Origin: a virus
Strand: one strand, 5' to 3'
DNA: 64,000 bases
IMG/VR virus record: IMGVR_UViG_3300035704_000002
Location: 1-64,000 of that record
This document shows, piece after piece, positions 1 to 64,000 of this stretch. The position numbers and the translations under genes are program-made. Each line of letters starts with the position of its first letter. Within the stretch, counting starts at the first letter, position 1. The notes under the pieces are model-generated. The model was given only the letters and a program-made list of their open reading frames with translations, ran no database searches and was not told where the DNA came from.

Positions 1-134
1 TGCCGGCTGGTCAGGATGCCGCCGAGGCGTTCTACCGGATCATCGATGCCGCCTACGAACGTCGTTCGATCGCGGTGACCAGCAATATTCACCCCAGCGG
101 CTTCGATTCGATCATGCCCAAGACCCTGGCTACC
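1..134 (+). pseudogene. istB: IS21-family helper ATPase (IstB) internal fragment, broken at about 134
   Basis: Reads PAGQDAAEAFYRIIDAAYERRSIAVTSNIHPSGFDSIMPKTLAT, typical of IstB; the expected DRLLHH continuation is absent and a stop follows at 141-143. Confidence 0.8.
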
Positions 135-400
135 GAGTCGTAGGTGGCGCCGTGCACGAGGATCAGCACGGTGCGCGGCGAGCGGCCACGGGGGGCGCAG
201 TCGTGCGCGGCCAGTGTGACAGCTTGCCCGGTCGGCAGGCGTGCGGGGATGGTGACCAGGTGACAGGAACCCAGCCGGGCGGGCGGGTCGGCGAAGGGCG
301 GCAGCCCGAACGGCGTGGCGGTGGTATGCGCCGACGCGGCCGGCGCGAACGTGAACAGCAGGAGCAGGGCCGCCAGTAGGGCGGTGATCCGATTTATCAT
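89..400 (-). pseudogene. N-terminal fragment of a secreted alpha/beta hydrolase, truncated at the istB junction
   Basis: Signal peptide, then TVLILVHGATYD motif; sequence switches to istB antisense at about 134. Confidence 0.6.
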
Positions 401-406
401 TCGCTG

Positions 407-435
407 AGACTAGCCTGGTTGACCAGGTCAGTTGC
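407..435 (-). promoter_or_regulatory. Conserved promoter/operator copy (weak -35), leaderless
   Basis: GACCTGGTCAACCAGGC-TAGTCT-6 nt-ATG(400). Confidence 0.6.
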
Positions 436-438
436 TCT

Positions 439-488
439 GGCGGATCGCAGCCTGCCGGGCGGCGGATCGCAGCCTGCCGGGCGGCGGA
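439..488. repeat. 22-bp tandem duplication (about 2.3 copies)
   Basis: ggcggatcgcagcctgccgggc at 439-460 and 461-482, plus a partial copy. Confidence 0.9.
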
Positions 489-622
489 ACGTGAACGCAC
501 CCGGCGTGGCGACCGGTCCTGCGGACCGGCGGCGGAGGAGCGGCGCAGGTTCTGCACGCGGGAAACGCGCACGGGTGCGGCGTAGTCCTGGCCTTCGGTG
601 AAGCCGAACCGCTTGGCCTTGC

Positions 623-1033
623 TCATCGTCCGCTCCTTCGCGATTCGGTGGAGTTGTCCCATTCTTCGCTGGTCGCGTCGAAGATGGACACGTTGCCGGG
701 CCTGACGTCGGCCGGCTCGCGGTTCGCCGCGCGGGCTGCCGCCAGGTCGAGAGCCAAACTCGTGGCAGTCAATGAAGCCGAAGGCGTCGCTTCTTTCTCG
801 TGAGTGATCCACTCCAGTACGGTGGCGCGCTTGCCACGCTGACTGTTTCCCACGATCGCGGACAGGTTGTCGGCGAAGGTCACGGCACCGGCGCGGGTGA
901 ACTTGACCCGGATCGTGTCGGTGCCGCGCGTGCACGTGGCGTGCGTGATGTCGCGCTGCTCCACGTGCCAGCCGGCATCGATCGCGGTGGCGACGATCTC
1001 GGCGCGAGCGCTGGAGAACGTGGTGGTGGGCAT
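623..1033 (-). CDS. hypothetical phage protein
   Basis: ATG 6 nt after the -10 of the motif promoter. Confidence 0.7.
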   Translation of the reverse strand: MPTTTFSSARAEIVATAIDAGWHVEQRDITHATCTRGTDTIRVKFTRAGAVTFADNLSAIVGNSQRGKRATVLEWITHEKEATPSASLTATSLALDLAAARAANREPADVRPGNVSIFDATSEEWDNSTESRRSGR

Positions 1034-1039
1034 GCCACT

Positions 1040-1068
1040 AGTGTAGCCTACCTATCCAGGCTTGACAA
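1040..1068 (-). promoter_or_regulatory. Conserved promoter/operator copy, leaderless
   Basis: TTGTCA-AGCCTGGATAGGTAGGC-TACACT-6 nt-ATG(1033). Confidence 0.85.
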
Positions 1069-1954
1069 GCTCATGGAACCACGGCAGCGGCACCGGTAGA
1101 TCCTGCTTGCGCAGTAGTTCCAGCCACCACCGCGTGGCGTACTTCAGGCAGTAGGTGCACCGGGCGTGGTCGCACTCGGGCAGTCGGATGTCGTTCTTGC
1201 GAGCATGCAGCGACCACGCCTGAGAGTCGCAACTGGTCACGCAGTCGCCGATCAGCGTCAGGCCGGATGCCTTGAGGCCGAACCCGTGCAATGGCAGGTA
1301 CTCCGGGTCGCGGGCGCACGAGCGGATCGTGTCGAACACGTCACGGATCTCGGCCGTCGACTGTCGCGTGCACACCGACCCGACACCGATGATCGGCACG
1401 TTCTCCAGGTCGATGTTCGGCCACGGTCGACCGACCAGTGTCCGCGTCGCTCGGTCCGGGTCGTGGAACAGTTCCCAGCACTGTCGGTAGCCCCCGATTG
1501 TCCAGGACTGCAACACGGGCATGATCGGGTTTTCCGGGTGGTTGGTTTCGCCGCGCTCGGCCGCGTCCTCCCACAACCTGTACAGGGTCACGTAACTGGC
1601 GACCGAGCGGCGTTGGTGTTCCAGTTCGGACAGTCCGGTGCGGGCCAGTATTGCCGGTTCACACATCCAGTCTTGCGGTGACACCCAGCACAGGTTTCCG
1701 ATCTCACGGTCGTAGCGCAAAATGTCGATCATGTATCGCTCGGCACTGATCGTCCAGCGGCCGTGTTCCTCCAGCTCCTTGAAGCCGCGCGAATCCAGCG
1801 CCCACGTGCCGTACTGCGGTGACCGGGGCAGCTTGCGCACCAGCCGGCGCAGCCGTCCGTAGGACACGAACAGCGGCACCTCGGTGCGCTCGATCCAGGC
1901 CGGTTCGGGCGCGCCGAGGTAGACGAACGTGCTCCGTCCGTCGTACTCGCTCAT
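1052..1954 (-). CDS. Queuine tRNA-ribosyltransferase-like / DpdA-like putative DNA base-exchange protein
   Basis: WALDSRGF, PQDWMCEP, PVLQ, GVGSVC, LHGFG and SCDSQAWS motifs; C-terminal Cys/His cluster. Confidence 0.7.
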   Translation of the reverse strand: MSEYDGRSTFVYLGAPEPAWIERTEVPLFVSYGRLRRLVRKLPRSPQYGTWALDSRGFKELEEHGRWTISAERYMIDILRYDREIGNLCWVSPQDWMCEPAILARTGLSELEHQRRSVASYVTLYRLWEDAAERGETNHPENPIMPVLQSWTIGGYRQCWELFHDPDRATRTLVGRPWPNIDLENVPIIGVGSVCTRQSTAEIRDVFDTIRSCARDPEYLPLHGFGLKASGLTLIGDCVTSCDSQAWSLHARKNDIRLPECDHARCTYCLKYATRWWLELLRKQDLPVPLPWFHELVKPG

Positions 1955-2039
1955 GGTGCGGTGACCGTCACGTTCGCGGTGCGGACACCGGTGCCGTCAC
2001 GGTGCGAAGGAGGGAGGGCGTCCGGGACGTCCACGTGAG

Positions 2040-2360
2040 TCACAGCGCGGCCGGCGAGGTGTCCGGGTCGGGCACCCACGGTGTGCAGATTTCGCACAGC
2101 ATCGCGATCGGGCCGTCACCACGGCGGGCAAGGCTGAGGCATTCCCACTTGGTGTACTCGTCACGGTCGCCTTCCAGCACGAAGCCGACGATGTCGCCGC
2201 ACCGCGCACATAGCAGGCTGTCCACCTGTTCGCCGATGACGCCGAGAGCTTCCCGGTACGGCTCCGGCAGATCATGGTACTGATCGGCGATGCAGCCCGG
2301 TTCGGTGCGCGAGAACGGTGGTTCCTCGAAGTAGATGAATTCGATCGCGGTGAGGGACAC
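2040..2360 (-). CDS. hypothetical Zn-ribbon protein
   Basis: Two CxxC pairs, operon packing. Confidence 0.6.
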   Translation of the reverse strand: MSLTAIEFIYFEEPPFSRTEPGCIADQYHDLPEPYREALGVIGEQVDSLLCARCGDIVGFVLEGDRDEYTKWECLSLARRGDGPIAMLCEICTPWVPDPDTSPAAL

Positions 2361-2366
2361 CGGTTT

Positions 2367-2696
2367 CTACCCTTCTGTTGGATCAACCCGGAAGATCGAA
2401 CCGTTCTGGCGCAACCACAGTGCCAGTCGCAGGTACTCCCGGTAGTCCTCCCGGCGGCAGGCGCGCTGCGCCGCCAGCAGGTCGGCACGGGGCCGGCCAG
2501 CGTCGGCGGGAATGGCGGACTTCGGGCGGTAGCGCCGTAGACGCCCCTGAAGGGTGCGGCTGTTGTGCAGTTTCTTGGTGGGTGTACCGACTCGGGCCAG
2601 CTTCGCCCGGACGCTCGGTCGTGTCGAGTAGGGGTCCACCATCACGACGGGCATGTAAACGCACCACACGCCTGACGGTTGTTCGCACTCCGGCAC
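2367..2696 (-). CDS. hypothetical protein
   Basis: Operon packing, CxxxxxxC near the N-terminus. Confidence 0.5.
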   Translation of the reverse strand: MPECEQPSGVWCVYMPVVMVDPYSTRPSVRAKLARVGTPTKKLHNSRTLQGRLRRYRPKSAIPADAGRPRADLLAAQRACRREDYREYLRLALWLRQNGSIFRVDPTEG

Positions 2697-2771
2697 TTGA
2701 TGCGCAGCCCATCCAGCTCGACCGGCGCCAGTTCCCGATCGGGCGGCGTTGGTGATGTGGCCATCGGCATC

Positions 2772-3011
2772 TCAGATCGGTTCGATGTGGACGGATTCCA
2801 CTCGGATGTGAACGCGCGCCCGGCTGGTCGGCATACCGGCCGGCAGTTGGCCGACGCGGTGGAACGACACTGGCGTGACCTTCACGACGCGCGTTCCGTC
2901 CGGCAGTGTGATCAGGCTGGCGTTGAACTGGCCGAGCGCGCTCAGGATGTCGATCGGTTCGCCGGTGATCGTCTCGGCGGTAACCAGGAACTCGATCGAG
3001 TTCGGCGTCAT
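2772..3011 (-). CDS. hypothetical protein
   Basis: ATGA overlap with the upstream gene. Confidence 0.6.
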   Translation of the reverse strand: MTPNSIEFLVTAETITGEPIDILSALGQFNASLITLPDGTRVVKVTPVSFHRVGQLPAGMPTSRARVHIRVESVHIEPI

Positions 3012-3334
3012 GGCGACACCGCGAGGGTGGCGGCCAGCCGGTCGCGGTGCGCGGTCAACTCCGTGATCACCTTGTTCAGGTCGGCGACGATCTGCCCGGT
3101 GAACTCGCGTACCTTCGCGTCGACTTCCCCGCTCGGGTAGCAGGTTCCGAACGCCACCGTGTTGACCGTGACGGTCTCGCCGGACACGTCCACATACTCA
3201 GCGTTCAGGCCGTGGTGATGGAACGGCGCGCTGGCCAGCACGCCGAGCTGGCGATGCAAGCTCGGGTGCCGACAGCACTCCAGCGGCGCGCGGGTGTCGA
3301 GCACCCACCGGGACGCGGTGCCCTCCCGGTTCAT
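3008..3334 (-). CDS. hypothetical protein
   Basis: ATGA overlaps on both sides. Confidence 0.6.
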   Translation of the reverse strand: MNREGTASRWVLDTRAPLECCRHPSLHRQLGVLASAPFHHHGLNAEYVDVSGETVTVNTVAFGTCYPSGEVDAKVREFTGQIVADLNKVITELTAHRDRLAATLAVSP

Positions 3335-3597
3335 GCGATCACGGTCCAGCAGGCTTCGATCAGGCCGATGTCGCTGCGAACGGATTGGGCGTCGGTGACC
3401 AGTTCCCGCGCGCTGGCCAGGAATCGGCGCTTACCGTCGCTCGTGGACGCGGCCAGCGCGCTGTTCACCGCGTCGTCGGCCTGCGCCAGCAGATCGGCCT
3501 CCTGCGCGATCAGCTCGGCGTGGCGGGCGTCCAGCGCGGTGGTCGCGCTGGCCAGGTCGGTGATGGACGACAGGCCGGTCAGGGTTGGGGCGGACAT
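3331..3597 (-). CDS. hypothetical helical protein
   Basis: GGAGG RBS before ATG 3597. Confidence 0.65.
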   Translation of the reverse strand: MSAPTLTGLSSITDLASATTALDARHAELIAQEADLLAQADDAVNSALAASTSDGKRRFLASARELVTDAQSVRSDIGLIEACWTVIA

Positions 3598-3638
3598 GAT
3601 GACCTCCGGGGTGATTGATGGGGTGAAGTTCGCGGGGG

Positions 3639-3911
3639 TTAGCACGCCGCGATGGCGGCCTGGATCAGCGCCCTGTAGCGGGCGCGCAGTCGGATGGAGA
3701 AGCAGTGCAGGCACAGGTGCGAGAGCTTGACCTCATTCGCCAGCAGCACATCGCAGGTGTCGGCGTCATCGGGCACCTCGGCGATCGTGATGGCGGTGGC
3801 GAGCCGAGCGGCACCGTGGCGGCACAGGATGTGCTGCGCGTCGACACCGTGGGCCAGGTGGACCTTGCGGTCCTCGCTGATGCGCCCGATGGTGGTCCGG
3901 TATTCGCTCAT
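3639..3911 (-). CDS. hypothetical protein
   Basis: Leaderless start after a motif promoter. Confidence 0.7.
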   Translation of the reverse strand: MSEYRTTIGRISEDRKVHLAHGVDAQHILCRHGAARLATAITIAEVPDDADTCDVLLANEVKLSHLCLHCFSIRLRARYRALIQAAIAAC

Positions 3912-3917
3912 GTTGCT

Positions 3918-3946
3918 AGTCTAGCCTAGCTATTGCGGCTTGTCTA
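3918..3946 (-). promoter_or_regulatory. Conserved promoter/operator copy, leaderless
   Basis: TAGACA-AGCCGCAATAGCTAGGC-TAGACT-6 nt-ATG(3911). Confidence 0.85.
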
Positions 3947-3964
3947 GTCTTGCCGTGGGACGCG

Positions 3965-3996
3965 GCAGCGCCCGACGCACGGACGCCGGGCGCTGC
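3965..3996. terminator. GC-rich hairpin, probable terminator
   Basis: gcagcgcccg / cgggcgctgc inverted repeat. Confidence 0.55.
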
Positions 3997-4005
3997 TGAT
4001 GCGGG

Positions 4006-4080
4006 CTACTTGCCGTTGCCCTTGGCCTTTTCCAGAATCTCGTTGGCTTCCTCGATCTCGGTGCCGCCACCGGGGATCAT
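4006..4080 (-). CDS. 24-aa small peptide MIPGGGTEIEEANEILEKAKGNGK
   Basis: GAAAGG RBS, GC3-biased codons, hairpin just downstream. Confidence 0.5.
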   Translation of the reverse strand: MIPGGGTEIEEANEILEKAKGNGK

Positions 4081-4145
4081 GCGTACCGCCTTTCCTCTCG
4101 AACATCACGCCTGACGGTTGCCGGACGCGAAAACAAATGGGTGCA

Positions 4146-4484
4146 TCAATGGTCGTCGTCGGGTGGTGGTCCGATCAGTTGGCGGCGTGTTGCCGCCAGA
4201 TCGGTGACACCGCGAGCGATCCAGGCGGCTTCAGTGGTCGGACACGGCCACGGGCCGCCGTAGCCACAGGGGCACCGGTCCATACCCGCGTACACATCGG
4301 GCGCGATGCACGTGGTCGTGAGTCGCTTCGCGATCTCGGCCAGTCGCGTCGTCAGGCGCTCCGTCTCGTCAGCCAGCCGTTCGGCCGCGCGCGCCACGTT
4401 CAGCACTTCGGGCTGATAGGTCGCGGTGGGCATGTCGAAATCATGCGTTCGGCGCACGATGTCGATGTCGTCGCTGATCGACAT
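4146..4484 (-). CDS. hypothetical protein
   Basis: CPCG...WPCPT motif, operon packing. Confidence 0.6.
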   Translation of the reverse strand: MSISDDIDIVRRTHDFDMPTATYQPEVLNVARAAERLADETERLTTRLAEIAKRLTTTCIAPDVYAGMDRCPCGYGGPWPCPTTEAAWIARGVTDLAATRRQLIGPPPDDDH

Positions 4485-4685
4485 TCAATCATCCTCACTT
4501 CGGTCGTGCTTGGGCACGTAGCAGCCGATAACAGGCGCGGCGATCAGCAGAACCAGCGAGATGATCAGGTCTGCGACGAACCACCCTTCCTGGCCGGCGA
4601 GACCGAGTCCGGCGCCAAGTAGGAAGATGGCGCCACCGGCGCCGGTCAGCGTCGCGGCGACCAGGTCGCGAACGGGCACGGCCAC
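4485..4685 (-). CDS. small membrane protein
   Basis: Two hydrophobic segments. Confidence 0.55.
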   Translation of the reverse strand: MAVPVRDLVAATLTGAGGAIFLLGAGLGLAGQEGWFVADLIISLVLLIAAPVIGCYVPKHDRSEDD

Positions 4686-4690
4686 GACGT

Positions 4691-4894
4691 TTACGCTTCC
4701 TCGTCGTCGTCCTCGGTGTTGCACTCCTCGCAGGATTCGCGTGGCTCCTCCTCGTGCTCGGGGCACATTTCGGCCGCGTACGCCTCACTGTCGCCGGCCG
4801 CACGGTGCGCGTCGCGTGCCTGTTCGGCCAAGGCAAAGGACCACAGCCCGCTCTCCACGCAGCCCTCATCGTTGAACACGCCAAACTCGATCAT
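4691..4894 (-). CDS. small acidic Cys-rich protein
   Basis: MIEFGVFNDEG...CPEH...CEEC. Confidence 0.6.
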   Translation of the reverse strand: MIEFGVFNDEGCVESGLWSFALAEQARDAHRAAGDSEAYAAEMCPEHEEEPRESCEECNTEDDDEEA

Positions 4895-4910
4895 CGTGGT
4901 CTCGTTTCGG

Positions 4911-5273
4911 TCAGGCGGCTGCGCGGATGCGGGCAGCGGCGGCGTGGTAGCAGCGCCGGCCGTGGCGGCCGGCAGGGCAGGTGCAACCACCGGTGGCGGC
5001 GTCGACCTCGTAGGTGGCGTCACCGCGCGAGCTGCGGACGAAGTAGAGCTTGTGGATGCGGTGGCGGATGGAGCCGTCGGCGATCAGCGTGACGGCCTTG
5101 GTCATCTGCTCATCGGTGTAGTCGCCGGTGACGGCGACGGCGTAGGTGGCGGCGGCGAGTTCGGCGACGCGCTTGACGGCGCAGGTCGGTCCGTAGCCGC
5201 GAGCGGTGGAACGCGGGTCGGTGAGTACGCGGTGGCAGCGTTCGCACTTGACGGTGGTCGCGTTCTCGTTCAT
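4911..5273 (-). CDS. DUF6011-like plus SWIM zinc-finger protein
   Basis: CERCHRVLTDPRSTARGYGPTC and CTCPAG...CYH motifs. Confidence 0.75.
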   Translation of the reverse strand: MNENATTVKCERCHRVLTDPRSTARGYGPTCAVKRVAELAAATYAVAVTGDYTDEQMTKAVTLIADGSIRHRIHKLYFVRSSRGDATYEVDAATGGCTCPAGRHGRRCYHAAAARIRAAA

Positions 5274-5279
5274 ACGGCG

Positions 5280-5308
5280 AATCTAGCCTAGTTGAACCGG
5301 CTAGGCAA
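5280..5308 (-). promoter_or_regulatory. Conserved promoter/operator copy, leaderless
   Basis: TTGCCT-AGCCGGTTCAACTAGGC-TAGATT-6 nt-ATG(5273). Confidence 0.8.
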
Positions 5309-5392
5309 GCTCAGGGTTTTCAGGGTTTCCAACTCGCGCGCGCACCATGCAACCCGTTCCCGCCGACCGGGCCGGGCGACACGCTCAGGTGC

Positions 5393-5987
5393 ATGACCAC
5401 TACCTACATCACGCCGCTCTTGCCGGTCACCACAACGATGTTCGAGACCGCGCGGGTCGGAATAGCCCAGCACGCACCAGGGTTACCGTCGCTCACGTGG
5501 GATCGGTTCACCGACACGACACAGTGGACGCTCATTCCCGATGACCGTGGCGCGCTGTCCAAGGCCGAAACCACCTTGCTGCGCACGAAGTTCCGCACGG
5601 TGCGACTGAACATCTGGTTCCGGGCCGACCTGCGCGGTGGCGACAAGCCGATGCCGCACTCCCACCCGTGGGAGTCGTTCACCGCACATGTGCTCGCGCA
5701 CGGCTACACCGAAGATCGCTATGACGTCACCGAGCACGGCCTGGCCGTGCCCACCTACGGCGTCACGCACGAGAGCCCCGGCACCAACCGCGTCGATCAC
5801 GCCACCTACCACGAGGTCACCGAGGTGCACGAGCCCGGCGCCACCCTGAGCCTGATGGTGTGCGGCGCCGGCCGGCGCGGCGACTGGGGATCTGGATGTG
5901 GACAGCGGGCAACACCGGCCGGCGCTGCTCGATCCCGACTTCACCGCGATGCTGCGCGCGCTCAATCCGCACCTGGGCGCGCTGTAA
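5393..5987 (+). pseudogene. cupin-like protein with an apparent frameshift near 5891
   Basis: PHSHPW...GYTE...YHEV motif; after GDWG a natural-looking tail LDVDSGQHRPALLDPDFTAMLRALNPHLGAL* lies in a shifted frame. Confidence 0.55.
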
Positions 5988-6161
5988 CCGTTACCTGTTC
6001 GTGATTGGAATCGCGGGGGGAACCGTACGTGGCCTGACCTATACCTATAACGAGCACTTGCGGAGGCAGCGAAACGGCCCCCGAAACTGGAACGGGGGCC
6101 GGCCCGCGCGCGGCTCCCGGCACCACCAGGAGGCCGCCGAACCTACGGCTGTAACCGGGAC

Positions 6162-6746
6162 TCAGTGTATCTCGGGCTCCGGGTGCGCCAGGTTGCCATC
6201 GGCGCATGTCGACAGCGGCACGGACACGGTGGTCCGCACGGCGTGCCAGTCCTGCCAGTGCACGCCGCGCGCCGACTGCGGAACCCAGCGGGTCGGCTGG
6301 ATCGTCAGACCGCACGTGGTGCATGTCGCGGTCGGCGCGGGCGGGGCCAGCACGATGACGTCGGCCTGTCCGAACACGGGCGCGTCGTTCAGGATCGCCG
6401 CCAGCTCGGTTCGCTGCGCCTCGAACGTGGCCAGGTCTTCACGCGCCCACTCACGCCACCGGGCCGCCGTGTGCGCGCTCATCCCCATGCGCGCGATGGC
6501 GCGCTCGGCGTTGCCGCGCAGCCGGTCGCGGTAGGAGGTCGCGAAGGTAGGCAGGCGCACGGTTCGCACGAGGTCGGTCACGCAGTCGCGGGCCGAGGTG
6601 CCGTTGACGCCGGTGGAGATGTCGCGGTTGCGGTGGGAGTGGCCGCACTCGAACACGATGCGACGGCCGGACCGCAGAACGCCCGAGTAGCCGGCATCAC
6701 CGCTCTGGGTGCCGATGATGAAGCGCGGGGCGGTGGTCATCGTCAT
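6162..6746 (-). CDS. hypothetical protein
   Basis: Leaderless start after a motif promoter; ECGHSH motif. Confidence 0.7.
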   Translation of the reverse strand: MTMTTAPRFIIGTQSGDAGYSGVLRSGRRIVFECGHSHRNRDISTGVNGTSARDCVTDLVRTVRLPTFATSYRDRLRGNAERAIARMGMSAHTAARWREWAREDLATFEAQRTELAAILNDAPVFGQADVIVLAPPAPTATCTTCGLTIQPTRWVPQSARGVHWQDWHAVRTTVSVPLSTCADGNLAHPEPEIH

Positions 6747-6752
6747 GTAGTT

Positions 6753-6781
6753 AGTCTAGCCGTATTAGCTAGGCTTGTCTA
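6753..6781 (-). promoter_or_regulatory. Conserved promoter/operator copy, leaderless
   Basis: TAGACA-AGCCTAGCTAATACGGC-TAGACT-6 nt-ATG(6746). Confidence 0.85.
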
Positions 6782-6967
6782 GCCATGACCACGCGCGTTG
6801 TCCCCGTTGAGTGCGTCAGTGAACCGCAACGTGTCCGACGCCGACTCTGTCGCCGAGCGCGTCGTGGAACTCAGGCCGGCCGGGCGGCCGGTGCTCGACT
6901 CCACCACCTCGCCCCGGAACCGGCCGTCATCGGTCGGCGTCACTTTGGCCACATACTGTCTACGCAC
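6779..6967 (-). CDS. hypothetical protein
   Basis: Operon packing. Confidence 0.45.
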   Translation of the reverse strand: MRRQYVAKVTPTDDGRFRGEVVESSTGRPAGLSSTTRSATESASDTLRFTDALNGDNARGHG

Positions 6968-7292
6968 TGTCCCGCCTTTGGCTCGTTTCTACCTGACGCA
7001 AAAACTCCTCGGGGTGCCGCGACGGCATCATCACCCGGCAGCATTCATCCTCGCGCCACTGCCCGTCACGGAAGTTCAGCGTTCCCGCGTACACCGCGTT
7101 GTACTGCTCCTCTGTCATCGACTTGCCGGGGCACTCATCCGGCCATGCGCCTTCGAACGCCCGGCACCGCGTGCACGCCGACAAGCCACCCGCACAGAAC
7201 ATGCACGACCAGCCGCCGTCCTCATGCTCACCGGGGCACACGAAGTCGATGTGCCCGTCGGACTTCGCTTCCTGGTTGCTCATCGTGATCAC
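6960..7292 (-). CDS. Cys-rich hypothetical protein
   Basis: CMFCAGGLSACTRC...EGAWPDECPG. Confidence 0.65.
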   Translation of the reverse strand: MITMSNQEAKSDGHIDFVCPGEHEDGGWSCMFCAGGLSACTRCRAFEGAWPDECPGKSMTEEQYNAVYAGTLNFRDGQWREDECCRVMMPSRHPEEFLRQVETSQRRDSA

Positions 7293-7306
7293 CTATTCCG
7301 TTTCAC

Positions 7307-7711
7307 TTAGCCGGGCCAGTAGTCCGCCAGGACGACCCGAGGCCGTGAGCGTGGCGTAGCGGAACCAATCCGTATGATTTTGAGTCGCTCCGGTCGCCAC
7401 TCGTTCGGCATCTGGTGGGGATGCCAGTGTGCTCCACGTGTGGCGCTTTTCGGGTTTAGCGCCATCGCGGCTTCCGGGGAGGCTGCGATGACCACAGCAC
7501 CGCAAAATTCGTCGTAATTTTGCTGGTCAACCCGCTTGATCAGGTAGATGTTCATGGTGTGTCCGGCTCGGCGGGCGCGCATCCGTGTCAGACGTTGCTG
7601 ATCCGTCGGCGCTGCCCAGCCGTGCCAGCCGACGGAGTCCGTGTAGCGCTGGCAGTGCATTCGTTGCGGGATGTCGCAGTGCCGGCACGCGTCCGGGTCG
7701 GCGATGATCAT
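7307..7711 (-). CDS. hypothetical protein (possible second start at 7555)
   Basis: CRHC motif, then MNIYLIKRVD...YDEFCGAVVIA domain in the same frame. Confidence 0.55.
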   Translation of the reverse strand: MIIADPDACRHCDIPQRMHCQRYTDSVGWHGWAAPTDQQRLTRMRARRAGHTMNIYLIKRVDQQNYDEFCGAVVIAASPEAAMALNPKSATRGAHWHPHQMPNEWRPERLKIIRIGSATPRSRPRVVLADYWPG

Positions 7712-7896
7712 TCGGTGCCGCGCCGAACAGGCGCGTTCTCGCGCGGCACGTTGGTGCTGACGAACGCGCCGGCCTCCCGGTAGGAGTTGCCCAGACCGAC
7801 CGGGTCTTGCGTCCACGTCACGATCACTTGATTCGGCGGGAAGGCCACCGTAAGCCTGTAAGTGGGCATCATTCGCGCTCCCGTCCTTCCGCAGGA

Positions 7897-8334
7897 TCAG
7901 TCTTCTGTGGATTCGTCGCGGTTCAGCCAGAAGCAGGCGTCACTCCAGATTCGCGCCGCGCTGCGCGCCGGCCGCGTTCGCGGCGCCGAGTCGGGCCGCC
8001 GCGCGGTGCTCCAACCGGTCGGCCCATCCATGCGCGCTGCCCGGTCGGCCTCACGCTCCTCCATCGGGCGCGGGTCGTTGTCGATCTCGGGCTCGGCGAC
8101 GTCCAGACCGGCGGCGCGCAGTGCGGCCACGGCGGCGTTGATCATCCAGTTCTTGGCCAGACGATCGCGGCTCTGTCGGATGCCGCACATGCTCAGGCTG
8201 CGAAACCAGCGCCATCCCGAACCGGTCAGGATCCCGTAACTGCCGTCGCCGCGCGTCGTGCCCTGAACCAGGGTGCCCTCGGCGAAGCTGTGGGTAATGG
8301 TGATCACTGTGAGGCTCTCCTCGCTGGTGGACAC
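7897..8334 (-). pseudogene. DUF3560-like protein N-terminus, frameshifted or truncated
   Basis: ITHSFAEGTLVQGTTRGDG...GWRWFRSL...SRDR; ADRLEHRAAAR continues in another frame and stops early. Confidence 0.55.
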
Positions 8335-8341
8335 ACCTTTG

Positions 8342-8370
8342 AATATAGCCTGATTAACTAGGCTTGTCTA
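8342..8370 (-). promoter_or_regulatory. Conserved promoter/operator copy, leaderless
   Basis: TAGACA-AGCCTAGTTAATCAGGC-TATATT-7 nt-GTG(8334). Confidence 0.85.
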
Positions 8371-8380
8371 GCTCGGGTAG

Positions 8381-8590
8381 CTAGCTTACCTGCTGCTGCG
8401 CCGCGATCTGCTCGCGTAGCCCGACCGGCGCCGCGCCCCACTTGTAGATGGCCAGAAGCCACCCGCCGTCCCGTTCGCGCTGTTGCCGGGATGCCCTTAC
8501 CTGACGCAGTGTTCCGATGTCCAGCTTGATCGGAACACTGTCCACGTAGGCCGGATGCGATCCCCACAGCGTCCATTCCCCGATAGTCAT
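8381..8590 (-). CDS. hypothetical protein
   Basis: AAGAGG RBS, operon packing. Confidence 0.55.
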   Translation of the reverse strand: MTIGEWTLWGSHPAYVDSVPIKLDIGTLRQVRASRQQRERDGGWLLAIYKWGAAPVGLREQIAAQQQVS

Positions 8591-8607
8591 TACGGCCTCT
8601 TTGGTGA

Positions 8608-9051
8608 CTAGTCGTTGTCCCAGATCTGCACGCTGAATGTGCCGTCAGAACCCTTGTACTGGGTTGCGCCGGGGTTGTTGTAGTAAATGCGCCCTTCGCC
8701 GTGGGCGCCGGAGTGCACCGTGCGGTAACCGCTCCGGCGACGCGGCTGGTAGTCCAAGGCGTCTTCGCCGGGCACTGGCTGGCGCTCGGGATGCTGTGAC
8801 ACAGCGGCCGGGTCGTTGCGGCTGAACTCCCACACCGCGTACTCCACGCCCAGCTTGGTGTTGGCGTTGTTGAGGTTCGTCGGGTAGACGATTGTGGTCG
8901 ACCCGTTCGACTTGCTGACGGTGACACGTTCGCCGATGCGCAGGTCGGCGGTCGGACCGATGATCATCCAGCAGTCGCGGGCGCGGGTGAAGACGGTACG
9001 ACCCGCCTTCACGTGCTCGAACAGCTGCCGCGCCTTGGCTTTTGCGTCCAT
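8608..9051 (-). CDS. hypothetical protein
   Basis: Leaderless start after a motif promoter. Confidence 0.7.
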   Translation of the reverse strand: MDAKAKARQLFEHVKAGRTVFTRARDCWMIIGPTADLRIGERVTVSKSNGSTTIVYPTNLNNANTKLGVEYAVWEFSRNDPAAVSQHPERQPVPGEDALDYQPRRRSGYRTVHSGAHGEGRIYYNNPGATQYKGSDGTFSVQIWDND

Positions 9052-9057
9052 AACTTA

Positions 9058-9086
9058 AGTGTAGCCTAGTTGACACGGCTTGTCGA
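9058..9086 (-). promoter_or_regulatory. Conserved promoter/operator copy, leaderless
   Basis: TCGACA-AGCCGTGTCAACTAGGC-TACACT-6 nt-ATG(9051). Confidence 0.85.
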
Positions 9087-9099
9087 GCAGGAATGCCAG

Positions 9100-9127
9100 C
9101 CGGCCCGCACGAGATCGTGCGGGCCGG
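9100..9127. terminator. hairpin terminator
   Basis: ccggcccgcacg / cgtgcgggccgg 12-bp stem. Confidence 0.65.
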
Positions 9128-9140
9128 TCAGGTGGCGGGT

Positions 9141-10100
9141 TCACCAGCGCGGGAAGCGGATGTGCTCGTCGGTGTCCACGCTGCCCCAGTAGTTGCGGTC
9201 AAAGTGGTCAACCATCGAATCGGAGTTGTCGTAGTTGTACGCACCGTGAGCGCCCTGTACGGCTGCGTAGAACGCGGCGCACGCCGGGGTGGCTTCCTTG
9301 ATCGACTGGCCGTACTGGTCGGTGCTCTCGTTCCAACCCCACTCGGCCGGGATGCTGGAGATCTTGACGCGGATCGCGCCGCCGCCGGAGAAATACTCCG
9401 TCCGGACGCTGATCTTGATCTGCGCGGGCGCGTCGCCCAGCGGGTCGATCGTGGCGACCTCGCCCGGCTTCGGGGCGGTCCGCTTGCCCAGCTTGCGGGC
9501 CAGTTTGATGTCGGCGCGGATCCGGGCCGCGATCCGGGTGAGCGTCTCTCGACGCATCTCCTGGTACCGCTCGCCCATCCAGGCGCCGGGGTTGGTCAGC
9601 CACCGCTGGCCGTCGGCCAGCCGCGCGACGTCGGCGCCGGTGTCGTTGATGCCGGGCACGACGTAGGTGCTCAGCAGGACGGCCAGGCGATGGCGGGCGG
9701 CTTCCTGTTCGTTGGCGTCCACGTGCTCGGTGCGCTGTACCCAGTGGCGCAGTACCTTGTCTAGCTCTGGATTCACGCATCCCGCACGGGATTCACGAAT
9801 CACGATTGACGGGTGCTTGGTCAGCCATCGCTCGCACGCCGCCACGTCCTCCACGTCACCGCAGAGGTGGGCGCGCACAAGATCGCGGCGCACCAGCTCG
9901 CGCTCACGTTCCCGGCACACCGATTCGCGCGTTGCCGCGCCCGTCAGGACGGCCAGGCAGTCAGCGCACGGGTGTGGGCCGCGCTGGGTCACACGTTGGC
10001 CGCCCAGCGGCCACGGCCGGCCGCATGCGGGGCGTTGGTCGTCGGCCACCAGGTGCGTGCGGCGAGTGCCCGGCGCGATGAACCACTGGCGGCGCGCCAT
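9141..10100 (-). CDS. protein with C-terminal LPD29-like (large polyvalent protein-associated) domain
   Basis: KISVRTEYFSGGGAIRV...AYNYDNSDSMVDHFD; TAATG overlap start. Confidence 0.6.
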   Translation of the reverse strand: MARRQWFIAPGTRRTHLVADDQRPACGRPWPLGGQRVTQRGPHPCADCLAVLTGAATRESVCRERERELVRRDLVRAHLCGDVEDVAACERWLTKHPSIVIRESRAGCVNPELDKVLRHWVQRTEHVDANEQEAARHRLAVLLSTYVVPGINDTGADVARLADGQRWLTNPGAWMGERYQEMRRETLTRIAARIRADIKLARKLGKRTAPKPGEVATIDPLGDAPAQIKISVRTEYFSGGGAIRVKISSIPAEWGWNESTDQYGQSIKEATPACAAFYAAVQGAHGAYNYDNSDSMVDHFDRNYWGSVDTDEHIRFPRW

Positions 10101-10405
10101 TAGCACGCGACGCGCTCGTGCAGGGCGTAGCTGTTGGCGGCTGGCCGATCGGCGACAGTGGGCAAGCCTAGTCGAGTGTTGAGCTTGCCGCCGGGTAGTG
10201 GCCCGTCGGTGAGCGGCAGTACGGACACGGTGCCGAACTCGTAGAAGTGCGCCCACGAGTCGACCTTGACCGCTTCGGTGCGGGTCGACTCCACGAGGTC
10301 ATCCGCCTGTTCGCGCGTGTCGCAGGGGCCGGCCAGCAGTCCGATGGCGGCAGCGTTGCGCATGTAGACATAGAAGCAGTGGTTGTGCTTGGCGGCGCTC
10401 ATCAC
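10100..10405 (-). CDS. hypothetical protein
   Basis: Coupled start/stop overlaps. Confidence 0.6.
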   Translation of the reverse strand: MMSAAKHNHCFYVYMRNAAAIGLLAGPCDTREQADDLVESTRTEAVKVDSWAHFYEFGTVSVLPLTDGPLPGGKLNTRLGLPTVADRPAANSYALHERVAC

Positions 10406-10620
10406 GTGCCGACGGCACTGGTGGCGAACAGGTCGCCCTCATCGGTGATCCAGGGCGTCGCGGCCGGCGCGTCGGCGCTGTAGGTGACTTCCCAGCCGCC
10501 GCTGATGGGCTTGATCAGCGCGCCGTAGCCCTGAAGTTCGATGAGCAGCACGGCGGCTGCGTCACCGCGCGCGGCGGCCAGACTGGTGGCGGCGGCGGTG
10601 GTGGTTTCGTTTGTCGTCAT
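10402..10620 (-). CDS. hypothetical protein
   Basis: Leaderless start after a motif promoter. Confidence 0.65.
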   Translation of the reverse strand: MTTNETTTAAATSLAAARGDAAAVLLIELQGYGALIKPISGGWEVTYSADAPAATPWITDEGDLFATSAVGT

Positions 10621-10626
10621 GCCGCT

Positions 10627-10655
10627 AGTGTAGCCTAGCTAATTAGGCTGGTCAA
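10627..10655 (-). promoter_or_regulatory. Conserved promoter/operator copy, leaderless
   Basis: TTGACC-AGCCTAATTAGCTAGGC-TACACT-6 nt-ATG(10620). Confidence 0.9.
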
Positions 10656-11146
10656 GCGATGACCAGATGGCTCCAGCCTTCATCGATCAACGAGGGAATG
10701 TCGCCTTTGATCTCGTCGTACATTTTGCGCACCACGTCTTCCGGAACGCGCCGCGAATATCCGCAGGCTGGGCACGCCGCCGCATCGCGGCGGGCGTTGC
10801 GCTCCAGCACGGTGCCCAGCGAAGGCAGCAGCACCCACGCCACGGTGTGCACGCGGTGCTGCTGGGCGACCGCGAGCAGGTTCAGTCGGTGCTCGCGGCG
10901 TGCGTTCGTCGCATCCCACACCACGCTCTCGCCCTGTCCCAGGTGTTGGTGCAGGCTGTCGAACGCGTTGTGCACCGCCTGTTCGGTGACGGACATGTCT
11001 TCCTCGCCACCACACGCGGACAACATCGACCGGTGCTGATCAATCGAAATTCGCGCGATACCGTTCAGCACCTTGTCGCAGTATGTGGTCTTTCCCGCGC
11101 CCGGCGGCCCGATCAACGCGAACAGGGTCGTTCCCGACACGATCAC
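10652..11146 (-). CDS. P-loop kinase (AAA_33 / polynucleotide-kinase-like)
   Basis: GPPGAGKTT, ISID, VVWDATN, ERNARR...RVPEDVVRKM; AAGGAG RBS. Confidence 0.8.
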   Translation of the reverse strand: MIVSGTTLFALIGPPGAGKTTYCDKVLNGIARISIDQHRSMLSACGGEEDMSVTEQAVHNAFDSLHQHLGQGESVVWDATNARREHRLNLLAVAQQHRVHTVAWVLLPSLGTVLERNARRDAAACPACGYSRRVPEDVVRKMYDEIKGDIPSLIDEGWSHLVIA

Positions 11147-11475
11147 GACTGCTCCTTCTCCGCCGGGCGCACCCGTGGCGCCTGTTCGTCGGGAAACAGC
11201 CACCTGGCCTTGAAAATGGTGTGGTAGGCGTCCACCACGGCGGTCTCCTCGGCCGAGAACCACACCGCCCACTCGTGTCGGCATGCCTCGTTCGGACACT
11301 TCAGCTCGGCGCCGAGCCGGTCACGCAGCATCACTATCGGCGCGGTGCCGCATCGACACGGGGGCACGATCGGCCACGGATCGAAGAAACAGCGGTTCGT
11401 GGTGAAGCACTGGAACGAGTCGCACGGTGCGACCTGTGTCGACCGGAGAACGCATGGTTGGCCGGCGGTGCTCAC
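11143..11475 (-). CDS. Cys-rich hypothetical protein
   Basis: GTGA overlap, Cys motifs. Confidence 0.5.
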   Translation of the reverse strand: MSTAGQPCVLRSTQVAPCDSFQCFTTNRCFFDPWPIVPPCRCGTAPIVMLRDRLGAELKCPNEACRHEWAVWFSAEETAVVDAYHTIFKARWLFPDEQAPRVRPAEKEQS

Positions 11476-11853
11476 GACGCGGTCCGGTCACCACTGGTCG
11501 GCTCGATCAGCTCCGCGTCGGATGCCAAGCGGCGGAACGGATGCGCACCGAACCGTCGGGTGTCCCAGCGCGCGAACCACAGCACCACTATCAGCATGAT
11601 CGTTTCGGTCACGGCATCCTCGCGTTCAGGGCAGCCGGCGCACCGTGCGCGCCAGCATCTTGTGTGATGGTGGACCGTAGCGCCGCCAGTCCGCGCCGGG
11701 TACGAACTCCCAGCCACGCCGGTGCAGCAGGTCGCCGGTTGACGCGTTCCCCAGCACGATGCGCTCGTGCACGGCGTCGCTCTCGTCCACGATGATGGCG
11801 ATCGTGGCGTCGGTGCCCGTGGGTAATCGAAGTTCGAACACCGACGCCGGCCG

Positions 11854-12315
11854 CTAGTGGTCGGAGACGAAGAAGTCGATACTGGCCGCGCCGGTGGCGG
11901 CGGCGGGCGGGTCCGGCTCGGCGTAGTCCTCCAGCGGCCAGACCATCAGCATCTCCTGCGCCACGGCCAGTAACAACGCTTGGTTCCGCTCGTCCACGTC
12001 ACGCCACAGTGGCGGATGACCTGATTGGTGGCCGAACTCGGCGGCCACCCGTTCGGTTACCTCGTGCAGGCAGCGCGCGAACGTGGCGGCGTTGGGCAAC
12101 TTCGCGACCGCCTGTCGGATTAACTCGCGCAACTGGGCCACCTCCAGGCGTAGGGCCATCGTGTTGTCGGAGGGGACGGCGGTGTGCAGCACGACCTTGC
12201 TCGGGTCCAGCACGGCCCCGTCGTACTCCACCGCGATACCGAACAGCGCGCGCACCTGGTCGATCCGCTCGTGCCGTGCGCGATCCCTGGCCTTCGGGAT
12301 ACGGGAATAGTCCAT
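11854..12315 (-). CDS. hypothetical protein
   Basis: Operon packing. Confidence 0.6.
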   Translation of the reverse strand: MDYSRIPKARDRARHERIDQVRALFGIAVEYDGAVLDPSKVVLHTAVPSDNTMALRLEVAQLRELIRQAVAKLPNAATFARCLHEVTERVAAEFGHQSGHPPLWRDVDERNQALLLAVAQEMLMVWPLEDYAEPDPPAAATGAASIDFFVSDH

Positions 12316-12321
12316 GATGTG

Positions 12322-13065
12322 TCAGCTTTCTGTCCAGGACGACGCGGTCACGACTTCGCGCCGCCGACCGGTCGTGTCACAGAGCGGGTGGTGGCCGTTC
12401 GGGCGCGGCACCCGGATGTCGCCCGCCCACGCCCGGCACGGGCACGTGGACGCGGTCTTGGTGCTCAACAGCTCGGCTACCCGCCGCGTCAGCTCGGCGT
12501 GCAGATCCAGCAGTTCGCGGAACTCGCCTGCGTAGCCGGCCATGTCCACGCGCTGGCGGCCCATTCGTTCGGTCAGCTCGGCCGCATCCATGCCCTGCTC
12601 GATCAGGCCGGTCGCGCCGTCCAGCAGGTGCACGATCTTGGGCAGGATCTTGTCCAACGCGCGCACGAATCGTGCCTCGGGCAGCACCTGACTCTCGTAC
12701 GCGCCGATCATGTGCGTGAAGTAGGGCAGCGTCGGCAGGAACTGCGTGTCCAGCCGCCGTATCGCCTCCTGCTCGGCCTCCGCTTTCGTGGCGGCCACCT
12801 CGGCCGTGAGGCGCAGCGTCGGCGTGTCACCGGCGTACACCTCGGGCGCGTCGTGGATCAGTGCGAACTGGGCCACCAGGCCGGGATTCAGGTCCGGGTA
12901 CCACAGTGCGGCCAGGGGGCAGGCCAGCCAGCCCAGCATGATCGTGTGATCGGCGTCGGACTCGGGAGTGACTCGGTCGGCGTGGTAGCAGGCCGTCCGG
13001 TCGATGCGGCCGAACCGCAAGGCCAGCGCGCCCAGCTCGATGATGGACTCGGTCAGATCAGTCAT
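12322..13065 (-). CDS. HD-domain phosphohydrolase (YfbR / 5'-deoxynucleotidase-like)
   Basis: ESDADHT, ALIHDAPEVYAGDTPT, EARFVRALDK. Confidence 0.85.
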   Translation of the reverse strand: MTDLTESIIELGALALRFGRIDRTACYHADRVTPESDADHTIMLGWLACPLAALWYPDLNPGLVAQFALIHDAPEVYAGDTPTLRLTAEVAATKAEAEQEAIRRLDTQFLPTLPYFTHMIGAYESQVLPEARFVRALDKILPKIVHLLDGATGLIEQGMDAAELTERMGRQRVDMAGYAGEFRELLDLHAELTRRVAELLSTKTASTCPCRAWAGDIRVPRPNGHHPLCDTTGRRREVVTASSWTES

Positions 13066-13140
13066 GTTCCGTCCTTCGGGGTTGGCGTTTCGCTCGGTTG
13101 GTCGGTCGGGCGGATCAGACCAGCGGCGATCAGCTATTCA

Positions 13141-13593
13141 TCAGAGTTCGACCAGTTCACCGCTGATCGGCCAGCGCAGCACCGCGTGTTCTTTGCGGTG
13201 CGTCTGCCAGGTGCGACCCAGACCGGACTCCACATCGCTGAACCAGTAGCGCTCCACATCGCCCTGATCCTCACCGCTGCGTACCAGGTAGGCGTTCACG
13301 TCGCAGCACGATCCGGCCGCGAGCACTTGCGCGGCCATCTCGTCAAGATCCTTGGCCAGCTCAAAAGCATAGATCGGCTCATCACTGGCGGGCACGATTC
13401 CAGCTACGTAGAGCGCGATTCCGGTGCCGTACACCGGATCGGTGATCGAACGTTCCTCCACATGGAACATGGCGCCCATTCCGACACTGCGCTGTGAACG
13501 CATGCCGGGGAGGAACTTCTGGCTGGACAGTCGAGAAGCGTGGAACGGTGGCGTCACCGGGATCGTCCCGCTGATGCGCGAGTTGTAGCCCAT
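13141..13593 (-). CDS. hypothetical phage protein
   Basis: MGYNSRISGTIPVTPP...GEDQGDVER; GAGGA RBS. Confidence 0.65.
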   Translation of the reverse strand: MGYNSRISGTIPVTPPFHASRLSSQKFLPGMRSQRSVGMGAMFHVEERSITDPVYGTGIALYVAGIVPASDEPIYAFELAKDLDEMAAQVLAAGSCCDVNAYLVRSGEDQGDVERYWFSDVESGLGRTWQTHRKEHAVLRWPISGELVEL

Positions 13594-13596
13594 GGT

Positions 13597-14193
13597 TCAG
13601 TCCTCGCGATTGATCGGGGTCAGCACTTCGGGGGTCGCGCGTGGCGGCATTGCCGCGAGTGCTTTACGCACCAAGCGGCGGGCTTCGCGGATCTTCTCTC
13701 GCAGTGGACCGTCCGGATTGTGACGGCCGTCCTTGCCGATCGGCGCGAGCGGAAGCAAGTTGTGCACGGTATCCAGTGCGTCGGCGATATCGGTTCGCCC
13801 ACGGGCGATCAGCGCCGCGCGGGCCTGATCGAGAGTGTCTTTTGCGATTGTCATGCCGCGCCTACGACGTACCTGGAGGGACGCTGTTCGATACTGGGCA
13901 ACCAGCACCGGAATCGATGTCGCGTTCGCGTCGCGGCTGGTGAGGTGGAAGTGGTTGCGCCAGCGGCAGCAGTACGGGTGCTGTGTGATGCCGAGATCAC
14001 GTAGTGCCGCAACGGCTTTGCTGACCTGTTCCTCGCTGTCGAAGATGAGTTTCACGCTGCTCGGTGGGCCGCCCTGGGTGCACTGTTCAAACCGGCCAGG
14101 TACGAGCACGTCGTTCCGAACGAGCGGGCGGGCGTAGCGACTCGCTGCCAGCGCCGCCCTGGCGTCCCAGTCGGCGTAGTCCGGCCTGATCAT
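13597..14193 (-). CDS. hypothetical protein
   Basis: GGGAG RBS, operon packing. Confidence 0.55.
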   Translation of the reverse strand: MIRPDYADWDARAALAASRYARPLVRNDVLVPGRFEQCTQGGPPSSVKLIFDSEEQVSKAVAALRDLGITQHPYCCRWRNHFHLTSRDANATSIPVLVAQYRTASLQVRRRRGMTIAKDTLDQARAALIARGRTDIADALDTVHNLLPLAPIGKDGRHNPDGPLREKIREARRLVRKALAAMPPRATPEVLTPINRED

Positions 14194-14195
14194 GG

Positions 14196-14549
14196 TTACT
14201 CTCCCAGTCGCGCGTTCCCGCAAGCGATGCGGGCCGCGTCGCGGTCGAGTAGTTCGATCTGGGACTGGCGGACGGTGCGCCGCATCGGCGCGTCGGCGTG
14301 GACGCATACGGCCAGCGCGGCCAACTGTTCGCCGGAGATGGTGCGCCAGCCGGTCGCGGTGCCGTCGGTCTCGCGGTAGGTCAGCGCCTCGGCGAGCACC
14401 TCCAGTGTCGCGCGCACCGCGCGAGCGGCCTGGCGCACCTCTCGCTCGGCCGACGTGATGCTGTTGTCGGGCTGTTCGACAGCACCGATGGCGTGATCGA
14501 TCATCCGGTCCAGCGTGGTCTCGCCGGAGTCGGCGGGCAGGCGATCCAT
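14196..14549 (-). CDS. hypothetical protein
   Basis: GGAGG RBS. Confidence 0.6.
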   Translation of the reverse strand: MDRLPADSGETTLDRMIDHAIGAVEQPDNSITSAEREVRQAARAVRATLEVLAEALTYRETDGTATGWRTISGEQLAALAVCVHADAPMRRTVRQSQIELLDRDAARIACGNARLGE

Positions 14550-14552
14550 CGT

Positions 14553-15041
14553 TCAGTCCTCCCAGTTCAGGCGCGCGAGCACGGCGACGCGGCGCGGGTC
14601 GTCGGCGCGGTACATGTGGGCGGCGTAGGCCGGTTCGGGCTGTTCGTCCACGGCGTCGAGGTCGCGGCGTGTCTGTTCGACGGCGCCAGCGATGGTGCGC
14701 AACCGCTTGCCGGACAGCGCGCCGTAGTCGAAGTAGTGTTCACCGTTGATCAGGATCTCGATCGCGGAGAAGCCGTCGCGCTTGCGGCGGATCGCGGTGA
14801 TGCGCCGGCCCTTGTACTCCAGCGAGACGCGCGGGCGGCCCAAGCCCAGTTCGGGCAGGCGCGGGTCGTCGCCGTCGATGATGCCCTTGGCGGTGAACAC
14901 GAGATCGCGGTGGGCGGTGAGGCTGATGTGCTCGGACAGCGCCACGCCGTCGATCGTGGTGGTCATGCACTCAGTGCCGTTGCGTACGGTATCGGCAATG
15001 ACGATCTTGCGACCCTGGTGGTAGATCGTGGTGGTGGCCAT
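14553..15041 (-). CDS. hypothetical protein
   Basis: Leaderless start after a motif promoter. Confidence 0.7.
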   Translation of the reverse strand: MATTTIYHQGRKIVIADTVRNGTECMTTTIDGVALSEHISLTAHRDLVFTAKGIIDGDDPRLPELGLGRPRVSLEYKGRRITAIRRKRDGFSAIEILINGEHYFDYGALSGKRLRTIAGAVEQTRRDLDAVDEQPEPAYAAHMYRADDPRRVAVLARLNWED

Positions 15042-15047
15042 GTTGCT

Positions 15048-15076
15048 AGTATAGCCTAGTTATCCGGGCTTGACTA
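15048..15076 (-). promoter_or_regulatory. Conserved promoter/operator copy, leaderless
   Basis: TAGTCA-AGCCCGGATAACTAGGC-TATACT-6 nt-ATG(15041). Confidence 0.85.
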
Positions 15077-15236
15077 GCTGGTTCGAACCCAGAACATGCG
15101 CCCGCACCGTGAACACGTTCCGACCAGCCTGCGCCACCGCAACAGCGCGACCGGTCGTACGTCGTCCAGCGGCACGTGAACCACGATGCCCTCCAGCAGC
15201 GAGGCGTCGCAATCCGGGCAGCACGGCCGCGCCTGG

Positions 15237-15836
15237 CTATCGAGAATCGCTCGACGCGGCATCGTCCGCTCTCCTCGGGTTCGCGTCGGCCGTGCGTGCC
15301 AACTCGGCGACCAGGCCAGCCAGAGTGCAGTTGGCCTCCGCGTCACCCACCTCGTGGATGACCGTTCCGCTGCATCGGCACAACAGCACCGGGTCGGGCA
15401 TCGGCCCGTTGGGTGAGCGCAGCGCCGTCGGCGCGTGCTCCCCGTCCGGCCACATACTTCTCGGCGCCAAGGCGCAACCGTTGTCCGCGTGATCTCGCCA
15501 TACCGACCAGCCGATTTCGGCGCTGGGCTTGTGGATGTCACGGGCGCACCAGCGGCAGATGCTCTGGTGTGGGAACGGATGCGGTGTCACGCCGCCCATG
15601 GCGCACAGATCGTCCACCAGGTCGGCCGTGGGCGCGTCCGACCAGTCGATGTTCAGCGCGGACAGCAGCCGGCCGCGCGCCTGGCGCAACTCCTCGGCGA
15701 TCTCGTCGCGCTCAGCTTGCACGCGGGCAAGTCGGTCAGTTGGCCTGACGGTACCGCTGGACATCCTGGGCGGTGGCCCGATCTCGCCGGCCGACTTTCC
15801 GCCGGAGTAGCCACCTGTCGCGTCCGGACCGTTCAT
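15237..15836 (-). CDS. hypothetical protein
   Basis: ATGA overlap, CxxC motifs. Confidence 0.55.
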   Translation of the reverse strand: MNGPDATGGYSGGKSAGEIGPPPRMSSGTVRPTDRLARVQAERDEIAEELRQARGRLLSALNIDWSDAPTADLVDDLCAMGGVTPHPFPHQSICRWCARDIHKPSAEIGWSVWRDHADNGCALAPRSMWPDGEHAPTALRSPNGPMPDPVLLCRCSGTVIHEVGDAEANCTLAGLVAELARTADANPRRADDAASSDSR

Positions 15837-16501
15837 AGCCCAGTCACCCGGAACGAAGCACTGCCCGAGTCGTAGGTGTTCGCGATGTCGGTGAGGATGT
15901 CACTCGGCGTCCAGGTGCCGGCCGGCGCCGGATCGATGCGGTGGGAGTAACCGAGCCGACGCTCCGCTTCGGACAGCCAGACCTTGAGTTGTTCGGGATT
16001 TTCCTCGAATGGCGGCGGTTGGAGGTCGGAGAATCCGAGCCATGGTAGCCGGCGCAGGACGTGCGAACGCACGGCGACCGCCGCGCTGGGGATCTGGCTG
16101 CACGCGCCGGCCATCACCGGTCCGCTCACGAGGTGTTCCAGCGCGAAGTGCAGGTGCGCGATCTCGTAGGCCAGCAGCCGGCCCGTGGTGATGCTCAGCA
16201 GCGTCGCCAACCGCAGGTACATCGCGCCCGGCCACGCTGCTACAGGGTATTGATCTTCCTGGTAGCTGAAGGCGCGGCCTGCGGCCAAACCGTCCAGTGC
16301 GCTCAGCTCGCCGGTAGCGGTGCGCCTGACGATCCACGGGTCGTTGAACGGCGTCTGGCGACAGTAGGTCCAGCGCGCCTCTGGTCGGCCGTCGATGATC
16401 ACGGTGTCGACGGACGCGGCGGTCCAGACTTCGGGACCGTGTGGGCCGGGCCGATATACGGTGAGTTCGGGCTGTAGCTGCGTCAGCGGGGAAGTCGTCA
16501 T
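15833..16501 (-). CDS. hypothetical protein
   Basis: LATLLSITTGRLL motif; CAGGA RBS. Confidence 0.6.
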   Translation of the reverse strand: MTTSPLTQLQPELTVYRPGPHGPEVWTAASVDTVIIDGRPEARWTYCRQTPFNDPWIVRRTATGELSALDGLAAGRAFSYQEDQYPVAAWPGAMYLRLATLLSITTGRLLAYEIAHLHFALEHLVSGPVMAGACSQIPSAAVAVRSHVLRRLPWLGFSDLQPPPFEENPEQLKVWLSEAERRLGYSHRIDPAPAGTWTPSDILTDIANTYDSGSASFRVTGL

Positions 16502-16510
16502 GGTTCCTGC

Positions 16511-17089
16511 CTACCTCGTGGTGACCGCGCCGGGGCGCAGGCCGTCGGATCGGATGTCCCACTGGTGCGTGCGGGGGTGCCACATGACCAGGTCGCCGGT
16601 GATGGCGACGTCGGCGGCCGGTCCGAGCTGGGGAGCGCGCACGGTGTGCAGCACGCGCACGCCGCGCACGGTCAGTGTCGCGCGTTCGTCACGGCCCAGC
16701 ACACGACCGGTGATCCACTGGGCGTCATCGGTGTTGCGCAGCAGCCACACCGCGCAGTCGGGGCAGTGCCGGCCGAACATGCCCAGCAGGTGCGGCGTGT
16801 CGGCGTCCAGCGGCGCGTACTCGGTGTTGGCCAGGATGGCGGGCATGAGGTCGGCGCCCACGACGGTGGGTCTGTAGGAGCTGGCGGTGAGCACGCACGC
16901 GGCGCACGTCTCGGCCAGTGCGCGGGCGTTGATGTAGGCGTCGCGGTAGTCGCTGGTGGTGAACAGCACCTGGGTGGCCTTGCCGCCGGGGGTGCTCAGC
17001 ACGATGGCCAACCGGGCGGGGTCGTGGTGCAGGTTGAAGTCGTCGCGCAGGCTGGCGGTCATGGGCTCGACGGTGATCGAGTCGGGCAT
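16511..17089 (-). CDS. hypothetical protein
   Basis: AAGGAG RBS. Confidence 0.65.
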   Translation of the reverse strand: MPDSITVEPMTASLRDDFNLHHDPARLAIVLSTPGGKATQVLFTTSDYRDAYINARALAETCAACVLTASSYRPTVVGADLMPAILANTEYAPLDADTPHLLGMFGRHCPDCAVWLLRNTDDAQWITGRVLGRDERATLTVRGVRVLHTVRAPQLGPAADVAITGDLVMWHPRTHQWDIRSDGLRPGAVTTR

Positions 17090-17092
17090 CGG

Positions 17093-17314
17093 TCAGTCTC
17101 CTTGGGCCAGGTAGCGCAGCACATTGCCGCGCTTGTCCACGTCGAAGGCGCGAGTATCGGTGTGCGCCTCGGTCAGGCCACCGGTCGCGCTGAACGTCAT
17201 GGACACGAAGCGCTCGCCACGTCGCAGCACCAGCACGCGGCCGGTGAAGCGCTCGTCCACGGTCCACTCGTGCCGCTGGGCGGCGAGATGGATTTGGAGG
17301 CGCGTCGTGCTCAC
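17093..17314 (-). CDS. hypothetical protein, resembles 623-1033
   Basis: W.V...RG...V.F...G pattern shared with 623-1033; leaderless start. Confidence 0.65.
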   Translation of the reverse strand: MSTTRLQIHLAAQRHEWTVDERFTGRVLVLRRGERFVSMTFSATGGLTEAHTDTRAFDVDKRGNVLRYLAQGD

Positions 17315-17320
17315 GAGTAG

Positions 17321-17349
17321 AGACTAGCCGAACAAGCTAGGCTATGCAA
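17321..17349 (-). promoter_or_regulatory. Conserved promoter/operator copy, leaderless
   Basis: TTGCAT-AGCCTAGCTTGTTCGGC-TAGTCT-6 nt-GTG(17314). Confidence 0.8.
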
Positions 17350-17999
17350 GGTCATTGACCCAGTCCGGCACCAACAGGAGCAGCACCGACGCCAGTTCCG
17401 GATGCGCCGTGGCCAGCGCGCGGCCGACGGCGATGTTCACCGCGTCCGACCACTCGCGCGCCGCGACGGTCCACGCCGTCGCGGGAAAGATCTCACGGTG
17501 TCGGATCGCGATTTCCCACCAGAGCCAGCCGGGCTGCTCGCTCACCGGCAGCGTGTCGCGCGCAGTGATCGTGACCAGGTCGGTTTTCTGGCTGTCCGAC
17601 CGCCATGTCAGCGTGATCATCACAGCGCGCTCGGGTCCGGACGCCACACCAGGTGTTCATTGGCGCTCAGCTCGCCGGTGCCGCGTAGGTAGTCGGTCAA
17701 CTGCCTGGCAAGAGACTGTCCAGGAAATGTCCAACGTCGCGCCGACCGGACAGCCGGCGGCTCGATCGGCCGGCCAGGATCTTCCTGCGCCAGCAGCGCG
17801 TCGCAGCGCTCGATCAGTTCGCCGGCCGCCCGGTAGGCGCCCATCAGGAACTCGGCCGCACGTCGGCCGCCTCGGCCTGTTTCGCGGCGCCGGCTCCGGC
17901 GCCGTCCTCGCAGTAGCGGCACAGCGTGTCGTGGATGATGTTGGCGATCGCGTCGCGCAACGTGGTGGACATGGGTGCTCCTCGGGGAAGGGCGCATCG

Positions 18000-18028
18000 A
18001 GTCTAGCCTGGTTAGCGAGGCTTTCCAA
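18000..18028 (-). promoter_or_regulatory. Conserved promoter/operator copy, leadered
   Basis: TTGGAA-AGCCTCGCTAACCAGGC-TAGACT, then GAGGAG RBS and ATG 17972 of a 42-aa ORF. Confidence 0.75.
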
Positions 18029-18154
18029 ACACGGCCCGTCGCAGTCTCCGCATCCAACCCGGCCGGCCGAGGCGCCTAGTGTCACGCCACACCGCGCCAC
18101 GGGCCGGCGAGTTCAGCATCCGCTCCATCGCCGCGAGTTCGTCGCTCCACTCGG

Positions 18155-18505
18155 TCACAGCTCACGCACCAACGCGCGAATGGCGTCCTGTGCCGGTTCG
18201 TCCAGGGTCGGCGTCGCGGCTCCCTGGAGCACCGCGTGGGAGAGCACGTGCGCCACGCGGTCATCGGCCTGTGACGGTGCACCCTTCAGGGTGTACGTAC
18301 CGTCCAGTACCTCACGGCCCCGGTAGGCGATGCGCCATGACCAGGTGGTGGAGTCGCGGCTGGTGGCGAGATTGGACAGCTCCGCGCGGGCACCGCTGGT
18401 CGGATTGAATATGACAATCACCTGGGGGTATTCCTTCCTCTGTTCAGCCCAGTGTCTACGGTCTGTGACCGAGGCCGACGGGCCAGGTCTGTGGGTTGTC
18501 ACCAT
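18155..18505 (-). CDS. hypothetical protein
   Basis: Plausible composition; start uncertain. Confidence 0.45.
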   Translation of the reverse strand: MVTTHRPGPSASVTDRRHWAEQRKEYPQVIVIFNPTSGARAELSNLATSRDSTTWSWRIAYRGREVLDGTYTLKGAPSQADDRVAHVLSHAVLQGAATPTLDEPAQDAIRALVREL

Positions 18506-18667
18506 CGATCAGGTTGGTGGTGACGGTGCCGCGCAGTTTGTTGATCAGTTGTTCGTCGCCACGCAGTTCGCGGCGGGTGACGCGCTCGCCGGTGTCGGTG
18601 TCGCGTCTCTGACTACGCCGGATGGTTGCCATGTGGTCCCCCAGGATGATCACGCGCTTATCCGGTT

Positions 18668-18696
18668 AGAGTAGCCGAGCTTACCCGGCTTCACAA
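18668..18696 (-). promoter_or_regulatory. Conserved promoter/operator copy, divergent from terL
   Basis: TTGTGA-AGCCGGGTAAGCTCGGC-TACTCT. Confidence 0.75.
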
Positions 18697-18752
18697 GCTG
18701 CGTCCCGTGCGTCGCACTCCTGCCGACCGACCGCGTGAGCGACACTCCCGAC

Positions 18753-20237
18753 ATGAGCGCGCCCGTGATCGCCGATCTCGCCGATGAAGCGGGGTTCTTC
18801 GAGGCACTGGCACTGCTGTGGGACACTGACGCCACCACCGCGCAGGTCGAAATCGACTGGACCGACCTGGGTGTCGGCGACCCGTTCGCGCTCGATCCGC
18901 TCACCCGCGAGATCCTGGAAAGCCTCGAACCCGGCGGCGTTCGGCCGTGGCGGGCCACGGCCCGCGAGAAGCAACTTCCGCCACCGGGCAACTGGTTGTA
19001 CTGGTTGATCCGGGCCGGACGTGGCTTCGGCAAGACCTTCACCGGTGCCAACGTGCTGGCCGAGTGGGCCGTGGAAGAAGTCGGCGATTACGCGGTCGTG
19101 GCGCCGACCTTCGGTGACGCCGTCAAGATCTGCGCCTCGGGGCCGTCCGGCCTGGTCAAGGCACTGGGCGACGATTTGGACAATTTCAACAAAAACGATT
19201 ACGTCCTGTACTTGAAGAACGGGTCACGCATCGTTCTGGCCTCCGCCGACGCGCCCGACCGCATCCGTGGCTGGAACCTCTCTGGCGCCTGGTGCGACGA
19301 GATGGGCTCCTGGCGCAGCAACGACGTGTGGTACGAGGGACTCCAGTTCGCGCTGCGCATCGGCACCCGGCCGCGCTGCGTGATCACCACCACGCCCCGG
19401 CGCGGCTCGCTGATCCTCAAAGAACTGGACGCGCGCGCGGGTGACGGCTCCGGCGAGGTCGTACTGACGCGCGGCTCGATGATGGAGAACGTCGCCAACC
19501 TCAACCCGGCCGTGGTCGACATGCTGCGCCGCCGCTACGAGGGCACCACGCTGGGCCGCCAGGAGCTGGACGGCGAGCAACTGGACGAGGTCGAAGGAGC
19601 GTTGATCACCGGCGCGCTGATCAACGCCACTCGCGTCGCCGTGGCCGATGTGCCTGAGCTGCACCGCATCGCGGTCGCCGTCGACCCGGCCACCACCAGC
19701 AAGATGGGCTCGGACGAGACCGGCATCATCGTCATGGGCATCGGGCCGGCGCCGCGCGGCTGGCAACCACCACTGGGCAAGGTGGTACTGGCCGGCACGC
19801 CGCACCTGTACGTGCTGGAAGACCTGTCGCGGCGCAGCACTCCCGAAACGTGGGGCCGTGTCGCCCTTGGCGCGGCCGACGAATGGGAGGCCGATGTGCT
19901 CACCGGCGAGGTGAACCAGGGCGGCGACCTGGTGGAGACCACGATCCGGCTGATCGCGCAGACCGAAGATCTCTACATGCCCGCCTACCTCGGCGTGTCG
20001 GCCAGCAAGGGCAAGAAGGCGCGTGCCGAACCGGTGGCCGGCGTGTGGGAGCAGCACCGGATGCACATCGTGGGCACCATGCCCGCGTTGGAGGATCAGT
20101 GGACCGGCACCGTGTTCACCGATGTCAAGGAGTCGCCCGACCACCTGGACGCGCACGTGTGGGGCTCGGTCGCGCTCATGCCGGAGCTGAGCGTGAAGTC
20201 CGGAACACAGATTCGACTGATCTCGGGCGCGGCCTGA
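18753..20237 (+). CDS. terL: Phage terminase large subunit
   Basis: REKQLPP, Walker A AGRGFGKT, Walker B AWCDE, ITTTP, RQELDGE, nuclease AVDPA...DETG and SPDHLDA. Confidence 0.95.
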   Translation: MSAPVIADLADEAGFFEALALLWDTDATTAQVEIDWTDLGVGDPFALDPLTREILESLEPGGVRPWRATAREKQLPPPGNWLYWLIRAGRGFGKTFTGANVLAEWAVEEVGDYAVVAPTFGDAVKICASGPSGLVKALGDDLDNFNKNDYVLYLKNGSRIVLASADAPDRIRGWNLSGAWCDEMGSWRSNDVWYEGLQFALRIGTRPRCVITTTPRRGSLILKELDARAGDGSGEVVLTRGSMMENVANLNPAVVDMLRRRYEGTTLGRQELDGEQLDEVEGALITGALINATRVAVADVPELHRIAVAVDPATTSKMGSDETGIIVMGIGPAPRGWQPPLGKVVLAGTPHLYVLEDLSRRSTPETWGRVALGAADEWEADVLTGEVNQGGDLVETTIRLIAQTEDLYMPAYLGVSASKGKKARAEPVAGVWEQHRMHIVGTMPALEDQWTGTVFTDVKESPDHLDAHVWGSVALMPELSVKSGTQIRLISGAA

Positions 20238-20244
20238 AACGCAG

Positions 20245-20277
20245 CAACGCGTCCGGCGCGATGAACCGGACGCGTTG
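20245..20277. terminator. bidirectional hairpin between convergent terL and whiB
   Basis: caacgcgtccgg / ccggacgcgttg. Confidence 0.7.
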
Positions 20278-20288
20278 TGCTTCCCCGT

Positions 20289-20822
20289 CTACAAAGCCGA
20301 GGTTATCAGGTCGCTCTGTTCGGTCATCTTCTCGGCCTCGACCTGCTCGGCCAGTTCCTTGGTCAGCGTGCCATTGATATGCAGGGTCTGGCTCACCTTC
20401 GTGCGCGTCCAGCCCAACGCGAGCAGGTGTCGCATGGCGAGCAACAGCACGTCGCGGCCGGGCTTCTCCAGTCGGCCGGCGATGCACAGTTCCACGTCTA
20501 CCGGCAGTTCGGCCGACCCTGGTCGAACCGGGTCGGCCGAACCGTCCGCGTCCGATTCGCCCTCGGTCGCGTTCTGGATGCGGGACAACGCCGTGCGACG
20601 CCGCGTCAGGGCGCGCCGCTCGTCCTCGCTCATGCCGCCCCACACGCCGGCATCCTGTCGGTTGTCCAGCGCCCAGGACAGGCAGGCGGACGCGACGGGG
20701 CAGCGGAAGCACACTGCCTTGGCCTTGGTGATCTGGAGCAGCGCGGGGCCGGTGTTGCCGACCGGAAAAAACAGTTCGGGGTCTTCGGTGCGGCAGGCCG
20801 CACGGTGACGCCAGTCCATCAT
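20289..20822 (-). CDS. whiB: WhiB-family (WhiB1/WblE-like) Fe-S regulator with a C-terminal extension
   Basis: DWRHRAACRTEDPELFFPVGNTGPA...C..CPV...C...GVWGGMSEDERRAL; AAGGAGG RBS. Confidence 0.92.
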   Translation of the reverse strand: MMDWRHRAACRTEDPELFFPVGNTGPALLQITKAKAVCFRCPVASACLSWALDNRQDAGVWGGMSEDERRALTRRRTALSRIQNATEGESDADGSADPVRPGSAELPVDVELCIAGRLEKPGRDVLLLAMRHLLALGWTRTKVSQTLHINGTLTKELAEQVEAEKMTEQSDLITSAL

Positions 20823-20924
20823 GGTGACACCTCCTTTATACAAAGGACAGACAATGCGGATGCTTTGGGGCGCATGGCAACGATGGATGTGACGTTGGTG
20901 GGATTGCCCTGCGGTGCTGTTCTT

Positions 20925-20953
20925 AGTGTAGCCGGTTCAGCCAGGCTAGGCGA
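20925..20953 (-). promoter_or_regulatory. Conserved promoter/operator copy upstream of whiB
   Basis: TCGCCT-AGCCTGGCTGAACCGGC-TACACT. Confidence 0.7.
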
Positions 20954-20958
20954 GTGTT

Positions 20959-21165
20959 TTACAGGCTGAACACCCAGTGCGCCGCGACCATGACGGTGTT
21001 CCACACGGTCACGATCGTGCTGTCCACGAAGTACAGCGGCGGCAGCGCGATCGACCGGACGGCCGGCATGGTCAGAACGGCGACCACGGCCAGCACGCCG
21101 ATCAGGGCGGCTACGGCGAACACGGTGTTCGATTCGGCGGCCTGGACTCTCTGCGTTTCGCTCAT
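20959..21165 (-). CDS. small membrane protein
   Basis: Hydrophobic, leaderless start. Confidence 0.6.
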   Translation of the reverse strand: MSETQRVQAAESNTVFAVAALIGVLAVVAVLTMPAVRSIALPPLYFVDSTIVTVWNTVMVAAHWVFSL

Positions 21166-21171
21166 AAAGCT

Positions 21172-21200
21172 AGAGTAGCCCTGTTAGTTAGGCTAGTCAA
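21172..21200 (-). promoter_or_regulatory. Conserved promoter/operator copy, leaderless
   Basis: TTGACT-AGCCTAACTAACAGGGC-TACTCT-6 nt-ATG(21165). Confidence 0.85.
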
Positions 21201-21209
21201 GCCTAGCGG

Positions 21210-21617
21210 TCAACACAGGATGAGCTGCGCGTTCCGCACCACGCTCAGTGCCTGCGCGTGATTCCACACCGATATCGAGTCCGACAACTCCGCCGCGACC
21301 GCGTCCTGCGATCGGCCAGCCGCGAGCTGGCCACACACGCCGCGACCGATCAGCACTTCCGAATCGCCCGCCTTCGAACGCGGCACACCGTCGTGATCCA
21401 GCGCGGCCAGGAACGCCGCGCGTTGCCCGGCCGACGCGGTTGGCGAACTCGGTGACACCACGGTGATCAGGGTCGACGTTGAGGCAGACACCGTGAGCGG
21501 CGGCGTGATGGCCGACGTGGCCGGTTCGCGTGGTGCGGTGCTCGTACAGGCCAGCACCGCCATGCCGGTGGCCAGCAGCACGCCGCACACACTCAGGATC
21601 GCCAGCTCTCTGCGCAC
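21210..21617 (-). CDS. DUF732-like putative lipoprotein
   Basis: Lipobox-like VLAC, AFLAAL...G..VC..L..G, terminal C. Confidence 0.7.
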   Translation of the reverse strand: MRRELAILSVCGVLLATGMAVLACTSTAPREPATSAITPPLTVSASTSTLITVVSPSSPTASAGQRAAFLAALDHDGVPRSKAGDSEVLIGRGVCGQLAAGRSQDAVAAELSDSISVWNHAQALSVVRNAQLILC

Positions 21618-21745
21618 GGTGCCCAGTGTGACCCACTGACGTCACGCCGGCCAACGACATCAGGACCCGGTGCGTCGAGCCGGATCTGACTTCGCGACGA
21701 ACGTTCGCACCCATCCGGGCGCGGTGCTCAGCAGCGGGCCGAACA

Positions 21746-22267
21746 TCAGTCGCGGGTTGTGGCGCGCCTCGAACCGCAGGTAGCGCCACGCGAGAACACG
21801 ATCTCCAGCTTGGCCTCGATCGCGGCATCCAGGTCGATGCGCAGCACGCCGGACAATCCGTAGACCATCCGCGCGATCCCTTCCAGTTCCTCGCGTATGT
21901 CACCTTTCCGCGCCCAGTGTTTGCTCAGGTATCCCACCGCACGAAAGATCGCCATGACGTACGGCCATGCGTCGGCGGGCTCCACGCCGTACATCAGGCG
22001 CACCGGCACCGTGGTCAGCTCATACCCCAGGGTGATCGCCGTGACATGCGCGGTGATCACCATGTCGGCCAGTTCGGCTTGCAGCTCCTCGATCGTGCCG
22101 GTACGGCGGGCGCGCCCCGTGCAGCGTCGCAAGGCGCCGACGACTTCGCCGGCCTCCTCCATCAGCGCCAGCATCTGCGCTTCGCCATCGTCGGGCTCGA
22201 ACCCGTTGGCGCGCAGGTTGACGACGATCTTCCGGGCGATGCCGGGCAGTTCGGTGGTGATGTTCAC
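21746..22267 (-). CDS. MazG-like NTP pyrophosphohydrolase
   Basis: LMEEAGEV...EELQAELAD motif plus a degenerate second repeat; AAGGAGG RBS. Confidence 0.75.
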   Translation of the reverse strand: MNITTELPGIARKIVVNLRANGFEPDDGEAQMLALMEEAGEVVGALRRCTGRARRTGTIEELQAELADMVITAHVTAITLGYELTTVPVRLMYGVEPADAWPYVMAIFRAVGYLSKHWARKGDIREELEGIARMVYGLSGVLRIDLDAAIEAKLEIVFSRGATCGSRRATTRD

Positions 22268-22278
22268 GTCATCCTCCT

Positions 22279-22350
22279 TATTCAAGTAAAACGGTGTTTC
22301 CTTGAATAGCGCCGACCCCTATTCAAGGCAGCCTGAATAGGGGTCGGCGC
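22279..22350. promoter_or_regulatory. Four alternating TATTCAAG-type boxes forming nested hairpins upstream of the MazG-like gene
   Basis: Boxes at 22279, 22301, 22320, 22332; 17-bp stem gcgccgacccctattca / tgaataggggtcggcgc. Confidence 0.65.
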
Positions 22351-22354
22351 CACG

Positions 22355-22645
22355 TCAGCCCGCGCAGGCAGGATCGTTGGCCAGCACGGCGATGCCGGAG
22401 GTGATCGCGTCGGTCGTCTGGCCGTGCGAGGTGACGTAGACGCCCGTCGTGCCGTGGCACTCGAACGCGACGTTGCGGAAACCGTCGGGGTACTGCATGA
22501 CGGCCTCGTTGGTGCCGGGATGGGTGTTCGCGGCCGTCGGGTCGGGTGCGTCGGTGTGGCTCGCGCCACAGCCGGCCAGCACCACGCTGAGAGCGGTGGC
22601 GATCAACGCGAAAGTGCAGATAGCAAGGCGGGTTCGGGTGGTCAT
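22355..22645 (-). CDS. small lipoprotein
   Basis: LAGC lipobox; YPDGFRNVAFEC. Confidence 0.7.
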   Translation of the reverse strand: MTTRTRLAICTFALIATALSVVLAGCGASHTDAPDPTAANTHPGTNEAVMQYPDGFRNVAFECHGTTGVYVTSHGQTTDAITSGIAVLANDPACAG

Positions 22646-23016
22646 CAGATGTCCTTTCGGGTGATATCGGCGGCAGTGGACGAGGCGTCGGACCGCCGGT
22701 CGGTCATGGGCAGGTGGTCGGGCAGTTTCTCGGTGAACTCGATCAGCGTCTTGATCATGGTGACGATGTCGGTTCGAAAGTCCACCGAACACGTCATGCC
22801 GTCCGGTTCGGACCAGGCCAGTGTGACCAGCACGATCGGTCCGGTATCCGCGCGCCAGGCGTAGAACTTACGCACGGTGGGGCGCCGCGCGATCCAGGCC
22901 GGCTGTCGCTTCAGCGACCACACCAACAGCATGAGACCGAGCCGGTCGTACCACGGCGGTTTGGGCAGTCGGCCCAACCGATCCAACGGCGAACGGGTCG
23001 GCAGGTGCCGGCTCAC
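22645..23016 (-). CDS. hypothetical protein
   Basis: Coupled overlaps. Confidence 0.5.
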   Translation of the reverse strand: MSRHLPTRSPLDRLGRLPKPPWYDRLGLMLLVWSLKRQPAWIARRPTVRKFYAWRADTGPIVLVTLAWSEPDGMTCSVDFRTDIVTMIKTLIEFTEKLPDHLPMTDRRSDASSTAADITRKDI

Positions 23017-23312
23017 GAGACGGCCTCATTCGTATGCCAGCGGGCCAGGATCGGGTCGGCGGCGGCCAGCGCGGACCGTAGCGCGCGCAGGTGGTCGCCG
23101 ACCTCGTGGCGGCTGGACTCCCACGCGGCCGAGTAGGCGTTGGCGGCGGCGTCCAGCGCGGTGCGGGCCAGTATCGGCGGCACGTAGCGTTCCCAGATCT
23201 CGCCGGCCCGTACGGCCTCGTGGCGCATCTCGGTCTGGGCGTCCAGGTGTCGGGTGATCGCGTCGGCGCCTCGGTTGGTGGATAGCTCGACGCTCGGGTC
23301 GATGGGTAGCAC
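23013..23312 (-). CDS. hypothetical protein
   Basis: GGGAGG RBS after a motif promoter. Confidence 0.6.
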   Translation of the reverse strand: MLPIDPSVELSTNRGADAITRHLDAQTEMRHEAVRAGEIWERYVPPILARTALDAAANAYSAAWESSRHEVGDHLRALRSALAAADPILARWHTNEAVS

Positions 23313-23342
23313 GGTGGCCCTCCCAGGGCTTTGGTTCTCGTG

Positions 23343-23371
23343 AGTCTAACCTAGCGAGCTAGGTTAGGCTA
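23343..23371 (-). promoter_or_regulatory. Conserved promoter/operator variant (AACCTAG...CTAGGTT)
   Basis: TAGCCT-AACCTAGCTCGCTAGGT-TAGACT; both palindrome arms changed compensatorily. Confidence 0.7.
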
Positions 23372-23561
23372 GGTGGCAGCGGTACGATGATCATCGGAAC
23401 GCGGACCCACACCACGGACCAGTCGTGCACTCTGTCCACGTAGATCACGCGGCCGGTCAGTCGGCTCGCGCCTACCCAGACCACCACCACATCGCCGTGC
23501 CTGCGGCGGCCCACCGGTGAAGCGGGCACGTGCTCCGTGAGCATGACCGTGTCGGCGTCGA

Positions 23562-23846
23562 TCACGGGTCGTCAACCGTCAGCGGACTGGGCGCATAGCC
23601 GATCATCACGTTCTCGACGACCTTGCGAATGCAGGCCGCACGATGCGCGTAGAACGGCTTCGTCTCGAAGGCGACCCCGTCACCGGTGGGAACCTCGACC
23701 GTGCCCATGATGCCGGTGTCGACCATGCCGCCGACCGTGACCAGCCCCATGAGGTTGGCCGGCCGGTCATCGTCACCGATGCCGCCGGTGGTGTAACCGC
23801 ACGCGTCGCACACGTACACGGTGCCCTGACGTTTCATGCGGGCCAT
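23562..23846 (-). CDS. hypothetical protein
   Basis: CDAC motif; GAAAGGA RBS. Confidence 0.6.
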   Translation of the reverse strand: MARMKRQGTVYVCDACGYTTGGIGDDDRPANLMGLVTVGGMVDTGIMGTVEVPTGDGVAFETKPFYAHRAACIRKVVENVMIGYAPSPLTVDDP

Positions 23847-23855
23847 CCTTTCGGG

Positions 23856-24761
23856 TCAGTCTTCATCCGTCAGGTAGTCCGCCACGGCATCCCAGCGTGA
23901 CGCTACCGCCGTCAAGATTTCGCGCTGGGTTTCCATCGCGGCCGTGTCGCGCTCCCACTGCTCATCGTCCCGGTAGGACTCAACGGCGTCGGTGATGAGC
24001 TGATCGAGCACGGCCGGGTCCAGCGCGTCCAGCTCCCACGACGACGCGCCATGCTTCTCGATGTAGTTCTCGGCTCGCGAGTCGGTCAACTTCGCCGGGT
24101 TGGGCGGCGGGTTGTACTGCCGGACCTGCGGCATGTTCAACGCGATCCGCCAGACCTTCGTGTCAGCGTTGAACAGTTCGAGCCGATCGGCGATGTCGCG
24201 TGACATGTCCACGCCCGACGGGTCGTGGTCACCCAGGTGGATCACCATCACCTGTTGGCCGTCGCGCTCGTAACCTTGGTGTCGCCGAGCCGCGCTCCAC
24301 AACTCGGACTGGCTGGTGTAGCCACGGCAGGAGAACCACGGCACGTCCAGCCGCTCGGCGGTGCGACCGATCACGCCGGTGAGCGCGTCTTTCTCCACCC
24401 ACACCTCTACGCGGTACTTCTGCGACGCCCACCGGTCGGTGCGGTACTGCTTGGCCACGGCGCTCACGATCGACTCGGGGTCGTCCCAGTGCGCCAGGTC
24501 ACGCAGGTTGCGGGTCCGGTCCACCAGGTGACTCCAGTCCAGCAGTCCGGCCAGACGGGCGTCGTTGATGATCGACCCGAGGCGCTTGTACTCACTCTGC
24601 TTGTTGGGCAACAGGTCGCGCGCCACGAACTGGTAGTACAACTGTCTCAAGGTCAAGTCGTAGCCCTGTGCGGCGTAGTTGAGACAGATCTGGTCGGCCT
24701 GCTGGATGATCTCCAGGCTGCTGGCGGAGAAGCGCTTGGGCACGTACTGAATTCGGGGCAT
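23856..24761 (-). CDS. Topoisomerase VI-A / Spo11-like winged-helix plus Toprim protein
   Basis: LTLRQLYY, VEVWVEKDAL, RGYTS, LGDHDPSG, RIALN, WELDAL. Confidence 0.8.
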   Translation of the reverse strand: MPRIQYVPKRFSASSLEIIQQADQICLNYAAQGYDLTLRQLYYQFVARDLLPNKQSEYKRLGSIINDARLAGLLDWSHLVDRTRNLRDLAHWDDPESIVSAVAKQYRTDRWASQKYRVEVWVEKDALTGVIGRTAERLDVPWFSCRGYTSQSELWSAARRHQGYERDGQQVMVIHLGDHDPSGVDMSRDIADRLELFNADTKVWRIALNMPQVRQYNPPPNPAKLTDSRAENYIEKHGASSWELDALDPAVLDQLITDAVESYRDDEQWERDTAAMETQREILTAVASRWDAVADYLTDED

Positions 24762-24778
24762 GGGGGCGTCTTTCTCTC

Positions 24779-25447
24779 TCAGGTCAACACTTCGACGGTT
24801 TCGGTGGTCCAGGTGTGGCCGTACTCGTCCTGGTGGTCCCAGCCGTGCGGCGTGGTGATTACGCACTGGGGCGCGGTCGATTCCGTATGACGCGGGTCGG
24901 GGCAGCGCGATTCGCAGTGCAGGACCACGTGGTCGCTCAGGGCGCCGATCTGGAGCATGTCGACGCCGGCCAGCGCGCGTGCCTTGAGCATGTCCGTGTC
25001 GCTGTGCGGGGTGCCGCCGCCGTTGATCAACAGGTATAGCTCGGCCTCACCGCGCAGGTTGGGCAGCTTGGCCTCCACCATCGGCAGATGGAAGGAACGA
25101 CCGACGAACCGGCGGCCGACCGTCTCCAGCCGCTGCTTGCCGTCCACGACCGACCAGCAGGGCTGGAAGTTCTCGCGATGCCCGTCGGCGTAGATCGAGC
25201 CTTCGTTGGCCGTCCACTCGTCGTTGTCACGGTTGTTCAGGATGATGGCGGGCACCGGGATGCCCATGATCCAGGAGCGGATCAGCGCTATGCGCTGGTC
25301 GGTGGTCCACACGGCGCCGCGCTGGTAGGGCGGCTGCATGTCGATCTGGTCCAGCATGGTGGTCACCAGGCCGTACGCCTCGCGGTTGGTCGCGTTCAGG
25401 CGCCACTCACGCAGCGGCTCGGGCGTCTGGAGCGTCATGGCGGTCAT
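24779..25447 (-). CDS. DUF262 (ParB/Srx-like, GmrS-like) domain protein
   Basis: PPYQRGAVW, LIRSW..GIPVP, VVDGKQRL. Confidence 0.8.
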   Translation of the reverse strand: MTAMTLQTPEPLREWRLNATNREAYGLVTTMLDQIDMQPPYQRGAVWTTDQRIALIRSWIMGIPVPAIILNNRDNDEWTANEGSIYADGHRENFQPCWSVVDGKQRLETVGRRFVGRSFHLPMVEAKLPNLRGEAELYLLINGGGTPHSDTDMLKARALAGVDMLQIGALSDHVVLHCESRCPDPRHTESTAPQCVITTPHGWDHQDEYGHTWTTETVEVLT

Positions 25448-25454
25448 CTCCCGT

Positions 25455-25664
25455 TCAGGTGGTGGCGAACCAGGCCAGTGCTGCCGCGTCGTCGTTGTCG
25501 GCGCGCGCCGAGAGCAGGTTCACAATGAAGTCGATGCGCTTCTGGCGGGGTGAGAAGTTGGTGCAACGGCCCTTGTAGGACGAGATCGCCGCGTCGTACT
25601 GGCCGATCAGCTCGGCAGTGGCCAGCGCGTGGAGCCTGTCGCGGCGGATTGTCGTCGTGGTCAT
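25455..25664 (-). CDS. hypothetical protein
   Basis: Leaderless start after a motif promoter. Confidence 0.65.
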   Translation of the reverse strand: MTTTTIRRDRLHALATAELIGQYDAAISSYKGRCTNFSPRQKRIDFIVNLLSARADNDDAAALAWFATT

Positions 25665-25670
25665 AGTGCG

Positions 25671-25699
25671 AGTCTAGCCGACGTAGCACGGCTTGTCTA
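25671..25699 (-). promoter_or_regulatory. Conserved promoter/operator copy, leaderless
   Basis: TAGACA-AGCCGTGCTACGTCGGC-TAGACT-6 nt-ATG(25664). Confidence 0.85.
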
Positions 25700-25957
25700 G
25701 CCGCACGGATGCGCGGTATCGAAGATCAAGTTTGTCTGCTGCGCCCAGCGGGCATCGGTTGAACCGTCGTTCAGATAGCTCCACGAGTCGCCGTTGGGAC
25801 ACGTACCGCAGACGTAGCCGGCCGAGCACGCGGTGGACAGGTGCGCGACGACCGGCCCGCCGACACCCGGCGCGGTGGCCGGAGTCGGCGGGTTGGAGAT
25901 CCTGCTGGCGATCAGCATTGCCAGGAATGCCAGGCAGACCAGCATGCGAACGGTCAT
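25697..25957 (-). CDS. small secreted or membrane protein
   Basis: N-terminal hydrophobic segment, several Cys. Confidence 0.55.
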   Translation of the reverse strand: MTVRMLVCLAFLAMLIASRISNPPTPATAPGVGGPVVAHLSTACSAGYVCGTCPNGDSWSYLNDGSTDARWAQQTNLIFDTAHPCG

Positions 25958-25958
25958 G

Positions 25959-26567
25959 TCAGTCGCTGCTCAGCGCGTCGTAGAGCGCCTGCGTTTCGAA
26001 CCGGTCGTGCAGCGGGATCGGCCGGTGCGAGCCCGTCAGCGCGGCGAAACGCGGGTCGTCGGACACGATCCAGGCACCCGAGGCCATCGGGCCGAGCAGG
26101 CCGGCGGGCGACGTGGCCGGCCGGGCGACCAGGTAGCCCGGTGCGGTCTCGCCGAGCCGGATGGGCGGCGAGTCGGCGCTGGACGGCCACAACCGCACCG
26201 GCACGCGCCCCCGGTTCTTCATCGTCTCGGTCAACTTCGCCAGGCGCTCGTCCAGCAGTACCGCGTTGCGATGGGCGGCGGAGATGCCGCCGTTGGAGCA
26301 GTCGCTACCAGCGGTGGTCAGTACCCAGCACATCAGCCCGCGCTCGGGCTCCACCACGGGCTTGGTCATCAGCTCGGGCACGGTCGCGGACTCGATGACC
26401 ATGCAGCGGATGCCTTCCTCGCGGTAGCGCCCGGCGATGTCGCCGGCCAGTTCGCGCCCGGCGATGGTGTTGCTGTAGGGGCCGAGGCAGACGTGTCGGC
26501 CACTCAGGCGGGGGCCGTCGGTGGGGATCACGTAGATCTTTGTGGTCGGGGTTTCGCTCTGCGTCAT
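25959..26567 (-). CDS. hypothetical phage protein
   Basis: DCSNGGIS...MASGAWIVSDDPRF...PIPLHDRFET; leaderless start. Confidence 0.7.
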   Translation of the reverse strand: MTQSETPTTKIYVIPTDGPRLSGRHVCLGPYSNTIAGRELAGDIAGRYREEGIRCMVIESATVPELMTKPVVEPERGLMCWVLTTAGSDCSNGGISAAHRNAVLLDERLAKLTETMKNRGRVPVRLWPSSADSPPIRLGETAPGYLVARPATSPAGLLGPMASGAWIVSDDPRFAALTGSHRPIPLHDRFETQALYDALSSD

Positions 26568-26573
26568 GCCCTG

Positions 26574-26602
26574 AGTGTAGCCTAGCTATCGAGGCTTGTC
26601 GA
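26574..26602 (-). promoter_or_regulatory. Conserved promoter/operator copy, leaderless
   Basis: TCGACA-AGCCTCGATAGCTAGGC-TACACT-6 nt-ATG(26567). Confidence 0.85.
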
Positions 26603-26619
26603 GCATGTTCCGAACAAGG

Positions 26620-26657
26620 CCGGACCCCGGCGGGCCGATCCTCCTGCCGGGGTCCGG
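26620..26657. terminator. hairpin terminator
   Basis: ccggaccccggc / gccggggtccgg. Confidence 0.6.
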
Positions 26658-26673
26658 TGCTCGGTGCGGGGTG

Positions 26674-26925
26674 CTACTTCCGTGGTACCTTCGAGAGCAC
26701 CCACCGGAAGGTTTGCGGCTTGCCGTAGTCGCCGTTGTCCTCGCGCGGTTCGTCCTCGCCCAGGCAGCGTTCGAACGTGGCCACCAGTTCCACGTCGCCG
26801 ATCTCGTTCACCTGCCCAATCGTGAATCCGAACTTGCCGCCGGTGCCGTCGATCTCCTCGTCCAGGTCGTTCTCGAACATCTGGCCGATCTTGCCGACCT
26901 CCTCCAGGGCGGTGGCCTGGTTCAT
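26674..26925 (-). CDS. small acidic protein
   Basis: GGAGAG RBS. Confidence 0.6.
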   Translation of the reverse strand: MNQATALEEVGKIGQMFENDLDEEIDGTGGKFGFTIGQVNEIGDVELVATFERCLGEDEPREDNGDYGKPQTFRWVLSKVPRK

Positions 26926-27004
26926 GGTCTCTCCATTCTCGGTGTCACATGATTCGTGTAATTGCGAACTTGGTGCGGTGTGATGCTGTTCGCACTAAGG
27001 CGAA

Positions 27005-27586
27005 CTACGCCGAGGCGATCGTGATGGGCAGCTTCAGCACGTGCTCACGCAGGTGCACCAACACCCGCGTGACCTGCTCGGCTAGCGCGACAATCCGCTG
27101 GCCAACCAGTTCTACCGGCACGCACGCCAGTGGGTCACCGGCGAACAGCGGTGCCAGGGTCGTCGTGTCGATCGTGATCAGAGGCAGTTCGGAAGACTGC
27201 GAGTCGGTATCCGGGCCGGCCGCATCGTTGAAATGGTCTACGATCAGTCGAATGTTCCGGCCGGTCTCCAGGTCCGTGTCGGCCCGGTAAAAGTCGCTGT
27301 CGATCCAGTTCAGCGTGTAGGTGTTGCCGTCGGCGTCCACCTGCGTAACGGTGAACAGAAGCAGGTCTTCCGGGTCGAAGTCGTACATGTCCGATGATGC
27401 TCCGATGGCCAGACCCACGGTCTCACCAACGAGTTGGGCCGGTTGGTACTTCCAGTCGACCCATGCCTCCTCAACGAGCCACGCGCCGAGTGTCGAATCG
27501 CCGAGCAGTTCGGTCTCCGCAAGCCACCGGTTCACGCCAGCGGCGATGCCGTCGTCGTCCAGTGACGTGATCTCAATGGTGTCCAT
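27005..27586 (-). CDS. acidic hypothetical protein
   Basis: GAGAGGA RBS before ATG 27586. Confidence 0.6.
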   Translation of the reverse strand: MDTIEITSLDDDGIAAGVNRWLAETELLGDSTLGAWLVEEAWVDWKYQPAQLVGETVGLAIGASSDMYDFDPEDLLLFTVTQVDADGNTYTLNWIDSDFYRADTDLETGRNIRLIVDHFNDAAGPDTDSQSSELPLITIDTTTLAPLFAGDPLACVPVELVGQRIVALAEQVTRVLVHLREHVLKLPITIASA

Positions 27587-27615
27587 TATGTCCTCTCGGG
27601 GGGGATGGATTCGTT

Positions 27616-28590
27616 CTACCGCTTGAGGGTGTAGACCTTGTCCGTCACGCGCACCGGTGCGTCCTGCGGTCCGCGCCAGTGCGTCTCGATGTCCCGCCGT
27701 TCGCGTACCAGTTCGCCCGTCTCCGGGTCGCGTACCCAGTAGTGCCGCGTGTGTGACTTCACCGGCACCCGCCACGCCAGTGGTGTACCGGTGCCGGTCT
27801 CGGCCGAGTGTTCATTGCGGCGCAACGAGATCACGGTGACGCGCGGTGGAATGTTGGCCCGACGCGCACGCCTGGACTCGGCACGGTGCAGTGGTTCGTC
27901 CACCACGTTGGCTACGGACTGCGCCATCAGTTCCCAGGTGGCCAGAACGTGATGCAGCGGTGAGTTGAGCCGCTCGGCGATCGATCGTCCCTGCGCCCGT
28001 AGTTCGACCTGCTTCTCCTCGGGAACCGGATGCCAATACGGCCCGATCCGGATGTCACGCGGCATCGGGATGATGTAGATCGGGTACAGGCCGCCGAACA
28101 TGTCGATCACCGTTTGCAACTCTGAGTTTTCCTGTAGTGCACGGGTGAACGAGTTGTTGATACGGCGCGTGTCCCACCACAGCGTGAACAGGGTGCCGGT
28201 GTGGACGTCCTGGGCGTCGGGGCGACCGACCCGCACCGGACCCCACGTGATGATGTTGACGTGCTGAGTGTTGCCGGACACTTCCTCGACATCCCATGGC
28301 TGATCGAGGGTCAGCACGCCGCATGCGCTGGGCGGCTCGAACTGCTCGATCCTGCTTACTTCGCGCAGTTGTTCGCCGTGTTGTAGCACGGTGCTGGCCA
28401 TGCGTACGTCAAGGTGGTAGGTGTCGGCGACGGCCAGGTGGTTGCGCAGCGCGGTGATCAGCACCTGATGATCGATATTGGGCACTCGCAGACTGATGCG
28501 TGTCATGGCCGTGATGTAGCGCTGCGCCGGTGTCGTGCCCATCACCTCGGTGAGTAGCGCGTGAATGTCCAGCGCTTCGGCCGGTCGCAC
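27616..28590 (-). CDS. hypothetical phage protein
   Basis: C-terminal WRVPVKSHTRHYW...HWRGPQDAP motif; AAGGAG RBS. Confidence 0.7.
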   Translation of the reverse strand: MRPAEALDIHALLTEVMGTTPAQRYITAMTRISLRVPNIDHQVLITALRNHLAVADTYHLDVRMASTVLQHGEQLREVSRIEQFEPPSACGVLTLDQPWDVEEVSGNTQHVNIITWGPVRVGRPDAQDVHTGTLFTLWWDTRRINNSFTRALQENSELQTVIDMFGGLYPIYIIPMPRDIRIGPYWHPVPEEKQVELRAQGRSIAERLNSPLHHVLATWELMAQSVANVVDEPLHRAESRRARRANIPPRVTVISLRRNEHSAETGTGTPLAWRVPVKSHTRHYWVRDPETGELVRERRDIETHWRGPQDAPVRVTDKVYTLKR

Positions 28591-28591
28591 G

Positions 28592-29173
28592 TCACACTCC
28601 TTCGCGTCTCGGACCGAACATCGGCGTCAGATCCATGTCGATGATCAGACGACAGCCGGCGCACTCGCAGGACGAGGGGCCGTCGGCGCCCAGGCCGGCG
28701 TGCAACGCCTTGCCGAACTCCTTTACGAAGGTGCGCAGCCGGTCGATCTCCCCGTCCCGATCGCGAATCGCGGTCATGGCAGCGGTTTCCGCCAGCTCGC
28801 GACTGATCTTCAGCTCCCACGTCAGCCGTTCGGCGTTCGTCACCAGGTCGGCCAACGTCTGCTTCTTGGGGCGTTCACCCAGGTTTTGCGCCCGGTGCGC
28901 CAACGCGCTCGCCGAGTGGGTCACCGCGTCCAGTCGTTGCCGACCGGCCAGTTCGAACACCGTGCCGGCATCGAAGATCGCCGAGCGGCGGGCAGCCGAC
29001 CACACGCGTTCGTCGTGCCGTGTCTGGCCGATCAGCAGCCGCATGTACTTGTCGTGCTCGTCACGCTTCTCACGCAACGCGCGCGCCAGGCATTCGCGCA
29101 GTTCCTCGTCCGGCATGCCGGCGGCGATCTGATCGAACACGTCCGGCGCGGCCGGTCGCACGTCACTGGTCAT
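28592..29173 (-). CDS. coiled-coil hypothetical protein
   Basis: Operon packing, CECAGC. Confidence 0.55.
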   Translation of the reverse strand: MTSDVRPAAPDVFDQIAAGMPDEELRECLARALREKRDEHDKYMRLLIGQTRHDERVWSAARRSAIFDAGTVFELAGRQRLDAVTHSASALAHRAQNLGERPKKQTLADLVTNAERLTWELKISRELAETAAMTAIRDRDGEIDRLRTFVKEFGKALHAGLGADGPSSCECAGCRLIIDMDLTPMFGPRREGV

Positions 29174-29555
29174 GTTGGGCCACCCGTGCGCCGTTGACCA
29201 TGTTTCGCGCGTTGAGCGCCTGGGCGTAGGTGTCGGTGCGGTACAGCGAGGGAACGGCCGCGTCGCCGCCACCGATGATCCGACCGGTGAGCGGATTCAC
29301 CGCTACGTAGGCACAGTTGTGGATGAAGGGCGGCACGTTTACCAGGTGGCCGCGTGGCACGACGGTGGCGCCGGCTTCCACGTACTCCTGCTCGAATGAG
29401 GCGATACGCTCGATGACCCAGCCGGCCGACAGACTGGTTCGCGTGGCACGGAAGCGCAGGCTGTCCACCACGGCGTAGTGGGGTACGTCGACATCGGGCG
29501 CATTGGTGAACATGGCAGCGGCCGAGATGACCGCACTAGGAACGGTGATGTCCAT
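29163..29555 (-). CDS. hypothetical protein
   Basis: GAGGA RBS before ATG 29555. Confidence 0.55.
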   Translation of the reverse strand: MDITVPSAVISAAAMFTNAPDVDVPHYAVVDSLRFRATRTSLSAGWVIERIASFEQEYVEAGATVVPRGHLVNVPPFIHNCAYVAVNPLTGRIIGGGDAAVPSLYRTDTYAQALNARNMVNGARVAQHDQ

Positions 29556-29620
29556 GATGTCCTCACGGGTTGGGTGTCCCGACGGGCGCGGGCGGGAGGC
29601 AAGCCGCGCCCGTCGGGGGC

Positions 29621-30028
29621 TCAGACGGCGAACGCGTCGTGGTCGTCCTGCTGGCGCAGGGCCGAGGCGCAGACCCATTCCAGCGCGAACGTCAGGGCGG
29701 CCTCGGCGCTGCGGAAGTCGTCGGCCTGCACGACGCCGGACTCCGGTGTCTGGTAGGTGGCGGCCAGCGCGCTCTCGCCGGTCTGGTCGGGCGAGACGCC
29801 CATGGTGGCCAGCACGGTGATGCCGGAGTAGTCCTGCGCCACCTCGATGAGCTGGAGCACCCAGGTGTTGGGCCGGGGCACCCACACGTCGATGTGGGCG
29901 ACGCCTACGCCGAACGACGTGTGGGTGCCGACCGGCATGGTCGTCACGTTCGTGACGGTCCGCGCGAACCGCTGGGCCGGCGTGCGGCCACGCAGCGCGG
30001 GGATCGTCTCGGTGATGGTGGCGGCCAT
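29621..30028 (-). CDS. hypothetical protein
   Basis: CAGGAGG RBS after a motif promoter. Confidence 0.65.
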   Translation of the reverse strand: MAATITETIPALRGRTPAQRFARTVTNVTTMPVGTHTSFGVGVAHIDVWVPRPNTWVLQLIEVAQDYSGITVLATMGVSPDQTGESALAATYQTPESGVVQADDFRSAEAALTFALEWVCASALRQQDDHDAFAV

Positions 30029-30077
30029 GTGGACCTCCTGGGTGAGGGAGTGGTGGGCCGGTCGGCCCGATAAAGCA

Positions 30078-30106
30078 AGATTAGCCGCTCTAGCTAGGCT
30101 TGTCAA
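30078..30106 (-). promoter_or_regulatory. Conserved promoter/operator copy, leadered
   Basis: TTGACA-AGCCTAGCTAGAGCGGC-TAATCT. Confidence 0.85.
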
Positions 30107-30107
30107 G

Positions 30108-30641
30108 CTACGAGTCGGCCGGTCCGCACCCATCCCAGAACGCGCCCCTGGACAGCGGGTTGTCCTCTCCGGTCACCACGATCGAAGGCACCTCGCCGGA
30201 CTCGATCACGCCATGCTGGATCCGCCGGTTCCGCTCGACCCGCTTGGATATCGAGTCGTCATCCTCGTAGCGCACGACCACCTGGCCGCCCAGGTGCGCC
30301 ACGTGCTGCATGACGATCGTCTGGTAGTTGGGGGAGGTCGCCACGAACTGCCCGTTCACCCAGACACTGAAACCGCTGTAGCTGTCCGCCGGGCGGTACA
30401 CGGCGATCACGTCGGTCACCGCGTCGGGGCTGGACTCGTCCAGCACGACGATCGTGTCGACACCGGCCGCGTCCGCATCCGCATCGCAACCGGGGCACGA
30501 GCTGGTCAGTAGATAGTCGTGCCGGCATTCCGTCCGACTGGCCACCTCCCGGCCGGGGCCGGCGATGAAGAACTCGGGCCAGCGCCGGACGTCGTCCACG
30601 GTGGGCGGTCGACACAGGACGTTGGCGGGTGGGATGCGCAT
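30108..30641 (-). CDS. hypothetical protein
   Basis: AAGGAG RBS before ATG 30641; ECRHDYLLTSSCPGC. Confidence 0.6.
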   Translation of the reverse strand: MRIPPANVLCRPPTVDDVRRWPEFFIAGPGREVASRTECRHDYLLTSSCPGCDADADAAGVDTIVVLDESSPDAVTDVIAVYRPADSYSGFSVWVNGQFVATSPNYQTIVMQHVAHLGGQVVVRYEDDDSISKRVERNRRIQHGVIESGEVPSIVVTGEDNPLSRGAFWDGCGPADS

Positions 30642-30664
30642 GGTCACTCCTTTTGTTCGACGGG

Positions 30665-30696
30665 TCCGGCCGGGCGCGCCCTGGCGCCCGGCCGGA
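30665..30696. terminator. hairpin
   Basis: tccggccgggcgc / gcgcccggccgga. Confidence 0.55.
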
Positions 30697-30700
30697 TGCT

Positions 30701-31666
30701 TCAGAACTTGTTGCGCTGGCGGCGCTTGCCTTCGGCCCACACGCGCACCGTCTCGATCGGCTGGTCGCGATGGGCGGCCAGGGCCACGATCGCCGGCTCG
30801 CGCTTCTCGGCGTCCTCGAACGGGTCGCTGGCCAGCAGTTCGGTCGCCCGTACCGTCTTGATCTCGGCGTTGCGGCCGGTCCCGACGACCAGCTTGCCCA
30901 GTGCGGCGGCCTTCTCGGCCAGCCGTCGCGTCTCGGCGGCCACGGTGAAGTGGGTCTTGTAGTTGAGTCCGGCGGTGACCGTCTGGACCTGCTTGCAATC
31001 CGGGCAGACGGCGCACTTGCCGTAGGCGCGCTGTAGGCCGCGCTCGTTGCCCGCGAACCGCACTCCCTTGCCGCTGCCGGTGCACATGTCCGGGTCGACC
31101 GGCTTGTCCATCACGGGCGCACTGGGGAAGCAGTGCGAGCACAGGGTTTCGGCGGCTTGCTGCAACGTGGCGATGGCCGTGGCTTCGTCCATCCCGCTGA
31201 ACTCGGGGCGCCAGAACCGCTCCGAGCGGTATTCGGCTCGGTCCAGTGTGCCGCCGACACAGTGGTAGCCGGAGTGGATGTGCACGCACTGCACGAACCG
31301 CGTCCAGCCGCCGCGCCGGGTGAACTCGGCGTCCAGCCGGTCGAACTCGGCCCGGTTGAGGTTCACGGCCAGGAACGCGGTGGCTAGGCCGACCAGCGCC
31401 TGAGTGGCGGTCACGTCGCCGGAGTTGCGGCGCTCCCGGCAGGTGGCTTCGGCCTGCTCGTGCGCCATGACCCACTGCTCGTTCTTGTGCACCAGCCGGC
31501 GCTGCTTGGTGTCTCCAGCGGCCTGGTGGACGCGCTCCAGGGCGATACGGACTCCCTGGTGCAGGCCGGGCAGCGTGTGGTCCAGGCCGGCCAGCGCGGT
31601 GTCGATGTCGACCGGCGTGGCGGTGGTCGGGTCGGTGATCGCTTGGGCTCTGGTCATCGCGTCCAT
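30701..31666 (-). CDS. multi-Zn-finger hypothetical phage protein
   Basis: GGWTRF...HIH...C, LCSHCFPSAPV, CTGSG, CPDC; leaderless start. Confidence 0.7.
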   Translation of the reverse strand: MDAMTRAQAITDPTTATPVDIDTALAGLDHTLPGLHQGVRIALERVHQAAGDTKQRRLVHKNEQWVMAHEQAEATCRERRNSGDVTATQALVGLATAFLAVNLNRAEFDRLDAEFTRRGGWTRFVQCVHIHSGYHCVGGTLDRAEYRSERFWRPEFSGMDEATAIATLQQAAETLCSHCFPSAPVMDKPVDPDMCTGSGKGVRFAGNERGLQRAYGKCAVCPDCKQVQTVTAGLNYKTHFTVAAETRRLAEKAAALGKLVVGTGRNAEIKTVRATELLASDPFEDAEKREPAIVALAAHRDQPIETVRVWAEGKRRQRNKF

Positions 31667-31672
31667 AAACCA

Positions 31673-31701
31673 AGTATGACCGAGTTAGCTAGGCTTGTCA
31701 A
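31673..31701 (-). promoter_or_regulatory. Conserved promoter/operator copy, leaderless
   Basis: TTGACA-AGCCTAGCTAACTCGGT-CATACT-6 nt-ATG(31666). Confidence 0.85.
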
Positions 31702-31774
31702 GCCTGGCCAACCCGGTCACACCGGCGCCGTCCACCATCCATCCACTCTCTGTCCACGGACGTGTGGTAGCGGC

Positions 31775-32377
31775 CTACCAGCCCATCAGCATCAGGTGCG
31801 AGAGCAGATCACCGGCCTGCTCGGGCTGGGCGACCAGGTCCAGCAGCATCGTGCGCGCCTCGGTCAGCCAGTCGCGCGTGCCGGCCACGGTGCACCGGTC
31901 GACATCGTGCGTGCGTAGGGCGCCGGTGGAGTTGCGGGTGATCACCTGCATCGCTTCGCGCAGACTGATCGACAGGTCGCCGTGCAATGCCAGTTCGTGC
32001 CAGATGTGAGCGCGGGTCTCCGTCCGGATCAGCCGCTCGCCGTAGTAGTCGACCACGGCGGCCATGGCCCAGTGCTTCGTGGTGAGGTCGGCGATCAGTT
32101 CGGCGCGCCATTCGTTGATGCTCTTGCGCAGTTCTCGGCGCGCCTGGATAGCCGCTATGCGCACCTGGTCGCGATCGTCATGCTGCACGGCGACGTAGCC
32201 GGAGCCGGAGCACGAGACGATCATCTTGTCGTCCACGCGGTGCTCGGCGACGACTTTGGTGTTCGGCTTCAACGTGACGTCCTAGAGGCAGATCAGGCAG
32301 GTGGGGAGCGACTTGACGCGTTCCGCGACGGGAAGCAGGTTGATGAGCTGTTCGGCGGTGGGCGTGGTGATGGACAT
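31775..32377 (-). pseudogene. Zn-ribbon protein with an in-frame TAG at 32282-32284
   Basis: GAAGGA RBS and ATG 32377; MSITTPTAEQ...PTCLICL*DVTLKPNTKVVAEH...CSGSG in one frame. Confidence 0.65.
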
Positions 32378-32411
32378 CGGTCGGTCCTTCCGATACGGGT
32401 TGTGTGATGTG

Positions 32412-32440
32412 AATGTAGCCTAGCTATCAAGGCTTGACAA
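32412..32440 (-). promoter_or_regulatory. Conserved promoter/operator copy, leadered
   Basis: TTGTCA-AGCCTTGATAGCTAGGC-TACATT. Confidence 0.85.
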
Positions 32441-32556
32441 GCCTAGATGTGGGACCAGCACGCCACCAGCGCCGATGACCGGCGCTGCTCCCGCACTCGG
32501 CCGCACCGGTGCGCCACACTGCGCACCGACCAAACCTCACGGAGGGATCACCGCTC

Positions 32557-33030
32557 ATGTGCGCGTTCTACAACGGGGCCGGCTCTCGGCTCACCAAGAC
32601 TCAGGTGCTGGCGCTGACCCAGACGCCGGCCGTGGCCGACCCGCCGTTGCAGTTCACGGCGCCGGTGTACCAGACCTACTCCGAAGACAACGACCCGCGC
32701 GACTTCGAAGACCTCAACCGCGTGATGTGGACGACCGGCGAGGTGGTGCCCACCAGTGTGATCACCGGCGCGTTCGTGCTCGCCACGATCGCGTCGATCA
32801 CGCCGAACGCGGGCCTGGCGGCCGGCGGTACGGCCATCGTGATCAAGGGCACCGACTTCGGCGGCACGGTCGGCGTGACCATCGGCGCCGTGGCGTGTAC
32901 CAGCGTCAAGGTGGTCGACTCCAAGACGATCACCGCCGTCTCGCCGGCCAAGACGGCCGGCACGTACGACGTCATCGTGCAGGACGACGCGGGCAACGTC
33001 ACGGCCACGGCCGCGTTCACCACGGCCTGA
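32557..33030 (+). CDS. IPT/TIG (Ig-like) domain protein, probably virion-associated
   Basis: IASITPNAG..AGGTAIVIKGTDF...VTIG...ITAVSPA..AGTYDVIV; GGAGG RBS. Confidence 0.85.
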   Translation: MCAFYNGAGSRLTKTQVLALTQTPAVADPPLQFTAPVYQTYSEDNDPRDFEDLNRVMWTTGEVVPTSVITGAFVLATIASITPNAGLAAGGTAIVIKGTDFGGTVGVTIGAVACTSVKVVDSKTITAVSPAKTAGTYDVIVQDDAGNVTATAAFTTA

Positions 33031-33046
33031 TCAGACGCCGGGCCGC

Positions 33047-33562
33047 CTACTTTTGATGACGGGCGGCCCGGCGTCGTGCGCTGTTGCGATTGGAAGCCAG
33101 AACGCAGATCTTGCAGCGTCGGTATGTTCGACCGCGCCCCTGGTGGTAGTACGTATTTTCTTCGGTGAGTGCGTGACCATTCGAGCAATGATCTTTATCT
33201 AGATTGGCACGCGAGGGCGATCGGCCACGTAGCCAGTTTTCGCGCTGTGTCACTGGCTCTAGGTGAGCCGGGTTGACGCATCTGCGATGGGAACAGTCCA
33301 ATCCGCCAGGGCAACTCTGATCTTGACTGTGACATATGTGATCGAGACCCATGTTGTCAGGGATGGGTCCTACCAGAAGCGCGTAGACCAATCGGTGCGC
33401 TTTGATCTGAACTTTTTTCCCGACTGATCGGCGCCCGTAACCGCTGGCCGCATTGATATTGCCTTGCCAGGGCCAGCATCCTGACCTGGTTTCGTGCGCA
33501 CGGGATTCCGCGATGAGTTGTTCTACGGTCTTCACCGTGCCATGATGACTCTGGCACGCCAT
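33047..33562 (-). CDS. Free-standing HNH endonuclease
   Basis: CWPWQG, GYG, AHRLVY, LDHIC, CVNPAHLEPVTQREN, HCSNGH...ENTY...C..C; visibly lower GC. Confidence 0.9.
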   Translation of the reverse strand: MACQSHHGTVKTVEQLIAESRAHETRSGCWPWQGNINAASGYGRRSVGKKVQIKAHRLVYALLVGPIPDNMGLDHICHSQDQSCPGGLDCSHRRCVNPAHLEPVTQRENWLRGRSPSRANLDKDHCSNGHALTEENTYYHQGRGRTYRRCKICVLASNRNSARRRAARHQK

Positions 33563-33592
33563 GATGACAAGTTACTGGGGTTGATCGAATTG

Positions 33593-34486
33593 ATGGCACT
33601 TGGGCACGCGAAGACCGGCGTCGTCGTCGGCCTCGTCGCCGCCGATCTCGCTCACACCAGCATCATCGCCGGGCTTGCCCTGACCATGCTCACGGCCGGC
33701 GCCGCGCTGCTGCCCGACCTCGACCATCCCTCGGCGACCGCCGCGCGTGCGTTTGGTCCCGTTACCGAGCTGATCGCCGGCCTGCTGGATCGAGCGGGAG
33801 TGTGGATCTACAACGCCACCGCCACTCGATACGACCGGCGGGTACGCGACGGACACCGCACCATCACCCACACCGCGATCTTCGCACTGCTCGCCGGCAC
33901 TGGCGTCGGCGCGCTGGACGCCGCCGTGGGCCGCTGGGCGCTGCTGGGCACGCTGTTCGTGCTCGCCTCCCTGGCCGTGCGCGGACTGACCGCCTCGCCC
34001 CGGCGCGATCCCCGCGCGCACCGCGTCCTGCACCGCGTCCGGGTGATCAGCCGCGCACTGCACTGGAGCGCGCGAACCCGCAAGCGCGCGCACCGCTTCC
34101 ACGCCAACGCCCTGAGCGTCAGCGCGTACGCCATCGTGTTCACCGCCGCCTGCTACTTCGCTGTGCCCCAGATCGATCCGTTGCTGCTGGGCGAATGTGT
34201 CGCACTGGGCTGCTGGACGCACTGCCTCGGCGACTCGTGCACCCTGGCCGGCTGCCCGTGGCTGTGGCCGCTGCGCATCAAGGGCCGGCACTGGTACCCC
34301 ATTGGCACACCGCAGTTCCTGCGCTTCCGCACCGGCGGCAACAACGACGGCGGCGTCAGCGGTGAATACCGGTTCGGCGTCGCGCTGAATCTCGCGATCA
34401 TCGCGGCGGCGGCCGTCCTGATCGACCCGTGGGTCGTCACGGTCATCCGCGACGCGCACGGTGCCTACAACGCGCTGACACCCTGA
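33593..34486 (+). CDS. Membrane-bound metal-dependent hydrolase (YdjM-like)
   Basis: GH..TG, LLPDLDHP, HRTITHT, HCLGD..T..GCP.LWP. Confidence 0.85.
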   Translation: MALGHAKTGVVVGLVAADLAHTSIIAGLALTMLTAGAALLPDLDHPSATAARAFGPVTELIAGLLDRAGVWIYNATATRYDRRVRDGHRTITHTAIFALLAGTGVGALDAAVGRWALLGTLFVLASLAVRGLTASPRRDPRAHRVLHRVRVISRALHWSARTRKRAHRFHANALSVSAYAIVFTAACYFAVPQIDPLLLGECVALGCWTHCLGDSCTLAGCPWLWPLRIKGRHWYPIGTPQFLRFRTGGNNDGGVSGEYRFGVALNLAIIAAAAVLIDPWVVTVIRDAHGAYNALTP

Positions 34487-34942
34487 TCGTCACACCACAC
34501 CAACGCGGTCTCGCCGTCCCGCAACACGATCTGCGTATCAGCGCCCCGATATCCCGCCGGGGCGCTGTCCGCGTAGCGCACATCCACGATGAACTCGGCC
34601 CGGTCCACCCGCCAGCGCCAGCCCTCCACGTGCGCGTGCAGCGCGCCGCACCGGATCAGCGCGCCGGTGGCCAGATCCTGCGGCGGCACCGGCGTCCAGG
34701 CCATCACGCCGACCGATCCACGCGCTGCCACGCCATCCCCAGCGCCGGCCCGACAAGGCAGGCCAGCCCGAAGCCGCCCAGACCCCAGTGCAGGCGCGCC
34801 GGATCGAGTGGGCCGGTACTCACGTAGCAGGCCAGGGCCAGGAGACCGGACACGTACACCAGCGTGCTCCACGCGACGACGCGGACACGGCGGTAAGCCA
34901 GACGCATTGGAATAATCCCCGAGTTCGTTGGTGTCAAAGACA

Positions 34943-34979
34943 ACGGCGCCCGGCCTCCGCGAAAGAGACCGGGCGCCGT
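34943..34979. terminator. hairpin downstream of the HTH gene
   Basis: acggcgcccgg / ccgggcgccgt. Confidence 0.55.
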
Positions 34980-34994
34980 CTTCCTGTTGTTGTT

Positions 34995-35594
34995 CTACAC
35001 CGCCACCGCGTCAGGTTGCGGTGTGGCCGCCTTCTCGGCGCTCTGCCGGCGCGTGGTACGGCCACGTGGCGCACGCTCGCGCAGCCATACGCGCACCGCC
35101 GCGCCTTCGTGCACGACGAAGGGAACGCCGGAGTGGCCGTCCTCGTCGCGCTCGCGCAGCGCCACCGGCGGCGGGAAGTGCGCGTCACGCGCCTTCCAGC
35201 GGCGGATCGTCTGCTCGTGCACCCTGGCCAGCGCGGCGATCTCCACGACGGAGAGCAGGTCGCGCGCGGCGGCGTCCTCGGCGCTGACCTTGGGCAGCGG
35301 CGTGTAGGTGCCGCCCAGGTTCAGGTCGGTGGACGCGTTGCGCCGCTTCAGGCAGTCCTCGACCTGCGTGGTGCTGTAGTAGGGGTTGGTGCCGATGCGG
35401 GCCGCCGGCCGGGACAGCGCGCCCAACGGGTTGATGGCGGAGGTGATCGGCTCCCTGGACAGTAGGTCGGTGATCGTGGTCGGGCTGAACCCGGTCAGTT
35501 CCGATACCTGAGCCACGGTCAGATACGTCCGTGCGGTCTCCAGGTCGTCGTACAGGTCCGGGACGTTCGCGATCCACTGAGCCCTGGTGTTCAT
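34995..35594 (-). CDS. Tandem AlpA/MerR-like helix-turn-helix DNA-binding protein
   Basis: YLTVAQVSELTGFSPTTI and LLSVVEIAALARVHEQTIRRW...FPPP; AGGAGG RBS. Confidence 0.75.
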   Translation of the reverse strand: MNTRAQWIANVPDLYDDLETARTYLTVAQVSELTGFSPTTITDLLSREPITSAINPLGALSRPAARIGTNPYYSTTQVEDCLKRRNASTDLNLGGTYTPLPKVSAEDAAARDLLSVVEIAALARVHEQTIRRWKARDAHFPPPVALRERDEDGHSGVPFVVHEGAAVRVWLRERAPRGRTTRRQSAEKAATPQPDAVAV

Positions 35595-35632
35595 GTCACC
35601 TCCTGTGTGCGGGTGCGTGCGTGCTTGCGGCT

Positions 35633-35661
35633 ATGCTAGCCGAGTTACCCCGGCTGGTCAA
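35633..35661 (-). promoter_or_regulatory. Conserved promoter/operator copy upstream of the HTH gene
   Basis: TTGACC-AGCCGGGGTAACTCGGC-TAGCAT. Confidence 0.8.
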
Positions 35662-35670
35662 GCTGGCTGA

Positions 35671-36012
35671 TCACGAGCCCGGAATGGGATGCCACACCCA
35701 GTGCTGTCGGCGTCCCCGCTCGGTCAGCACCCAGTGCTGGGCATCACGCACCCGCACCCAGCCCACCTCTCGGATGTGCCCCAGTGCGGCCTCCTCGGCG
35801 TCGGTCCACGGACTGCCCGGCACTGTGCCGATGTGCCGGAAGCCCGCCGCGTGAAACGGTGACGTCCAGCTCGATCGGCTTGACCGCGCCAGGAACACCA
35901 CACTGCCGGACTGCACAGCCATCAGCATGTCGCCTTCCGGGCTATCCCGCTCGATCGCCAGCTCGGCCGGCGACGACTCCTCGGTCCGCGTCTCGACCTC
36001 CGAATCCGTCAT
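35671..36012 (-). CDS. hypothetical protein
   Basis: GGAGG RBS, ATGA overlap. Confidence 0.5.
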   Translation of the reverse strand: MTDSEVETRTEESSPAELAIERDSPEGDMLMAVQSGSVVFLARSSRSSWTSPFHAAGFRHIGTVPGSPWTDAEEAALGHIREVGWVRVRDAQHWVLTERGRRQHWVWHPIPGS

Positions 36013-36286
36013 TGCAGCGGCACCTCCACTCCCTGCTCGGCTGCCGCCGCGTTCAACTGCTCGCGCGTCGCCGGGTCGAACCAGTCACCCTCCACCATCT
36101 CGGCGGCCGGTACCGGTGGCAGTGGCAGCGCTTCGGCGCGCCACACCGGCATGCCGAGCAGCATCCACACGCGCAGCGTGTGCGCGGCCCGTGTCGCCAG
36201 GCCGGGCGCGGGTAGCCGTGGTGACCACGAGGTGGACAGGATCACCGTGGTGCGCACCGGTGGGTCGGCTCTGTCACCTGGCGCGC

Positions 36287-36793
36287 TCACCGTGTCGTGC
36301 TGACGTCGCCGGGCGGACGGTCGTCGCTCATCGCCGCGTGCTGCTGTACCCACTTCTGCGGCAGCACCGTGACCGCGATATCGACCGTGGCCACCTTCGT
36401 CCTGTCGTTGCGCAGGAAGGCGACCGATTCGGGGGCGTGCGTGGTGTGCAGGTGAAGCCCGATCGGGATGACGTCCCGTTCGATACATTCGCGCATCACG
36501 GAACGCAGTGCGGCCACCAGGGAATTGATCGGGTTGTTCAGTGTCTGCGCCTGGTGGGCGAGGATGCCGAGAAGCTGTTCAGGGCTGAGCGAAGCGCTCA
36601 CGTCCGCCGCCGTCGCCCCGGATTGCCGCCACGTCCAATGCAGTGTGCCGACCATCACGCCCTGGTCCTGAATGACGTCGATGTGGATCGGTGTTGGCGG
36701 TCGATCCTGACGGGTAACTACGTTGCGGCCAATGTTGTAGAACCGGTCGATGTCCCGTTCGCTGGTCGCGGATGCGCTGCTGGAATCGCTCAC
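36287..36793 (-). CDS. hypothetical protein
   Basis: GTGA overlap. Confidence 0.55.
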   Translation of the reverse strand: MSDSSSASATSERDIDRFYNIGRNVVTRQDRPPTPIHIDVIQDQGVMVGTLHWTWRQSGATAADVSASLSPEQLLGILAHQAQTLNNPINSLVAALRSVMRECIERDVIPIGLHLHTTHAPESVAFLRNDRTKVATVDIAVTVLPQKWVQQHAAMSDDRPPGDVSTTR

Positions 36794-37230
36794 GTGGCCG
36801 CTCCCGATTCGGCGACCGGTGTGACGTCGGCTGGCTGCACCGGTGGTTCGGCGTACGCGGCCGACAGCACGGCCAGCGCGAAGTCGACCATGTCGGTGGG
36901 TGGCATGCGCACGGACACGACGGCGGGTCCGTGCTGGAGGGTCAGCGCCACGTGCTCCGCACTCTCGCGATGTACGGCCAGAACCGGGTACTGCGCGCCT
37001 TCGTCCAGTTCTGCGGCGCGCAGCAGGCCGTACCAGTGCCGTTCGCGCGCCAGATCGTCCCGATAGGTCGGCACGGCGGGCACGGGGGCGCCGTCGGCGA
37101 ACACGGCGATGGCCGCGTCGGCGAGCGGACCGAGAGGCGCGGCCAACGCCATGCTGCTGGGCATGTGCATGGTGGCGCTGGAGAGTTTGGCGCGGAATTC
37201 CTTGATCAAGGTGGCTCGAAGATCGGTCAC
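36790..37230 (-). CDS. hypothetical protein
   Basis: GAGGAGG RBS. Confidence 0.6.
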   Translation of the reverse strand: MTDLRATLIKEFRAKLSSATMHMPSSMALAAPLGPLADAAIAVFADGAPVPAVPTYRDDLARERHWYGLLRAAELDEGAQYPVLAVHRESAEHVALTLQHGPAVVSVRMPPTDMVDFALAVLSAAYAEPPVQPADVTPVAESGAAT

Positions 37231-37327
37231 CAGGTGTTCCTCCTCGGGCGTCGGGATGGTTAACCTGCGAATACTAGCCCCGGCTAGTCGTACCTAGCTA
37301 GTCCGGCTACCATTGACGGCGAGAAGT

Positions 37328-37567
37328 TCACCCTGGTGAGCGGATCAAATGATCGTGACACCGCCGTCGCCTCCCGAATGTCCATGGGAGCGGGCGGTTC
37401 GCGTAATGCCTATTCTGTCTGGTCAGCCTCCTGGTGTGCGCGGGCGCGACGAAGTCGGGCAGCGCGGTCAGCACGTCGGCCGCGTCGACATCGATGTTGT
37501 AGTCACCATTGCTGAGAACGTCGGCAATGTCGTTGGCCAGCATGTCCATGTCGAATTTCCTGTTCAT
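37328..37567 (-). CDS. hypothetical protein (C-terminus may be frameshifted)
   Basis: Leaderless ATG 37567 after a motif promoter. Confidence 0.55.
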   Translation of the reverse strand: MNRKFDMDMLANDIADVLSNGDYNIDVDAADVLTALPDFVAPAHTRRLTRQNRHYANRPLPWTFGRRRRCHDHLIRSPG

Positions 37568-37574
37568 GGTACCT

Positions 37575-37625
37575 AGCGTAGCCTGATTATCCAGGCTTGA
37601 CAAGCCTAACTAGTTCGGCTAGCCT
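37575..37625. promoter_or_regulatory. Back-to-back pair of motif promoters sharing one quasi-palindromic -35 (CTTGACAAG)
   Basis: Minus: TTGTCA-AGCCTGGATAATCAGGC-TACGCT-7 nt-ATG(37567); plus: TTGACA-AGCCTAACTAGTTCGGC-TAGCCT-5 nt-ATG(37631). Confidence 0.88.
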
Positions 37626-37630
37626 GACAC

Positions 37631-38818
37631 ATGTCAGCCGAGAGCGAACGGCAGGAGCCCCCGATGATCTGGACCCTCACCCCCGCCGAACTGGAAGCCA
37701 CCGAAGCGAAGATCGCGACGATCAACGCGCGCGCCGCCAAGCGCGGCTTCACCGGCCGACTGACCGTCGACTCGCGCCGCACCGAGGTCACCGAGGTCAC
37801 CGAATCCGGTTTGTCGGTCACCGAGGTGCGCTACGAAACCACCCTCGGCGGCGACGCCCCCTGCTACAACGGCTGGACGCTGTTGGCCGTACTGGACTGG
37901 GAGGGTGAGGACGGCCTGATCGTGCGCACCGCTCCCGGTGTCGAGTCGGTCAACCGCGACAGCCTGGTCCGCGACTACTGCGGTCACTGCAACACCACCC
38001 GCAACCGCCGCAAGATCTACCTGGTCGGCAACGCCGACGGCACCCAGGTGCAGGTCGGTTCCACCTGCCTGAAGGACTTCCTGGGCTGGACCGGCAACCC
38101 CGTGTTCTACGGCGTCGGCCAGATCACCGACGAGATCGACGGCATGCTGGGCGCGGGCTGTTGGGAGCACACCTACACCACCGAGACCGTGCTGGCCGCC
38201 GCATGGGCCGCCACCACGATGTTCGGCTATGTCAAGACCAGCGACTGGAGCAAGACGCCCACCAAGAACGTGGTGCTGTGCCTGCTGGATCCCCGTAGCC
38301 AGGCCGATCGGGAGCTGGCCCGCGACTGCGCGCCGGTGATCGCCAACGCCGCCGGCACGGCCGCCAAGGTCCGCGAGTTCATCTTGTCCGAGGCGTTCAG
38401 TGGTGAGGGCGAGTACGTGCGCAACCTCAAGGTGCTGGCCGGCCTGGATGAGGTGTCCTCTCGCAACATCGGCATCCTGGCATCGGCTCCGCAGGCGTGG
38501 GCGCGCGCACAGGAGCGCACGCTGATCCGCGAGCGGGAGCGCGCCGACGTGCTCAACGAGTTCGTTGGCAGCCCCAAGGCGCGCCTGGTGCTCACGGTGC
38601 GCGTCAAGGCCGTCCAGTTCATCCCCGGCGACTACGGCACGACGACGCTCTACACGATGACCGATGAAGCCGGACACCAGTTCAAGTGGTTCGCCCGCAC
38701 GGACGCCCTGGGCGAGGAGCCCAGCGAGACCCTGGTGACCATCAGGGGCACCGTGAAGAAGCACGAGGAGTACCAGGGCCAACGTTCCACCGTGCTGACC
38801 CGGTGCGCGGTGCAGTGA
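37631..38818 (+). CDS. phage protein with Zn finger and probable C-terminal OB fold
   Basis: CGHCNTTRNR...QVGSTCLKDFLG; C-terminal FKWF...IRGTVKKHEEYQG...TVLTRC. Confidence 0.75.
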   Translation: MSAESERQEPPMIWTLTPAELEATEAKIATINARAAKRGFTGRLTVDSRRTEVTEVTESGLSVTEVRYETTLGGDAPCYNGWTLLAVLDWEGEDGLIVRTAPGVESVNRDSLVRDYCGHCNTTRNRRKIYLVGNADGTQVQVGSTCLKDFLGWTGNPVFYGVGQITDEIDGMLGAGCWEHTYTTETVLAAAWAATTMFGYVKTSDWSKTPTKNVVLCLLDPRSQADRELARDCAPVIANAAGTAAKVREFILSEAFSGEGEYVRNLKVLAGLDEVSSRNIGILASAPQAWARAQERTLIRERERADVLNEFVGSPKARLVLTVRVKAVQFIPGDYGTTTLYTMTDEAGHQFKWFARTDALGEEPSETLVTIRGTVKKHEEYQGQRSTVLTRCAVQ

Positions 38819-38830
38819 CCGGCGCGGAGG

Positions 38831-38856
38831 GGGACTTCCGTTGGCCCGGAAGTCCC
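38831..38856 (+). terminator. hairpin terminator
   Basis: gggacttccg / cggaagtccc. Confidence 0.6.
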
Positions 38857-38971
38857 TCCCCTGTGCTCGGCCGGGTCACACGATGCTCGGGAACGGGCGA
38901 TGTTCTGCCTGGTCGTGAGGCTAGCGAACGTGGCGGCGGCGGGTGGTCTCGTTGGATGCCCTTGAACTACC

Positions 38972-39000
38972 TTGACAAGCCTAGTTAAGTAGGCTTCACT
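38972..39000 (+). promoter_or_regulatory. Conserved promoter/operator copy, leadered
   Basis: TTGACA-AGCCTAGTTAAGTAGGC-TTCACT, then AGGAGG and GTG 39031. Confidence 0.8.
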
Positions 39001-39030
39001 TAAGACTCACCCCGCGATCAGGAGGCCACC

Positions 39031-39315
39031 GTGAACGACACGACGACCGGCACCGAATTCGTTCGCCACACCTGCAACGCCGCTCGCCCCGGTCAGCCGC
39101 TGCCCTTCGGTCGCAAGGCGCCCGAGGGTGCGTGTCCGCGTTGCGACGAACTGCGCGCCGGTGCTCCGGCCCGCGAGGCGCACCCGGCCATCCGCGCCGT
39201 CGTCGCCCGCCGGGCCGACGACGCCCAGCGCGTGCTCGACAATCGGGCGCACTTCGCCAGCCAGACGCACCGCTCGGGCGGGTGCGGCCCGGTGTGCACT
39301 TTCGGGGAGTGGTAA
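39031..39315 (+). CDS. Cys/His hypothetical protein
   Basis: HTC...CPRCDEL...CGPVCTFGEW. Confidence 0.7.
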   Translation: MNDTTTGTEFVRHTCNAARPGQPLPFGRKAPEGACPRCDELRAGAPAREAHPAIRAVVARRADDAQRVLDNRAHFASQTHRSGGCGPVCTFGEW

Positions 39316-39318
39316 CCC

Positions 39319-39516
39319 GTGGTTCGCGTGAACTTCGTCGTAGAACCGGGCGGTGTCGCACTCGGCACCCTGGTCGCCCTGTTCATCGCCGCCAAGGGTG
39401 TCGGGCTCGTGACGTGGTCATGGCTGTGGGTGCTGGCTTCGCTGTGGGTTCCGGCCGGAATCGCGCTGCTGACCGTACTGGTGATCGGCTTCCTCGGTTT
39501 GCTGATCGCCGAGTAA
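39319..39516 (+). CDS. small membrane protein
   Basis: LFIAAK..G...WSWLWVLASLW. Confidence 0.7.
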   Translation: MVRVNFVVEPGGVALGTLVALFIAAKGVGLVTWSWLWVLASLWVPAGIALLTVLVIGFLGLLIAE

Positions 39517-39569
39517 TCGGAGCTTGTCAAGCCTAGTTATCCCGTCCTGCCCACCCGTGACAACGAGGA

Positions 39570-39977
39570 ATGATCATGCCCGAGTCCACTGCGCGCATCG
39601 TCTTCGGCGACTGCGTTCTGACCTACATTCTTAGCGCGGAGGCGTGGTACGCGTACGCGCTCAGCAGCCTGGAACAGGCCGACCTGCTGCTGTTGGCTCG
39701 GTCACCGTCCGGAGTTGTGCACTGGGAGGTGCGCGTCATCGACCGCGCCGACCTCGGCCAGCCGCTGGTGGAGATCCGACTCACCGGTGACGACGTCGCC
39801 GCGTTCGTTGACGTGCCGGACTTCTTCGCCGCACTGGCGACCGGACAGCCACGCGACCTGGTCGCGGTGCGCGCCATCGCCGATGCCATCGGCGCGATCG
39901 ACGGCACGCCGCGCGAGCGTCCGCCGCTTCCCCCGTTGGACGAGGGAACGGCGCGCGCCATCGGCGAGGTGTCCTGA
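39570..39977 (+). CDS. hypothetical protein
   Basis: GAGGA RBS. Confidence 0.6.
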   Translation: MIMPESTARIVFGDCVLTYILSAEAWYAYALSSLEQADLLLLARSPSGVVHWEVRVIDRADLGQPLVEIRLTGDDVAAFVDVPDFFAALATGQPRDLVAVRAIADAIGAIDGTPRERPPLPPLDEGTARAIGEVS

Positions 39978-39978
39978 C

Positions 39979-40284
39979 GTGGCCTGGGAGCGCGGTCAGC
40001 TCGTGCGTGTGAACGGCTGGCCGGCTTGGGTGTGCCACCAGCACCGGCGCAACAGCCAGGACGGCGTCATGGTCTACACGCTGCCCCGATTACCGGGTCG
40101 GTCGGTGCGCGGGGCACCGGATGTCGGTATCCAGATGTGGGCGCCACTGCCGGACGTGGGACGCACCTGCCAGCACCAGGCCGTCGATCGTGAGACGGGG
40201 GTGTTGTACTGCGGTCAGCCACCGGCGATGAACAGCGTGTACTGCGTGACTCATCAGGTTGATCACGGTGAACTGGACTGGTGA
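39979..40284 (+). CDS. hypothetical protein
   Basis: GAGG RBS before GTG 39979. Confidence 0.5.
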   Translation: MAWERGQLVRVNGWPAWVCHQHRRNSQDGVMVYTLPRLPGRSVRGAPDVGIQMWAPLPDVGRTCQHQAVDRETGVLYCGQPPAMNSVYCVTHQVDHGELDW

Positions 40285-40291
40285 GATGCCT

Positions 40292-40320
40292 TTGACCAGC
40301 CTGGATAACTAGGCTAGCCT
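40292..40320 (+). promoter_or_regulatory. Conserved promoter/operator copy, leaderless
   Basis: TTGACC-AGCCTGGATAACTAGGC-TAGCCT-6 nt-ATG(40327). Confidence 0.85.
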
Positions 40321-40326
40321 CACGCC

Positions 40327-40794
40327 ATGAGCAGCAAATATTCCACCACCGGCTGGAACGGCGCCCGACGTGGACACAAGGCCGAACACGCCGCCGGAGG
40401 TGTTCGCCGACACTCCGGTGGCACCACCACCGTCCTGCCCGACAACGCCGGCTTCAGTTGGAGCAGCCCCGGCGGTCAACTGTTCGTGCCCTTCGCGTCC
40501 ATCGGCGGCGGCTACAGCCCCGACATCCTGGACCGGCTACACCGTTCCCTGCTGGCCTTCGAGGACGTCGACCAGGCGCATGGCACCACCGCGCCGTTTC
40601 CGCCGGGCGTCATCCGTGCCGCCGAGATGCACACGCCGCCGATGGGCGCCGCCGTGTCAGTGCTCGCCGTGCCCGAGTCGGACGTGGATGACACCGAGCC
40701 CGGCTCGGCCCTCGATGGGTCGGTGACCGACACCGATTCGATCGCGCGGGCGGATCTACCCCTGCTGGATCAGTACCGAGAATTGGACATTTAG
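40327..40794 (+). CDS. hypothetical protein
   Basis: Leaderless start. Confidence 0.6.
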   Translation: MSSKYSTTGWNGARRGHKAEHAAGGVRRHSGGTTTVLPDNAGFSWSSPGGQLFVPFASIGGGYSPDILDRLHRSLLAFEDVDQAHGTTAPFPPGVIRAAEMHTPPMGAAVSVLAVPESDVDDTEPGSALDGSVTDTDSIARADLPLLDQYRELDI

Positions 40795-40799
40795 TTTCT

Positions 40800-41035
40800 C
40801 GCGAGAATCGAACAAACGCGACAGCGAGAATCGGACATTTCGCAGCGAGACGAGAACGAGAATCCACCGCGCCACCGAGACGAGACACAGCATGCGAGCG
40901 AGACGAGAACGAGAATCCACCGCGCCCACCAGCGAGACGAACCCGGCTGGCCAGCGAGACGAGAGCGAGACGACGCCCAGTGCCGACAGCAAGACGAGAC
41001 GAGAATCCACCGGCCTGCTGCGCGACCTCGTCTCG
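40800..41035. repeat. Cluster of GCGAGACGAG / GAGAATCCACC repeats
   Basis: agcgagacgagaacgagaatccaccgcgcc at 40844 and 40897, partial copy at 40993, many CGAGAC cores. Confidence 0.8.
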
Positions 41036-41242
41036 CTGCTCGCACTGCTGGCCGGCATCGCAACCGCTGTGCTGTGTCTCGTTCACCTCGGCTGGTGGAC
41101 TGTCGGTCTCGTTGTCTCGCTGGTAACCGCGAGTAGCGGTCTGCTGGGTGCGCTACGCCGTTACGGTGATGAGCCTGCGGCACCGGTGGAGCACCTGATC
41201 GAGATCCGGCATACCGACGAATGGCCCACATCGGACGAGTGA
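40892..41242 (+). CDS. membrane protein whose N-terminus is encoded by the repeats
   Basis: Two hydrophobic segments. Confidence 0.45.
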   Translation: MRARRERESTAPTSETNPAGQRDESETTPSADSKTRRESTGLLRDLVSLLALLAGIATAVLCLVHLGWWTVGLVVSLVTASSGLLGALRRYGDEPAAPVEHLIEIRHTDEWPTSDE

Positions 41243-41244
41243 GC

Positions 41245-41273
41245 TTGTCAAGCCTAGATAGCTAGGCTATACT
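41245..41273 (+). promoter_or_regulatory. Conserved promoter/operator copy (near consensus), leadered
   Basis: TTGTCA-AGCCTAGATAGCTAGGC-TATACT, then GAGGAG and ATG 41302. Confidence 0.88.
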
Positions 41274-41301
41274 CGGGTTATACCGACGCCGAGGAGTCCC
41301 G

Positions 41302-41616
41302 ATGCCCCGTATCACCTGCGGAAACTGCCAGAACACCCACCACTCTGTTGACGCTGTTCGTCGCTGCTACGCCGGCACGGCCTGGGCCTGCACCTGGCTG
41401 CTGGAACGGTGGGGCGAAGACGGCATGTACGTGGTCGAATGCGGTGCCCTGGCCTGGGAAGATGAGCGCGGCTACGGATGCGAAGCAGGTCATAGCCACG
41501 TCTACGCCGAGGTGCGTGACGCCGAAGGCTGGGACTACGCCAGCGACGCCGAAGAAGCTCAGCTCATGCGCCGCAACGGCCTGGACGCCGTCGGTCCGGA
41601 CGGCGGTTCCATCTGA
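41302..41616 (+). CDS. Cys/His hypothetical protein
   Basis: CGNC...H.SV..VR.C; CEAGHSH. Confidence 0.7.
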   Translation: MPRITCGNCQNTHHSVDAVRRCYAGTAWACTWLLERWGEDGMYVVECGALAWEDERGYGCEAGHSHVYAEVRDAEGWDYASDAEEAQLMRRNGLDAVGPDGGSI

Positions 41617-41640
41617 CTGAGTCGGACACACTCTGTTACA

Positions 41641-41679
41641 ACAGCAGCCCCGCCGGGTACCTACCGGCGGGGCTGCTGT
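41641..41679. terminator. strong hairpin terminator
   Basis: 16-bp stem acagcagccccgccgg / ccggcggggctgctgt. Confidence 0.75.
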
Positions 41680-41681
41680 GC

Positions 41682-41898
41682 TGTCTCGTCTCGGCGTGGG
41701 CGCGGACCCAAAACGAGACGCCGACCGAGATCACCGTCTCGGTCGGCACTCAGCGTGTCTCGCTCGCGGCGAGACGTGCACCGAGACACCGAGCGAGAGA
41801 CGTCTCGCACCGAGCGAGACGCCGAACGAGAATCCCCACCCCCGCGCCACGCGCCGCGCCGGCTCGCGACGCGGCATCGACCGAGACGGCGTCTCGCT
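41682..41898. repeat. Second cluster of CGAGAC / GTCTCG direct and inverted repeats
   Basis: About ten CGAGA(C)/(G)TCTCG cores in roughly 215 bp, including ccgaccgaga...tctcggtcgg. Confidence 0.7.
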
Positions 41899-42488
41899 CA
41901 CGACTGCGCCGGAGGGTTGCTGATCGCGTTGGCGAACACACCCGGCGCCTGCCCCGGCGCGGGGCGAGACGAGACGGTAGCCGGCACCATGGGGGCGTTG
42001 TTGATGAGCTTGTCTCGCTCGTCCCCGGCCGCCCGCATCGCCGTGATCGCCTGGTGCCGATCGTCCAACAGCAGGCTGCGCCGCCGCACCATCGTCCACG
42101 CGGCGAAGCCGCCGATCGCCAGCATCGCCAGCCCGACGACGCCCGCGATCGTGCCCCACGAGCTGACCGCCATCACCAGCAAGAACAGCCCGAACAGCAC
42201 CATCAGGATGCAACGGACGAAACGGCCAGGGCGGAACTGGGTCAGGTCACGGTCGGCGCACTGCACCGCGTAGCTCGCGTTGACCACGCGCTGATCCAGC
42301 TTGCGCAGCGCGGGCGCGCGATCCTGTATCGCGAACAGCCTCCGGGTCATAGTGTCGATCTCGCCCTGGAACCGCGCGCAGTTCGCGCTGTCGGCCGCCT
42401 GCGCGTCGCGCAGCACCTTCGCTTCGATGATCCGCGTGCGCAGAGTCTGCACCTGCTCGTCGTAGAGATCCGGTTCGTCGTCTGTCAT
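41898..42488 (-). CDS. membrane protein with coiled coil (Spd-like)
   Basis: Two TM segments; GAGGAG RBS before ATG 42488. Confidence 0.6.
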   Translation of the reverse strand: MTDDEPDLYDEQVQTLRTRIIEAKVLRDAQAADSANCARFQGEIDTMTRRLFAIQDRAPALRKLDQRVVNASYAVQCADRDLTQFRPGRFVRCILMVLFGLFLLVMAVSSWGTIAGVVGLAMLAIGGFAAWTMVRRRSLLLDDRHQAITAMRAAGDERDKLINNAPMVPATVSSRPAPGQAPGVFANAISNPPAQS

Positions 42489-42536
42489 GGCTCCTCGCTC
42501 TGTCACTGTGGGTGGTGGTGTCCGGGGGGTAATCGG

Positions 42537-42648
42537 CTCACTCACTCACTCACTCACCGGTGTGGCAGGGCGGGGTCGTCGCCCGTAACACCCGGTCAGA
42601 CCCCTACGAGGGGGGCCTGTCGGTGAGTGAGTGAGTAGGTGAGTGAGT
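42537..42648. repeat. Inverted (CTCA)n ... (TGAG)n arrays just downstream of the traB-like gene; candidate clt locus
   Basis: CTCA x5 at 42537-42556; perfect IR ctcactcactcaccg (42545-59) / cggtgagtgagtgag (42621-35). Confidence 0.75.
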
Positions 42649-42657
42649 TGACATTGG

Positions 42658-45063
42658 TCACTCGTTGTCACTCCCTGTGGTGTTGCTGTTCACGGTGTCG
42701 TACACCCGGCCGGGCAGCCCGTACCGGTCGCTCTCGTCCTTGGTCAGCCGGCCGGAGTCGACCAGCTTGCGCAGCAGGTTGTAGACAGCGATGTCGTTGT
42801 CCACCGCGTCACCGCATCCGCGCAGCGCCGCGATCAGCTCGGCCGACCGCATCGGCACCGTCATGGCATCCAAGATCGCCAGGATCGCCTCTGTCCGCGT
42901 CGGCTTCGTCGCGCCCGGCCTGCCCTGCGCCACCGTGGCCGGCGAGGGCCGCTCGCCGTCGCCTGTCCAGTTGGTGCGCGCGCCGGACGGATCGAGCACA
43001 ACCGGCGCTGCGGTGCGCGGGGAGACGGGCACCGCGTCCTGGACCGCGTCGGCCGGCACGGCATCCTCCACCGGCTGTTCACCGCCGACCGTGTAGCCGG
43101 CCGGGTCGGCGAGGAAGCGGCGGAACTCGATCAACGATCCGAACTCGTTCGCGATCGCCTCCACGAACCCGCGCTGCTCGAACGGCGACATGCCGGCCAC
43201 GTCAACGCCGCCGACCCGCGCCGCCTCCAGCACCTCGACCACGTTCAGCGGCTCCGGTCGGCGCATGGTCGACTCGCTCATGGACGCGACCGAGTTGCCG
43301 CCGGTGTAGGCCAGGAACTCCGGCGTGACTCGCTGGTGTCGGTGGGCGTACGCCGGGCCGGCCGCGCGGGCCGATTCGGCGTCCAGCGGCCGGCGGAAGT
43401 GGCGACGCGACCAGGACACGTCCGCGATGGTGAGGCCGTCGTGCAGCCGTCGTTTGGTCGGATCGACCTCCTGGATGTAGGGCGCCTTGACCAGTTGTGG
43501 CCCTTCCTCGCCTTCCTCGCCACCGCCGTTGAGCCAGAACTCACCTTTCTGATGCGGCATGGGCAGCCGGTAGTCACCCATGAGACGGCCGATCGTGGCC
43601 TGGTCGCTGATCTTGAACGCCGTTGTGAACCCGGTCTGCGCGGCGATGTCGCCACCCCGGTCGCCGAGCTGGTCGTTCGTGTCGCGTTGCGTGGCGTAAT
43701 GCAAAAAGCAGTTCGCCGAGCCCGCACCCTGGCCGATGTTGCCACCCATGTCACTCATGGTGACCGGCTGGCCGTCGTAGACGTCCAGCACCATCTTGTT
43801 TTTCAAGGCGAAGCTGGCCTCATCCATGATGCAGATGATCGTGGGCCAGCGACGCTGCGACATCGACACGGCCTGCCGATAGCGGGCCACGTTCATCAAC
43901 GAGATCATCATGGCCAGCGTGTCCTCGGGGCCACGCGCGACCCAATCGAAAGGCGGGTCGAAATCAGTCCCCAGGTACACCTCCAGCCACGCCGCCACGA
44001 GGTCGTACAGCTTCTCCGTTCCGCAGATCCAGATCACACAGTTGTCCAGCTCGAAGTCGTTGCCGGCGCACGCTGTCATGAACGCCAGCAACGTGTGGAT
44101 AAGCGATGTCTTGCCGCTGCGTGTTTTGCCGATGTGCTGGCCGTGCTGGGTGAGCAGCAACTGCACCGGCTTGGTGTCGATGCCGTAGCCGCACACCGCC
44201 GGCCGGCTGATCTGCTGCTGAACGCGCGGATCGTGATACGGGTACAGACGGCCCATCACGTCCTCGATCACCGTGGTGATCGAGTACAGGCCGGCCGCCG
44301 GCAGCTTGCGTACCCCGACGAACCGCGACTCCAGTTGCACGCCGATCTGCTCGGACAGCGCGATCGCGATCGGCTCGGCCGCGTCCGGCGGCACGACAGC
44401 CTTGTTCGCGCCGTCGGTGGCCAGCCGGGACGCCGGCACACGCACCTGGAACGCGACACCGAACACCCGCGCCGCGTCCCTGATCGGCTCGCCGCCCACC
44501 ATGACCAGCCAGCCCAGGCCAGCCGAGGCCAGGGCCGCCATCATCACCTGCTCGTCATGCGAAAGGTCAGCCCAGTCGCGAGTGCGGGCCAGCGTGCGCA
44601 CCCGGTCGGGCTCCACTTCGCCGACCGGACGCACCATCACCTCGGCGCTCGGTGCGTCCACGGGTGCCGGCGTTACGGCCGGCGTGGCGCGACGTAGCCG
44701 GAACCAGTGCAGGTGCAGCAGGTGCGACACCCCGATCTGGGTGGCCACCACCACACAGACCAGCGCCAGCCACTGCAACCACCAACCGGCGCTGGTGACC
44801 ACCAGCACCATCGTGGTCGCGGCGTAGGCGGCGACCGCGCCGCCGATCCACCACAGCGCCGCGCGCTGCACGTCTTTGCTCCAGTTCTCACACGGCTTAC
44901 TACGCCGCACGCCGTGCGTACTGATCAGCAACGCCAGGCCGGCCAGCACCACGATCACGACGGCGGTCGCGGCCACGGAGGCGTGCAACAGCACCGCCAG
45001 TAGTCCCGTCACAGCGGTGAGCACGCCGGCCAAGGCGGCGTAGAAGACCTTGAAAGACACCAC
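42658..45063 (-). CDS. FtsK/SpoIIIE-family plasmid transfer DNA translocase (TraB-like)
   Basis: N-terminal TMs, Walker A GKTRSGKT, Walker B IMDE, YATQR, C-terminal winged helix; GAGGAG RBS. Confidence 0.8.
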   Translation of the reverse strand: MVSFKVFYAALAGVLTAVTGLLAVLLHASVAATAVVIVVLAGLALLISTHGVRRSKPCENWSKDVQRAALWWIGGAVAAYAATTMVLVVTSAGWWLQWLALVCVVVATQIGVSHLLHLHWFRLRRATPAVTPAPVDAPSAEVMVRPVGEVEPDRVRTLARTRDWADLSHDEQVMMAALASAGLGWLVMVGGEPIRDAARVFGVAFQVRVPASRLATDGANKAVVPPDAAEPIAIALSEQIGVQLESRFVGVRKLPAAGLYSITTVIEDVMGRLYPYHDPRVQQQISRPAVCGYGIDTKPVQLLLTQHGQHIGKTRSGKTSLIHTLLAFMTACAGNDFELDNCVIWICGTEKLYDLVAAWLEVYLGTDFDPPFDWVARGPEDTLAMMISLMNVARYRQAVSMSQRRWPTIICIMDEASFALKNKMVLDVYDGQPVTMSDMGGNIGQGAGSANCFLHYATQRDTNDQLGDRGGDIAAQTGFTTAFKISDQATIGRLMGDYRLPMPHQKGEFWLNGGGEEGEEGPQLVKAPYIQEVDPTKRRLHDGLTIADVSWSRRHFRRPLDAESARAAGPAYAHRHQRVTPEFLAYTGGNSVASMSESTMRRPEPLNVVEVLEAARVGGVDVAGMSPFEQRGFVEAIANEFGSLIEFRRFLADPAGYTVGGEQPVEDAVPADAVQDAVPVSPRTAAPVVLDPSGARTNWTGDGERPSPATVAQGRPGATKPTRTEAILAILDAMTVPMRSAELIAALRGCGDAVDNDIAVYNLLRKLVDSGRLTKDESDRYGLPGRVYDTVNSNTTGSDNE

Positions 45064-45109
45064 GGCGAACTCCTCTCGGGTAGACGGGACTACTGGCGGC
45101 GGTGAGGCA

Positions 45110-46807
45110 TCAGGAGCGCGAGCTGACGAGATTGCGCAGCGCGGCGTAACCCCTGGCCAGACCATTCCGCGTCTCGGCGGTCCGCTCCAGGTTGGTGGCC
45201 TCCTGGTTCAGCCGGTCCGCTGCCGGCGCCATGTCGGGCACGCCGGACAGTCGACCGGCCTCGGCCCGCGCGTCCCGTGCCTGCTCGGTCAGGTTGCGGG
45301 CCGAGCTGACGGCGGTGGACTCGGCGGTCGAGTAGGCGTCCGTGCGGGTCGCGGTGGTGGAGGCGTCCTGGATCGGAGTTGCGGTTCCCATGGTGTTACT
45401 CCCTGTGTGTGCGGTACCCGCTGGTGCGGGCGATGCTGGTAGTGCTGTTACCGGCGTCCAGTGGGTGCCGGTCCATCGGTGCCCGGTGGTGGGCGGGTTC
45501 GGGATGACCTCGGCGTTCACGATGTTGCTGATGCCGGGAACGCTTCGGGCACTGGGCGGGTCGGGCGTGTAGACGCGGTGGGGCGGTAGCGTCACCGTGG
45601 TGGTCGGTGCCGGCCCACCCTGGTCACCGCTTGGCGTGGTGGCGTTGCGTCGCCTGTTCCACCACCGCTGCCTCGGTGGTGCTGCCGGTGGCGGCGGCGG
45701 TCCGGCCAGCGGGATGCCGGCCGGCATCGGTGGCGGCGGCGTGGTGGGACTGGTGCTCGCGTTGGTGCTGCGGCGCTGCCACCACCGGCGCTTCGTCGGG
45801 CCGGCGGAGGCGTTGCCCGTGGGGCTGCTCGAGGGCGGTGTCGCCTTGGGGCCGGGGTTGACCTTGGTGCTTGGTGGTGTGGTAGCGGCGTTCGTGCCGG
45901 CGTTGTTACCCCTGGTGCCCTTGGTGCTCCACGGCCAGCGACGCCCGCTACCGGGTGGCGTCGTGGTCGCGGTGGAGTTGGTGCCGTTGGGCCCCTTGCC
46001 GGTCGGGCTGTTCGGCGTGGTCGCACCCTTGCCGGGGCCACCGCCCGGACCGCCGTTGGCACCGGGGTTGACCGTGTTCTTGGTGCTCCATGGCCAGCGG
46101 CGCCCGGTGGGCTTCTTCTCCGGTGTGCCCGTGGGCGAGCCGGCGCTGTCGGGCTTCTTGATTGTCGGGTTCTTGCCGGTGGGATCGGTCGCCTTCTTGC
46201 CGGCCTCCGGCTTGTCGGCCGCGTTCTTCCTCGTGCTCCACGGCCAGCGGCGACCGCCCGACGGCGCACCCTTCGGCCCGGCGCCCGGTCCACCGGGGCC
46301 GGACCCTCCTGGGCCGTTGCCGGGAGTGCCGCCCGGCGACCGCCGATTGCGGTCGAAGGGCCACAGGTGCCGGCGGTTGTGTTCGCGCGCGGCGTTCTTC
46401 TCCGGGTTCTTGGCGTTCTTCTTGGCCGCCGCGTCGCCACCGCGTCGACGATGCAGCCACCGGCGCCACAGGTGGATTAGCAGGGCGGCCAGGATCAGGG
46501 CGAGTAGGAACAGGGCGGCCATCGGGGACATCCTCCACAGCGCGATGAGCAGAACCAGGACGACAGCGCTCACCAGGACCAGCGCCAGGTGGTTGCCGTG
46601 CACGCCCGACTTCGCCGTGTCGGCGGTCTCGCCGGCCTTCGTGTCGCTCGTACTGGGCTTCTCCGTCGGGCTGGCCACCGTGGTGTCGGTCGACGGCTTG
46701 GGTGTTTCGCCGCTCGTCACGGCCGGCTTGGCGGCTTTCTCACCCTTCGTCGCCGGCTTGGGCGGTTCGCTGGGCGGTGGCGCGCTGGTGAACACGTTCT
46801 CTGCCAT
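45110..46807 (-). CDS. Pro/Gly/Thr-rich membrane protein with RRWPWST repeats (Spd-like)
   Basis: Two TMs and a low-complexity tail; possible internal start at 45391 (AGGGAG RBS). Confidence 0.65.
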   Translation of the reverse strand: MAENVFTSAPPPSEPPKPATKGEKAAKPAVTSGETPKPSTDTTVASPTEKPSTSDTKAGETADTAKSGVHGNHLALVLVSAVVLVLLIALWRMSPMAALFLLALILAALLIHLWRRWLHRRRGGDAAAKKNAKNPEKNAAREHNRRHLWPFDRNRRSPGGTPGNGPGGSGPGGPGAGPKGAPSGGRRWPWSTRKNAADKPEAGKKATDPTGKNPTIKKPDSAGSPTGTPEKKPTGRRWPWSTKNTVNPGANGGPGGGPGKGATTPNSPTGKGPNGTNSTATTTPPGSGRRWPWSTKGTRGNNAGTNAATTPPSTKVNPGPKATPPSSSPTGNASAGPTKRRWWQRRSTNASTSPTTPPPPMPAGIPLAGPPPPPAAPPRQRWWNRRRNATTPSGDQGGPAPTTTVTLPPHRVYTPDPPSARSVPGISNIVNAEVIPNPPTTGHRWTGTHWTPVTALPASPAPAGTAHTGSNTMGTATPIQDASTTATRTDAYSTAESTAVSSARNLTEQARDARAEAGRLSGVPDMAPAADRLNQEATNLERTAETRNGLARGYAALRNLVSSRS

Positions 46808-46811
46808 GGGG

Positions 46812-47024
46812 TTACCCGAATGCCTTACTGATGCCGTTGGTGATCTTGGCGATGAGATCGATCAGCGCGGTGACGAGCCCCTTAACCAGGCTCACAATCT
46901 TGAGGATGAGGCCGCCGATCATGTCGGCGACGCCGGCCGGGTCGTGGGCCACCCAAGCGATAAGAGTGATCACCGCAGTCCAGAAGACCAGGACCCACAT
47001 CCAGTGAAACAATGTTCGAGTCAC
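46812..47024 (-). CDS. small membrane protein
   Basis: Hydrophobic, GTGA overlap. Confidence 0.6.
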   Translation of the reverse strand: MTRTLFHWMWVLVFWTAVITLIAWVAHDPAGVADMIGGLILKIVSLVKGLVTALIDLIAKITNGISKAFG

Positions 47025-47860
47025 TGCCCACTCGCCTCCTTGCGCTGGTCTTCCCAGGCGCGGCGGACGCCGCGTCCGTAGTTGCGAGTTCCGAACTCCT
47101 TGTCCAGGTCGGCGCCAGTGGCGCCGGGGTTCTCATCCAGGTAGGCCAACATCTGCGCGCGGCGCGAGGCACCGGCCTGAATGGCCAGCACATTTCCGCG
47201 TGCTGCGATGGAAGCCGACGCGCCCGAGGGAATGGGCGTGGCTGCCTCGGGGAGCAGCTTGCGGGACACCTCGGGCGCGTCGACGGCCGGTGCGGTCGCG
47301 ACGGGGGATGCCTTGGCCACGTCGGTCCGCTGAGGGGTGGTCTTGGATGGGCGCTTACTACCGGAACGCCGGGTGATTACAAGAGCTGCTTTGGTGCTGG
47401 ATCGCTCTACGGCGATCAGCGCGGCCAGGTGCACGATGGCAGCCAGGCTCAGCGATGGCAGGCCGCCCACGGCCAGGCGGAGCCAGAGTGGCGCCATTTG
47501 CCCCTGCGGCACGGTGATCGCAAGATGCAGCGAGGCGCCCAGAAAACTCAACACCATGTCGGCGACCGTGATGAACGCGGCGTAGCGGCGGATTCCGGCA
47601 CCGAATCGAGTCGAGAGCCACACGCGGGTGCACACCACGGCCGACATGTCGGTGGCCACGGGCAGCACCCAGGCCAGCTTGCCTGACACACCGGCGAGCA
47701 CCGCTGTGTCGAACAGGCTGCGGGCGGAGAACGCTGCAACCGCAAGGCCGACCACGGCGATCCCGACCAGCGCGAGCAGGTCGACACCAGGCGCATCGCT
47801 GCGCGTATCCGCCCGTGGCGATACGTCCGGTGTGGTGGTCGGCGGAGTATTCATCCGCAT
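47021..47860 (-). CDS. DUF2637 / Spd-like multi-TM protein with C-terminal HTH
   Basis: AFS..SL...A...G....AW.LPV..D; four TMs; ATGADLDKEFGTRNYGRGV. Confidence 0.7.
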   Translation of the reverse strand: MRMNTPPTTTPDVSPRADTRSDAPGVDLLALVGIAVVGLAVAAFSARSLFDTAVLAGVSGKLAWVLPVATDMSAVVCTRVWLSTRFGAGIRRYAAFITVADMVLSFLGASLHLAITVPQGQMAPLWLRLAVGGLPSLSLAAIVHLAALIAVERSSTKAALVITRRSGSKRPSKTTPQRTDVAKASPVATAPAVDAPEVSRKLLPEAATPIPSGASASIAARGNVLAIQAGASRRAQMLAYLDENPGATGADLDKEFGTRNYGRGVRRAWEDQRKEASGQ

Positions 47861-47916
47861 CCCCTCGGGCTATGGCGATCATGGGCCAAGTGTCGCTAGA
47901 CTGAAGATCGTAATAG

Positions 47917-48044
47917 GTGTAGATGTTTGCTTCGACCGACAATACCATCGACAGCTACGAACGTCTACAACTTCACTCTCCACCGCGTTTCGCAGATCAA
48001 CGAACTTGCCCTCCGCTAGCGAGGACTCAAACAAACGTCTACAC
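47917..48044. promoter_or_regulatory. Three GntR/HutC-type operator boxes in the divergent promoter region
   Basis: gtgtagatgtttg (47917), aacgtctaca (47960), caaacgtctacac (48032); GT-N-TA-N-AC core. Confidence 0.65.
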
Positions 48045-48057
48045 TTTTGGAGTTCAC

Positions 48058-48888
48058 ATGGCCGCTCTCACGCTCAAGCAGCGCATCGCGCAGGAACTGC
48101 GTCTGCTCATCCACCTCGGCGGCACCACGATCGCCGATCCGGCAGAGCCGAATTCCGATCTTCGTGACCGGTTCGGCCCGGTGATGGCGGGCGATACCCT
48201 GCCCTCCATCCGCGAACTCCAGGAGCACTACGACGTCGCTCGCGACACCGTCCGTGACGCGATCAGCGTGCTCGTGCACGAGGGGCTCGTCATTCCGCGC
48301 CGAGGTATCGGCACAGTGGTTCGCGACATCACGCCGGTGGTGGTGCCGTACAACCCAGACGCGCCTTCCCAGACCTGGCAGGAAATGATGGGCGCCGATG
48401 CTGTCGACCAGGTGATCACCGTTGAGTGGGAAGCAGCCGATCCGGAGACTGCGCAGTGGCTCGGTGTCACGCCCGGCGCGTCCGTGCTGCACCGCCTACG
48501 GCATCGTGGCCTGGCCGGCGTGATCGTGCAGACCCACCACCAATGGATCGTGGGAACGGTGGTGGATGACATTCGTACCCGCGTCGGCGTGGATCTGTCC
48601 GACCGGCGCACTCCGTTGTCAACGGACCTGTTCGTACTGATGGCGCAGGCCGGGCACCGCCTGAAGGAGACCGTCGAAAATGTGTCCTCTCGGATGCCTG
48701 ACGCCGATGAGCGGGAGTTGATGGACATCCCACTCGGTGTGCCGGCCACGGTGGTGAACCGGGTGACGCCCGAGGTGACCGGCGAACCACTGGAGGTCAG
48801 CCAGATCGTGGGTGCAGGCGATCGGATGGTGTACTCGTATCGGATGCCGATCGCCAAGCGGCTGCCATCGATTCCTACGGATAGGTAA
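48058..48888 (+). CDS. GntR/HutC-family regulator with UTRA domain (KorSA-like)
   Basis: GDTLPSIRELQEHYDVARDTVRDAISVLVHEGLVIPRRGIGTVVR; ENVSSRMPDADE..L. Confidence 0.88.
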   Translation: MAALTLKQRIAQELRLLIHLGGTTIADPAEPNSDLRDRFGPVMAGDTLPSIRELQEHYDVARDTVRDAISVLVHEGLVIPRRGIGTVVRDITPVVVPYNPDAPSQTWQEMMGADAVDQVITVEWEAADPETAQWLGVTPGASVLHRLRHRGLAGVIVQTHHQWIVGTVVDDIRTRVGVDLSDRRTPLSTDLFVLMAQAGHRLKETVENVSSRMPDADERELMDIPLGVPATVVNRVTPEVTGEPLEVSQIVGAGDRMVYSYRMPIAKRLPSIPTDR

Positions 48889-49115
48889 AAGCAAAGGGAT
48901 TCCGATGGGCGACTACTGGACCCAGGCACATACCCAGGCCATCAAGCCGGCCGGCGCACCCGTGCCGGCCATGTCGTCATCTACGCCGTCGGCCTCGTGT
49001 TGACCGTGGCAGGCGCATCCGAAACGCTCGGACTGCGCCTCCCGTGGCACCACCGGCTGGATCACCGTTGGATTGCGGGCGGACTGGCCGCCACCGCGAC
49101 TGGTGAGGTGCCCCG

Positions 49116-49472
49116 ATGAGAATCGTGGGTATCGCCTATTGCGCCCAGGCCAGCCCGAGATTGAGCGCACGCGGCTGGGTCGCGCCGCTCGATCTCGGTT
49201 ACGCCCTGCTCGACTTCAACTTCACGCGACAGGTCGGTCCTGTCGACATCCTGATCAGCACCGAGGGCACCATCACCGCCAGTATCGACATCGGACCGCC
49301 CCCCGAGACTCCTGATGACTTTCTGCGCTGGAACTTGTACGCCGCGCACCCCACGCTGGCCGTGGGTTACAGCGAGAAGCCAAACCGCCGGGAACCGCTG
49401 ACACTGGTCCGGGTGTCCCTGGTACGCATCAACGCGAACCCGGACACCCCCCCCTGGATAGTGGAGGGCTGA
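49116..49472 (+). CDS. hypothetical protein
   Basis: GAGG RBS, convergent fit. Confidence 0.4.
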   Translation: MRIVGIAYCAQASPRLSARGWVAPLDLGYALLDFNFTRQVGPVDILISTEGTITASIDIGPPPETPDDFLRWNLYAAHPTLAVGYSEKPNRREPLTLVRVSLVRINANPDTPPWIVEG

Positions 49473-49477
49473 GTTCA

Positions 49478-50041
49478 TCACCGCGTGCCGCTCGCCTCGA
49501 TCATGGCCACCGTCACCGCCAGCACATCGTCCAGACTGGAATACACCGGCATGCCCGGTCGCGCGAGTTGGCACAACATGTGCACGTCCGCCTCGCGCGG
49601 ATAGTCCGGGTGCGCACCCGCCGCGATGAGACGCCCCTCGCCCAACGCCTGCCCCAGCTCGAACATCGCGATCGGTTGCGTCGTCACCGAGGCATCGCAC
49701 GCCGGGAACCAGAACAGGGTGACCGCCGCCAGGTGCAGGTGGTGCTGTTCCCAACTGACCTGCTCCCAACTCGCGCTCGGATCGCCGATGGGAAACGAGG
49801 CACGATGCGGGTTCAGGATCACCACCGGCGTCGCGCCGGTCAGCACCTCGATCGCGCGGGCATGCCAGCGCTCGGCGACACCGGTGATGCCACCCGCGAG
49901 AAACACGGCCGGCGCGTCACAGCGCTGAGGCCGGTAGTAGGTGGGCGCCTCGAAGTACAGGTGCTGGGCGCCGCCACGAAACGGCGCGGCCGGCACATGG
50001 TGCGCGCTGGGCCGCCTGGCGGCACTGATCGCGGTGTTCAT
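49478..50041 (-). CDS. Nucleoside 2-deoxyribosyltransferase-like domain protein
   Basis: VFLAGGI...W...ILNPHR..FP...QVSWE...LFWF...PIAMFELG. Confidence 0.8.
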   Translation of the reverse strand: MNTAISAARRPSAHHVPAAPFRGGAQHLYFEAPTYYRPQRCDAPAVFLAGGITGVAERWHARAIEVLTGATPVVILNPHRASFPIGDPSASWEQVSWEQHHLHLAAVTLFWFPACDASVTTQPIAMFELGQALGEGRLIAAGAHPDYPREADVHMLCQLARPGMPVYSSLDDVLAVTVAMIEASGTR

Positions 50042-50475
50042 GACGCCCGCTCCACGACCGGCTCACTGACGTGGTGGTGGGTCAGGCGTACGCCGTGGCC
50101 GGCCAGCGCGAGCCGTTCGGCGATTACCTCGGCCAGGGCGACGCTGCGGTGGCGGCCACCGGCGCACGCCAGGCCGATCCGCACCGGCCGCGACCGGCCC
50201 AGGCTGTCCAGCAGCGCCAGCGCGGTACCGACCAGGTAGCCGGCGAGCGCGACGGCGCCGGGCGTGGCCAGCACGTGCACCCGCGTCGCGAGGTCGCGCC
50301 CGGTGGACTGGCGCATCTGGGGCGAGGTATGCGGATCGCGTAGGAAGTCGCGCAGGTCGATCAGCAGGTCGTAGTCGCCGGGCGCGCCGTGTAGGTGTCC
50401 GAACGACTCGACGTGCACATCGGTGTCGCGCACCGTCGCCAGGGCGATGACGATGGGTGTCGTAGCGGGGCTCAT
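50038..50475 (-). CDS. RapZ C-terminal-like domain protein
   Basis: SFGHLHG, DLRDFLRDPH, CAGGRHRSVALAE. Confidence 0.8.
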   Translation of the reverse strand: MSPATTPIVIALATVRDTDVHVESFGHLHGAPGDYDLLIDLRDFLRDPHTSPQMRQSTGRDLATRVHVLATPGAVALAGYLVGTALALLDSLGRSRPVRIGLACAGGRHRSVALAEVIAERLALAGHGVRLTHHHVSEPVVERAS

Positions 50476-50557
50476 GTCTCCACTTCAGCGGGCCATCAGG
50501 CCGCTGACCAGGCGTTTCCCGTTCCGCACCGCGTTGGAAACTGGAAACCCGGACAAA

Positions 50558-51070
50558 TTACCGTCGATCGATCAGGTTCGGGTTGAAGTGGGGGTCCGAC
50601 TCCGGCGCGGCCTGGTGGCCGCACGCCTGACACTTCTCGCCACCGTTGCGGGTGGAGTGGTCGCAGCCGGGCAGGATCTCGCCGGCCCGGTGGCGCCGGT
50701 ACAGCTCACGCAGCGCGATGAGTGAGCTGATCATCTCATCCAGCCCGCACACGTGCAGGTAGTCGACATCGTCCGGGTTGTCCCGCCAGCTTTGTGGATC
50801 ACCGGCCGTCGTGGTGTTGCCGAACTCCCAGTAGTGCATGCACCCGATGATCTGCGCCGCGCGGGCGCCCGTCGGTGTGGCCGCGTTCAGCAGGCTGCCA
50901 TCCTGTTTGGTCACCACCCACTGCTCATCGGCGTGCGTGGCGATCGCGGCCAGGACCGCGTCGGCCCACTGGGCGGCCCGCTCAGGCGCCACCGTGCCGC
51001 CATCGTCGCCGAGGAGTTCGGCCACGGTGGTGGCGATGGTGTCGCGCAGGAAGTGATCATCGGATTCCAC
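50558..51070 (-). CDS. hypothetical protein
   Basis: TACGCT -10 lies 7 nt before GTG 51070. Confidence 0.5.
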   Translation of the reverse strand: MESDDHFLRDTIATTVAELLGDDGGTVAPERAAQWADAVLAAIATHADEQWVVTKQDGSLLNAATPTGARAAQIIGCMHYWEFGNTTTAGDPQSWRDNPDDVDYLHVCGLDEMISSLIALRELYRRHRAGEILPGCDHSTRNGGEKCQACGHQAAPESDPHFNPNLIDRR

Positions 51071-51192
51071 GCCGACCAGCGTAGGACGCGCCGGGGGCGC
51101 TCGTGCGCACCTGGGCGCGGCGTACCCGACCAGCCGCAACGCCCCGTTACCCTCGCGCTCGTCCGTGATCGTGGGAGTGGGAGGTGCCCGGC

Positions 51193-52800
51193 GTGGCGCA
51201 GCGGCGGTTCCTACCCGCGCTCCGGCGCATCTTCGCGCCCGCCCTGGAAAGCAAAGGTCTGCCCGAGCAGGTGCGCGCCAGTTCCCAGGCGTACCTCGTG
51301 CCTGGCGTCCCGTACTCGCAGAACTGGTCCACTCAGCGTGCCGTGCGCGAGGCGTACGAGCCGAATCCGCTGGTGTATCGGGCGATCGAGGTACTGGCCA
51401 CCAACGCGATCAGCCAGCGCATCGTGTTGCGCCAGGGTGACCCCGAGGAAGGCCCGATCATCGACACCGCGCACGACCCGACGCGGCTGCTCTACGTGTT
51501 CAACCGCCGCGCCAACCCGTGGGAGACCGCCAGGGTGTTCCGTCACCGGTTGGTGGCGCAGTGGCTACTGTCCTCACGCGGGCTGTTCGTGGAGATCATC
51601 CGCACACGCGGCGGCGGCATCGCCATGGTCAACCTGCTGGACCCCGACCTGGTCGACATGATCCCCGACCGGACCGACCCGATGCACGCCTTCCGGGTAC
51701 GCACCCCGAACTCCTCCACCGGATTCGACTACCTACCCCGCTTCGATCCGGCCAAGACCGCGCGCGAACAGCCCGCCTCCATCCTGTGGATGCGCAACCC
51801 GCACCCGACTGTGGCGTGGCAGGGCATGAGCCCGGTGCAGGCCGCCGGCCTGCCGATCGACCTGGATCGTTACGCCCGGCTCTACAACCGCCGATTTCTA
51901 CAGAACGACGGCCGGCCCGGCGGCCTGCTCTCGATCAAGGGTGTCGTGGCGCCGGCCACCATGGAGCTGATCCAGAGCCAGTTCATGGGCGGCCCCGACT
52001 CGGCCGGCCGTACCACCGTGATCAACGCCGACTCGGTGTCCTACGCGGACACCAGCGGCTCGCCCCGTGACACGCTCTGGGGCGACACGATGGACCGCAA
52101 CCGGCGCGAGATCTGCACCGCGTTCGGGGTGCCCGAGAGCGTGCTGGGCGACGCGTCCGGCCGCACCTTCTCCAACGCCGACGCCGAATACGCGATGTTC
52201 TGGGAACACCGCATGCTGCCGCTGGTGCGGGCGCTAGATGACCAACTCGACATCCTCACCGAGATCATGGGGCCGGATGTCTATTTGCGTCACGATGTGT
52301 CCAAGGTGTGGGTGCTGGGTCGCTACCAGCGCGAGCACGAGGACCGTCTGGCCGCCGACCAGCAGGCCGGCTACCGCACCATCGATGAGGTGCGGGTGGC
52401 CAAGGGCGAGAAGCCCCAGAACGTGCCCGCCACCCGCGTGCTGTGGATACCGCCGGGCAAGCTCGCCGTGGCCGACGCGAGTCGTCCGCACGACGCCGAG
52501 GAAGCCGCCGCCGCGCCGATCGGCGGCCCGGTCAACGCCGGCTCGGCCGGCTCCGGCGCCGCTCAGGCCGGCGTCAACCACCTGTCCGGCTCGGGCTACA
52601 GCGCCGGAGACACCGACTATCTGGGCAGCGGCAAGGGTGGCGGCGGCAACTCCGACCTGCGTTTGCTGTCCGGCTCCGGCGGCGGCCGGGCCGGTGGCGG
52701 CTTCGAGAACATGGGCGAGATCGACCCGGACGAACTGGAGGGTAAGCAGAGCGGCCCGCGACGCTGGGGCTCCCCCAGTGGAGCCCGCATCGCCGGTTAA
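51193..52800 (+). CDS. Phage portal protein (HK97-like)
   Basis: NPLVYRAI, ANPWET, GMSPVQAA, FLQNDGRPGGLL, ICTAFGVPESVLG, TFSNA, TIDEVR; GGAGG RBS. Confidence 0.92.
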   Translation: MAQRRFLPALRRIFAPALESKGLPEQVRASSQAYLVPGVPYSQNWSTQRAVREAYEPNPLVYRAIEVLATNAISQRIVLRQGDPEEGPIIDTAHDPTRLLYVFNRRANPWETARVFRHRLVAQWLLSSRGLFVEIIRTRGGGIAMVNLLDPDLVDMIPDRTDPMHAFRVRTPNSSTGFDYLPRFDPAKTAREQPASILWMRNPHPTVAWQGMSPVQAAGLPIDLDRYARLYNRRFLQNDGRPGGLLSIKGVVAPATMELIQSQFMGGPDSAGRTTVINADSVSYADTSGSPRDTLWGDTMDRNRREICTAFGVPESVLGDASGRTFSNADAEYAMFWEHRMLPLVRALDDQLDILTEIMGPDVYLRHDVSKVWVLGRYQREHEDRLAADQQAGYRTIDEVRVAKGEKPQNVPATRVLWIPPGKLAVADASRPHDAEEAAAAPIGGPVNAGSAGSGAAQAGVNHLSGSGYSAGDTDYLGSGKGGGGNSDLRLLSGSGGGRAGGGFENMGEIDPDELEGKQSGPRRWGSPSGARIAG

Positions 52801-55261
52801 CGGCCAAGACCTGCCCGCCATCGCGCCCGCCGACATCACCACCACCGAAGCCCATCCCGCCCCGGCGCCCGGACCCGATCGGGAAGCGCTGGTGCTGGCC
52901 AGCCGGGCACGCATCGACGCCGCCCAGGCCACGATGACCGGCGCCCTGGATGGCTACCTGTCCCGGCTGGACGGCGTGGTCACCTCGCGCGTCAGGGGGC
53001 CGCGTGTGCGCAAGGGCACGCGCTGGTGGGGCGAGAACGCCAAGAGCCTGCACACGCCGATCTCGCTGGGCGGCGTGACCGGCCTGGAGACCAAGGCAGT
53101 GGACACCGGGTACGCGCTGCCGGACAAGCTGGTCGCCGAGGCGGCCGACGTGGCCCGCCCGATCGCGCAGCGAATCGCGCACGACGCCGCGCTGGCCACC
53201 GCCCGGTCGCTGAGTGTGCGTGTGCCCGGCGATCCGGCCGATATCTCGTTCGCGGTGGACCATGTCGCCCTGGAGCAGGCCGTGGATCGGGCCGTGAGCC
53301 GCGTCCAGGCGGTCGCCGACCACCACGCCACCCTGATCCGTGACGCCATCGGCCACGCCGACGCGCACGCCGAAACACTGGACGAACTGCTGGGCCAGGT
53401 GCAGGCCGCGCATGCCCAGGGCGCCGCCTGGGTGCGCATGGCCGGCCGCGCGGTGACCAACGGCCTGATCCAGGATGTGTCCACCGGGCAGGCGCGCGCC
53501 CTGGGCGTCACCCACGCGCAGTGGCTCTGCGTTGCGGCGGACACCAGGGTTTGGGCGCCAGGCGCGATCAATGTCGCTCAGCGATGGAGTGATGAGGGAC
53601 TACTTCGGATCGCGACAGCGCGGACGGTAGGCACCAGAAATATCCTGTCCGTCACCCCGGATCACCCGCTCCTGACTCAACGCGGTTGGATTTCGGCGCG
53701 CGAGATTCACCCAGGAGATCGACTCGTTCGCAGCGCCTTCGCCCAGAGGGAATCGGGGGGTAACCCACACATAGAGAATCTTCCAGCCAAGATCAGCGAG
53801 ACGTTCCGCGCGGCGGCGCAACTTCGCCCGACCGAGCGGATTATGCGCGTTGCGCCATACTTCGATAGCGACAGGCGCGGCAGCTATGTCGATGTTGTAC
53901 CGATCGACAGCGAGCTGCGGGACTGTCTGCAATCCGCGTTCCATGAGCCACGCGCTCAACTGCTGCTCACCCTCTCCGACCTTGACTTGGAGGGCTTGCT
54001 TGAGCTTCGCTCGTTCCGCCACCACGGCATCAGGTTGGCGTCGTCCAACGTTGAGTCCCGCCAGAAAAACGTTGCGCCCAGCAGTAATGTCGACAGCCTC
54101 ATGAGCGATACGGTTGAGACCAGCGGCCGAGTGGCTCCGCCAGGTGATGCCACGCTCCGTTACGATGAGCTTGATCATTTTGAGGGAAGTGTCGAATTCG
54201 ACCGCCAGTGCTCGCGCGGCACGCCCCGCGACGTATCCGGCGACGATGCCTTCCTTGTCCAGTACGCGACGGTTCCAGCGCAGCGCTTGCGCGGCCCTGG
54301 ACTGCTCGGTAGCTTCGGGGTGAGTCGCGAAGCGGATACGAACGGCTTGCTCGGGGGATCGCAGGACACCAATGTCGCGCAGCCTTCTCCTGATGGTTTC
54401 CGCGCTGACTCCCTCCAGAGTTTCCGCGATCTCGCGGGGCGATTCTCCGATTTGGTAACGCTGGACCAGGTTGTCGATGTCGAGTTCGATCCGACCCCTT
54501 GTCACGTGTACGACCTCCAGACGGAAACTGGCTGGTTCGTAGCCGATGGTTACGTCGTACACAATAGTCGCCGTGACGAACACGTGCGCCCCACCCACGT
54601 GCGGGCCGACGGCCAGGTGCGCGAACTGGGCGCGCCGTTCCGAGTGGGCACGGTCGACCTCGCCTATCCGTGCGATCCGGCCGGACTACCCGACACCTGG
54701 CCCGAGGTGGCCGGCTGCCGATGCGGCCTCCTGTTCCGCGCGCCGGCCGCCGACCACGCCCGCGCCCTGGGCACCCTGTCGACCACCCGGCCCAGCCGCG
54801 CTGGGCCGGGTGCGTTGGCCCTGCTGGCGGCCGTGGCGGCTGGGGGCATCGCGGTACACGAGGTGGCCGCGCCGTTGGGGGTGGCCGGTGGCCCGGACGG
54901 CGCGCCGCCACCATCCCGGCAAGTCGTGACCCACCAGTCGGTGGTCGGCTACCGCGCGCTGGAGCAGGAGCTGGCGGTGACGCCGGGGCAGTGGCTGCGC
55001 CTGCCCGGCCCGATCGTGCTGGGGTTGAGTGCGCCGAGCCTGTTCGCCGAGGGCGCGCCGGTGCTCTCGGTGCTGATTCCGGCTGGCGTCACGCTGACCG
55101 TGGCCGGCGGCCTGGCGGTACTGGCGGCCGGCACGGCGCTGGAAGTGCTCTCCAACGGTCCGACCGGCGTACAGGTGCAGGTCGCGGCACCGCAGGCGTC
55201 CTACTCGAAACCTACTCGAAACCTTGCCGCCACGGACGCGATCACCGCGCCGGCCACGTGA
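52778..55261 (+). CDS. Head morphogenesis protein (Mu gpF / SPP1 gp7-like) containing an intein; start uncertain
   Basis: Spliced junction QWL|SRRDEHVRPTH..ADGQVR...PF.VG...YPCDP...CRC. Confidence 0.82.
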   Translation: MEPASPVNGQDLPAIAPADITTTEAHPAPAPGPDREALVLASRARIDAAQATMTGALDGYLSRLDGVVTSRVRGPRVRKGTRWWGENAKSLHTPISLGGVTGLETKAVDTGYALPDKLVAEAADVARPIAQRIAHDAALATARSLSVRVPGDPADISFAVDHVALEQAVDRAVSRVQAVADHHATLIRDAIGHADAHAETLDELLGQVQAAHAQGAAWVRMAGRAVTNGLIQDVSTGQARALGVTHAQWLCVAADTRVWAPGAINVAQRWSDEGLLRIATARTVGTRNILSVTPDHPLLTQRGWISAREIHPGDRLVRSAFAQRESGGNPHIENLPAKISETFRAAAQLRPTERIMRVAPYFDSDRRGSYVDVVPIDSELRDCLQSAFHEPRAQLLLTLSDLDLEGLLELRSFRHHGIRLASSNVESRQKNVAPSSNVDSLMSDTVETSGRVAPPGDATLRYDELDHFEGSVEFDRQCSRGTPRDVSGDDAFLVQYATVPAQRLRGPGLLGSFGVSREADTNGLLGGSQDTNVAQPSPDGFRADSLQSFRDLAGRFSDLVTLDQVVDVEFDPTPCHVYDLQTETGWFVADGYVVHNSRRDEHVRPTHVRADGQVRELGAPFRVGTVDLAYPCDPAGLPDTWPEVAGCRCGLLFRAPAADHARALGTLSTTRPSRAGPGALALLAAVAAGGIAVHEVAAPLGVAGGPDGAPPPSRQVVTHQSVVGYRALEQELAVTPGQWLRLPGPIVLGLSAPSLFAEGAPVLSVLIPAGVTLTVAGGLAVLAAGTALEVLSNGPTGVQVQVAAPQASYSKPTRNLAATDAITAPAT
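53528..54565 (+). mobile_element. Intein 1 (346 aa) in the MuF-like protein
   Basis: Cys1 CVAADTRV, block B VTPDHPLLTQRGW, blocks F/G HVYDLQTETGWFVADGYVVHN then Ser; lower GC. Confidence 0.9.
53600..54505 (-). CDS. HTH-HTH plus Vsr/DUF559-like endonuclease encoded antisense inside intein 1
   Basis: GGAGG-8 nt-GTG; two HTH repeats; E.QL..WL..RG....PQ..VDRYNIDIA...VAIEV...H...L.DLGWKILYVW. Confidence 0.82.
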   Translation of the reverse strand: MTRGRIELDIDNLVQRYQIGESPREIAETLEGVSAETIRRRLRDIGVLRSPEQAVRIRFATHPEATEQSRAAQALRWNRRVLDKEGIVAGYVAGRAARALAVEFDTSLKMIKLIVTERGITWRSHSAAGLNRIAHEAVDITAGRNVFLAGLNVGRRQPDAVVAERAKLKQALQVKVGEGEQQLSAWLMERGLQTVPQLAVDRYNIDIAAAPVAIEVWRNAHNPLGRAKLRRRAERLADLGWKILYVWVTPRFPLGEGAANESISWVNLARRNPTALSQERVIRGDGQDISGAYRPRCRDPK

Positions 55262-55565
55262 ACTGACCGGCCTCGTTGCCGTGCACGACCTTCTGCACCC
55301 AGTGGGTATCGGTGCCATCCAGCCACACCTGTCCGTTGACGGGCGTATCCGGGTCGATGGTGCGCGAGCCGTGCGGCAGCCCCCACAGCCGCACGATCAG
55401 CATCGGGAAGACCTGGCCCGGCGCCACGGCGTTGCCTCGGTGGATCAGTTCGCCGGCACCGTTGCGCGCCCGGCGCTGGTGCTCGATCTGGCGTATATCC
55501 TCGACGGTGAGTTGGTAGAGCACGAGTCGGGGCGGATTGGGCAGCGAAGCGTCCTGGGTTCCCAT
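55242..55565 (-). CDS. hypothetical phage protein
   Basis: GN....G...PMLIVR...VNGQVWLDG.D..W...WP.R; TACCGT 6 nt before ATG. Confidence 0.65.
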   Translation of the reverse strand: MGTQDASLPNPPRLVLYQLTVEDIRQIEHQRRARNGAGELIHRGNAVAPGQVFPMLIVRLWGLPHGSRTIDPDTPVNGQVWLDGTDTHWVQKVVHGNEAGQFTWPAR

Positions 55566-55671
55566 GTCCGCACGGTAGTCGGACACCTCGATCGTGTCGG
55601 CATGCCGGCCGCGCCGTCGCGCTGGGCTAGATTCACCGCGACGATCACAACTATTACCCAGGAGTAACACG

Positions 55672-56955
55672 GTGGGAGCTGCACCCGAGGTCGCCGACCC
55701 GTGGTCATCCCTGCGTCACACGCTCGAACGCACCAACACCTGGTACACGATGGCGTCGGGACTGGTCAGCGGTGCGCGCAGCCTCTACGCGCACTGGCGG
55801 GAACACAGCACCTTCACCGTGTCGGTGTCCAGCGCCGATCCCGGCTACCAGGACGTGCACGACTGGCTCGTGAACGCCGTACCGCCGGCCCGGCGACGGG
55901 CGCTGATGGTGTGCTCCGGCCAGCCCTATGCCGACTCCTCCGACGCCGTGCCCGCGTCGGACTCGCCGCCGACCGCCAGCGCACCGGTGCGCCTGGCCTA
56001 CGACTCCGGCCACGAACAGACCGTGCTGGTGTCCGGCCGGGCGGTGCGGGTGGCGTTGGCGCGTGGCGAGGACGACAGCGCCGGCTCGGGCGGCATGCGA
56101 CGTGTCCCGCCGGACCGGATCGTGTTCCGATGCCCCAGCCAGGCGGCCCAGCAGGCCGTCATCGACCACCTGATCACGATCATCGGTGACCGTTCGAACC
56201 GGCGCCGGACACCCCAACTGCACGTGCTCTCCTCGTGGGGCGGCTGGACGCGCCGTTCCGACATCCCGCCGCGCAGCCTGGAATCGGTTGTGCTGCGTGC
56301 CGGCCAGATGGAGGAGTTGATCTCTGATCTGGGCGAGTTCCTGAGCGCCGAGACCGAGTACATCCGCAGGGGTCAGCCCTGGCACTACGGCTGCCTGCTG
56401 CAAGGTCCGCCCGGCACCGGCAAGACCAGCATCGTCAAGGCGCTGGCCAGCCACTTCGGCCTGGATCTGTGGCACGTGCCGCTCGGCGACCTCATCAGTG
56501 ACACCAGCCTGTCCACCCTGCTGGCGCAGGTGCATCCGCGTTCCATGCTGCTGCTGGAGGACGTGGACATCTACGCCGCCGCGACCAGCCGCAAGGCCGA
56601 GGCGGAACAGGTGTCGCTCTCGGGTCTGCTCAACGCGCTGGACGGGGTGATCACGCCACACGGCCTGATCATCGTACTGACCAGTAACGAGCCGGCATCC
56701 CTCGATCCCGCGCTGGTCCGGCCCGGCCGCATCGACCGGGTGGAGAACGTCGACCACCTCACCGACGAACAGGCACACCGGCTGTTCGTCACCTTCTACC
56801 AGCAGCCTGCGCGGCTGACCTGGACCATCGCGCCCGAGACCGCCAGCGCCGCCGTCATCGGCGTGTTCAAACACCACCTGCGCGACCCGGACGCGGCCGA
56901 GCGGGCGCTGTGCCGCGCACTGGCACACCAGCCTCCGCTCCCGGTACCGGTGTAG
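55672..56955 (+). CDS. AAA+ ATPase (BCS1-like)
   Basis: GPPGTGKTS, LLLEDVD, SLSGLLNALDG, LDPALVRPGRID; CAGGAG RBS. Confidence 0.88.
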   Translation: MGAAPEVADPWSSLRHTLERTNTWYTMASGLVSGARSLYAHWREHSTFTVSVSSADPGYQDVHDWLVNAVPPARRRALMVCSGQPYADSSDAVPASDSPPTASAPVRLAYDSGHEQTVLVSGRAVRVALARGEDDSAGSGGMRRVPPDRIVFRCPSQAAQQAVIDHLITIIGDRSNRRRTPQLHVLSSWGGWTRRSDIPPRSLESVVLRAGQMEELISDLGEFLSAETEYIRRGQPWHYGCLLQGPPGTGKTSIVKALASHFGLDLWHVPLGDLISDTSLSTLLAQVHPRSMLLLEDVDIYAAATSRKAEAEQVSLSGLLNALDGVITPHGLIIVLTSNEPASLDPALVRPGRIDRVENVDHLTDEQAHRLFVTFYQQPARLTWTIAPETASAAVIGVFKHHLRDPDAAERALCRALAHQPPLPVPV

Positions 56956-57011
56956 CCCCGGATCACCCAGTCGGCGAGCCTGACCGAGAAACCCCGCCGC
57001 ACGCTGCCACG

Positions 57012-60000
57012 ATGTCGCGCGTGGCGAACCGAGACCCCGAAGCAGACGGCCCGCGCACCTCGGGCATGGTGGCGCTGATGCCCACGGCGGCCGATGCCCA
57101 ACGTCTCGCCGTGGACGGCGGCGAAGACCCCGACCAGTTGCACCTCACGCTGGCCTACCTCGGTGACAACGCCACCGGCCTGCCGCCGGAAACCCAGCAG
57201 GCACTCCATCAGGTGATGGGGCACCTGGCAGCCGAGACACCGCCGGTGGACGCCCGCGCCGCCGGGCATCTGCTGCTGAATCCCGACGGTGGCCCGGACG
57301 GTGACCGCACGCCCGTGGCGGCCTACCTGATGTCCGACTCCGACGCGCTCACCCCGCTGCACGAGGCGGCGAAGGCGGCGGCCGGCGCGGCCGACCCGGC
57401 CCTGACCCAGTTCTCGCCGTTCATCCCGCACGTGTCCGGCGCCTACGACCGCGACGCCGGAGCGCTGGGCTACGCCGGACCGGTCAGCTTCGACCGGATG
57501 CGGGTAGCGATCGGCGACGGGCACACCGACTACCCGCTGACCGGCCCGGCGTCCGGGGGCACCGATCCGGATGCCGACGGCGACATTGATGACGGCACCG
57601 GCGTGAACACCGACGACGACCCCACCGTGGGCGATGACGGCGCCAGGTCCGACAAGCCGGAGGGCAAGTCCGTGATCAGCCTGGCCGAGTTGGTGGAGCT
57701 GGCCGAACTGACCAACCTGGTGAGCGAAACCAAGGGCGACGCCCCCGACGGCGGCAACTCCGACGCGCCGCCCCACTCGATGCCCGACGGCAGCTACCAG
57801 ATCAACCATCCCGGCCAGCTCAAGCAGGCCATCAACGCGCTGACCGCCTACCAGGTCGCCAAGGGCAAGCGCGGGGCGCTGCGCAAGCATGTGATGAAGC
57901 ACGCCGCGCGATTGCACGCGCAGAACATGGTGCCACAGTCCATTCAGGACGAAGGCGACGACGACCCCGACGCCAAGAAGGACGCCGCGCCGGAGCCGGT
58001 CGAGACGAAGAACGTCGTGGCCACCCAGGCCGGCGTGGCCAGGTACGGCAAGCCGATCGGGACCGTGCTGGGCGCGCCGCGTGATGCCGCCGCCGCGCAG
58101 GCGCAGAAGGACACCGGCGCGGTCACCGCCTACCAGGATCTGCTCGCCGGTAACACGCGGAGCGTGGAACCGCTGAACACGATGGACCCCAGCAGCCTCG
58201 AAGCACTCACGCGCGTCGCCTACAGCTACAAATCCTCCGATCCGAAGGTCGTGGCACTGCGCGTGCAACTGGCCAACGAGCTGGCCAAACGCGGCCTGAA
58301 GGTCACCAGTTTCGGCGCCCTGGGCGGTGGCGGACCGACCAAGCCCGCCAGGGGCAAGGCGCCGGTCAAGCCGAAGGCGCCCGCGAAGCCGGCCCCGACT
58401 CCAGCGCAGGTTGCCGGCGCGCGCGGCGTGGCCGCGCCGCACGTCCAGGCCAAGGGTGATCTGGACGTCACGGAGGTGGAGTACAAGACGAAGTACACCG
58501 CTGATGACCGGCGCACCATGGCCAAGAAGGGGCAGGCGCTGCCGGATGGTTGCCTCTCTGGTGACACGTTGGTGGCAACTCGCAATGGCTCCGTCCGCAT
58601 TGACGCCCTCCCGTCTGAGTGCGAATTGCTAACTGATCACGGGTGGACGCAAGCTACTGTCTGCGGATTTGGAGTACAGAAACTGCGAGCTGTTGAACTG
58701 TTTGACGGTGTGCGAACCGAGATCGTCCACGCTACGTCAGGTCACAGATGGCTGATTGATGGTGGCGACTGGAGACTCACAGACGATCTGATCGTTGGCG
58801 ACCGCATTCCCCATGTTGATGTATCGAGCAATGATTTCAATGCCGACCTCGTCAACACGGCCCATCAGCGTATTGCACGTAAGGCAAAGCAGACCCCGCA
58901 CCATTCCAGTGCGATGGTCGTGATCAACCTGGAAGCCGGTCCATGTACGACCGGTACGAGTGTTGGCACGATTGATCTTCGGGATGCGATGACAGATAGC
59001 ACACAGGCCGCGCTGACTGGCAAGAAGTGCGTCGAACTCCGCTTGTCCAATGCTGTACTTGCGCCGCAGCATTCCATCTCGGCGACGCATCCAGCGCTCA
59101 TCGGCAACATCCACCCGTTCAGCGCTGGTGCGTGCTCTGTTTTGGCAGCAGAAACGGCAGTCGGTTCGCCGACGCTGATTGCGGATATAGAAATCGGTAT
59201 GCGGTCGTTCGGCGCCGCAGGTGCGGCAGGTGACAAAACCGACATAGCCGACTGGTACACCCTTGGCGTAAACGGACACGGTCATCCCACGAATGCTACC
59301 CGTTCGTGGGAGGTTGTGGGTATCAAAGCCACGCGCCGCATCGAGGAGGTTTTTTGCGCACTGGTTCCAGACTTGCACCGGTTTGTACTAGCCAGTGGCG
59401 TTTTGACCGGAAATAGTTATCCGATCATGGACCGGTCCGACCTGGACTCCGCGATCCGACTACGCGGACGGCACAGCGAATACTCCGCCGATACGGTCGT
59501 CAAGCACATCGTCAAACGCGCCAAGGCGATCGACGCCACCGACATGCTGCCCGACGGCATGGCCGCCGGGGTGCAGGAGAAGCAACTGTCCTGGGACGGC
59601 GCGCCGGACGCGTTCACGGCCGGCGTGCTGCTCGGCCTGTCCGGCCTGGACACCGACGAAGCGCTGGAGCTGAAGGCCGGCCCGCCGGGACACACCTTCG
59701 CCTCGCCCGACCCGAACGCCGCACGGCTGCGCCGGTACTGGGTGTTCGGCAAGGGACGCGCAAAGATCAACTGGGGTGTTCCGGGCGACTTCGACCGCTG
59801 CGTCGCGGAACTCACCAAGTACGTCGGCGACCGCGCCAAGGGCTTGTGCAACATCTACCACCGCTCCGCGCTCGGCGTCGCGCCCGGCCAGGAGGACAAG
59901 CCCGGCCACGCCGTCGCCAAGGCCGTGGGTGCCATGGTGGGTGCCAAGAAGTCCGAGGACGACGAGACCGAAACCAAGGCGCTGACCGCGTTGTGGGTAC

Positions 60001-60755
60001 GCGACCCGGCCGCCGTGGACGGGTGGCGTGCCTACGCGCCCGCGTGGCCACTGGATGACGACCTGATCGCGGAAATGAAAGCGTTGCGTCCCAACAAGCC
60101 CAGCGGTGGCTACGTCGGGGCCGACGACGAGGAGGACAGCCCCGACGGCAACGCGCCCGACGATACGAACAACACCGACTCGGGCACCGACGACGACGTA
60201 CTGTCCGCGCTGGACAACTATGCCGCCATGGCACCACAGATCAGCCCCGAAGACGCCTACATGCAGGCCATCGGCGACCAGATCCCCTGGCAACTGGCCG
60301 CCACCGGCGATCTGGTCAACCCCGACTCGCCCGGTGGTGAAGTGCCTGTGCTACAACGCGAGGAAGCGCGGTTCGGTGAGGCCGGACCGTCCGACGCGGC
60401 CGTGGACGACCTGTCCGGCACCGACGAGGTACCCGACGCCGACGACGCCGGGGCGGATGACGACCCCACCTTCCCCGATGACGGTGATCTGAGCTTCGAC
60501 CCGGACGATACGAACGAGACCGATGACGGCACGGATGGCCCGGATGACGGCGCCGGGGACACCGGCGACGGTTCGAACGAGAGCGACACCGGCGCCGCCA
60601 TTCCGGAGGTGGCCGAACTGCTGGCCGACCTGATGGCCGAACAGGACACGGTGGCCGCGCCGACGGATGACGACGATGCTGGCGAGCCGGAGGAAGACAG
60701 CACGGCGATCACTACCGCCCCGAAGCGCCAGGCCGCCGCCAGTGTTACCGCGTAA
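57012..60755 (+). CDS. Large modular head-associated protein: 2H phosphoesterase, two PDGSY(P/Q)I modules, intein, acidic tail
   Basis: LHLTLAYLG and FIPHVS 2H motifs; MPDGSYQI; ALPDG|SYPI; RLRRYW...KINWGVPGDFDRC; D/E-rich C-terminus. Confidence 0.78.
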   Translation: MSRVANRDPEADGPRTSGMVALMPTAADAQRLAVDGGEDPDQLHLTLAYLGDNATGLPPETQQALHQVMGHLAAETPPVDARAAGHLLLNPDGGPDGDRTPVAAYLMSDSDALTPLHEAAKAAAGAADPALTQFSPFIPHVSGAYDRDAGALGYAGPVSFDRMRVAIGDGHTDYPLTGPASGGTDPDADGDIDDGTGVNTDDDPTVGDDGARSDKPEGKSVISLAELVELAELTNLVSETKGDAPDGGNSDAPPHSMPDGSYQINHPGQLKQAINALTAYQVAKGKRGALRKHVMKHAARLHAQNMVPQSIQDEGDDDPDAKKDAAPEPVETKNVVATQAGVARYGKPIGTVLGAPRDAAAAQAQKDTGAVTAYQDLLAGNTRSVEPLNTMDPSSLEALTRVAYSYKSSDPKVVALRVQLANELAKRGLKVTSFGALGGGGPTKPARGKAPVKPKAPAKPAPTPAQVAGARGVAAPHVQAKGDLDVTEVEYKTKYTADDRRTMAKKGQALPDGCLSGDTLVATRNGSVRIDALPSECELLTDHGWTQATVCGFGVQKLRAVELFDGVRTEIVHATSGHRWLIDGGDWRLTDDLIVGDRIPHVDVSSNDFNADLVNTAHQRIARKAKQTPHHSSAMVVINLEAGPCTTGTSVGTIDLRDAMTDSTQAALTGKKCVELRLSNAVLAPQHSISATHPALIGNIHPFSAGACSVLAAETAVGSPTLIADIEIGMRSFGAAGAAGDKTDIADWYTLGVNGHGHPTNATRSWEVVGIKATRRIEEVFCALVPDLHRFVLASGVLTGNSYPIMDRSDLDSAIRLRGRHSEYSADTVVKHIVKRAKAIDATDMLPDGMAAGVQEKQLSWDGAPDAFTAGVLLGLSGLDTDEALELKAGPPGHTFASPDPNAARLRRYWVFGKGRAKINWGVPGDFDRCVAELTKYVGDRAKGLCNIYHRSALGVAPGQEDKPGHAVAKAVGAMVGAKKSEDDETETKALTALWVRDPAAVDGWRAYAPAWPLDDDLIAEMKALRPNKPSGGYVGADDEEDSPDGNAPDDTNNTDSGTDDDVLSALDNYAAMAPQISPEDAYMQAIGDQIPWQLAATGDLVNPDSPGGEVPVLQREEARFGEAGPSDAAVDDLSGTDEVPDADDAGADDDPTFPDDGDLSFDPDDTNETDDGTDGPDDGAGDTGDGSNESDTGAAIPEVAELLADLMAEQDTVAAPTDDDDAGEPEEDSTAITTAPKRQAAASVTA
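58551..59414 (+). mobile_element. Intein 2 (288 aa)
   Basis: Cys1 CLSGDTLV, block B HATSGHRW, blocks F/G EEVFCALVPDLHRFVLASGVLTGN then Ser; lower GC. Confidence 0.88.
58737..59285 (-). CDS. Endonuclease VII-like (His-Me finger) nuclease encoded antisense inside intein 2
   Basis: CRTC...CRFC; LRRKYSI...EF..LL..Q.GLCAIC...VDHDHRTGMVRGLLCLTCN. Confidence 0.9.
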   Translation of the reverse strand: MTVSVYAKGVPVGYVGFVTCRTCGAERPHTDFYIRNQRRRTDCRFCCQNRARTSAERVDVADERWMRRRDGMLRRKYSIGQAEFDALLASQRGLCAICHRIPKINRANTRTGRTWTGFQVDHDHRTGMVRGLLCLTCNTLMGRVDEVGIEIIARYINMGNAVANDQIVCESPVATINQPSVT

Positions 60756-60774
60756 GGACAGGAGGGGCGCCCAC

Positions 60775-63700
60775 GTGGGTACGCCGACGATCATGGGTGC
60801 GGGGCTGCCCGCGTTCCTGGAGTACAAGACCGCACTGTCGGGCGCACCGCGTGAACTGGTCGAACCGGACGCGCCGATGGAGTTCAAGACCGCCGTGCTG
60901 ACCGCGCCGCCGGGCACGGTGCTTCGGCCCAGCGATGTCAGTGCGGACGCGCACGAGGTTACGGCCGTGATCGCGGTGACGGGCGTGCTGGACGAGGTGG
61001 GCGACGTGATCGTGCCGGGTGCGTTCGCCGACACGCTGCGCGAGCGGCCTCGGCCGAAGGTCTGCCTGGGTCACGACTGGAACCGGCCCATCGGTAAGAC
61101 GAAGTGGATCAAGGAACTGTTGCCGGGTGACCCCGGCCTGCCGCCGACCACCTATGACGGTAAGGCGTGGCCCGCCGAGGCCGGCGCCGTGCTGGCTCGT
61201 TACGTCCCGGACATGTCCACTCCGGATGGCAACAACGCCTACCACAGCGCCAAGTTCTTCGGCCCCGAGGAATCCACGTTCAGCTTCGGCTACAAGACAC
61301 AGAACTCCGAGCGCCGCAACGGCAGGCGCTACCTGAAGAAGCTCGCCGTGTACGAGTACGGCCCGGTGCTCAACCCGGCCAACCGGCTGGCCACGTTGCA
61401 GGAGATCAAGACCGACGAGCCGGACAGCCTGGAAAGCAAGGTCAAGCAGGTTCGTGACGTCGCGTACTGGGGCGAACCCTACGGCTCGCCGATCGGCGAG
61501 CACACGCACCCGCACGGGCCGAAGGCGCGGGCCGAGCGCCGGGCCGGTCGCGTGCCCTCCCGCTCGGTCGGCATCATGGAGCCCGGACACGCACCCCCCG
61601 TCGCACCCAAGATCAGCACGGCGGATCGTGCCGCCGAGATCGAACACACCGGCCTGTTCCCCGAGCCGGCGTCCGCCGCGCGCGCGCTGCCCGGTCCGCG
61701 CGCCACCGGCGCGGACCAGCAGCACATCGACGCTCTCGCCGGACACATCCGTGACGGGCTGGCCGAACCGGAGGCCGACGACGAAGACCGCGCCGCCGTC
61801 GACAAGGCGGTGCGCGGCCTGCTCACCGAGGCCATCACCCCGAACGAGGTGCACGACCGGCTCGCCGCCCATCCCGAGATCACGGCCGGCGCCGACGCGC
61901 ACAACGAGGCGGTGGACCGGGTCGGCCGCGACTACGCGGCGCGCTACGGCGCCCTGGCCGCCGAGCAACAGCGCGTGCGCACGCAGGCGGGTACGCCGCT
62001 GCCGCCGGAGCGGTTCACCGGGATGACCAACACCCAACTGCGCGGACACGAGAACGCCAGCCAGCAGATCCTGAGCGACCTGACCACATCGGGCGTCGGC
62101 CACGACGAACCGTCCGCACAGCTCGCCTCGGCCAACATCCAGGGCGCCCAGCACGAGATGGCGCTACGCGCGCGGGCCGCGCGTGAACATCCGGCCGTGC
62201 TCAAGGCGCACGCGCAGGGTGAAGCGCTGTTCCGCAAGAACCCGGCGCAGGCCGCGACGCGCGCCGATGCGATGCAGTCGGTACTGGAGGAGCTGCACCG
62301 CCAGCAGGCCGTGAAGCCACCACCGCAGGGCAGCCGCGCGGAGCGGATGCCGCACCAGATCCAGGCCATGATGCGGGGTCTGCGTGGCGTGTCGGGTGGC
62401 AGCAAGGAGACGCCACTTCCCTCGACTAACCGAGCTGAGCCGGCTAGTGTAGAGAGCATGCCCGAGGAGCCCGCCAAGCCAGCCCGCCGCATCCTGAGCG
62501 ACTTCAGCGACGCCGAACTGGCGAAGGAGAAGGACAAGGCCGCCCACACCGTGTTCATCCACGCGCAGCGGCCCGATGGCGCGCGTGCCCGAAAGCGCCT
62601 CGCTGCTATCCAGGTCGAACGAGACCGACGCAACGACGCCGCCCGACGCAGCGTGCCCGCCCACTCACTGGCGCCCGCCGACTACCAGGCCGCGCAGGAT
62701 CACGCCCTGAACACCCGGTTCGCGCAGCAGGAGATGACGCGGCAGAACGATCAGGTCGACAAGCACAACGCCCGCATCACCAGCGCCGAACAGACCGCCG
62801 CCAGCGCGCCGGCCACGATCGACCACGCGCCCGAGGGCACCGAGATCGTCGGCGGCGGTCGGCTACTGCTGGCCAATGGCACCACCAACTCCTGGTCCCT
62901 GCGCAGCGCGGACAACAAGCACCTGCTGGGTGCCGACGACTTCGCCACACTGAAAGGCGGCAAGGCGAAGCTGAGTCGGGCCAAGATCAACGACCTGGCC
63001 GACCACGTCGCCGGCATCCGTGACAGCAATGGCAACCGGGTGCCCTTCACCGCGCCCAACTCCGCCGACTGGGCGCCCGGCTTCCGCGACGAGCACGGTA
63101 ACAACCTGGTCGGCGCGAGCGCCCTGGCCGTGCGGGACTGGACCGGGCGTAACGGCGTCGGCGTGCACAAGAACTCACGATTCGCCCGTAACGTCACGCC
63201 GGCCGGCGGTCGCCTCTCCCGCACCGACAAGCCCGACGCCGACGGCTTCTATCCACGCCAGCCCATCGGCAACGCCCGACCCGGCGACGAGGTCACCACG
63301 CCCGACGGCCACGTCAAGACCGTGGTGCGCACCTCGCGCGCCGAGCACACGCACGACACGCGCGGCAACTACGTCCAACCCTCGCACCGCACCTCCACCA
63401 CCACGCTGCACTTCGGCGACGACACCAGCCACTCCGAACAGCGCAACGACTACGGCGGCAGGGGCACCATCGGCATCCGGTACGCCAACGGCGCCTCGCC
63501 GATGGACGCCTCGCGCGCGGCCGACCCCGGCATGGGCTTCACCTCCGCATCCAACATCGGCAGCCGACCCGGCAGCATCGACACCCCCTCGGCCAAGAAG
63601 TTCGACCAGGAGGCCGCCACCGCGCTACGCAACACCCCCGCCCCCGGCACCCGGTTCACCGAAGCGCGCAGCGAAGGGCAGGACTACAAAGATCAGCGAC

Positions 63701-64000
63701 CGAAGGTCGGCACGATCACCGATCGCGTCGGTCAGGTCCAGGGCGCTCCGGCCCGCGTGGTCGAGTACGACGACGGCACTTTCGACGCCATGACGCCGGC
63801 CGGCCTGGGCAAGATCAACGCTTCGCCCAGCGAAGATGAGGTCAACGAAGCGCGCTCCGCGTGGGGACTGCCGCGCACCGGGTCCGACCACGCCACCGAA
63901 GCGGCGCGCGCCGCCACTGAGGCCGCCGCGCCCGATCGTGCCGAACCGCGCCGGGTGGCGCCCAGCGAAGTGCCAACCCCGAAGACCCCGAACGTGCCCG
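60775..64000 (+). CDS. HK97-type prohead protease with a very long C-terminal extension (runs off the window)
   Basis: GGAGG RBS; DEVGDVIVPGAF, GHDWNRPIG, FSFGY, VYEYGPVLNPAN; no stop seen to 64000, so absent from the ORF track. Confidence 0.88.
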   Translation, partial: MGTPTIMGAGLPAFLEYKTALSGAPRELVEPDAPMEFKTAVLTAPPGTVLRPSDVSADAHEVTAVIAVTGVLDEVGDVIVPGAFADTLRERPRPKVCLGHDWNRPIGKTKWIKELLPGDPGLPPTTYDGKAWPAEAGAVLARYVPDMSTPDGNNAYHSAKFFGPEESTFSFGYKTQNSERRNGRRYLKKLAVYEYGPVLNPANRLATLQEIKTDEPDSLESKVKQVRDVAYWGEPYGSPIGEHTHPHGPKARAERRAGRVPSRSVGIMEPGHAPPVAPKISTADRAAEIEHTGLFPEPASAARALPGPRATGADQQHIDALAGHIRDGLAEPEADDEDRAAVDKAVRGLLTEAITPNEVHDRLAAHPEITAGADAHNEAVDRVGRDYAARYGALAAEQQRVRTQAGTPLPPERFTGMTNTQLRGHENASQQILSDLTTSGVGHDEPSAQLASANIQGAQHEMALRARAAREHPAVLKAHAQGEALFRKNPAQAATRADAMQSVLEELHRQQAVKPPPQGSRAERMPHQIQAMMRGLRGVSGGSKETPLPSTNRAEPASVESMPEEPAKPARRILSDFSDAELAKEKDKAAHTVFIHAQRPDGARARKRLAAIQVERDRRNDAARRSVPAHSLAPADYQAAQDHALNTRFAQQEMTRQNDQVDKHNARITSAEQTAASAPATIDHAPEGTEIVGGGRLLLANGTTNSWSLRSADNKHLLGADDFATLKGGKAKLSRAKINDLADHVAGIRDSNGNRVPFTAPNSADWAPGFRDEHGNNLVGASALAVRDWTGRNGVGVHKNSRFARNVTPAGGRLSRTDKPDADGFYPRQPIGNARPGDEVTTPDGHVKTVVRTSRAEHTHDTRGNYVQPSHRTSTTTLHFGDDTSHSEQRNDYGGRGTIGIRYANGASPMDASRAADPGMGFTSASNIGSRPGSIDTPSAKKFDQEAATALRNTPAPGTRFTEARSEGQDYKDQRPKVGTITDRVGQVQGAPARVVEYDDGTFDAMTPAGLGKINASPSEDEVNEARSAWGLPRTGSDHATEAARAATEAAAPDRAEPRRVAPSEVPTPKTPNVP
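62422..62450 (+). promoter_or_regulatory. Motif promoter copy embedded inside the protease ORF
   Basis: TCGACT-AACCGAGCTGAGCCGGC-TAGTGT-7 nt-in-frame ATG(62458). Confidence 0.6.

Follow-up and report, generated by a model that had tools for sequence, protein, structure and literature searches.

Opposite-strand nuclease genes lie in codon register within two inteins of an uncultured soil phage

Results

Two head genes carry inteins

Two genes on the plus strand of the window (the whole 64,000-nucleotide stretch of viral DNA analysed here) each contain an intein, and each intein in turn holds a nuclease-like gene on the opposite strand (Table 1). The first host gene, whose true start is probably downstream of the listed one, matches the PHROG head-morphogenesis and portal-MuF families over residues 776-843, and its intein is flanked by the extein motif WL↓S..D..VRP.H (arrows mark junctions), as in Mycobacterium phage Sejanus. 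The second opens with a 2H-phosphoesterase/RNA-ligase-like region, where a 'head maturation protease' family also matches, and its homologues (P0006-P0008 and L097-L100) have an intein at the identical site, ALPDG↓C...TGN↓S(Y/F).

Table 1. Features of the two intein-bearing head genes (positions are those of the window)
Feature	Position (nt)	Strand	Details
Host gene 1, MuF-like head morphogenesis / minor capsid	52238..55261	+	ORF list, translation
Intein 1, 346 aa	53528-54565	+	C1 ... VVHN↓S; inside host gene 1
Antisense gene 1, 301 aa, HTH + Vsr/DUF559/MTES_1575-like	53600-54505	-	GTG 54505-54503, stop 53602-53600
Vsr/DUF559/MTES_1575-like nuclease of antisense gene 1	about 53633-53986	-	
Tandem HTH DNA-binding modules of antisense gene 1	about 53996-54493	-	
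GGAGG, putative ribosome-binding site of antisense gene 1	54514..54518	-	from sequence; 8 nt before GTG
Host gene 2, large protease/scaffold-like head protein	56910..60755	+	ORF list, translation, PHROG
Intein 2, 288 aa	58551-59414	+	C1 ... LTGN↓S; inside host gene 2
Antisense gene 2, 182 aa, endonuclease VII family	58737-59285	-	ATG 59285-59283, stop 58739-58737
Endonuclease VII domain of antisense gene 2	about 58845-59069	-	CxxC...VDHDH...CxxCN
Candidate leaderless promoter of antisense gene 2	59286..59310	-	TAGCAT 59298-59293, 7 nt before ATG; motif match only

Both inteins had been described in the first-pass annotation as having intact Hint splicing blocks, and indeed all splicing residues are present in each. 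Intein 1 has Cys1, block B TPDH (T43, P44, H46), block F HVYDL (H326, V327, L330) and a terminal HN (N346), with all of these numbered residues invariant among nine family members; the +1 residue is Ser in the window and Cys in the other members. Its scores fall below the curated thresholds (Pfam Intein_splicing, E 3.8e-7, 30.5 vs 35.8 bits; TIGR01443, 13.2 vs 15.6) and its matches to NCBIfam intein-containing families are weak; interruption of the domain by the long insert probably explains this. No Pfam or NCBIfam intein model recognises intein 2. AlphaFold nevertheless predicts a Hint fold from residues 1-92 and 250-288 (pLDDT 95-99), every leading Foldseek match is an intein (1am2, 4o1r and 1zd7; E 4e-5 to 9e-5, probability 1.00), and the fold is accompanied by Cys1, a TxxH block B (TSGH; T62, H65), block F EEVFCALV, a terminal GN (N288) and Ser as the +1 nucleophile. 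In an alignment of 61 sequences, C1, T62 and H65 are invariant and N288 nearly so; the penultimate residue is Gly and not His, as in most relatives. Both inteins are likely to splice, as their residues are intact and both interrupt conserved motifs of essential head genes. The two Hint domains are unrelated to one another (BLASTP E 0.38) and therefore of independent origin, as first supposed.

The sense-strand middles are another matter. Pfam finds only Hint pieces in the sense frame of intein 1 and nothing in that of intein 2; the middles of both match no family, and residues 96-248 of intein 2 have no predicted fold (AlphaFold pLDDT <50). In the intein-2 family, 47 of 61 inteins carry LAGLIDADG_3 in the sense frame, where that of the window carries nothing.

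The opposite strand encodes two unrelated nucleases

The open frames on the minus strand extend over 53600..54598 and 58737..59378, and the codon register with inteins 1 and 2, proposed from the outset, proved exact for both. On its own, this means little: the in-register antisense frames of the four exteins are open over 210/210, 190/231, 547/547 and 296/446 codons, so that an open antisense frame is the usual state in this ~70% GC phage and the ORFs alone prove nothing. Similarly, if extein codon usage is assumed, the sense frame would stay open with a probability of 0.48 across antisense gene 1 and 0.81 across antisense gene 2. As the open frames are no more than chance would give, the case rests on family matches and comparative evidence, both of which are strong. 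The first-pass annotation had reasoned that a nuclease gene need only lack TTA, CTA and TCA codons to enter an intein backwards without breaking it. This holds in the GC-rich window, but does not suffice alone in 50% GC Salmonella phages with the same layout, where the chance is ~3e-4 and filtering or selection is thus needed; in the 50% GC Jerseyviruses, we calculate 2.8e-4 for an open sense frame across the antisense gene, and 8e-6 for an open antisense frame given the sense protein.

The two antisense products had been called apparently complete nucleases of two families, an assignment that Pfam, PHROG and structural matches uphold. Both genes occupy the position in which an intein would otherwise have its in-frame endonuclease domain. 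Antisense protein 1 matches HTH families and, weakly, MTES_1575 (E 2e-5), remaining below the cut-off of the latter (24.9 vs 38.2 bits), which is matched by 48 of 68 members of its family (E<=0.01; best 1.4e-10). Its AlphaFold model (pLDDT 92.5) has the Vsr-type restriction-endonuclease-like fold by structural match (Vsr 1cw0_A, Z 10.3, rmsd 2.7 over 108 residues; 3hrl, Z 9.4; 1vsr, Z 9.0), and the family profile matches 3hrl at E 3e-4. Comparison with the EDxHD homing endonuclease I-Bth0305I (3r3p), made at the level of the fold, gives Z 9.9 and a Foldseek E of 0.017. N204, D206 and E215 are invariant within the family; phmmer finds 1451 relatives of antisense protein 1 at E<=1e-3. Both ends of the gene lie against splicing blocks: the D-L-Q codons of block F, read on the minus strand, form its GGAGG, and its last β-strand lies opposite block B. 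A purine-rich, Shine-Dalgarno-like site stands 8 nt before an ATG or GTG in 15/15 family members.

Antisense protein 2 belongs to Pfam Endonuclease_7 (PF02945; E 5e-17, 62 bits vs a cut-off of 23.6) and matches the PHROG endonuclease VII family at E 8e-25. It contains CAIC, VDHDH and CLTCN, which we take to be the zinc-binding and catalytic residues (a DHxH...N motif). The sense peptides of P0006-P0008 look compatible by eye with a mirrored VDHDH motif, an observation that we do not count as evidence. Antisense ORFs in L097, L098 and L099 are 54-56% identical to antisense gene 2, whose start may be the ATG at 59285 or an upstream GTG at 59378. The TAGCAT of the candidate promoter sits in an 8-bp inverted repeat (59310-59303 / 59293-59286); L097 has TAGGCT at the same 7-nt spacing, and L098 nothing comparable. 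Scanning both strands for promoters yielded no sigma-70-like site, and 3 terminator-like sites against 2.7 expected, a scan that is uninformative for such a phage.

Homologues of antisense protein 2 were found in 1361 phage records at <60% identity, with endonuclease VII, HNH and homing endonuclease annotations among the matches listed. The best phage relative among these is F-CphI from Synechococcus phage S-PM2 (31% identical across 77% of the query), likewise an endonuclease VII-family protein and annotated as a homing endonuclease. F-CphI is a free-standing gene beside the intron-containing psbA and is not known to lie inside an intein, whereas antisense gene 2 does.

As a control for chance ORFs, alternative-frame ORFs of 100 aa or more were collected from 60 related inteins. 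Of the 128 obtained, only 4 match a Pfam family, which in each case is Endonuclease_7.

Selection acts on the antisense frame in the middle of the inteins

In relatives of both inteins, substitutions concentrate at the third codon position of the antisense frame in the middle, and only there. Amongst eight Jerseyvirus host genes, variable sites at sense codon positions 1, 2 and 3 number 101, 64 and 208 in the N-extein and 19, 11 and 78 in the C-extein, and 86, 20 and 41 over 164 central intein codons. In the centre of these inteins, which are less diverged than their exteins, dN/dS is 0.07-0.16 in the antisense frame and 0.84-1.70 in the sense frame, with 0.02-0.13 in the sense frame of the exteins. 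For the intein-2 family, the 127 codons of the nuclease core are 58-63% identical between the window, L097 and L098 in the antisense frame vs 24-31% in the sense frame, with most differences at antisense position 3; this pattern is reversed in Hint-N and Hint-C. The window lacks a close relative, and selection on antisense gene 1 was measured in other lineages, at 27-34% protein identity.

Could the antisense similarity simply be a by-product of sense conservation, with the true endonuclease hiding as an unrecognised domain of the sense frame? Some antisense similarity is to be expected, since frames in register are mirror images, and the sense motif DFHGD...VDVV does look conserved. This motif is, however, the mirror of the nuclease core VAVEV...YNIDIA, whilst the central dN/dS of ~1 in the sense frame vs ~0.1 in the antisense frame, the lower sense identity of the intein-2 core, and sense middles without a family match and, in intein 2, without confident structure all argue against a nuclease in the sense frame, where the first-pass annotation had likewise seen no recognisable motif. 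We therefore regard this explanation as extremely improbable. Judged from the alignments, the antisense proteins are conserved far better than the mirrored sense peptide, and the antisense layout is real and maintained by selection.

Whether the two genes still work in the window itself is a narrower question. They might be relics, once working homing genes that are now unexpressed or inactive and stay open through GC-rich codon usage; in keeping with this, in-register antisense frames are normally open in this genome, antisense gene 1 starts with GTG, no RNA run was found to contain the stretch, and the lineage stands without a close relative. Nonetheless, both proteins match their relatives in length, their catalytic and zinc-binding motifs are intact, and the GGAGG or TANNNT signals have been retained. 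Moreover, window-to-L097 and window-to-L098 differences number 71 and 84 at antisense position 3 vs 32-36 at positions 1 and 2. The GC content inside both inteins (0.55-0.65 vs ~0.70 in the surroundings) is well below that of the genome, which implies that the elements are not yet ameliorated; GC1 and GC3 are both ~0.6-0.7 there, and GC by codon position could for this reason not reveal the coding strand. Decay into relics is, on this evidence, very unlikely.

The layout recurs in other phages and the pair moves between sites

The suspicion that this is a recurring architecture was borne out. Of 97 phage records matching antisense gene 1, 14 loci were inspected, and in all 14 the homologue lies antisense to a head gene; where a feature is annotated at these matches, it is the host gene, or, in one record, an unnamed hypothetical ORF. 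The antisense ORF is intact in 15/15 members: early stops suspected in the antisense frames of L001 and L004 turned out to be upstream of the conserved start. Members also occur in Salmonella, Klebsiella and Pseudomonas phages.

Other searches were less productive. Neither blastn of both inteins against the phage collection nor pattern scans of viral contigs, each with a single protein (P0003 or P0004), found a relative, and tblastn of sense intein 2 against phages gave 7 weak records, none with the antisense layout. An intein-free allele was recovered for neither host gene, and no target site is defined as a result. Of two soil runs compared, one is probably the source sample. Contigs of the other contain identical short extein pieces with next to no depth inside either intein; none of them joins across an intein, which makes them uninformative on an intein-free allele. 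Apparent contig joints in the soil runs have sides of only 21-27 letters at 80% likeness and look spurious.

It is worth considering whether the nucleases, though real, merely use the intein loop as a safe harbour, having another target or serving recombination or superinfection exclusion, with no homing of these inteins. Many phages have endonuclease VII relatives as free-standing genes, and L100 carries a different endonuclease VII (30% identical) on the same strand, in another frame of the same intein, which indicates that nuclease and intein are exchangeable. Against such a harbour, the same Hint and Vsr-like nuclease pair travels together, at three insertion sites in two host genes (two MuF sites and a dCMP-deaminase); the Vsr-like nuclease fills the slot exactly in every member, from block F towards the intein N-terminus; the intein-2 family has alternative-frame nucleases only in inteins without an in-frame LAGLIDADG domain; and F-CphI, the best phage relative of antisense protein 2 among the matches listed, is annotated as a homing endonuclease. 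We find the safe-harbour explanation unlikely.

Discussion

We favour, with considerable confidence, the interpretation that we are dealing with two cis-splicing inteins, each of which has its homing endonuclease as a separate antisense gene in the Hint slot and not as a domain of the intein polypeptide. The nuclease gene would occupy the gap between the N- and C-terminal Hint halves, with its codons opposite those of the intein, and the head-gene mRNA would be translated through its mirror, giving a filler loop of ~150-250 residues that has no independent fold. Once folded, the Hint halves would splice out the whole insert. The nuclease would be made from its own antisense message, that of gene 1 being translated from the GTG behind the GGAGG in the block F mirror, and that of gene 2 from its ATG, possibly on a leaderless mRNA; its expression may thereby be uncoupled from that of the late head gene, as the first-pass annotation proposed. 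It would go on to cut intein-free head-gene alleles in co-infecting phages, and repair would copy intein and nuclease together. We infer that the genes are expressed, that the inteins splice and that cleavage has this specificity; perhaps the layout arose when a free-standing nuclease gene invaded a mini-intein.

Such a layout is already published for phage inteins. Whilst the first-pass annotation had been unable to confirm its absence from the literature, a 2025 preprint by Gosselin, Arsenault and Gogarten (bioRxiv 10.1101/2025.01.02.630785) describes actinophage inteins whose nuclease, either VSR-like or LAGLIDADG, is antisense, and others with an endonuclease VII-like HEN 'in frame 3'. Intein 1 is of their VSR-like type: it is a full intein, it interrupts a minor capsid (MuF-like) gene, it has an antisense Vsr-like ORF between the splicing blocks, and it shares what marks the non-canonical antisense-HEN intein there: a separate antisense ORF between the blocks, an open sense frame and a foldless sense insert. 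The Vsr match to 1CW0 is of similar strength (Z 10.6 in the preprint, Z 10.3 for antisense protein 1), and the Gordonia phages Angelicage ('Angelicase' in the preprint) and Affeca are also among our matches. The insertion site differs, with intein 1 at the MuF site WL↓S..D..VRP.H in an uncultured 128-kb soil phage, and the published type at HPN↓CRC. As far as the available part of the preprint goes, we found no mention in it of the Vsr-like type outside actinophages, that is, of the Salmonella, Klebsiella or Pseudomonas members, nor of the dCMP-deaminase site, the codon-position and dN/dS evidence, the conserved Shine-Dalgarno site in the block F mirror or the overlap of the last nuclease strand with block B.

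Intein 2 is close to the frame-3 type, in that an endonuclease VII-family nuclease has its own ORF within an intein whose frame stays open. Indeed, the layout described by Gosselin et al., out of frame on the same strand, is found exactly in L100, a relative with its intein at the same site. However, the endonuclease VII of the window, L097, L098 and L099 is antisense and in register, where the published type is in frame 3, and the host is a protease/scaffold-like head protein, unlike the published frame-3 cases. An antisense endonuclease VII was not found in the available part of the preprint, though its supplementary tables may list further cases, possibly with this variant among them.

Other known systems share parts of the arrangement. 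The antisense LAGLIDADG inteins of Ssp DnaX and of a Chloroflexus SpoVR-like protein (Gorbalenya 1998 and Gogarten 2002, as cited in bioRxiv 10.1101/2025.01.02.630785) also have a homing endonuclease ORF opposite a contiguous intein, but the nuclease family is another and the genomes are cellular. In 'fractured genes' (Dassa et al. 2009, PMC2677866), mainly from phages, the two halves of a split intein flank a free-standing Vsr-like or GIY-YIG gene. They thus hold the Vsr-like superfamily as its own gene in the intein endonuclease slot; there, however, the nuclease is on the same strand and the host is split into two trans-spliced ORFs, whereas the window keeps an open host frame and a contiguous intein. 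Finally, the out-of-frame HNH insertion in a methylase of phage ShiLan (Arsenault et al. 2025, PMC11855218) also hides a nuclease ORF in another frame of a read-through insertion, but has no intein or splicing domain and encodes the nuclease on the same strand.

A bolder proposal, to which we give slightly less than even credence, is that the antisense layout is an old, co-adapted two-strand unit reaching far beyond actinophages, and no passing accident of a nuclease gene that entered a mini-intein backwards, with, in the Vsr-like type, the nuclease start and Shine-Dalgarno site placed in the block F mirror, the last β-strand opposite block B and the pair mobile as one element, and that the antisense endonuclease VII intein is a second, independent and unpublished solution. 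If so, the overlaps with blocks F and B would mean that ~40 codons or more serve two functional proteins.

As the principle is already published, the gain is incremental. The window adds a single phage in which 6 kb of sequence holds two such elements, each with a different nuclease family, as well as the antisense endonuclease VII variant; its relatives add quantitative evidence that selection switches strand exactly at the Hint borders. Antisense nuclease genes of this kind are missed by annotation, even though about 750-900 nt per element would encode two proteins on opposite strands. Beyond these phages, the layout is relevant to the acquisition of endonucleases by inteins (the 'splicing first, nuclease later' view) and to the time over which antisense overlaps can persist.

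Two inteins with intact splicing domains

The window covers the first half of a virus record of 128,202 bp with direct terminal repeats, and both of its intein-bearing ORFs are long, lie on the plus strand and belong to the head-gene block. A soil metagenome is the sequencing run that matches it best, and no RNA run was among the matches listed. By sequence, the inteins are not related to each other (BLASTP E 0.38), and the GC content inside each is 0.55-0.65, against about 0.70 around them.

Positions of the inteins and antisense nuclease genes in the window, and of the corresponding genes at L100
Feature	Position	Strand	Description
Intein 1	53528-54565	+	346 aa, inserted between WL and SRRDEHVRPTH of the MuF-like head morphogenesis protein
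Antisense-1	53600-54505	-	Vsr/DUF559-like nuclease gene within intein 1
Intein 2	58551-59414	+	288 aa, inserted between ALPDG and SYPIMD of a head protein of 1281 aa
Antisense-2	58737-59285	-	endonuclease VII gene within intein 2, counted from its candidate ATG start
L100 host gene	L100:2144-4216		relative sharing the intein and its head-gene insertion site
L100 endonuclease VII gene	L100:2799-3368	+	189 aa, shifted frame

When intein 1 is aligned with eight relatives, no variation is seen at C1, at the block B residues T43, P44 and H46, at the block F residues H326, V327 and L330, or at N346, and the +1 residue of the family is Ser or Cys. Across 61 sequences of the intein-2 type, C1, T62 and H65 never vary and N288 hardly does, the C-terminal end being GN, not HN, as in most of its relatives. 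Residues 1-92 and 250-288 of intein 2 were modelled by AlphaFold with a pLDDT of 95-99, and these Hint parts match the solved inteins 1am2, 4o1r and 1zd7 (E 4e-5 to 9e-5, probability 1.00); curated intein profiles are weak or silent on both inteins. Judged from sequence, the splicing apparatus is intact in both, and splicing itself is predicted.

The host genes have peculiarities of their own. The first ~200 residues of the 1007-aa MuF-like ORF (52238-52900) resemble an out-of-frame translation, being rich in Pro, Arg, Ala, Cys and Trp, and overlap an ORF in another frame (51184-52800); the real start of this gene is probably further downstream than 52238. The N-terminus of the second host protein (56910-57560) matches two families, PHROG 'RNA ligase' (E 8e-30) and 'head maturation protease', and contains the HLTL and HVSG motifs typical of 2H phosphoesterases, an unusual domain for the start of a head protein.

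Nucleases on the opposite strand

The first-pass annotation had seen no recognisable nuclease motif in the sense proteins and placed the nucleases on the opposite strand, codon-in-register with the inteins, and we find the same. Neither sense middle is a nuclease: no Pfam family matches there, the model of intein 2 has a pLDDT below 50 over residues 96-248, and the window's copy of this intein lacks the in-frame LAGLIDADG_3 domain found in 47 of 61 inteins of its Hint family. The two antisense ORFs keep exact codon register with the sense frame. The proposed Endonuclease VII-like identity of antisense-2 is borne out by Pfam Endonuclease_7 (E 5e-17; 62 bits against a cut-off of 23.6) and by PHROG endonuclease VII families (best E 8e-25), with the motifs CAIC, VDHDH and CLTCN legible in the protein.

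The Vsr/DUF559-like identity proposed for antisense-1 holds as well, at the level of the family and of the fold. By itself, the protein gives a Pfam match to MTES_1575 that falls below threshold, together with HTH matches. A phmmer search of 1.84 billion representatives recovered 1451 relatives at E<=1e-3 (719 at E<=1e-10), and in an alignment of the window protein with 67 of them, MTES_1575 is matched by 48/68, DUF559 by 6/68 and HTH families by most, with N204, D206 and E215 invariant. The AlphaFold model (mean pLDDT 92.5) aligns over residues 174-291 with three structures: Vsr (1cw0; Z 10.3, rmsd 2.7 across 108 residues), the catalytic domain of I-Bth0305I (3r3p; Z 9.9) and a DUF559-like protein (3hrl; Z 9.4). 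Foldseek alone ranks 3r3p first, but with an E of 0.017.

How much of this could be expected by chance? In the window's genome, the open antisense frames are no evidence in themselves, because the in-register antisense frame is mostly open in the exteins too (210/210, 190/231, 547/547 and 296/446 codons). With extein codon usage, the chance of an open sense frame is 0.48 across antisense-1 and 0.81 across antisense-2, which supports, for the window's phage, the first-pass argument that such a gene need only lack TTA, CTA and TCA codons, rare at high GC. In Jerseyviruses, at 50% GC, the chance across the gene is 2.8e-4 for an open sense frame and 8e-6 for an open antisense frame. When 60 related inteins were screened for alternative-frame ORFs of 100 aa or more, Pfam matched just four of the 128 obtained, all Endonuclease_7, which shows that such ORFs are normally empty.

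A recurrent arrangement under selection

A tblastn search with antisense-1 matched 97 phage records, and each of the 14 loci inspected has the homolog antisense to, and in register with, a head gene adjoining the portal gene, in phages of Gordonia, Mycobacterium, Pseudomonas, Klebsiella and Salmonella (Jerseyvirus) and in one enrichment-culture virus, as expected of the recurring architecture suggested at first pass. In the five loci compared, the antisense frame scores above the sense frame (140 vs 79+36, 86 vs 38, 71 vs 39, 85 vs 67 and 73 vs 69 bits).

Eight Jerseyvirus genes allow the two frames to be compared. Variable sites per sense codon position number [101,64,208] and [19,11,78] in the exteins and [0,1,8] in Hint-C, against [86,20,41] in the 164 central intein codons. 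In this centre, dN/dS is 0.07-0.16 in the antisense frame and 0.84-1.70 in the sense frame; the first 47 intein codons give 0.14-0.50 in both frames, and the exteins 0.02-0.13 in the sense frame. For the window's own antisense-1 copy, we infer selection from these distant relatives.

The gene is intact in all 15 cases (the 14 loci and the window), with 233-301 aa between a conserved start and a stop that faces one of intein residues 2-25. Its start codon (ATG in 12, GTG in three) mirrors the His codon that precedes block F (VYDL/VYNL), and 8 nt before it the mirror of block F codons forms GGAGG, GAGG or a similar purine run; in the window, GGAGG lies at 54518-54514 and the GTG at 54505. At the other end, block B (PDHPL) faces the codons of the predicted last nuclease strand of antisense-1 (ERVIR, residues 279-283).

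This pairing of intein and nuclease recurs at three sites: MuF between HPN and CRC, MuF between WL and S (the window and Sejanus), and a dCMP-deaminase-like protein between PCxx and CAK (virus Rctr197k). The Rctr197k CDS (KX853510.1 616-1968), split by an intein of the intein-1 family with its antisense nuclease, is annotated 'putative head morphogenesis protein' and resembles the dCMP-deaminase type (HSEEN and PCVAC motifs); the annotation was probably derived from intein similarity. The record of Salmonella phage vB_StyS-sam lists part of the antisense gene as ORF43, a hypothetical protein of 134 aa (NC_073177.1 25514-25915); the depositors had noticed neither its nuclease nature nor its link to the intein. 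The Jerseyvirus inteins (L006, L008, L011-L016) are also far less diverged than their exteins: between L008 and L014, dS is 0.26 in Hint-N and saturated in the exteins, and dN is 0.09 vs 0.30, which fits a recent horizontal spread among these phages.

Intein 2 and its relatives

Searching proteins with the intein region brought up P0006-P0008, three host proteins (37-41% identical) that have an intein at the intein-2 site. Pattern scans with a four-protein alignment gave 87 loci, and in three of these (L097-L099) an endonuclease VII ORF lies antisense, with 54-56% identity to that of the window (E 3e-59 to 7e-47); the inteins of L098 and L099 differ by one base. Between the window, L097 and L098, the 127-codon nuclease core is 58-63% identical in the antisense frame and 24-31% in the sense frame, with differences at antisense positions 1, 2 and 3 of [36,32,71], [35,35,84] and [43,40,75]; in Hint-N and Hint-C it is the sense frame that is more conserved (40-55% vs 19-32%). 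In L100 the same intein houses a different endonuclease VII (30% identical), encoded on the intein's own strand in a shifted frame; different members of this nuclease family thus occupy the slot in one orientation or the other.

The L097 gene ends just beyond the nuclease domain, short of block B, so the window's longer antisense-2 tail is probably run-on. TAGCAT lies 7 nt before the candidate ATG of antisense-2, and TAGGCT at equal spacing in L097; as a motif match alone, this fits a leaderless start. In L098 and L099, the antisense protein (L098:2672-3475, minus strand) has an extra N-terminal Cys/His-rich segment (CKIEGC...GLCSPHYQRLWRHG), with which the gene reaches into the mirror of Hint-C.

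At window positions 53505-54407 and 58622-59223, run X2 (a second soil metagenome) yielded short contigs identical to the exteins and almost no depth inside the inteins. These are no evidence for an intein-free allele because no contig bridges either gap, and no such allele was found in the soil-metagenome contigs.

Relation to known systems

Dassa et al. 2009 (PMC2677866) report split inteins whose halves flank a Vsr-like or GIY-YIG gene on the same strand, which leaves the host gene broken, and Arsenault et al. 2025 (PMC11855218) a methylase with an out-of-frame HNH and no intein. The first-pass annotation had left room for the layout being absent from the literature; the principle is, however, already in print. 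Gosselin, Arsenault and Gogarten (bioRxiv 10.1101/2025.01.02.630785) describe non-canonical endonucleases in 63/784 PhagesDB inteins, with minor capsid proteins among the hosts: in-frame HNH, antisense LAGLIDADG (credited to Gorbalenya 1998 and Gogarten 2002), antisense VSR-like, and endonuclease VII-like 'in frame 3'. Set against these four kinds, as named in the text of that preprint, intein 1 is a new member of the antisense VSR-like one, and intein 2 combines a nuclease family described there with the antisense orientation, a pairing that is not among the four. The same authors put forward the idea that inteins are invaded by free-standing nuclease genes.

For the two inteins of the window, the first-pass observation is confirmed, and its interpretation is supported.

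Follow-up and report, generated by a model that had tools for sequence, protein, structure and literature searches.

The intein in the MuF-like head-morphogenesis gene of this 128-kb phage is probably a mobile element with its homing endonuclease encoded antisense, as a gene of its own that is fitted almost exactly into the intein DNA. It is a further member of the antisense-Vsr kind of intein, reported before in actinophages in a 2025 preprint (Gosselin, Arsenault and Gogarten, bioRxiv 10.1101/2025.01.02.630785). An earlier note on this DNA had described how the start, the Shine-Dalgarno (SD) sequence and the tail of the nuclease gene lie on splicing blocks of the intein. The observation was confirmed in all details, and its interpretation, dual coding with selection of synonymous codons, is supported by comparison of related loci. 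Positions are those of the window, i.e. the whole stretch of 64,000 nucleotides analysed, and its features on the sense strand are as follows.

52892..53527, plus strand: N-extein of the MuF-like gene, in the frame of ORF 52238..55261
53528..54565, plus strand: intein of class-1 type, 346 aa, assigned from splicing blocks, profiles and an AlphaFold2 (AF2) model
53654..53665, plus strand: block B, Thr43-Pro44-Asp45-His46 (ACC CCG GAT CAC), assigned from sequence and fitting Thr-x-x-His
54503..54520, plus strand: block F, His326-Val-Tyr-Asp329-Leu330-Gln331 (cac gtg tac gac ctc cag), carrying the antisense start codon and SD
54566..55261, plus strand: C-extein of the MuF-like gene including the stop codon, assigned from PHROG matches

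The MuF-like gene has three candidate starts (GTG 52778, GTG 52892 and ATG 52934) and is adjoined on its upstream side by the portal gene (51184..52800). For the N-extein, PHROG matches were weak and fell on the C-terminal, MuF-like portion of portal-MuF families, and the C-extein matched the head-morphogenesis families phrog_3517 (E 1e-9) and phrog_2468 (E 4.9e-7) and the portal-MuF family phrog_859 (E 1.2e-13). The GC content is 0.59-0.65 in the intein as compared with 0.71-0.78 in the flanks.

The N-terminal nucleophile of the intein, Cys1 (TGC 53528-53530, in the sense frame of ORF 52238..55261), is invariant among 52 aligned sense inteins, as is His46 of block B, and Thr43 is nearly so. 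The intein ends in HVYDLQTETGWFVADGYVVHN, with His345-Asn346 (AAT 54563-54565) followed by Ser+1 (AGT 54566-54568); across 69 loci, the +1 residue is Cys in 58, Ser in 6, Thr in 4 and unassigned in 1. The intein scored 34.1 bits against Pfam Intein_splicing (PF14890; cut-off 35.8) and 15.7 bits against NCBIfam TIGR01443 intein_Cterm (cut-off 15.6). In the AF2 model of the sense product, pLDDT values are 88-97 for residues 1-70 and 311-348 and mostly fall below 50 in the stretch 129-286. Intein splicing domains ranked top in a Foldseek search with this model, the best being Mtu RecA 2in8 (E 2.8e-3, probability 1.00), and no match reached E <= 0.001. As modelled, the sense product has a HINT fold plus a low-confidence insert.

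Canonical class 1 inteins, such as Mtu RecA and PI-SceI, carry an in-frame endonuclease domain. The intein in the window shares with them Cys1, the TxxH motif of block B, blocks F and G ending in His-Asn, a +1 nucleophile and the HINT fold. In contrast, the region that usually holds the endonuclease is poorly conserved here in the sense frame (dN/dS ~1) and modelled with low confidence, and the enzyme would be a separate polypeptide from the other strand. The features of that strand are as follows.

53600..54505, minus strand: antisense nuclease gene, 301 codons and TAG, assigned from ORF, homology and dN/dS
54503..54505, minus strand: GTG start codon, complement of the block-F His326 codon CAC
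54514..54518, minus strand: SD-like GGAGG, complement of gaC CTC Cag (Asp329-Leu330-Gln331) and CCTCC on the plus strand
54371..54478, minus strand: first helix-turn-helix (HTH) unit, residues ~10-45, from AF2 helices 10-18, 23-29 and 35-45, a 2lvs profile match and a weak Pfam HTH_23 match
54155..54256, minus strand: second HTH unit, residues ~84-117, from AF2 helices 84-92, 97-103 and 108-117 and Pfam HTH_58 (residues 86-125)
53636..53974, minus strand: Vsr/DUF559-like nuclease core, residues ~178-290, final strand 279-283, from AF2, Foldseek, 3hrl and Pfam MTES_1575
53603..53635, minus strand: last 11 codons, residues 291-301, with pLDDT 52 and 41 in the final two blocks

The earlier note gave the 301-aa product two HTH repeats along with a Vsr-like domain, and Pfam, PDB profile, AF2 and Foldseek results agree on this. 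Pfam matches were found to the MTES_1575 REase family (E 2.2e-5, residues 180-249), the nearest Pfam family, and to HTH_58 (E 1.2e-4), both under the Pfam cut-offs. A PDB profile search gave the double HTH 2lvs (E 3.9e-9, profile positions 10-104) and the endonuclease-like protein 3hrl (E 4.8e-4), the nearest solved structure by sequence. The AF2 model of the nuclease has a mean pLDDT of 92.7, and its best Foldseek matches, at modest E-values of 0.03-0.04, were the catalytic domain of I-Bth0305I (3r3p; E 0.028, probability 0.99) and Vsr (1cw0; E 0.040, probability 0.99). As judged by the model, the catalytic domain has a Vsr-type restriction-endonuclease-like fold. Four residues, E180, N204, D206 and E215, are invariant across 63 family sequences and are all kept in the window nuclease; no invariant His was found among the columns of these 63 members.

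Vsr-like (EDxHD) homing endonucleases of the I-Bth0305I type are reportedly the subject of work by Taylor et al. in 2011. The window nuclease shares with this type the Vsr-like fold, location on a mobile element in phage genes and an N-terminal DNA-binding part. Its family-invariant E, N, D and E do not obviously match EDxHD, there being no invariant His, as compared without residue-by-residue superposition. According to the accessible parts of Dassa et al. 2009 (PMC2677866), which deals with Vsr-like (EDxHD) homing endonucleases such as I-Bth0305I, the signature comprises conserved E, D-x-H and D catalytic residues, and the genes occur as free-standing units that separate the halves of split inteins, inside group I introns or on their own, being drawn as coding regions of their own between two gene halves. 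In contrast, the nuclease gene in the window lies antisense inside a contiguous intein.

The antisense ORF is codon-aligned with the sense frame such that sense residue r and nuclease residue n add up to 327. It might be argued that it is a chance open frame in GC-rich DNA, its homologues being a shadow of the conserved sense intein. A codon-aligned antisense frame is often open in a 70% GC genome, GC by codon position fails to separate the two frames, and some sense-frame 'motifs' are present in the insert. An open antisense frame by itself says little, because only ~2.3 stops are expected per 300 codons at genome codon usage and the window contains further long antisense ORFs; the case therefore rests on homology and on the substitution pattern. 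Both argue against a chance frame, which is hardly credible. The nuclease protein matched 1451 protein clusters at E <= 0.001, and tblastn with it matched 63 phage records. From extein codon usage, 286 stops in total are expected in the nuclease frame of the 69 non-redundant loci, and these complete ORFs show none; the frame is still open at a locus GC of 34-50%, despite 3-20 expected stops per locus. The antisense protein is modelled with two HTH units and a Vsr-like core at a mean pLDDT far above that of the sense insert, and the sense-frame motifs inside the insert are complements of the catalytic strands of the nuclease.

In the nuclease core, dN/dS was 0.33 in the nuclease frame as compared with 0.81 in the sense frame for 8 independent pairs (nine were run, two being duplicates of each other), values that carry the bias of standard dN/dS in overlapping frames. 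Substitutions gather at the third positions of nuclease codons, the differences in the core at positions 1, 2 and 3 being 643, 407 and 865. In sliding windows over nuclease residues 46-255 (8 pairs), dN/dS ranged from 0.20 to 0.44 in the nuclease frame and from 0.63 to 1.42 in the sense frame. Purifying selection on the antisense frame, family-wide, is thus supported by the sequence comparison. Over block B the relation is reversed (sense 0.33-0.34 vs nuclease 0.60-0.64), which indicates that the sense frame dominates constraint there.

At its 5' end, the gene starts on block F, the complement of which reads CTGGAGGTCGTACAC-GTG. The GGAGG supplied by the block-F codons ends 8 nt ahead of GTG 54505, as had been claimed and as is read directly in the sequence. 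A real nuclease gene with another start (GTG 54598, 54583 or 54562, or a non-canonical codon) and a GGAGG that is merely coding or incidental is very unlikely. The frame is open to 54685 and includes these three upstream GTGs, and an upstream in-frame ATG or GTG occurs in 29/69 loci. However, none of the three GTGs is preceded by GGAGG or another SD-like motif, and homology starts within 4-7 residues of 54505. Moreover, in 40 of the 69 loci the stretch from the upstream stop to the start lacks any in-frame ATG or GTG, and in 31 an in-frame stop lies <=12 codons upstream. The His codon whose complement forms the start is located 0 (59/69) or 1-5 (10/69) codons ahead of the V-Y of block F, and the start is ATG in 54 and GTG in 15 of the non-redundant loci, the CAT codon (ATG) being favoured even in GC-rich phages. 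An SD-like match of >=4 nt was found in 64/69 loci as compared with 137/1070 other antisense-of-His sites, and one of >=5 nt in 43/69 loci as compared with 36/1070 control sites. The SD profile of the family is G at -13 (71%), G at -12 (81%), A at -11 (100%), G at -10 (97%) and G at -9 (79%).

The start at 54505 thus retained, the codons beneath these signals were compared among loci. For Leu330, 63 of the 67 non-redundant loci use CTC or CTT, as compared with 32.5 expected from a Leu background that includes the overlapped region. Between -84 and +8, bias at sense third positions is confined to -12, -9 and 0, i.e. the two sites that build GAGG and the start; no bias was found at the third positions of neighbouring Tyr, Thr, Asn and His codons in this range. 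The ratio of His codons CAT:CAC is 54:15 in block F, 11:57 in block B and 18:19 in block G, that of Asn codons AAT:AAC is 53:12 in block B and 5:36 in block F, and block-B Thr is ACC in 55/65 (68 non-redundant loci). The His and Asn contrasts gave Fisher P values of ~1e-13 and 8e-13, which overstate independence, the loci being kin by descent. Ordinary actinobacterial inteins as a control offered only five Asp-Leu cases (CTG 3, CTA 1, CTC 1), too few to decide. The codon choices in blocks B and F fit the needs of the antisense gene, and the Leu330 bias, its restriction to -12, -9 and 0, and the opposite His and Asn preferences support the proposal that synonymous codons were selected for antisense translation. 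In loci where the start is shifted by one or two codons, the position of the His before block F is occupied by Phe, Tyr or Trp, and the conserved His may be kept for the start codon of the other strand, not for splicing.

At the 3' end, the tail ERVIRGDGQDI is the complement of NILSVTPDHPL and is therefore antisense to block B, as claimed; codons and residues correspond one by one, Thr43 ACC with Gly284, Pro44 CCG with Arg283, Asp45 GAT with Ile282 and His46 CAC with Val281. The stop TAG (cta, 53600-53602) is the complement of Leu25, which agrees with the stop about 25 codons into the intein given in the earlier note. That note had inferred true dual coding over catalytic splicing residues. 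This is supported in so far as the antisense frame is under purifying selection and, opposite block B, strand 279-283 (ERVIR), the complement of T43-H46, is modelled with pLDDT ~90. The overlap with block F, on the other hand, is a translation signal over coding sequence and not two reading frames, and residues 291-301, modelled as disordered, are probably a run-on to the next stop. Beyond block B, the tail measures 9 to 77 codons by locus, and the tail sequences are unalike. Of 60 non-redundant loci with an assignable Cys1, 16 have an ORF ending at intein residue 2 and 4 have one that ends in the N-extein.

The arrangement was examined in 104 loci, comprising the window, 4 phage records, 80 IMG/VR loci (kept from 234 relatives) and 19 loci from bacterial genomes; the 69 loci used for start and SD counts are the non-redundant set. 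All 104, in phages and prophages with a locus GC from 0.34 to 0.71, share a nuclease that is antisense, codon-aligned and inside an open sense frame with intein blocks. The sense frame is open over the whole nuclease ORF in 103, the remaining locus having no assignable start, and no free-standing copy of the nuclease was seen among the 104. At the family level, block F is His-Val-Tyr-Asp/Asn-Leu-Gln, and block B is Thr-Pro-Asn-His-Pro opposite Arg-Val-Ile-Arg-Gly. With a slight preference, we regard the window as containing one member of a large family carried by phages (at least 1451 protein clusters), whose nuclease and splicing domain have evolved as an obligate antisense pair, block F serving as start and ribosome-binding site, block B as the last beta-strand, and the gene being fitted almost exactly to the intein borders. 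Two folded proteins and a translation start probably occupy opposite strands of the same codons here, as a clean natural case, and the arrangement has persisted through wide divergence (34-71% GC and phages of several phyla). The case also provides a model, open to testing, of how an intein may acquire an endonuclease gene without fusion to it, identifies the synonymous sites that pay for the antisense arrangement, and shows that genome annotation of one strand overlooks a widespread nuclease family. Neither translation signals or folded parts overlapping catalytic splicing motifs, nor a spread over many bacterial phyla, were found in the literature searched.

In the proposed mechanism, the sense strand would give the precursor of the MuF-like head protein, from which the HINT domain (roughly residues 1-70+ and 310-346) would splice itself out together with a poorly conserved spacer. 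An antisense transcript would be translated from GTG 54505 via the GGAGG on the complement of Asp329-Leu330-Gln331 into the 301-aa protein, whose two HTH units would bind DNA and whose Vsr/DUF559-like domain would act as the nuclease. On the model of other homing endonucleases, its targets would be head-gene copies that lack the intein in co-infecting relatives, and repair of the cut would transfer intein and nuclease gene jointly. Antisense transcription, initiation at 54505, splicing activity, and cleavage and homing are steps that we infer. Only 60 nt of mobile DNA lie upstream of the antisense start. A search of 53300-55400 gave no sigma-70-like promoter, and upstream of the SD, up to and slightly past the end of the intein, synonymous sites carry no conserved signal. 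No listed RNA run contains the sequence. The promoter result would also suit an intact gene that is not used for homing here, being an idle passenger, recently fixed and bound for decay, or having another role, e.g. exclusion of competitor phages; several VSR-like cases look vertically inherited, as stated in the available portion of bioRxiv 10.1101/2025.01.02.630785. This is unlikely, as the gene retains an intact ORF, SD and start as well as each of the four family-invariant residues, and purifying selection acts family-wide, although it was measured across the family rather than in this genome.

Precedents for an antisense gene are found in other inteins. Antisense LAGLIDADG endonuclease genes in inteins (Synechocystis DnaX and others) are described in the accessible parts of bioRxiv 10.1101/2025.01.02.630785, citing Gorbalenya 1998 and Gogarten 2002; they share with the window an endonuclease opposite an intein with an open sense frame and differ in the nuclease fold. 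The antisense VSR-like homing endonucleases described there for minor capsid (MuF-like) inteins of actinobacteriophages agree, in so far as the preprint was available, in type of host gene, strand arrangement, and a helical N-terminal part with a Vsr-like core (there matched to 1CW0 and 3R3P). As compared with them, the window ORF runs from block F across block B to a stop that lies 25 codons inside the intein. The main text of the preprint contains none of the words ribosom-, start codon and promoter, and neither the overlap with splicing motifs nor the spread beyond actinophages was found in the accessible part of its text. By tblastn, the window nuclease is 32.5-33.7% identical, over 94-99% of the query, to sequences of Gordonia phages Fosterous, Vivi2, Affeca and Angelicage, which lie antisense in MuF-like genes. 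While the preprint, as far as accessible, covers actinophages only, the module was found here also in phages of Salmonella, Shigella, Escherichia and Pseudomonas, and in genomes labelled Chloroflexi, Bacteroidales, Firmicutes, Saccharibacteria, Fibrobacter and Gammaproteobacteria.

The virus record that holds the window comprises 128,202 bases with direct terminal repeats. GC content in the window is about 0.70-0.77, with two dips, to about 0.60 and about 0.55, and the first dip is the site of an intein and an antisense nuclease gene. The features of this region are as follows.

51184..52800: portal gene (PHROG portal families, E 5.9e-43 and 1e-39)
52238..55261, + strand: long sense frame, downstream of the portal gene, that carries the intein
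53528-54565, + strand: intein of 346 residues, with Cys1, block B T43-P-D-H46, block F H326-V-Y-D-L-Q and His345-Asn346, the next residue being Ser
53600-54505, - strand: antisense nuclease gene, 301 aa

Both outer parts of the ORF at 52238..55261 match MuF-like head-morphogenesis families in PHROGs; when the exteins were searched separately against Pfam, no family matched. The intein itself scored 34.1 bits against Pfam Intein_splicing (cut-off 35.8) and 15.7 against NCBIfam intein_Cterm (cut-off 15.6). In an AlphaFold2 model of the sense protein, built from 52 sense sequences, residues 1-70 and 311-348 reach pLDDT 88-97, residues 129-286 are for the most part under 50, and intein splicing domains rank top in a Foldseek search with this model (best 2in8, E 2.8e-3).

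An earlier note had placed the Shine-Dalgarno (SD) sequence of the nuclease gene on the block-F codons and the tail of the product over block B, and had read the arrangement as dual coding with synonymous codons selected for antisense translation. Direct reading confirmed that all of its sequence statements are present in the window. The predicted start codon GTG (54505-54503, - strand) is the complement of the His326 codon and lies 60 nt inside the downstream border of the intein. GGAGG (+ 54514-54518), ending 8 nt before the GTG, is the complement of gaC-CTC-Cag (Asp329, Leu330 and Gln331), and the frame runs for 301 codons to TAG 53602-53600, the complement of intein Leu25. The sense and nuclease frames are codon-aligned, with sense positions 1, 2 and 3 opposite antisense positions 3, 2 and 1 and sense residue r opposite nuclease residue 327 - r. 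By this rule, the block-B residues Thr-Pro-Asp-His pair with Gly284-Arg283-Ile282-Val281.

The two helix-turn-helix (HTH) units and Vsr-like domain previously attributed to the product were recovered in an AlphaFold2 model (63 family sequences, mean pLDDT 92.7), which also includes helical linkers.

Nuclease residues 10-45 and 84-117: two three-helix units
Nuclease residues 178-189: core helix
Nuclease residues 195-200, 203-209 and 212-217: core strands
Nuclease residues 227-238: core helix
Nuclease residues 242-247: core strand
Nuclease residues 256-271: core helix
Nuclease residues 279-283: last core strand

In Foldseek, this model is closest to the catalytic domain of I-Bth0305I (3r3p, E 0.028, probability 0.99) and to Vsr (1cw0, E 0.040, probability 0.99). 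By sequence profile, the nuclease matched the double HTH 2lvs (E 3.9e-9) and the endonuclease-like protein 3hrl (E 4.8e-4). Pfam MTES_1575 (E 2.2e-5) and HTH_58 (E 1.2e-4) were both under cut-off. The residues invariant in the family are E180, N204, D206 and E215; the protein is therefore named Vsr/DUF559-like, without assignment to the EDxHD family.

An open antisense frame is by itself no proof of a gene at 70% GC, and the evidence for this one is comparative. About 2.3 stops per 300 codons are expected in the nuclease frame at the window, which contains other long antisense ORFs, and GC content by codon position (0.68/0.47/0.70 in the sense frame) did not separate the frames and is not decisive. 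Relatives of the gene were therefore sought at several levels of similarity. A tblastn search with the nuclease protein found matches in 63 phage records (Salmonella 38, Pseudomonas 14, Gordonia 7, and one each for Mycobacterium, Shigella, Jerseyvirus jersey and Escherichia), and blastn of the region against phage records found none; hence, the similarity is at the protein level only. A word-index protein search with the nuclease also gave no match. Four of these phage records were opened; in each, the nuclease match is antisense to a gene that is annotated as MuF-like, head-morphogenesis or capsid-maturation and carries intein blocks. Phages of laboratory hosts that have the module include Fosterous and Vivi2 (Gordonia terrae 3612) and Sejanus (Mycobacterium smegmatis mc2155). 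A scan of IMG/VR gave 234 relatives, from which 80 loci were kept, and 19 more came from prokaryote genomes, scanned at one per species, whose labels are Chloroflexi/Anaerolineae, Actinobacteria, Bacteroidales, Firmicutes, Saccharibacteria, Fibrobacter and Gammaproteobacteria. HMMER, run in full against 1.84 billion representatives, returned 1451 clusters at E <= 0.001, of which 716 reach E <= 1e-10, these being sequences only, without genomic context.

In all 104 loci compared, the window included, the nuclease ORF is codon-aligned antisense to an open sense frame with intein motifs, and no free-standing nuclease copy was seen among them. The sense frame is open from nuclease start to stop in 103/104, the remaining locus being without an assignable start. 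The 93 complete ORFs were reduced to 69 non-redundant ones at <60% identity, which range in GC content from 0.34 to 0.71; 47 of these nucleases have at least 270 aa and two HTH units, as in the window, and 22 are shorter. Over the 69 loci, extein codon usage predicts that the nuclease frame would contain 286 stops and the sense frame 281; the complete ORFs contain none. Counts of starts and SD sequences exclude seven loci that lose their 5' end at a contig boundary, one truncated at the 3' end (L095) and three without an assignable start (L034, L098 and L102). In these last three the nuclease ORF and intein are present and the start codon is absent from its usual place; L034 has Ser in place of the expected His, and the N-terminal arrangement of L102 differs. 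They may be decaying copies or users of other starts.

The intein-nuclease module occupies more than one site in MuF-like genes. In most loci it lies between N and C of an H-P-N-C-R-C-like motif, in the window and in Mycobacterium phage Sejanus after W-(V/L) and ahead of an R-P-(S/T)-H motif, and in others after ...I-N or ...A-N. In a few deposited records, as seen for Salmonella phage PK2 (L004) and other Jerseyvirus entries, the antisense ORF is already marked within the head-morphogenesis gene, under the name of hypothetical protein; most records annotate the sense gene only.

The start of the nuclease gene is the complement of a His codon in 69/69 non-redundant loci (ATG in 54, GTG in 15). 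Because CAT and CAC are the complements of ATG and GTG, any start in this frame must face His, which is a tautology, but its conserved position is not. The start-facing His directly precedes block-F V-Y in 59 loci and lies 1-5 codons earlier in 10, among them L022, L051, L056, L065, L068, L076, L080, L086 and L090; in the examples of the latter group that were read, the residue adjoining V-Y is Phe, Tyr or Trp. This pattern suggests that the block-F His may be kept for the start codon of the other strand, or merely as an aromatic residue. There is no in-frame ATG or GTG ahead of the conserved start in 40/69 loci, and an in-frame stop lies at most 12 codons upstream in 31. In the window, none of the upstream GTGs (54598, 54583 and 54562) has a GGAGG, and homology to Gordonia proteins starts at nuclease residues 4-7.

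An SD-like match of at least 4 nt precedes the start in 64/69 loci and one of at least 5 nt in 43/69, as compared with 137/1070 and 36/1070, respectively, at every other site antisense to His in these sense frames. Across the 59 loci with the common spacing, the profile from -13 to -9 is G 71%, G 81%, A 100%, G 97% and G 79%. The sense third positions within this stretch are biased, with G in 47/58 at -12 (Leu) and in 46/58 at -9 (Asp/Asn), as is that at the start (A 44, G 14), but neighbouring ones are not: Tyr -6 (33 to 25), Thr -18 (20/14/12/12), Tyr -33 (29 to 28), Asn -42 (28 to 21), His -57 (26 to 22) and Asn -60 (27 to 27). The block-F Leu codon (n=67) is CTC in 54, CTT in 9, CTG in 2, and TTG and TTA in one each, with CTC or CTT expected in 32.5; the P value of 2e-16 ignores relatedness, and its background includes the overlapped region.

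Inteins of the ordinary kind offered a further control, for which 33 loci were obtained and 30 scanned, giving 21 block-F-like matches in 17 loci, some of which may be false. Asp-Leu occurs in just five of the matches (Leu codons CTG 3, CTA 1 and CTC 1), too few to decide, and the neighbouring synonymous sites are the internal control trusted most and used in its place. The bias at -12, -9 and the start but not at neighbouring third positions supports the proposal that synonymous codons are fitted to antisense translation. His was found within three residues before the motif in 0/21 of the ordinary matches, again with the proviso that some may be false. A scan of 53300-55400 for sigma-70-type promoters and for terminators found none of either, and the family profile upstream of the SD sequence, followed to -84 (already in the C-extein), is conserved at no synonymous site that might point to a promoter. 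The two sequencing runs listed for the sequence are both DNA, one of them possibly its source, and no RNA run is listed.

At the other end of the gene, the family consensus ...P...GQYRVIRG.G.. is the complement of ...TPNHP.LT, and in the window, as had been noted, the ERVIR segment is the complement of block-B codons. The block-B Thr codon is ACC in 55/65 (antisense Gly), Asn is AAT in 53 vs AAC in 12 (antisense Ile rather than Val), and His is CAC in 57 vs CAT in 11 (antisense Val rather than Met). In the same inteins, the preferences at block F are the opposite, with CAT 54 vs CAC 15 for His and AAT 5 vs AAC 36 for Asn (Fisher tests of block F vs block B, about 1e-13 for His and 8e-13 for Asn), and the block-G His, which no ORF overlaps, is CAT in 18 vs CAC in 19. 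The window matches the consensus at every one of these block codons, the start (GTG) excepted.

Past the ERVIR strand the tails are dissimilar and extend 9 to 77 codons after block B. Cys1 could be assigned in 60/69 loci, the other nine being left out of the counts of stop positions. In 40/60 loci the nuclease ORF stops within the intein, at residue 3 or beyond (residue 25 in the window). The stop is formed opposite the Leu codon of intein residue 2 in 16/60, and in 4/60 the ORF reads past the upstream splice junction and stops in the N-extein after 4 or 19 codons. In the model of the window's nuclease, pLDDT drops to 52 and 41 over residues 291-301. Given the unlike tails of varied length and the varied stop positions, the ERVIR strand probably belongs to the nuclease fold, and the 11 residues that close the protein in the window are probably run-on.

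Selection in the two frames was compared by dN/dS in pairs of moderately diverged loci (55-86% protein identity; nine pairs, one duplicated, so eight independent). In the nuclease core, the first, second and third positions of the nuclease codons differ 643, 407 and 865 times, respectively, and dN/dS is 0.33 for the nuclease frame vs 0.81 for the sense frame. Because standard dN/dS is biased in overlapping frames and the pairs are few, the result lies in which frame has the lower value rather than in the values themselves. In sliding windows over the eight pairs, nuclease residues 46-255 (sense 72-281) gave 0.20-0.44 in the nuclease frame and 0.63-1.42 in the sense frame; the order is reversed at nuclease residues 256-300 (sense 27-71, including block B), with 0.33-0.34 in the sense frame and 0.60-0.64 in the nuclease frame, and both frames are at about 0.5 over the first 45 nuclease residues. 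This pattern indicates that the insert is read for the nuclease and the N-terminal HINT part mainly for the intein, with some constraint on both frames where they overlap. Taken as comparative sequence evidence, the results support the interpretation of the region as dual coding with synonymous codons suited to the antisense gene.

Antisense VSR-like endonuclease genes in full inteins of actinophages are described in the available text of a 2025 preprint (bioRxiv 10.1101/2025.01.02.630785), which reports only non-canonical endonucleases in minor capsid protein inteins, gives 1CW0 and 3R3P as matches of the predicted nuclease, and refers to earlier reports of antisense LAGLIDADG genes in inteins. 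The Gordonia phages matched here are actinobacteriophages, the group surveyed in that preprint. The element in the window therefore belongs to a recently described kind. The words ribosom-, start codon and promoter are absent from the main text of the preprint. Free-standing Vsr-like endonuclease genes are known between split-intein halves and in group I introns, according to the available part of Dassa et al. 2009, and the available text of PMC8966425, PMC10914365 and PMC6669764 holds nothing on antisense nuclease genes in inteins. Neither overlap with the splicing blocks nor such inteins in phages of Proteobacteria were found in the available text of the literature searched, though the supplements of the preprint may bear on the overlap. 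The additions not found in print are thus the consistent placement of the start, SD sequence and last strand on splicing motifs, and the breadth of the family.

The second GC dip, to about 0.55, coincides with another intein, and the features there are as follows.

55594-56955, + strand: ORF of 453 aa with a Walker A-like stretch, GPPGTGKT, situated between the genes that carry the two inteins
Within ORF 56910..60755, + strand: second intein (CLSGDT... to ...VLTGN, then S)
58737-59378, - strand: antisense ORF of 213 aa in the second intein, codon-aligned with the sense frame

No SD-like motif was seen at the first GTG of this antisense ORF, which faces the His codon of P-D-L-H, the block-F stretch, on the other strand and has an in-frame TAG four codons upstream. 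The product matches Pfam Endonuclease_7 over cut-off (E 5.2e-17, 62 bits); in the available text of the preprint (bioRxiv 10.1101/2025.01.02.630785), endonuclease VII-like genes in inteins are described only in another frame of the same strand.
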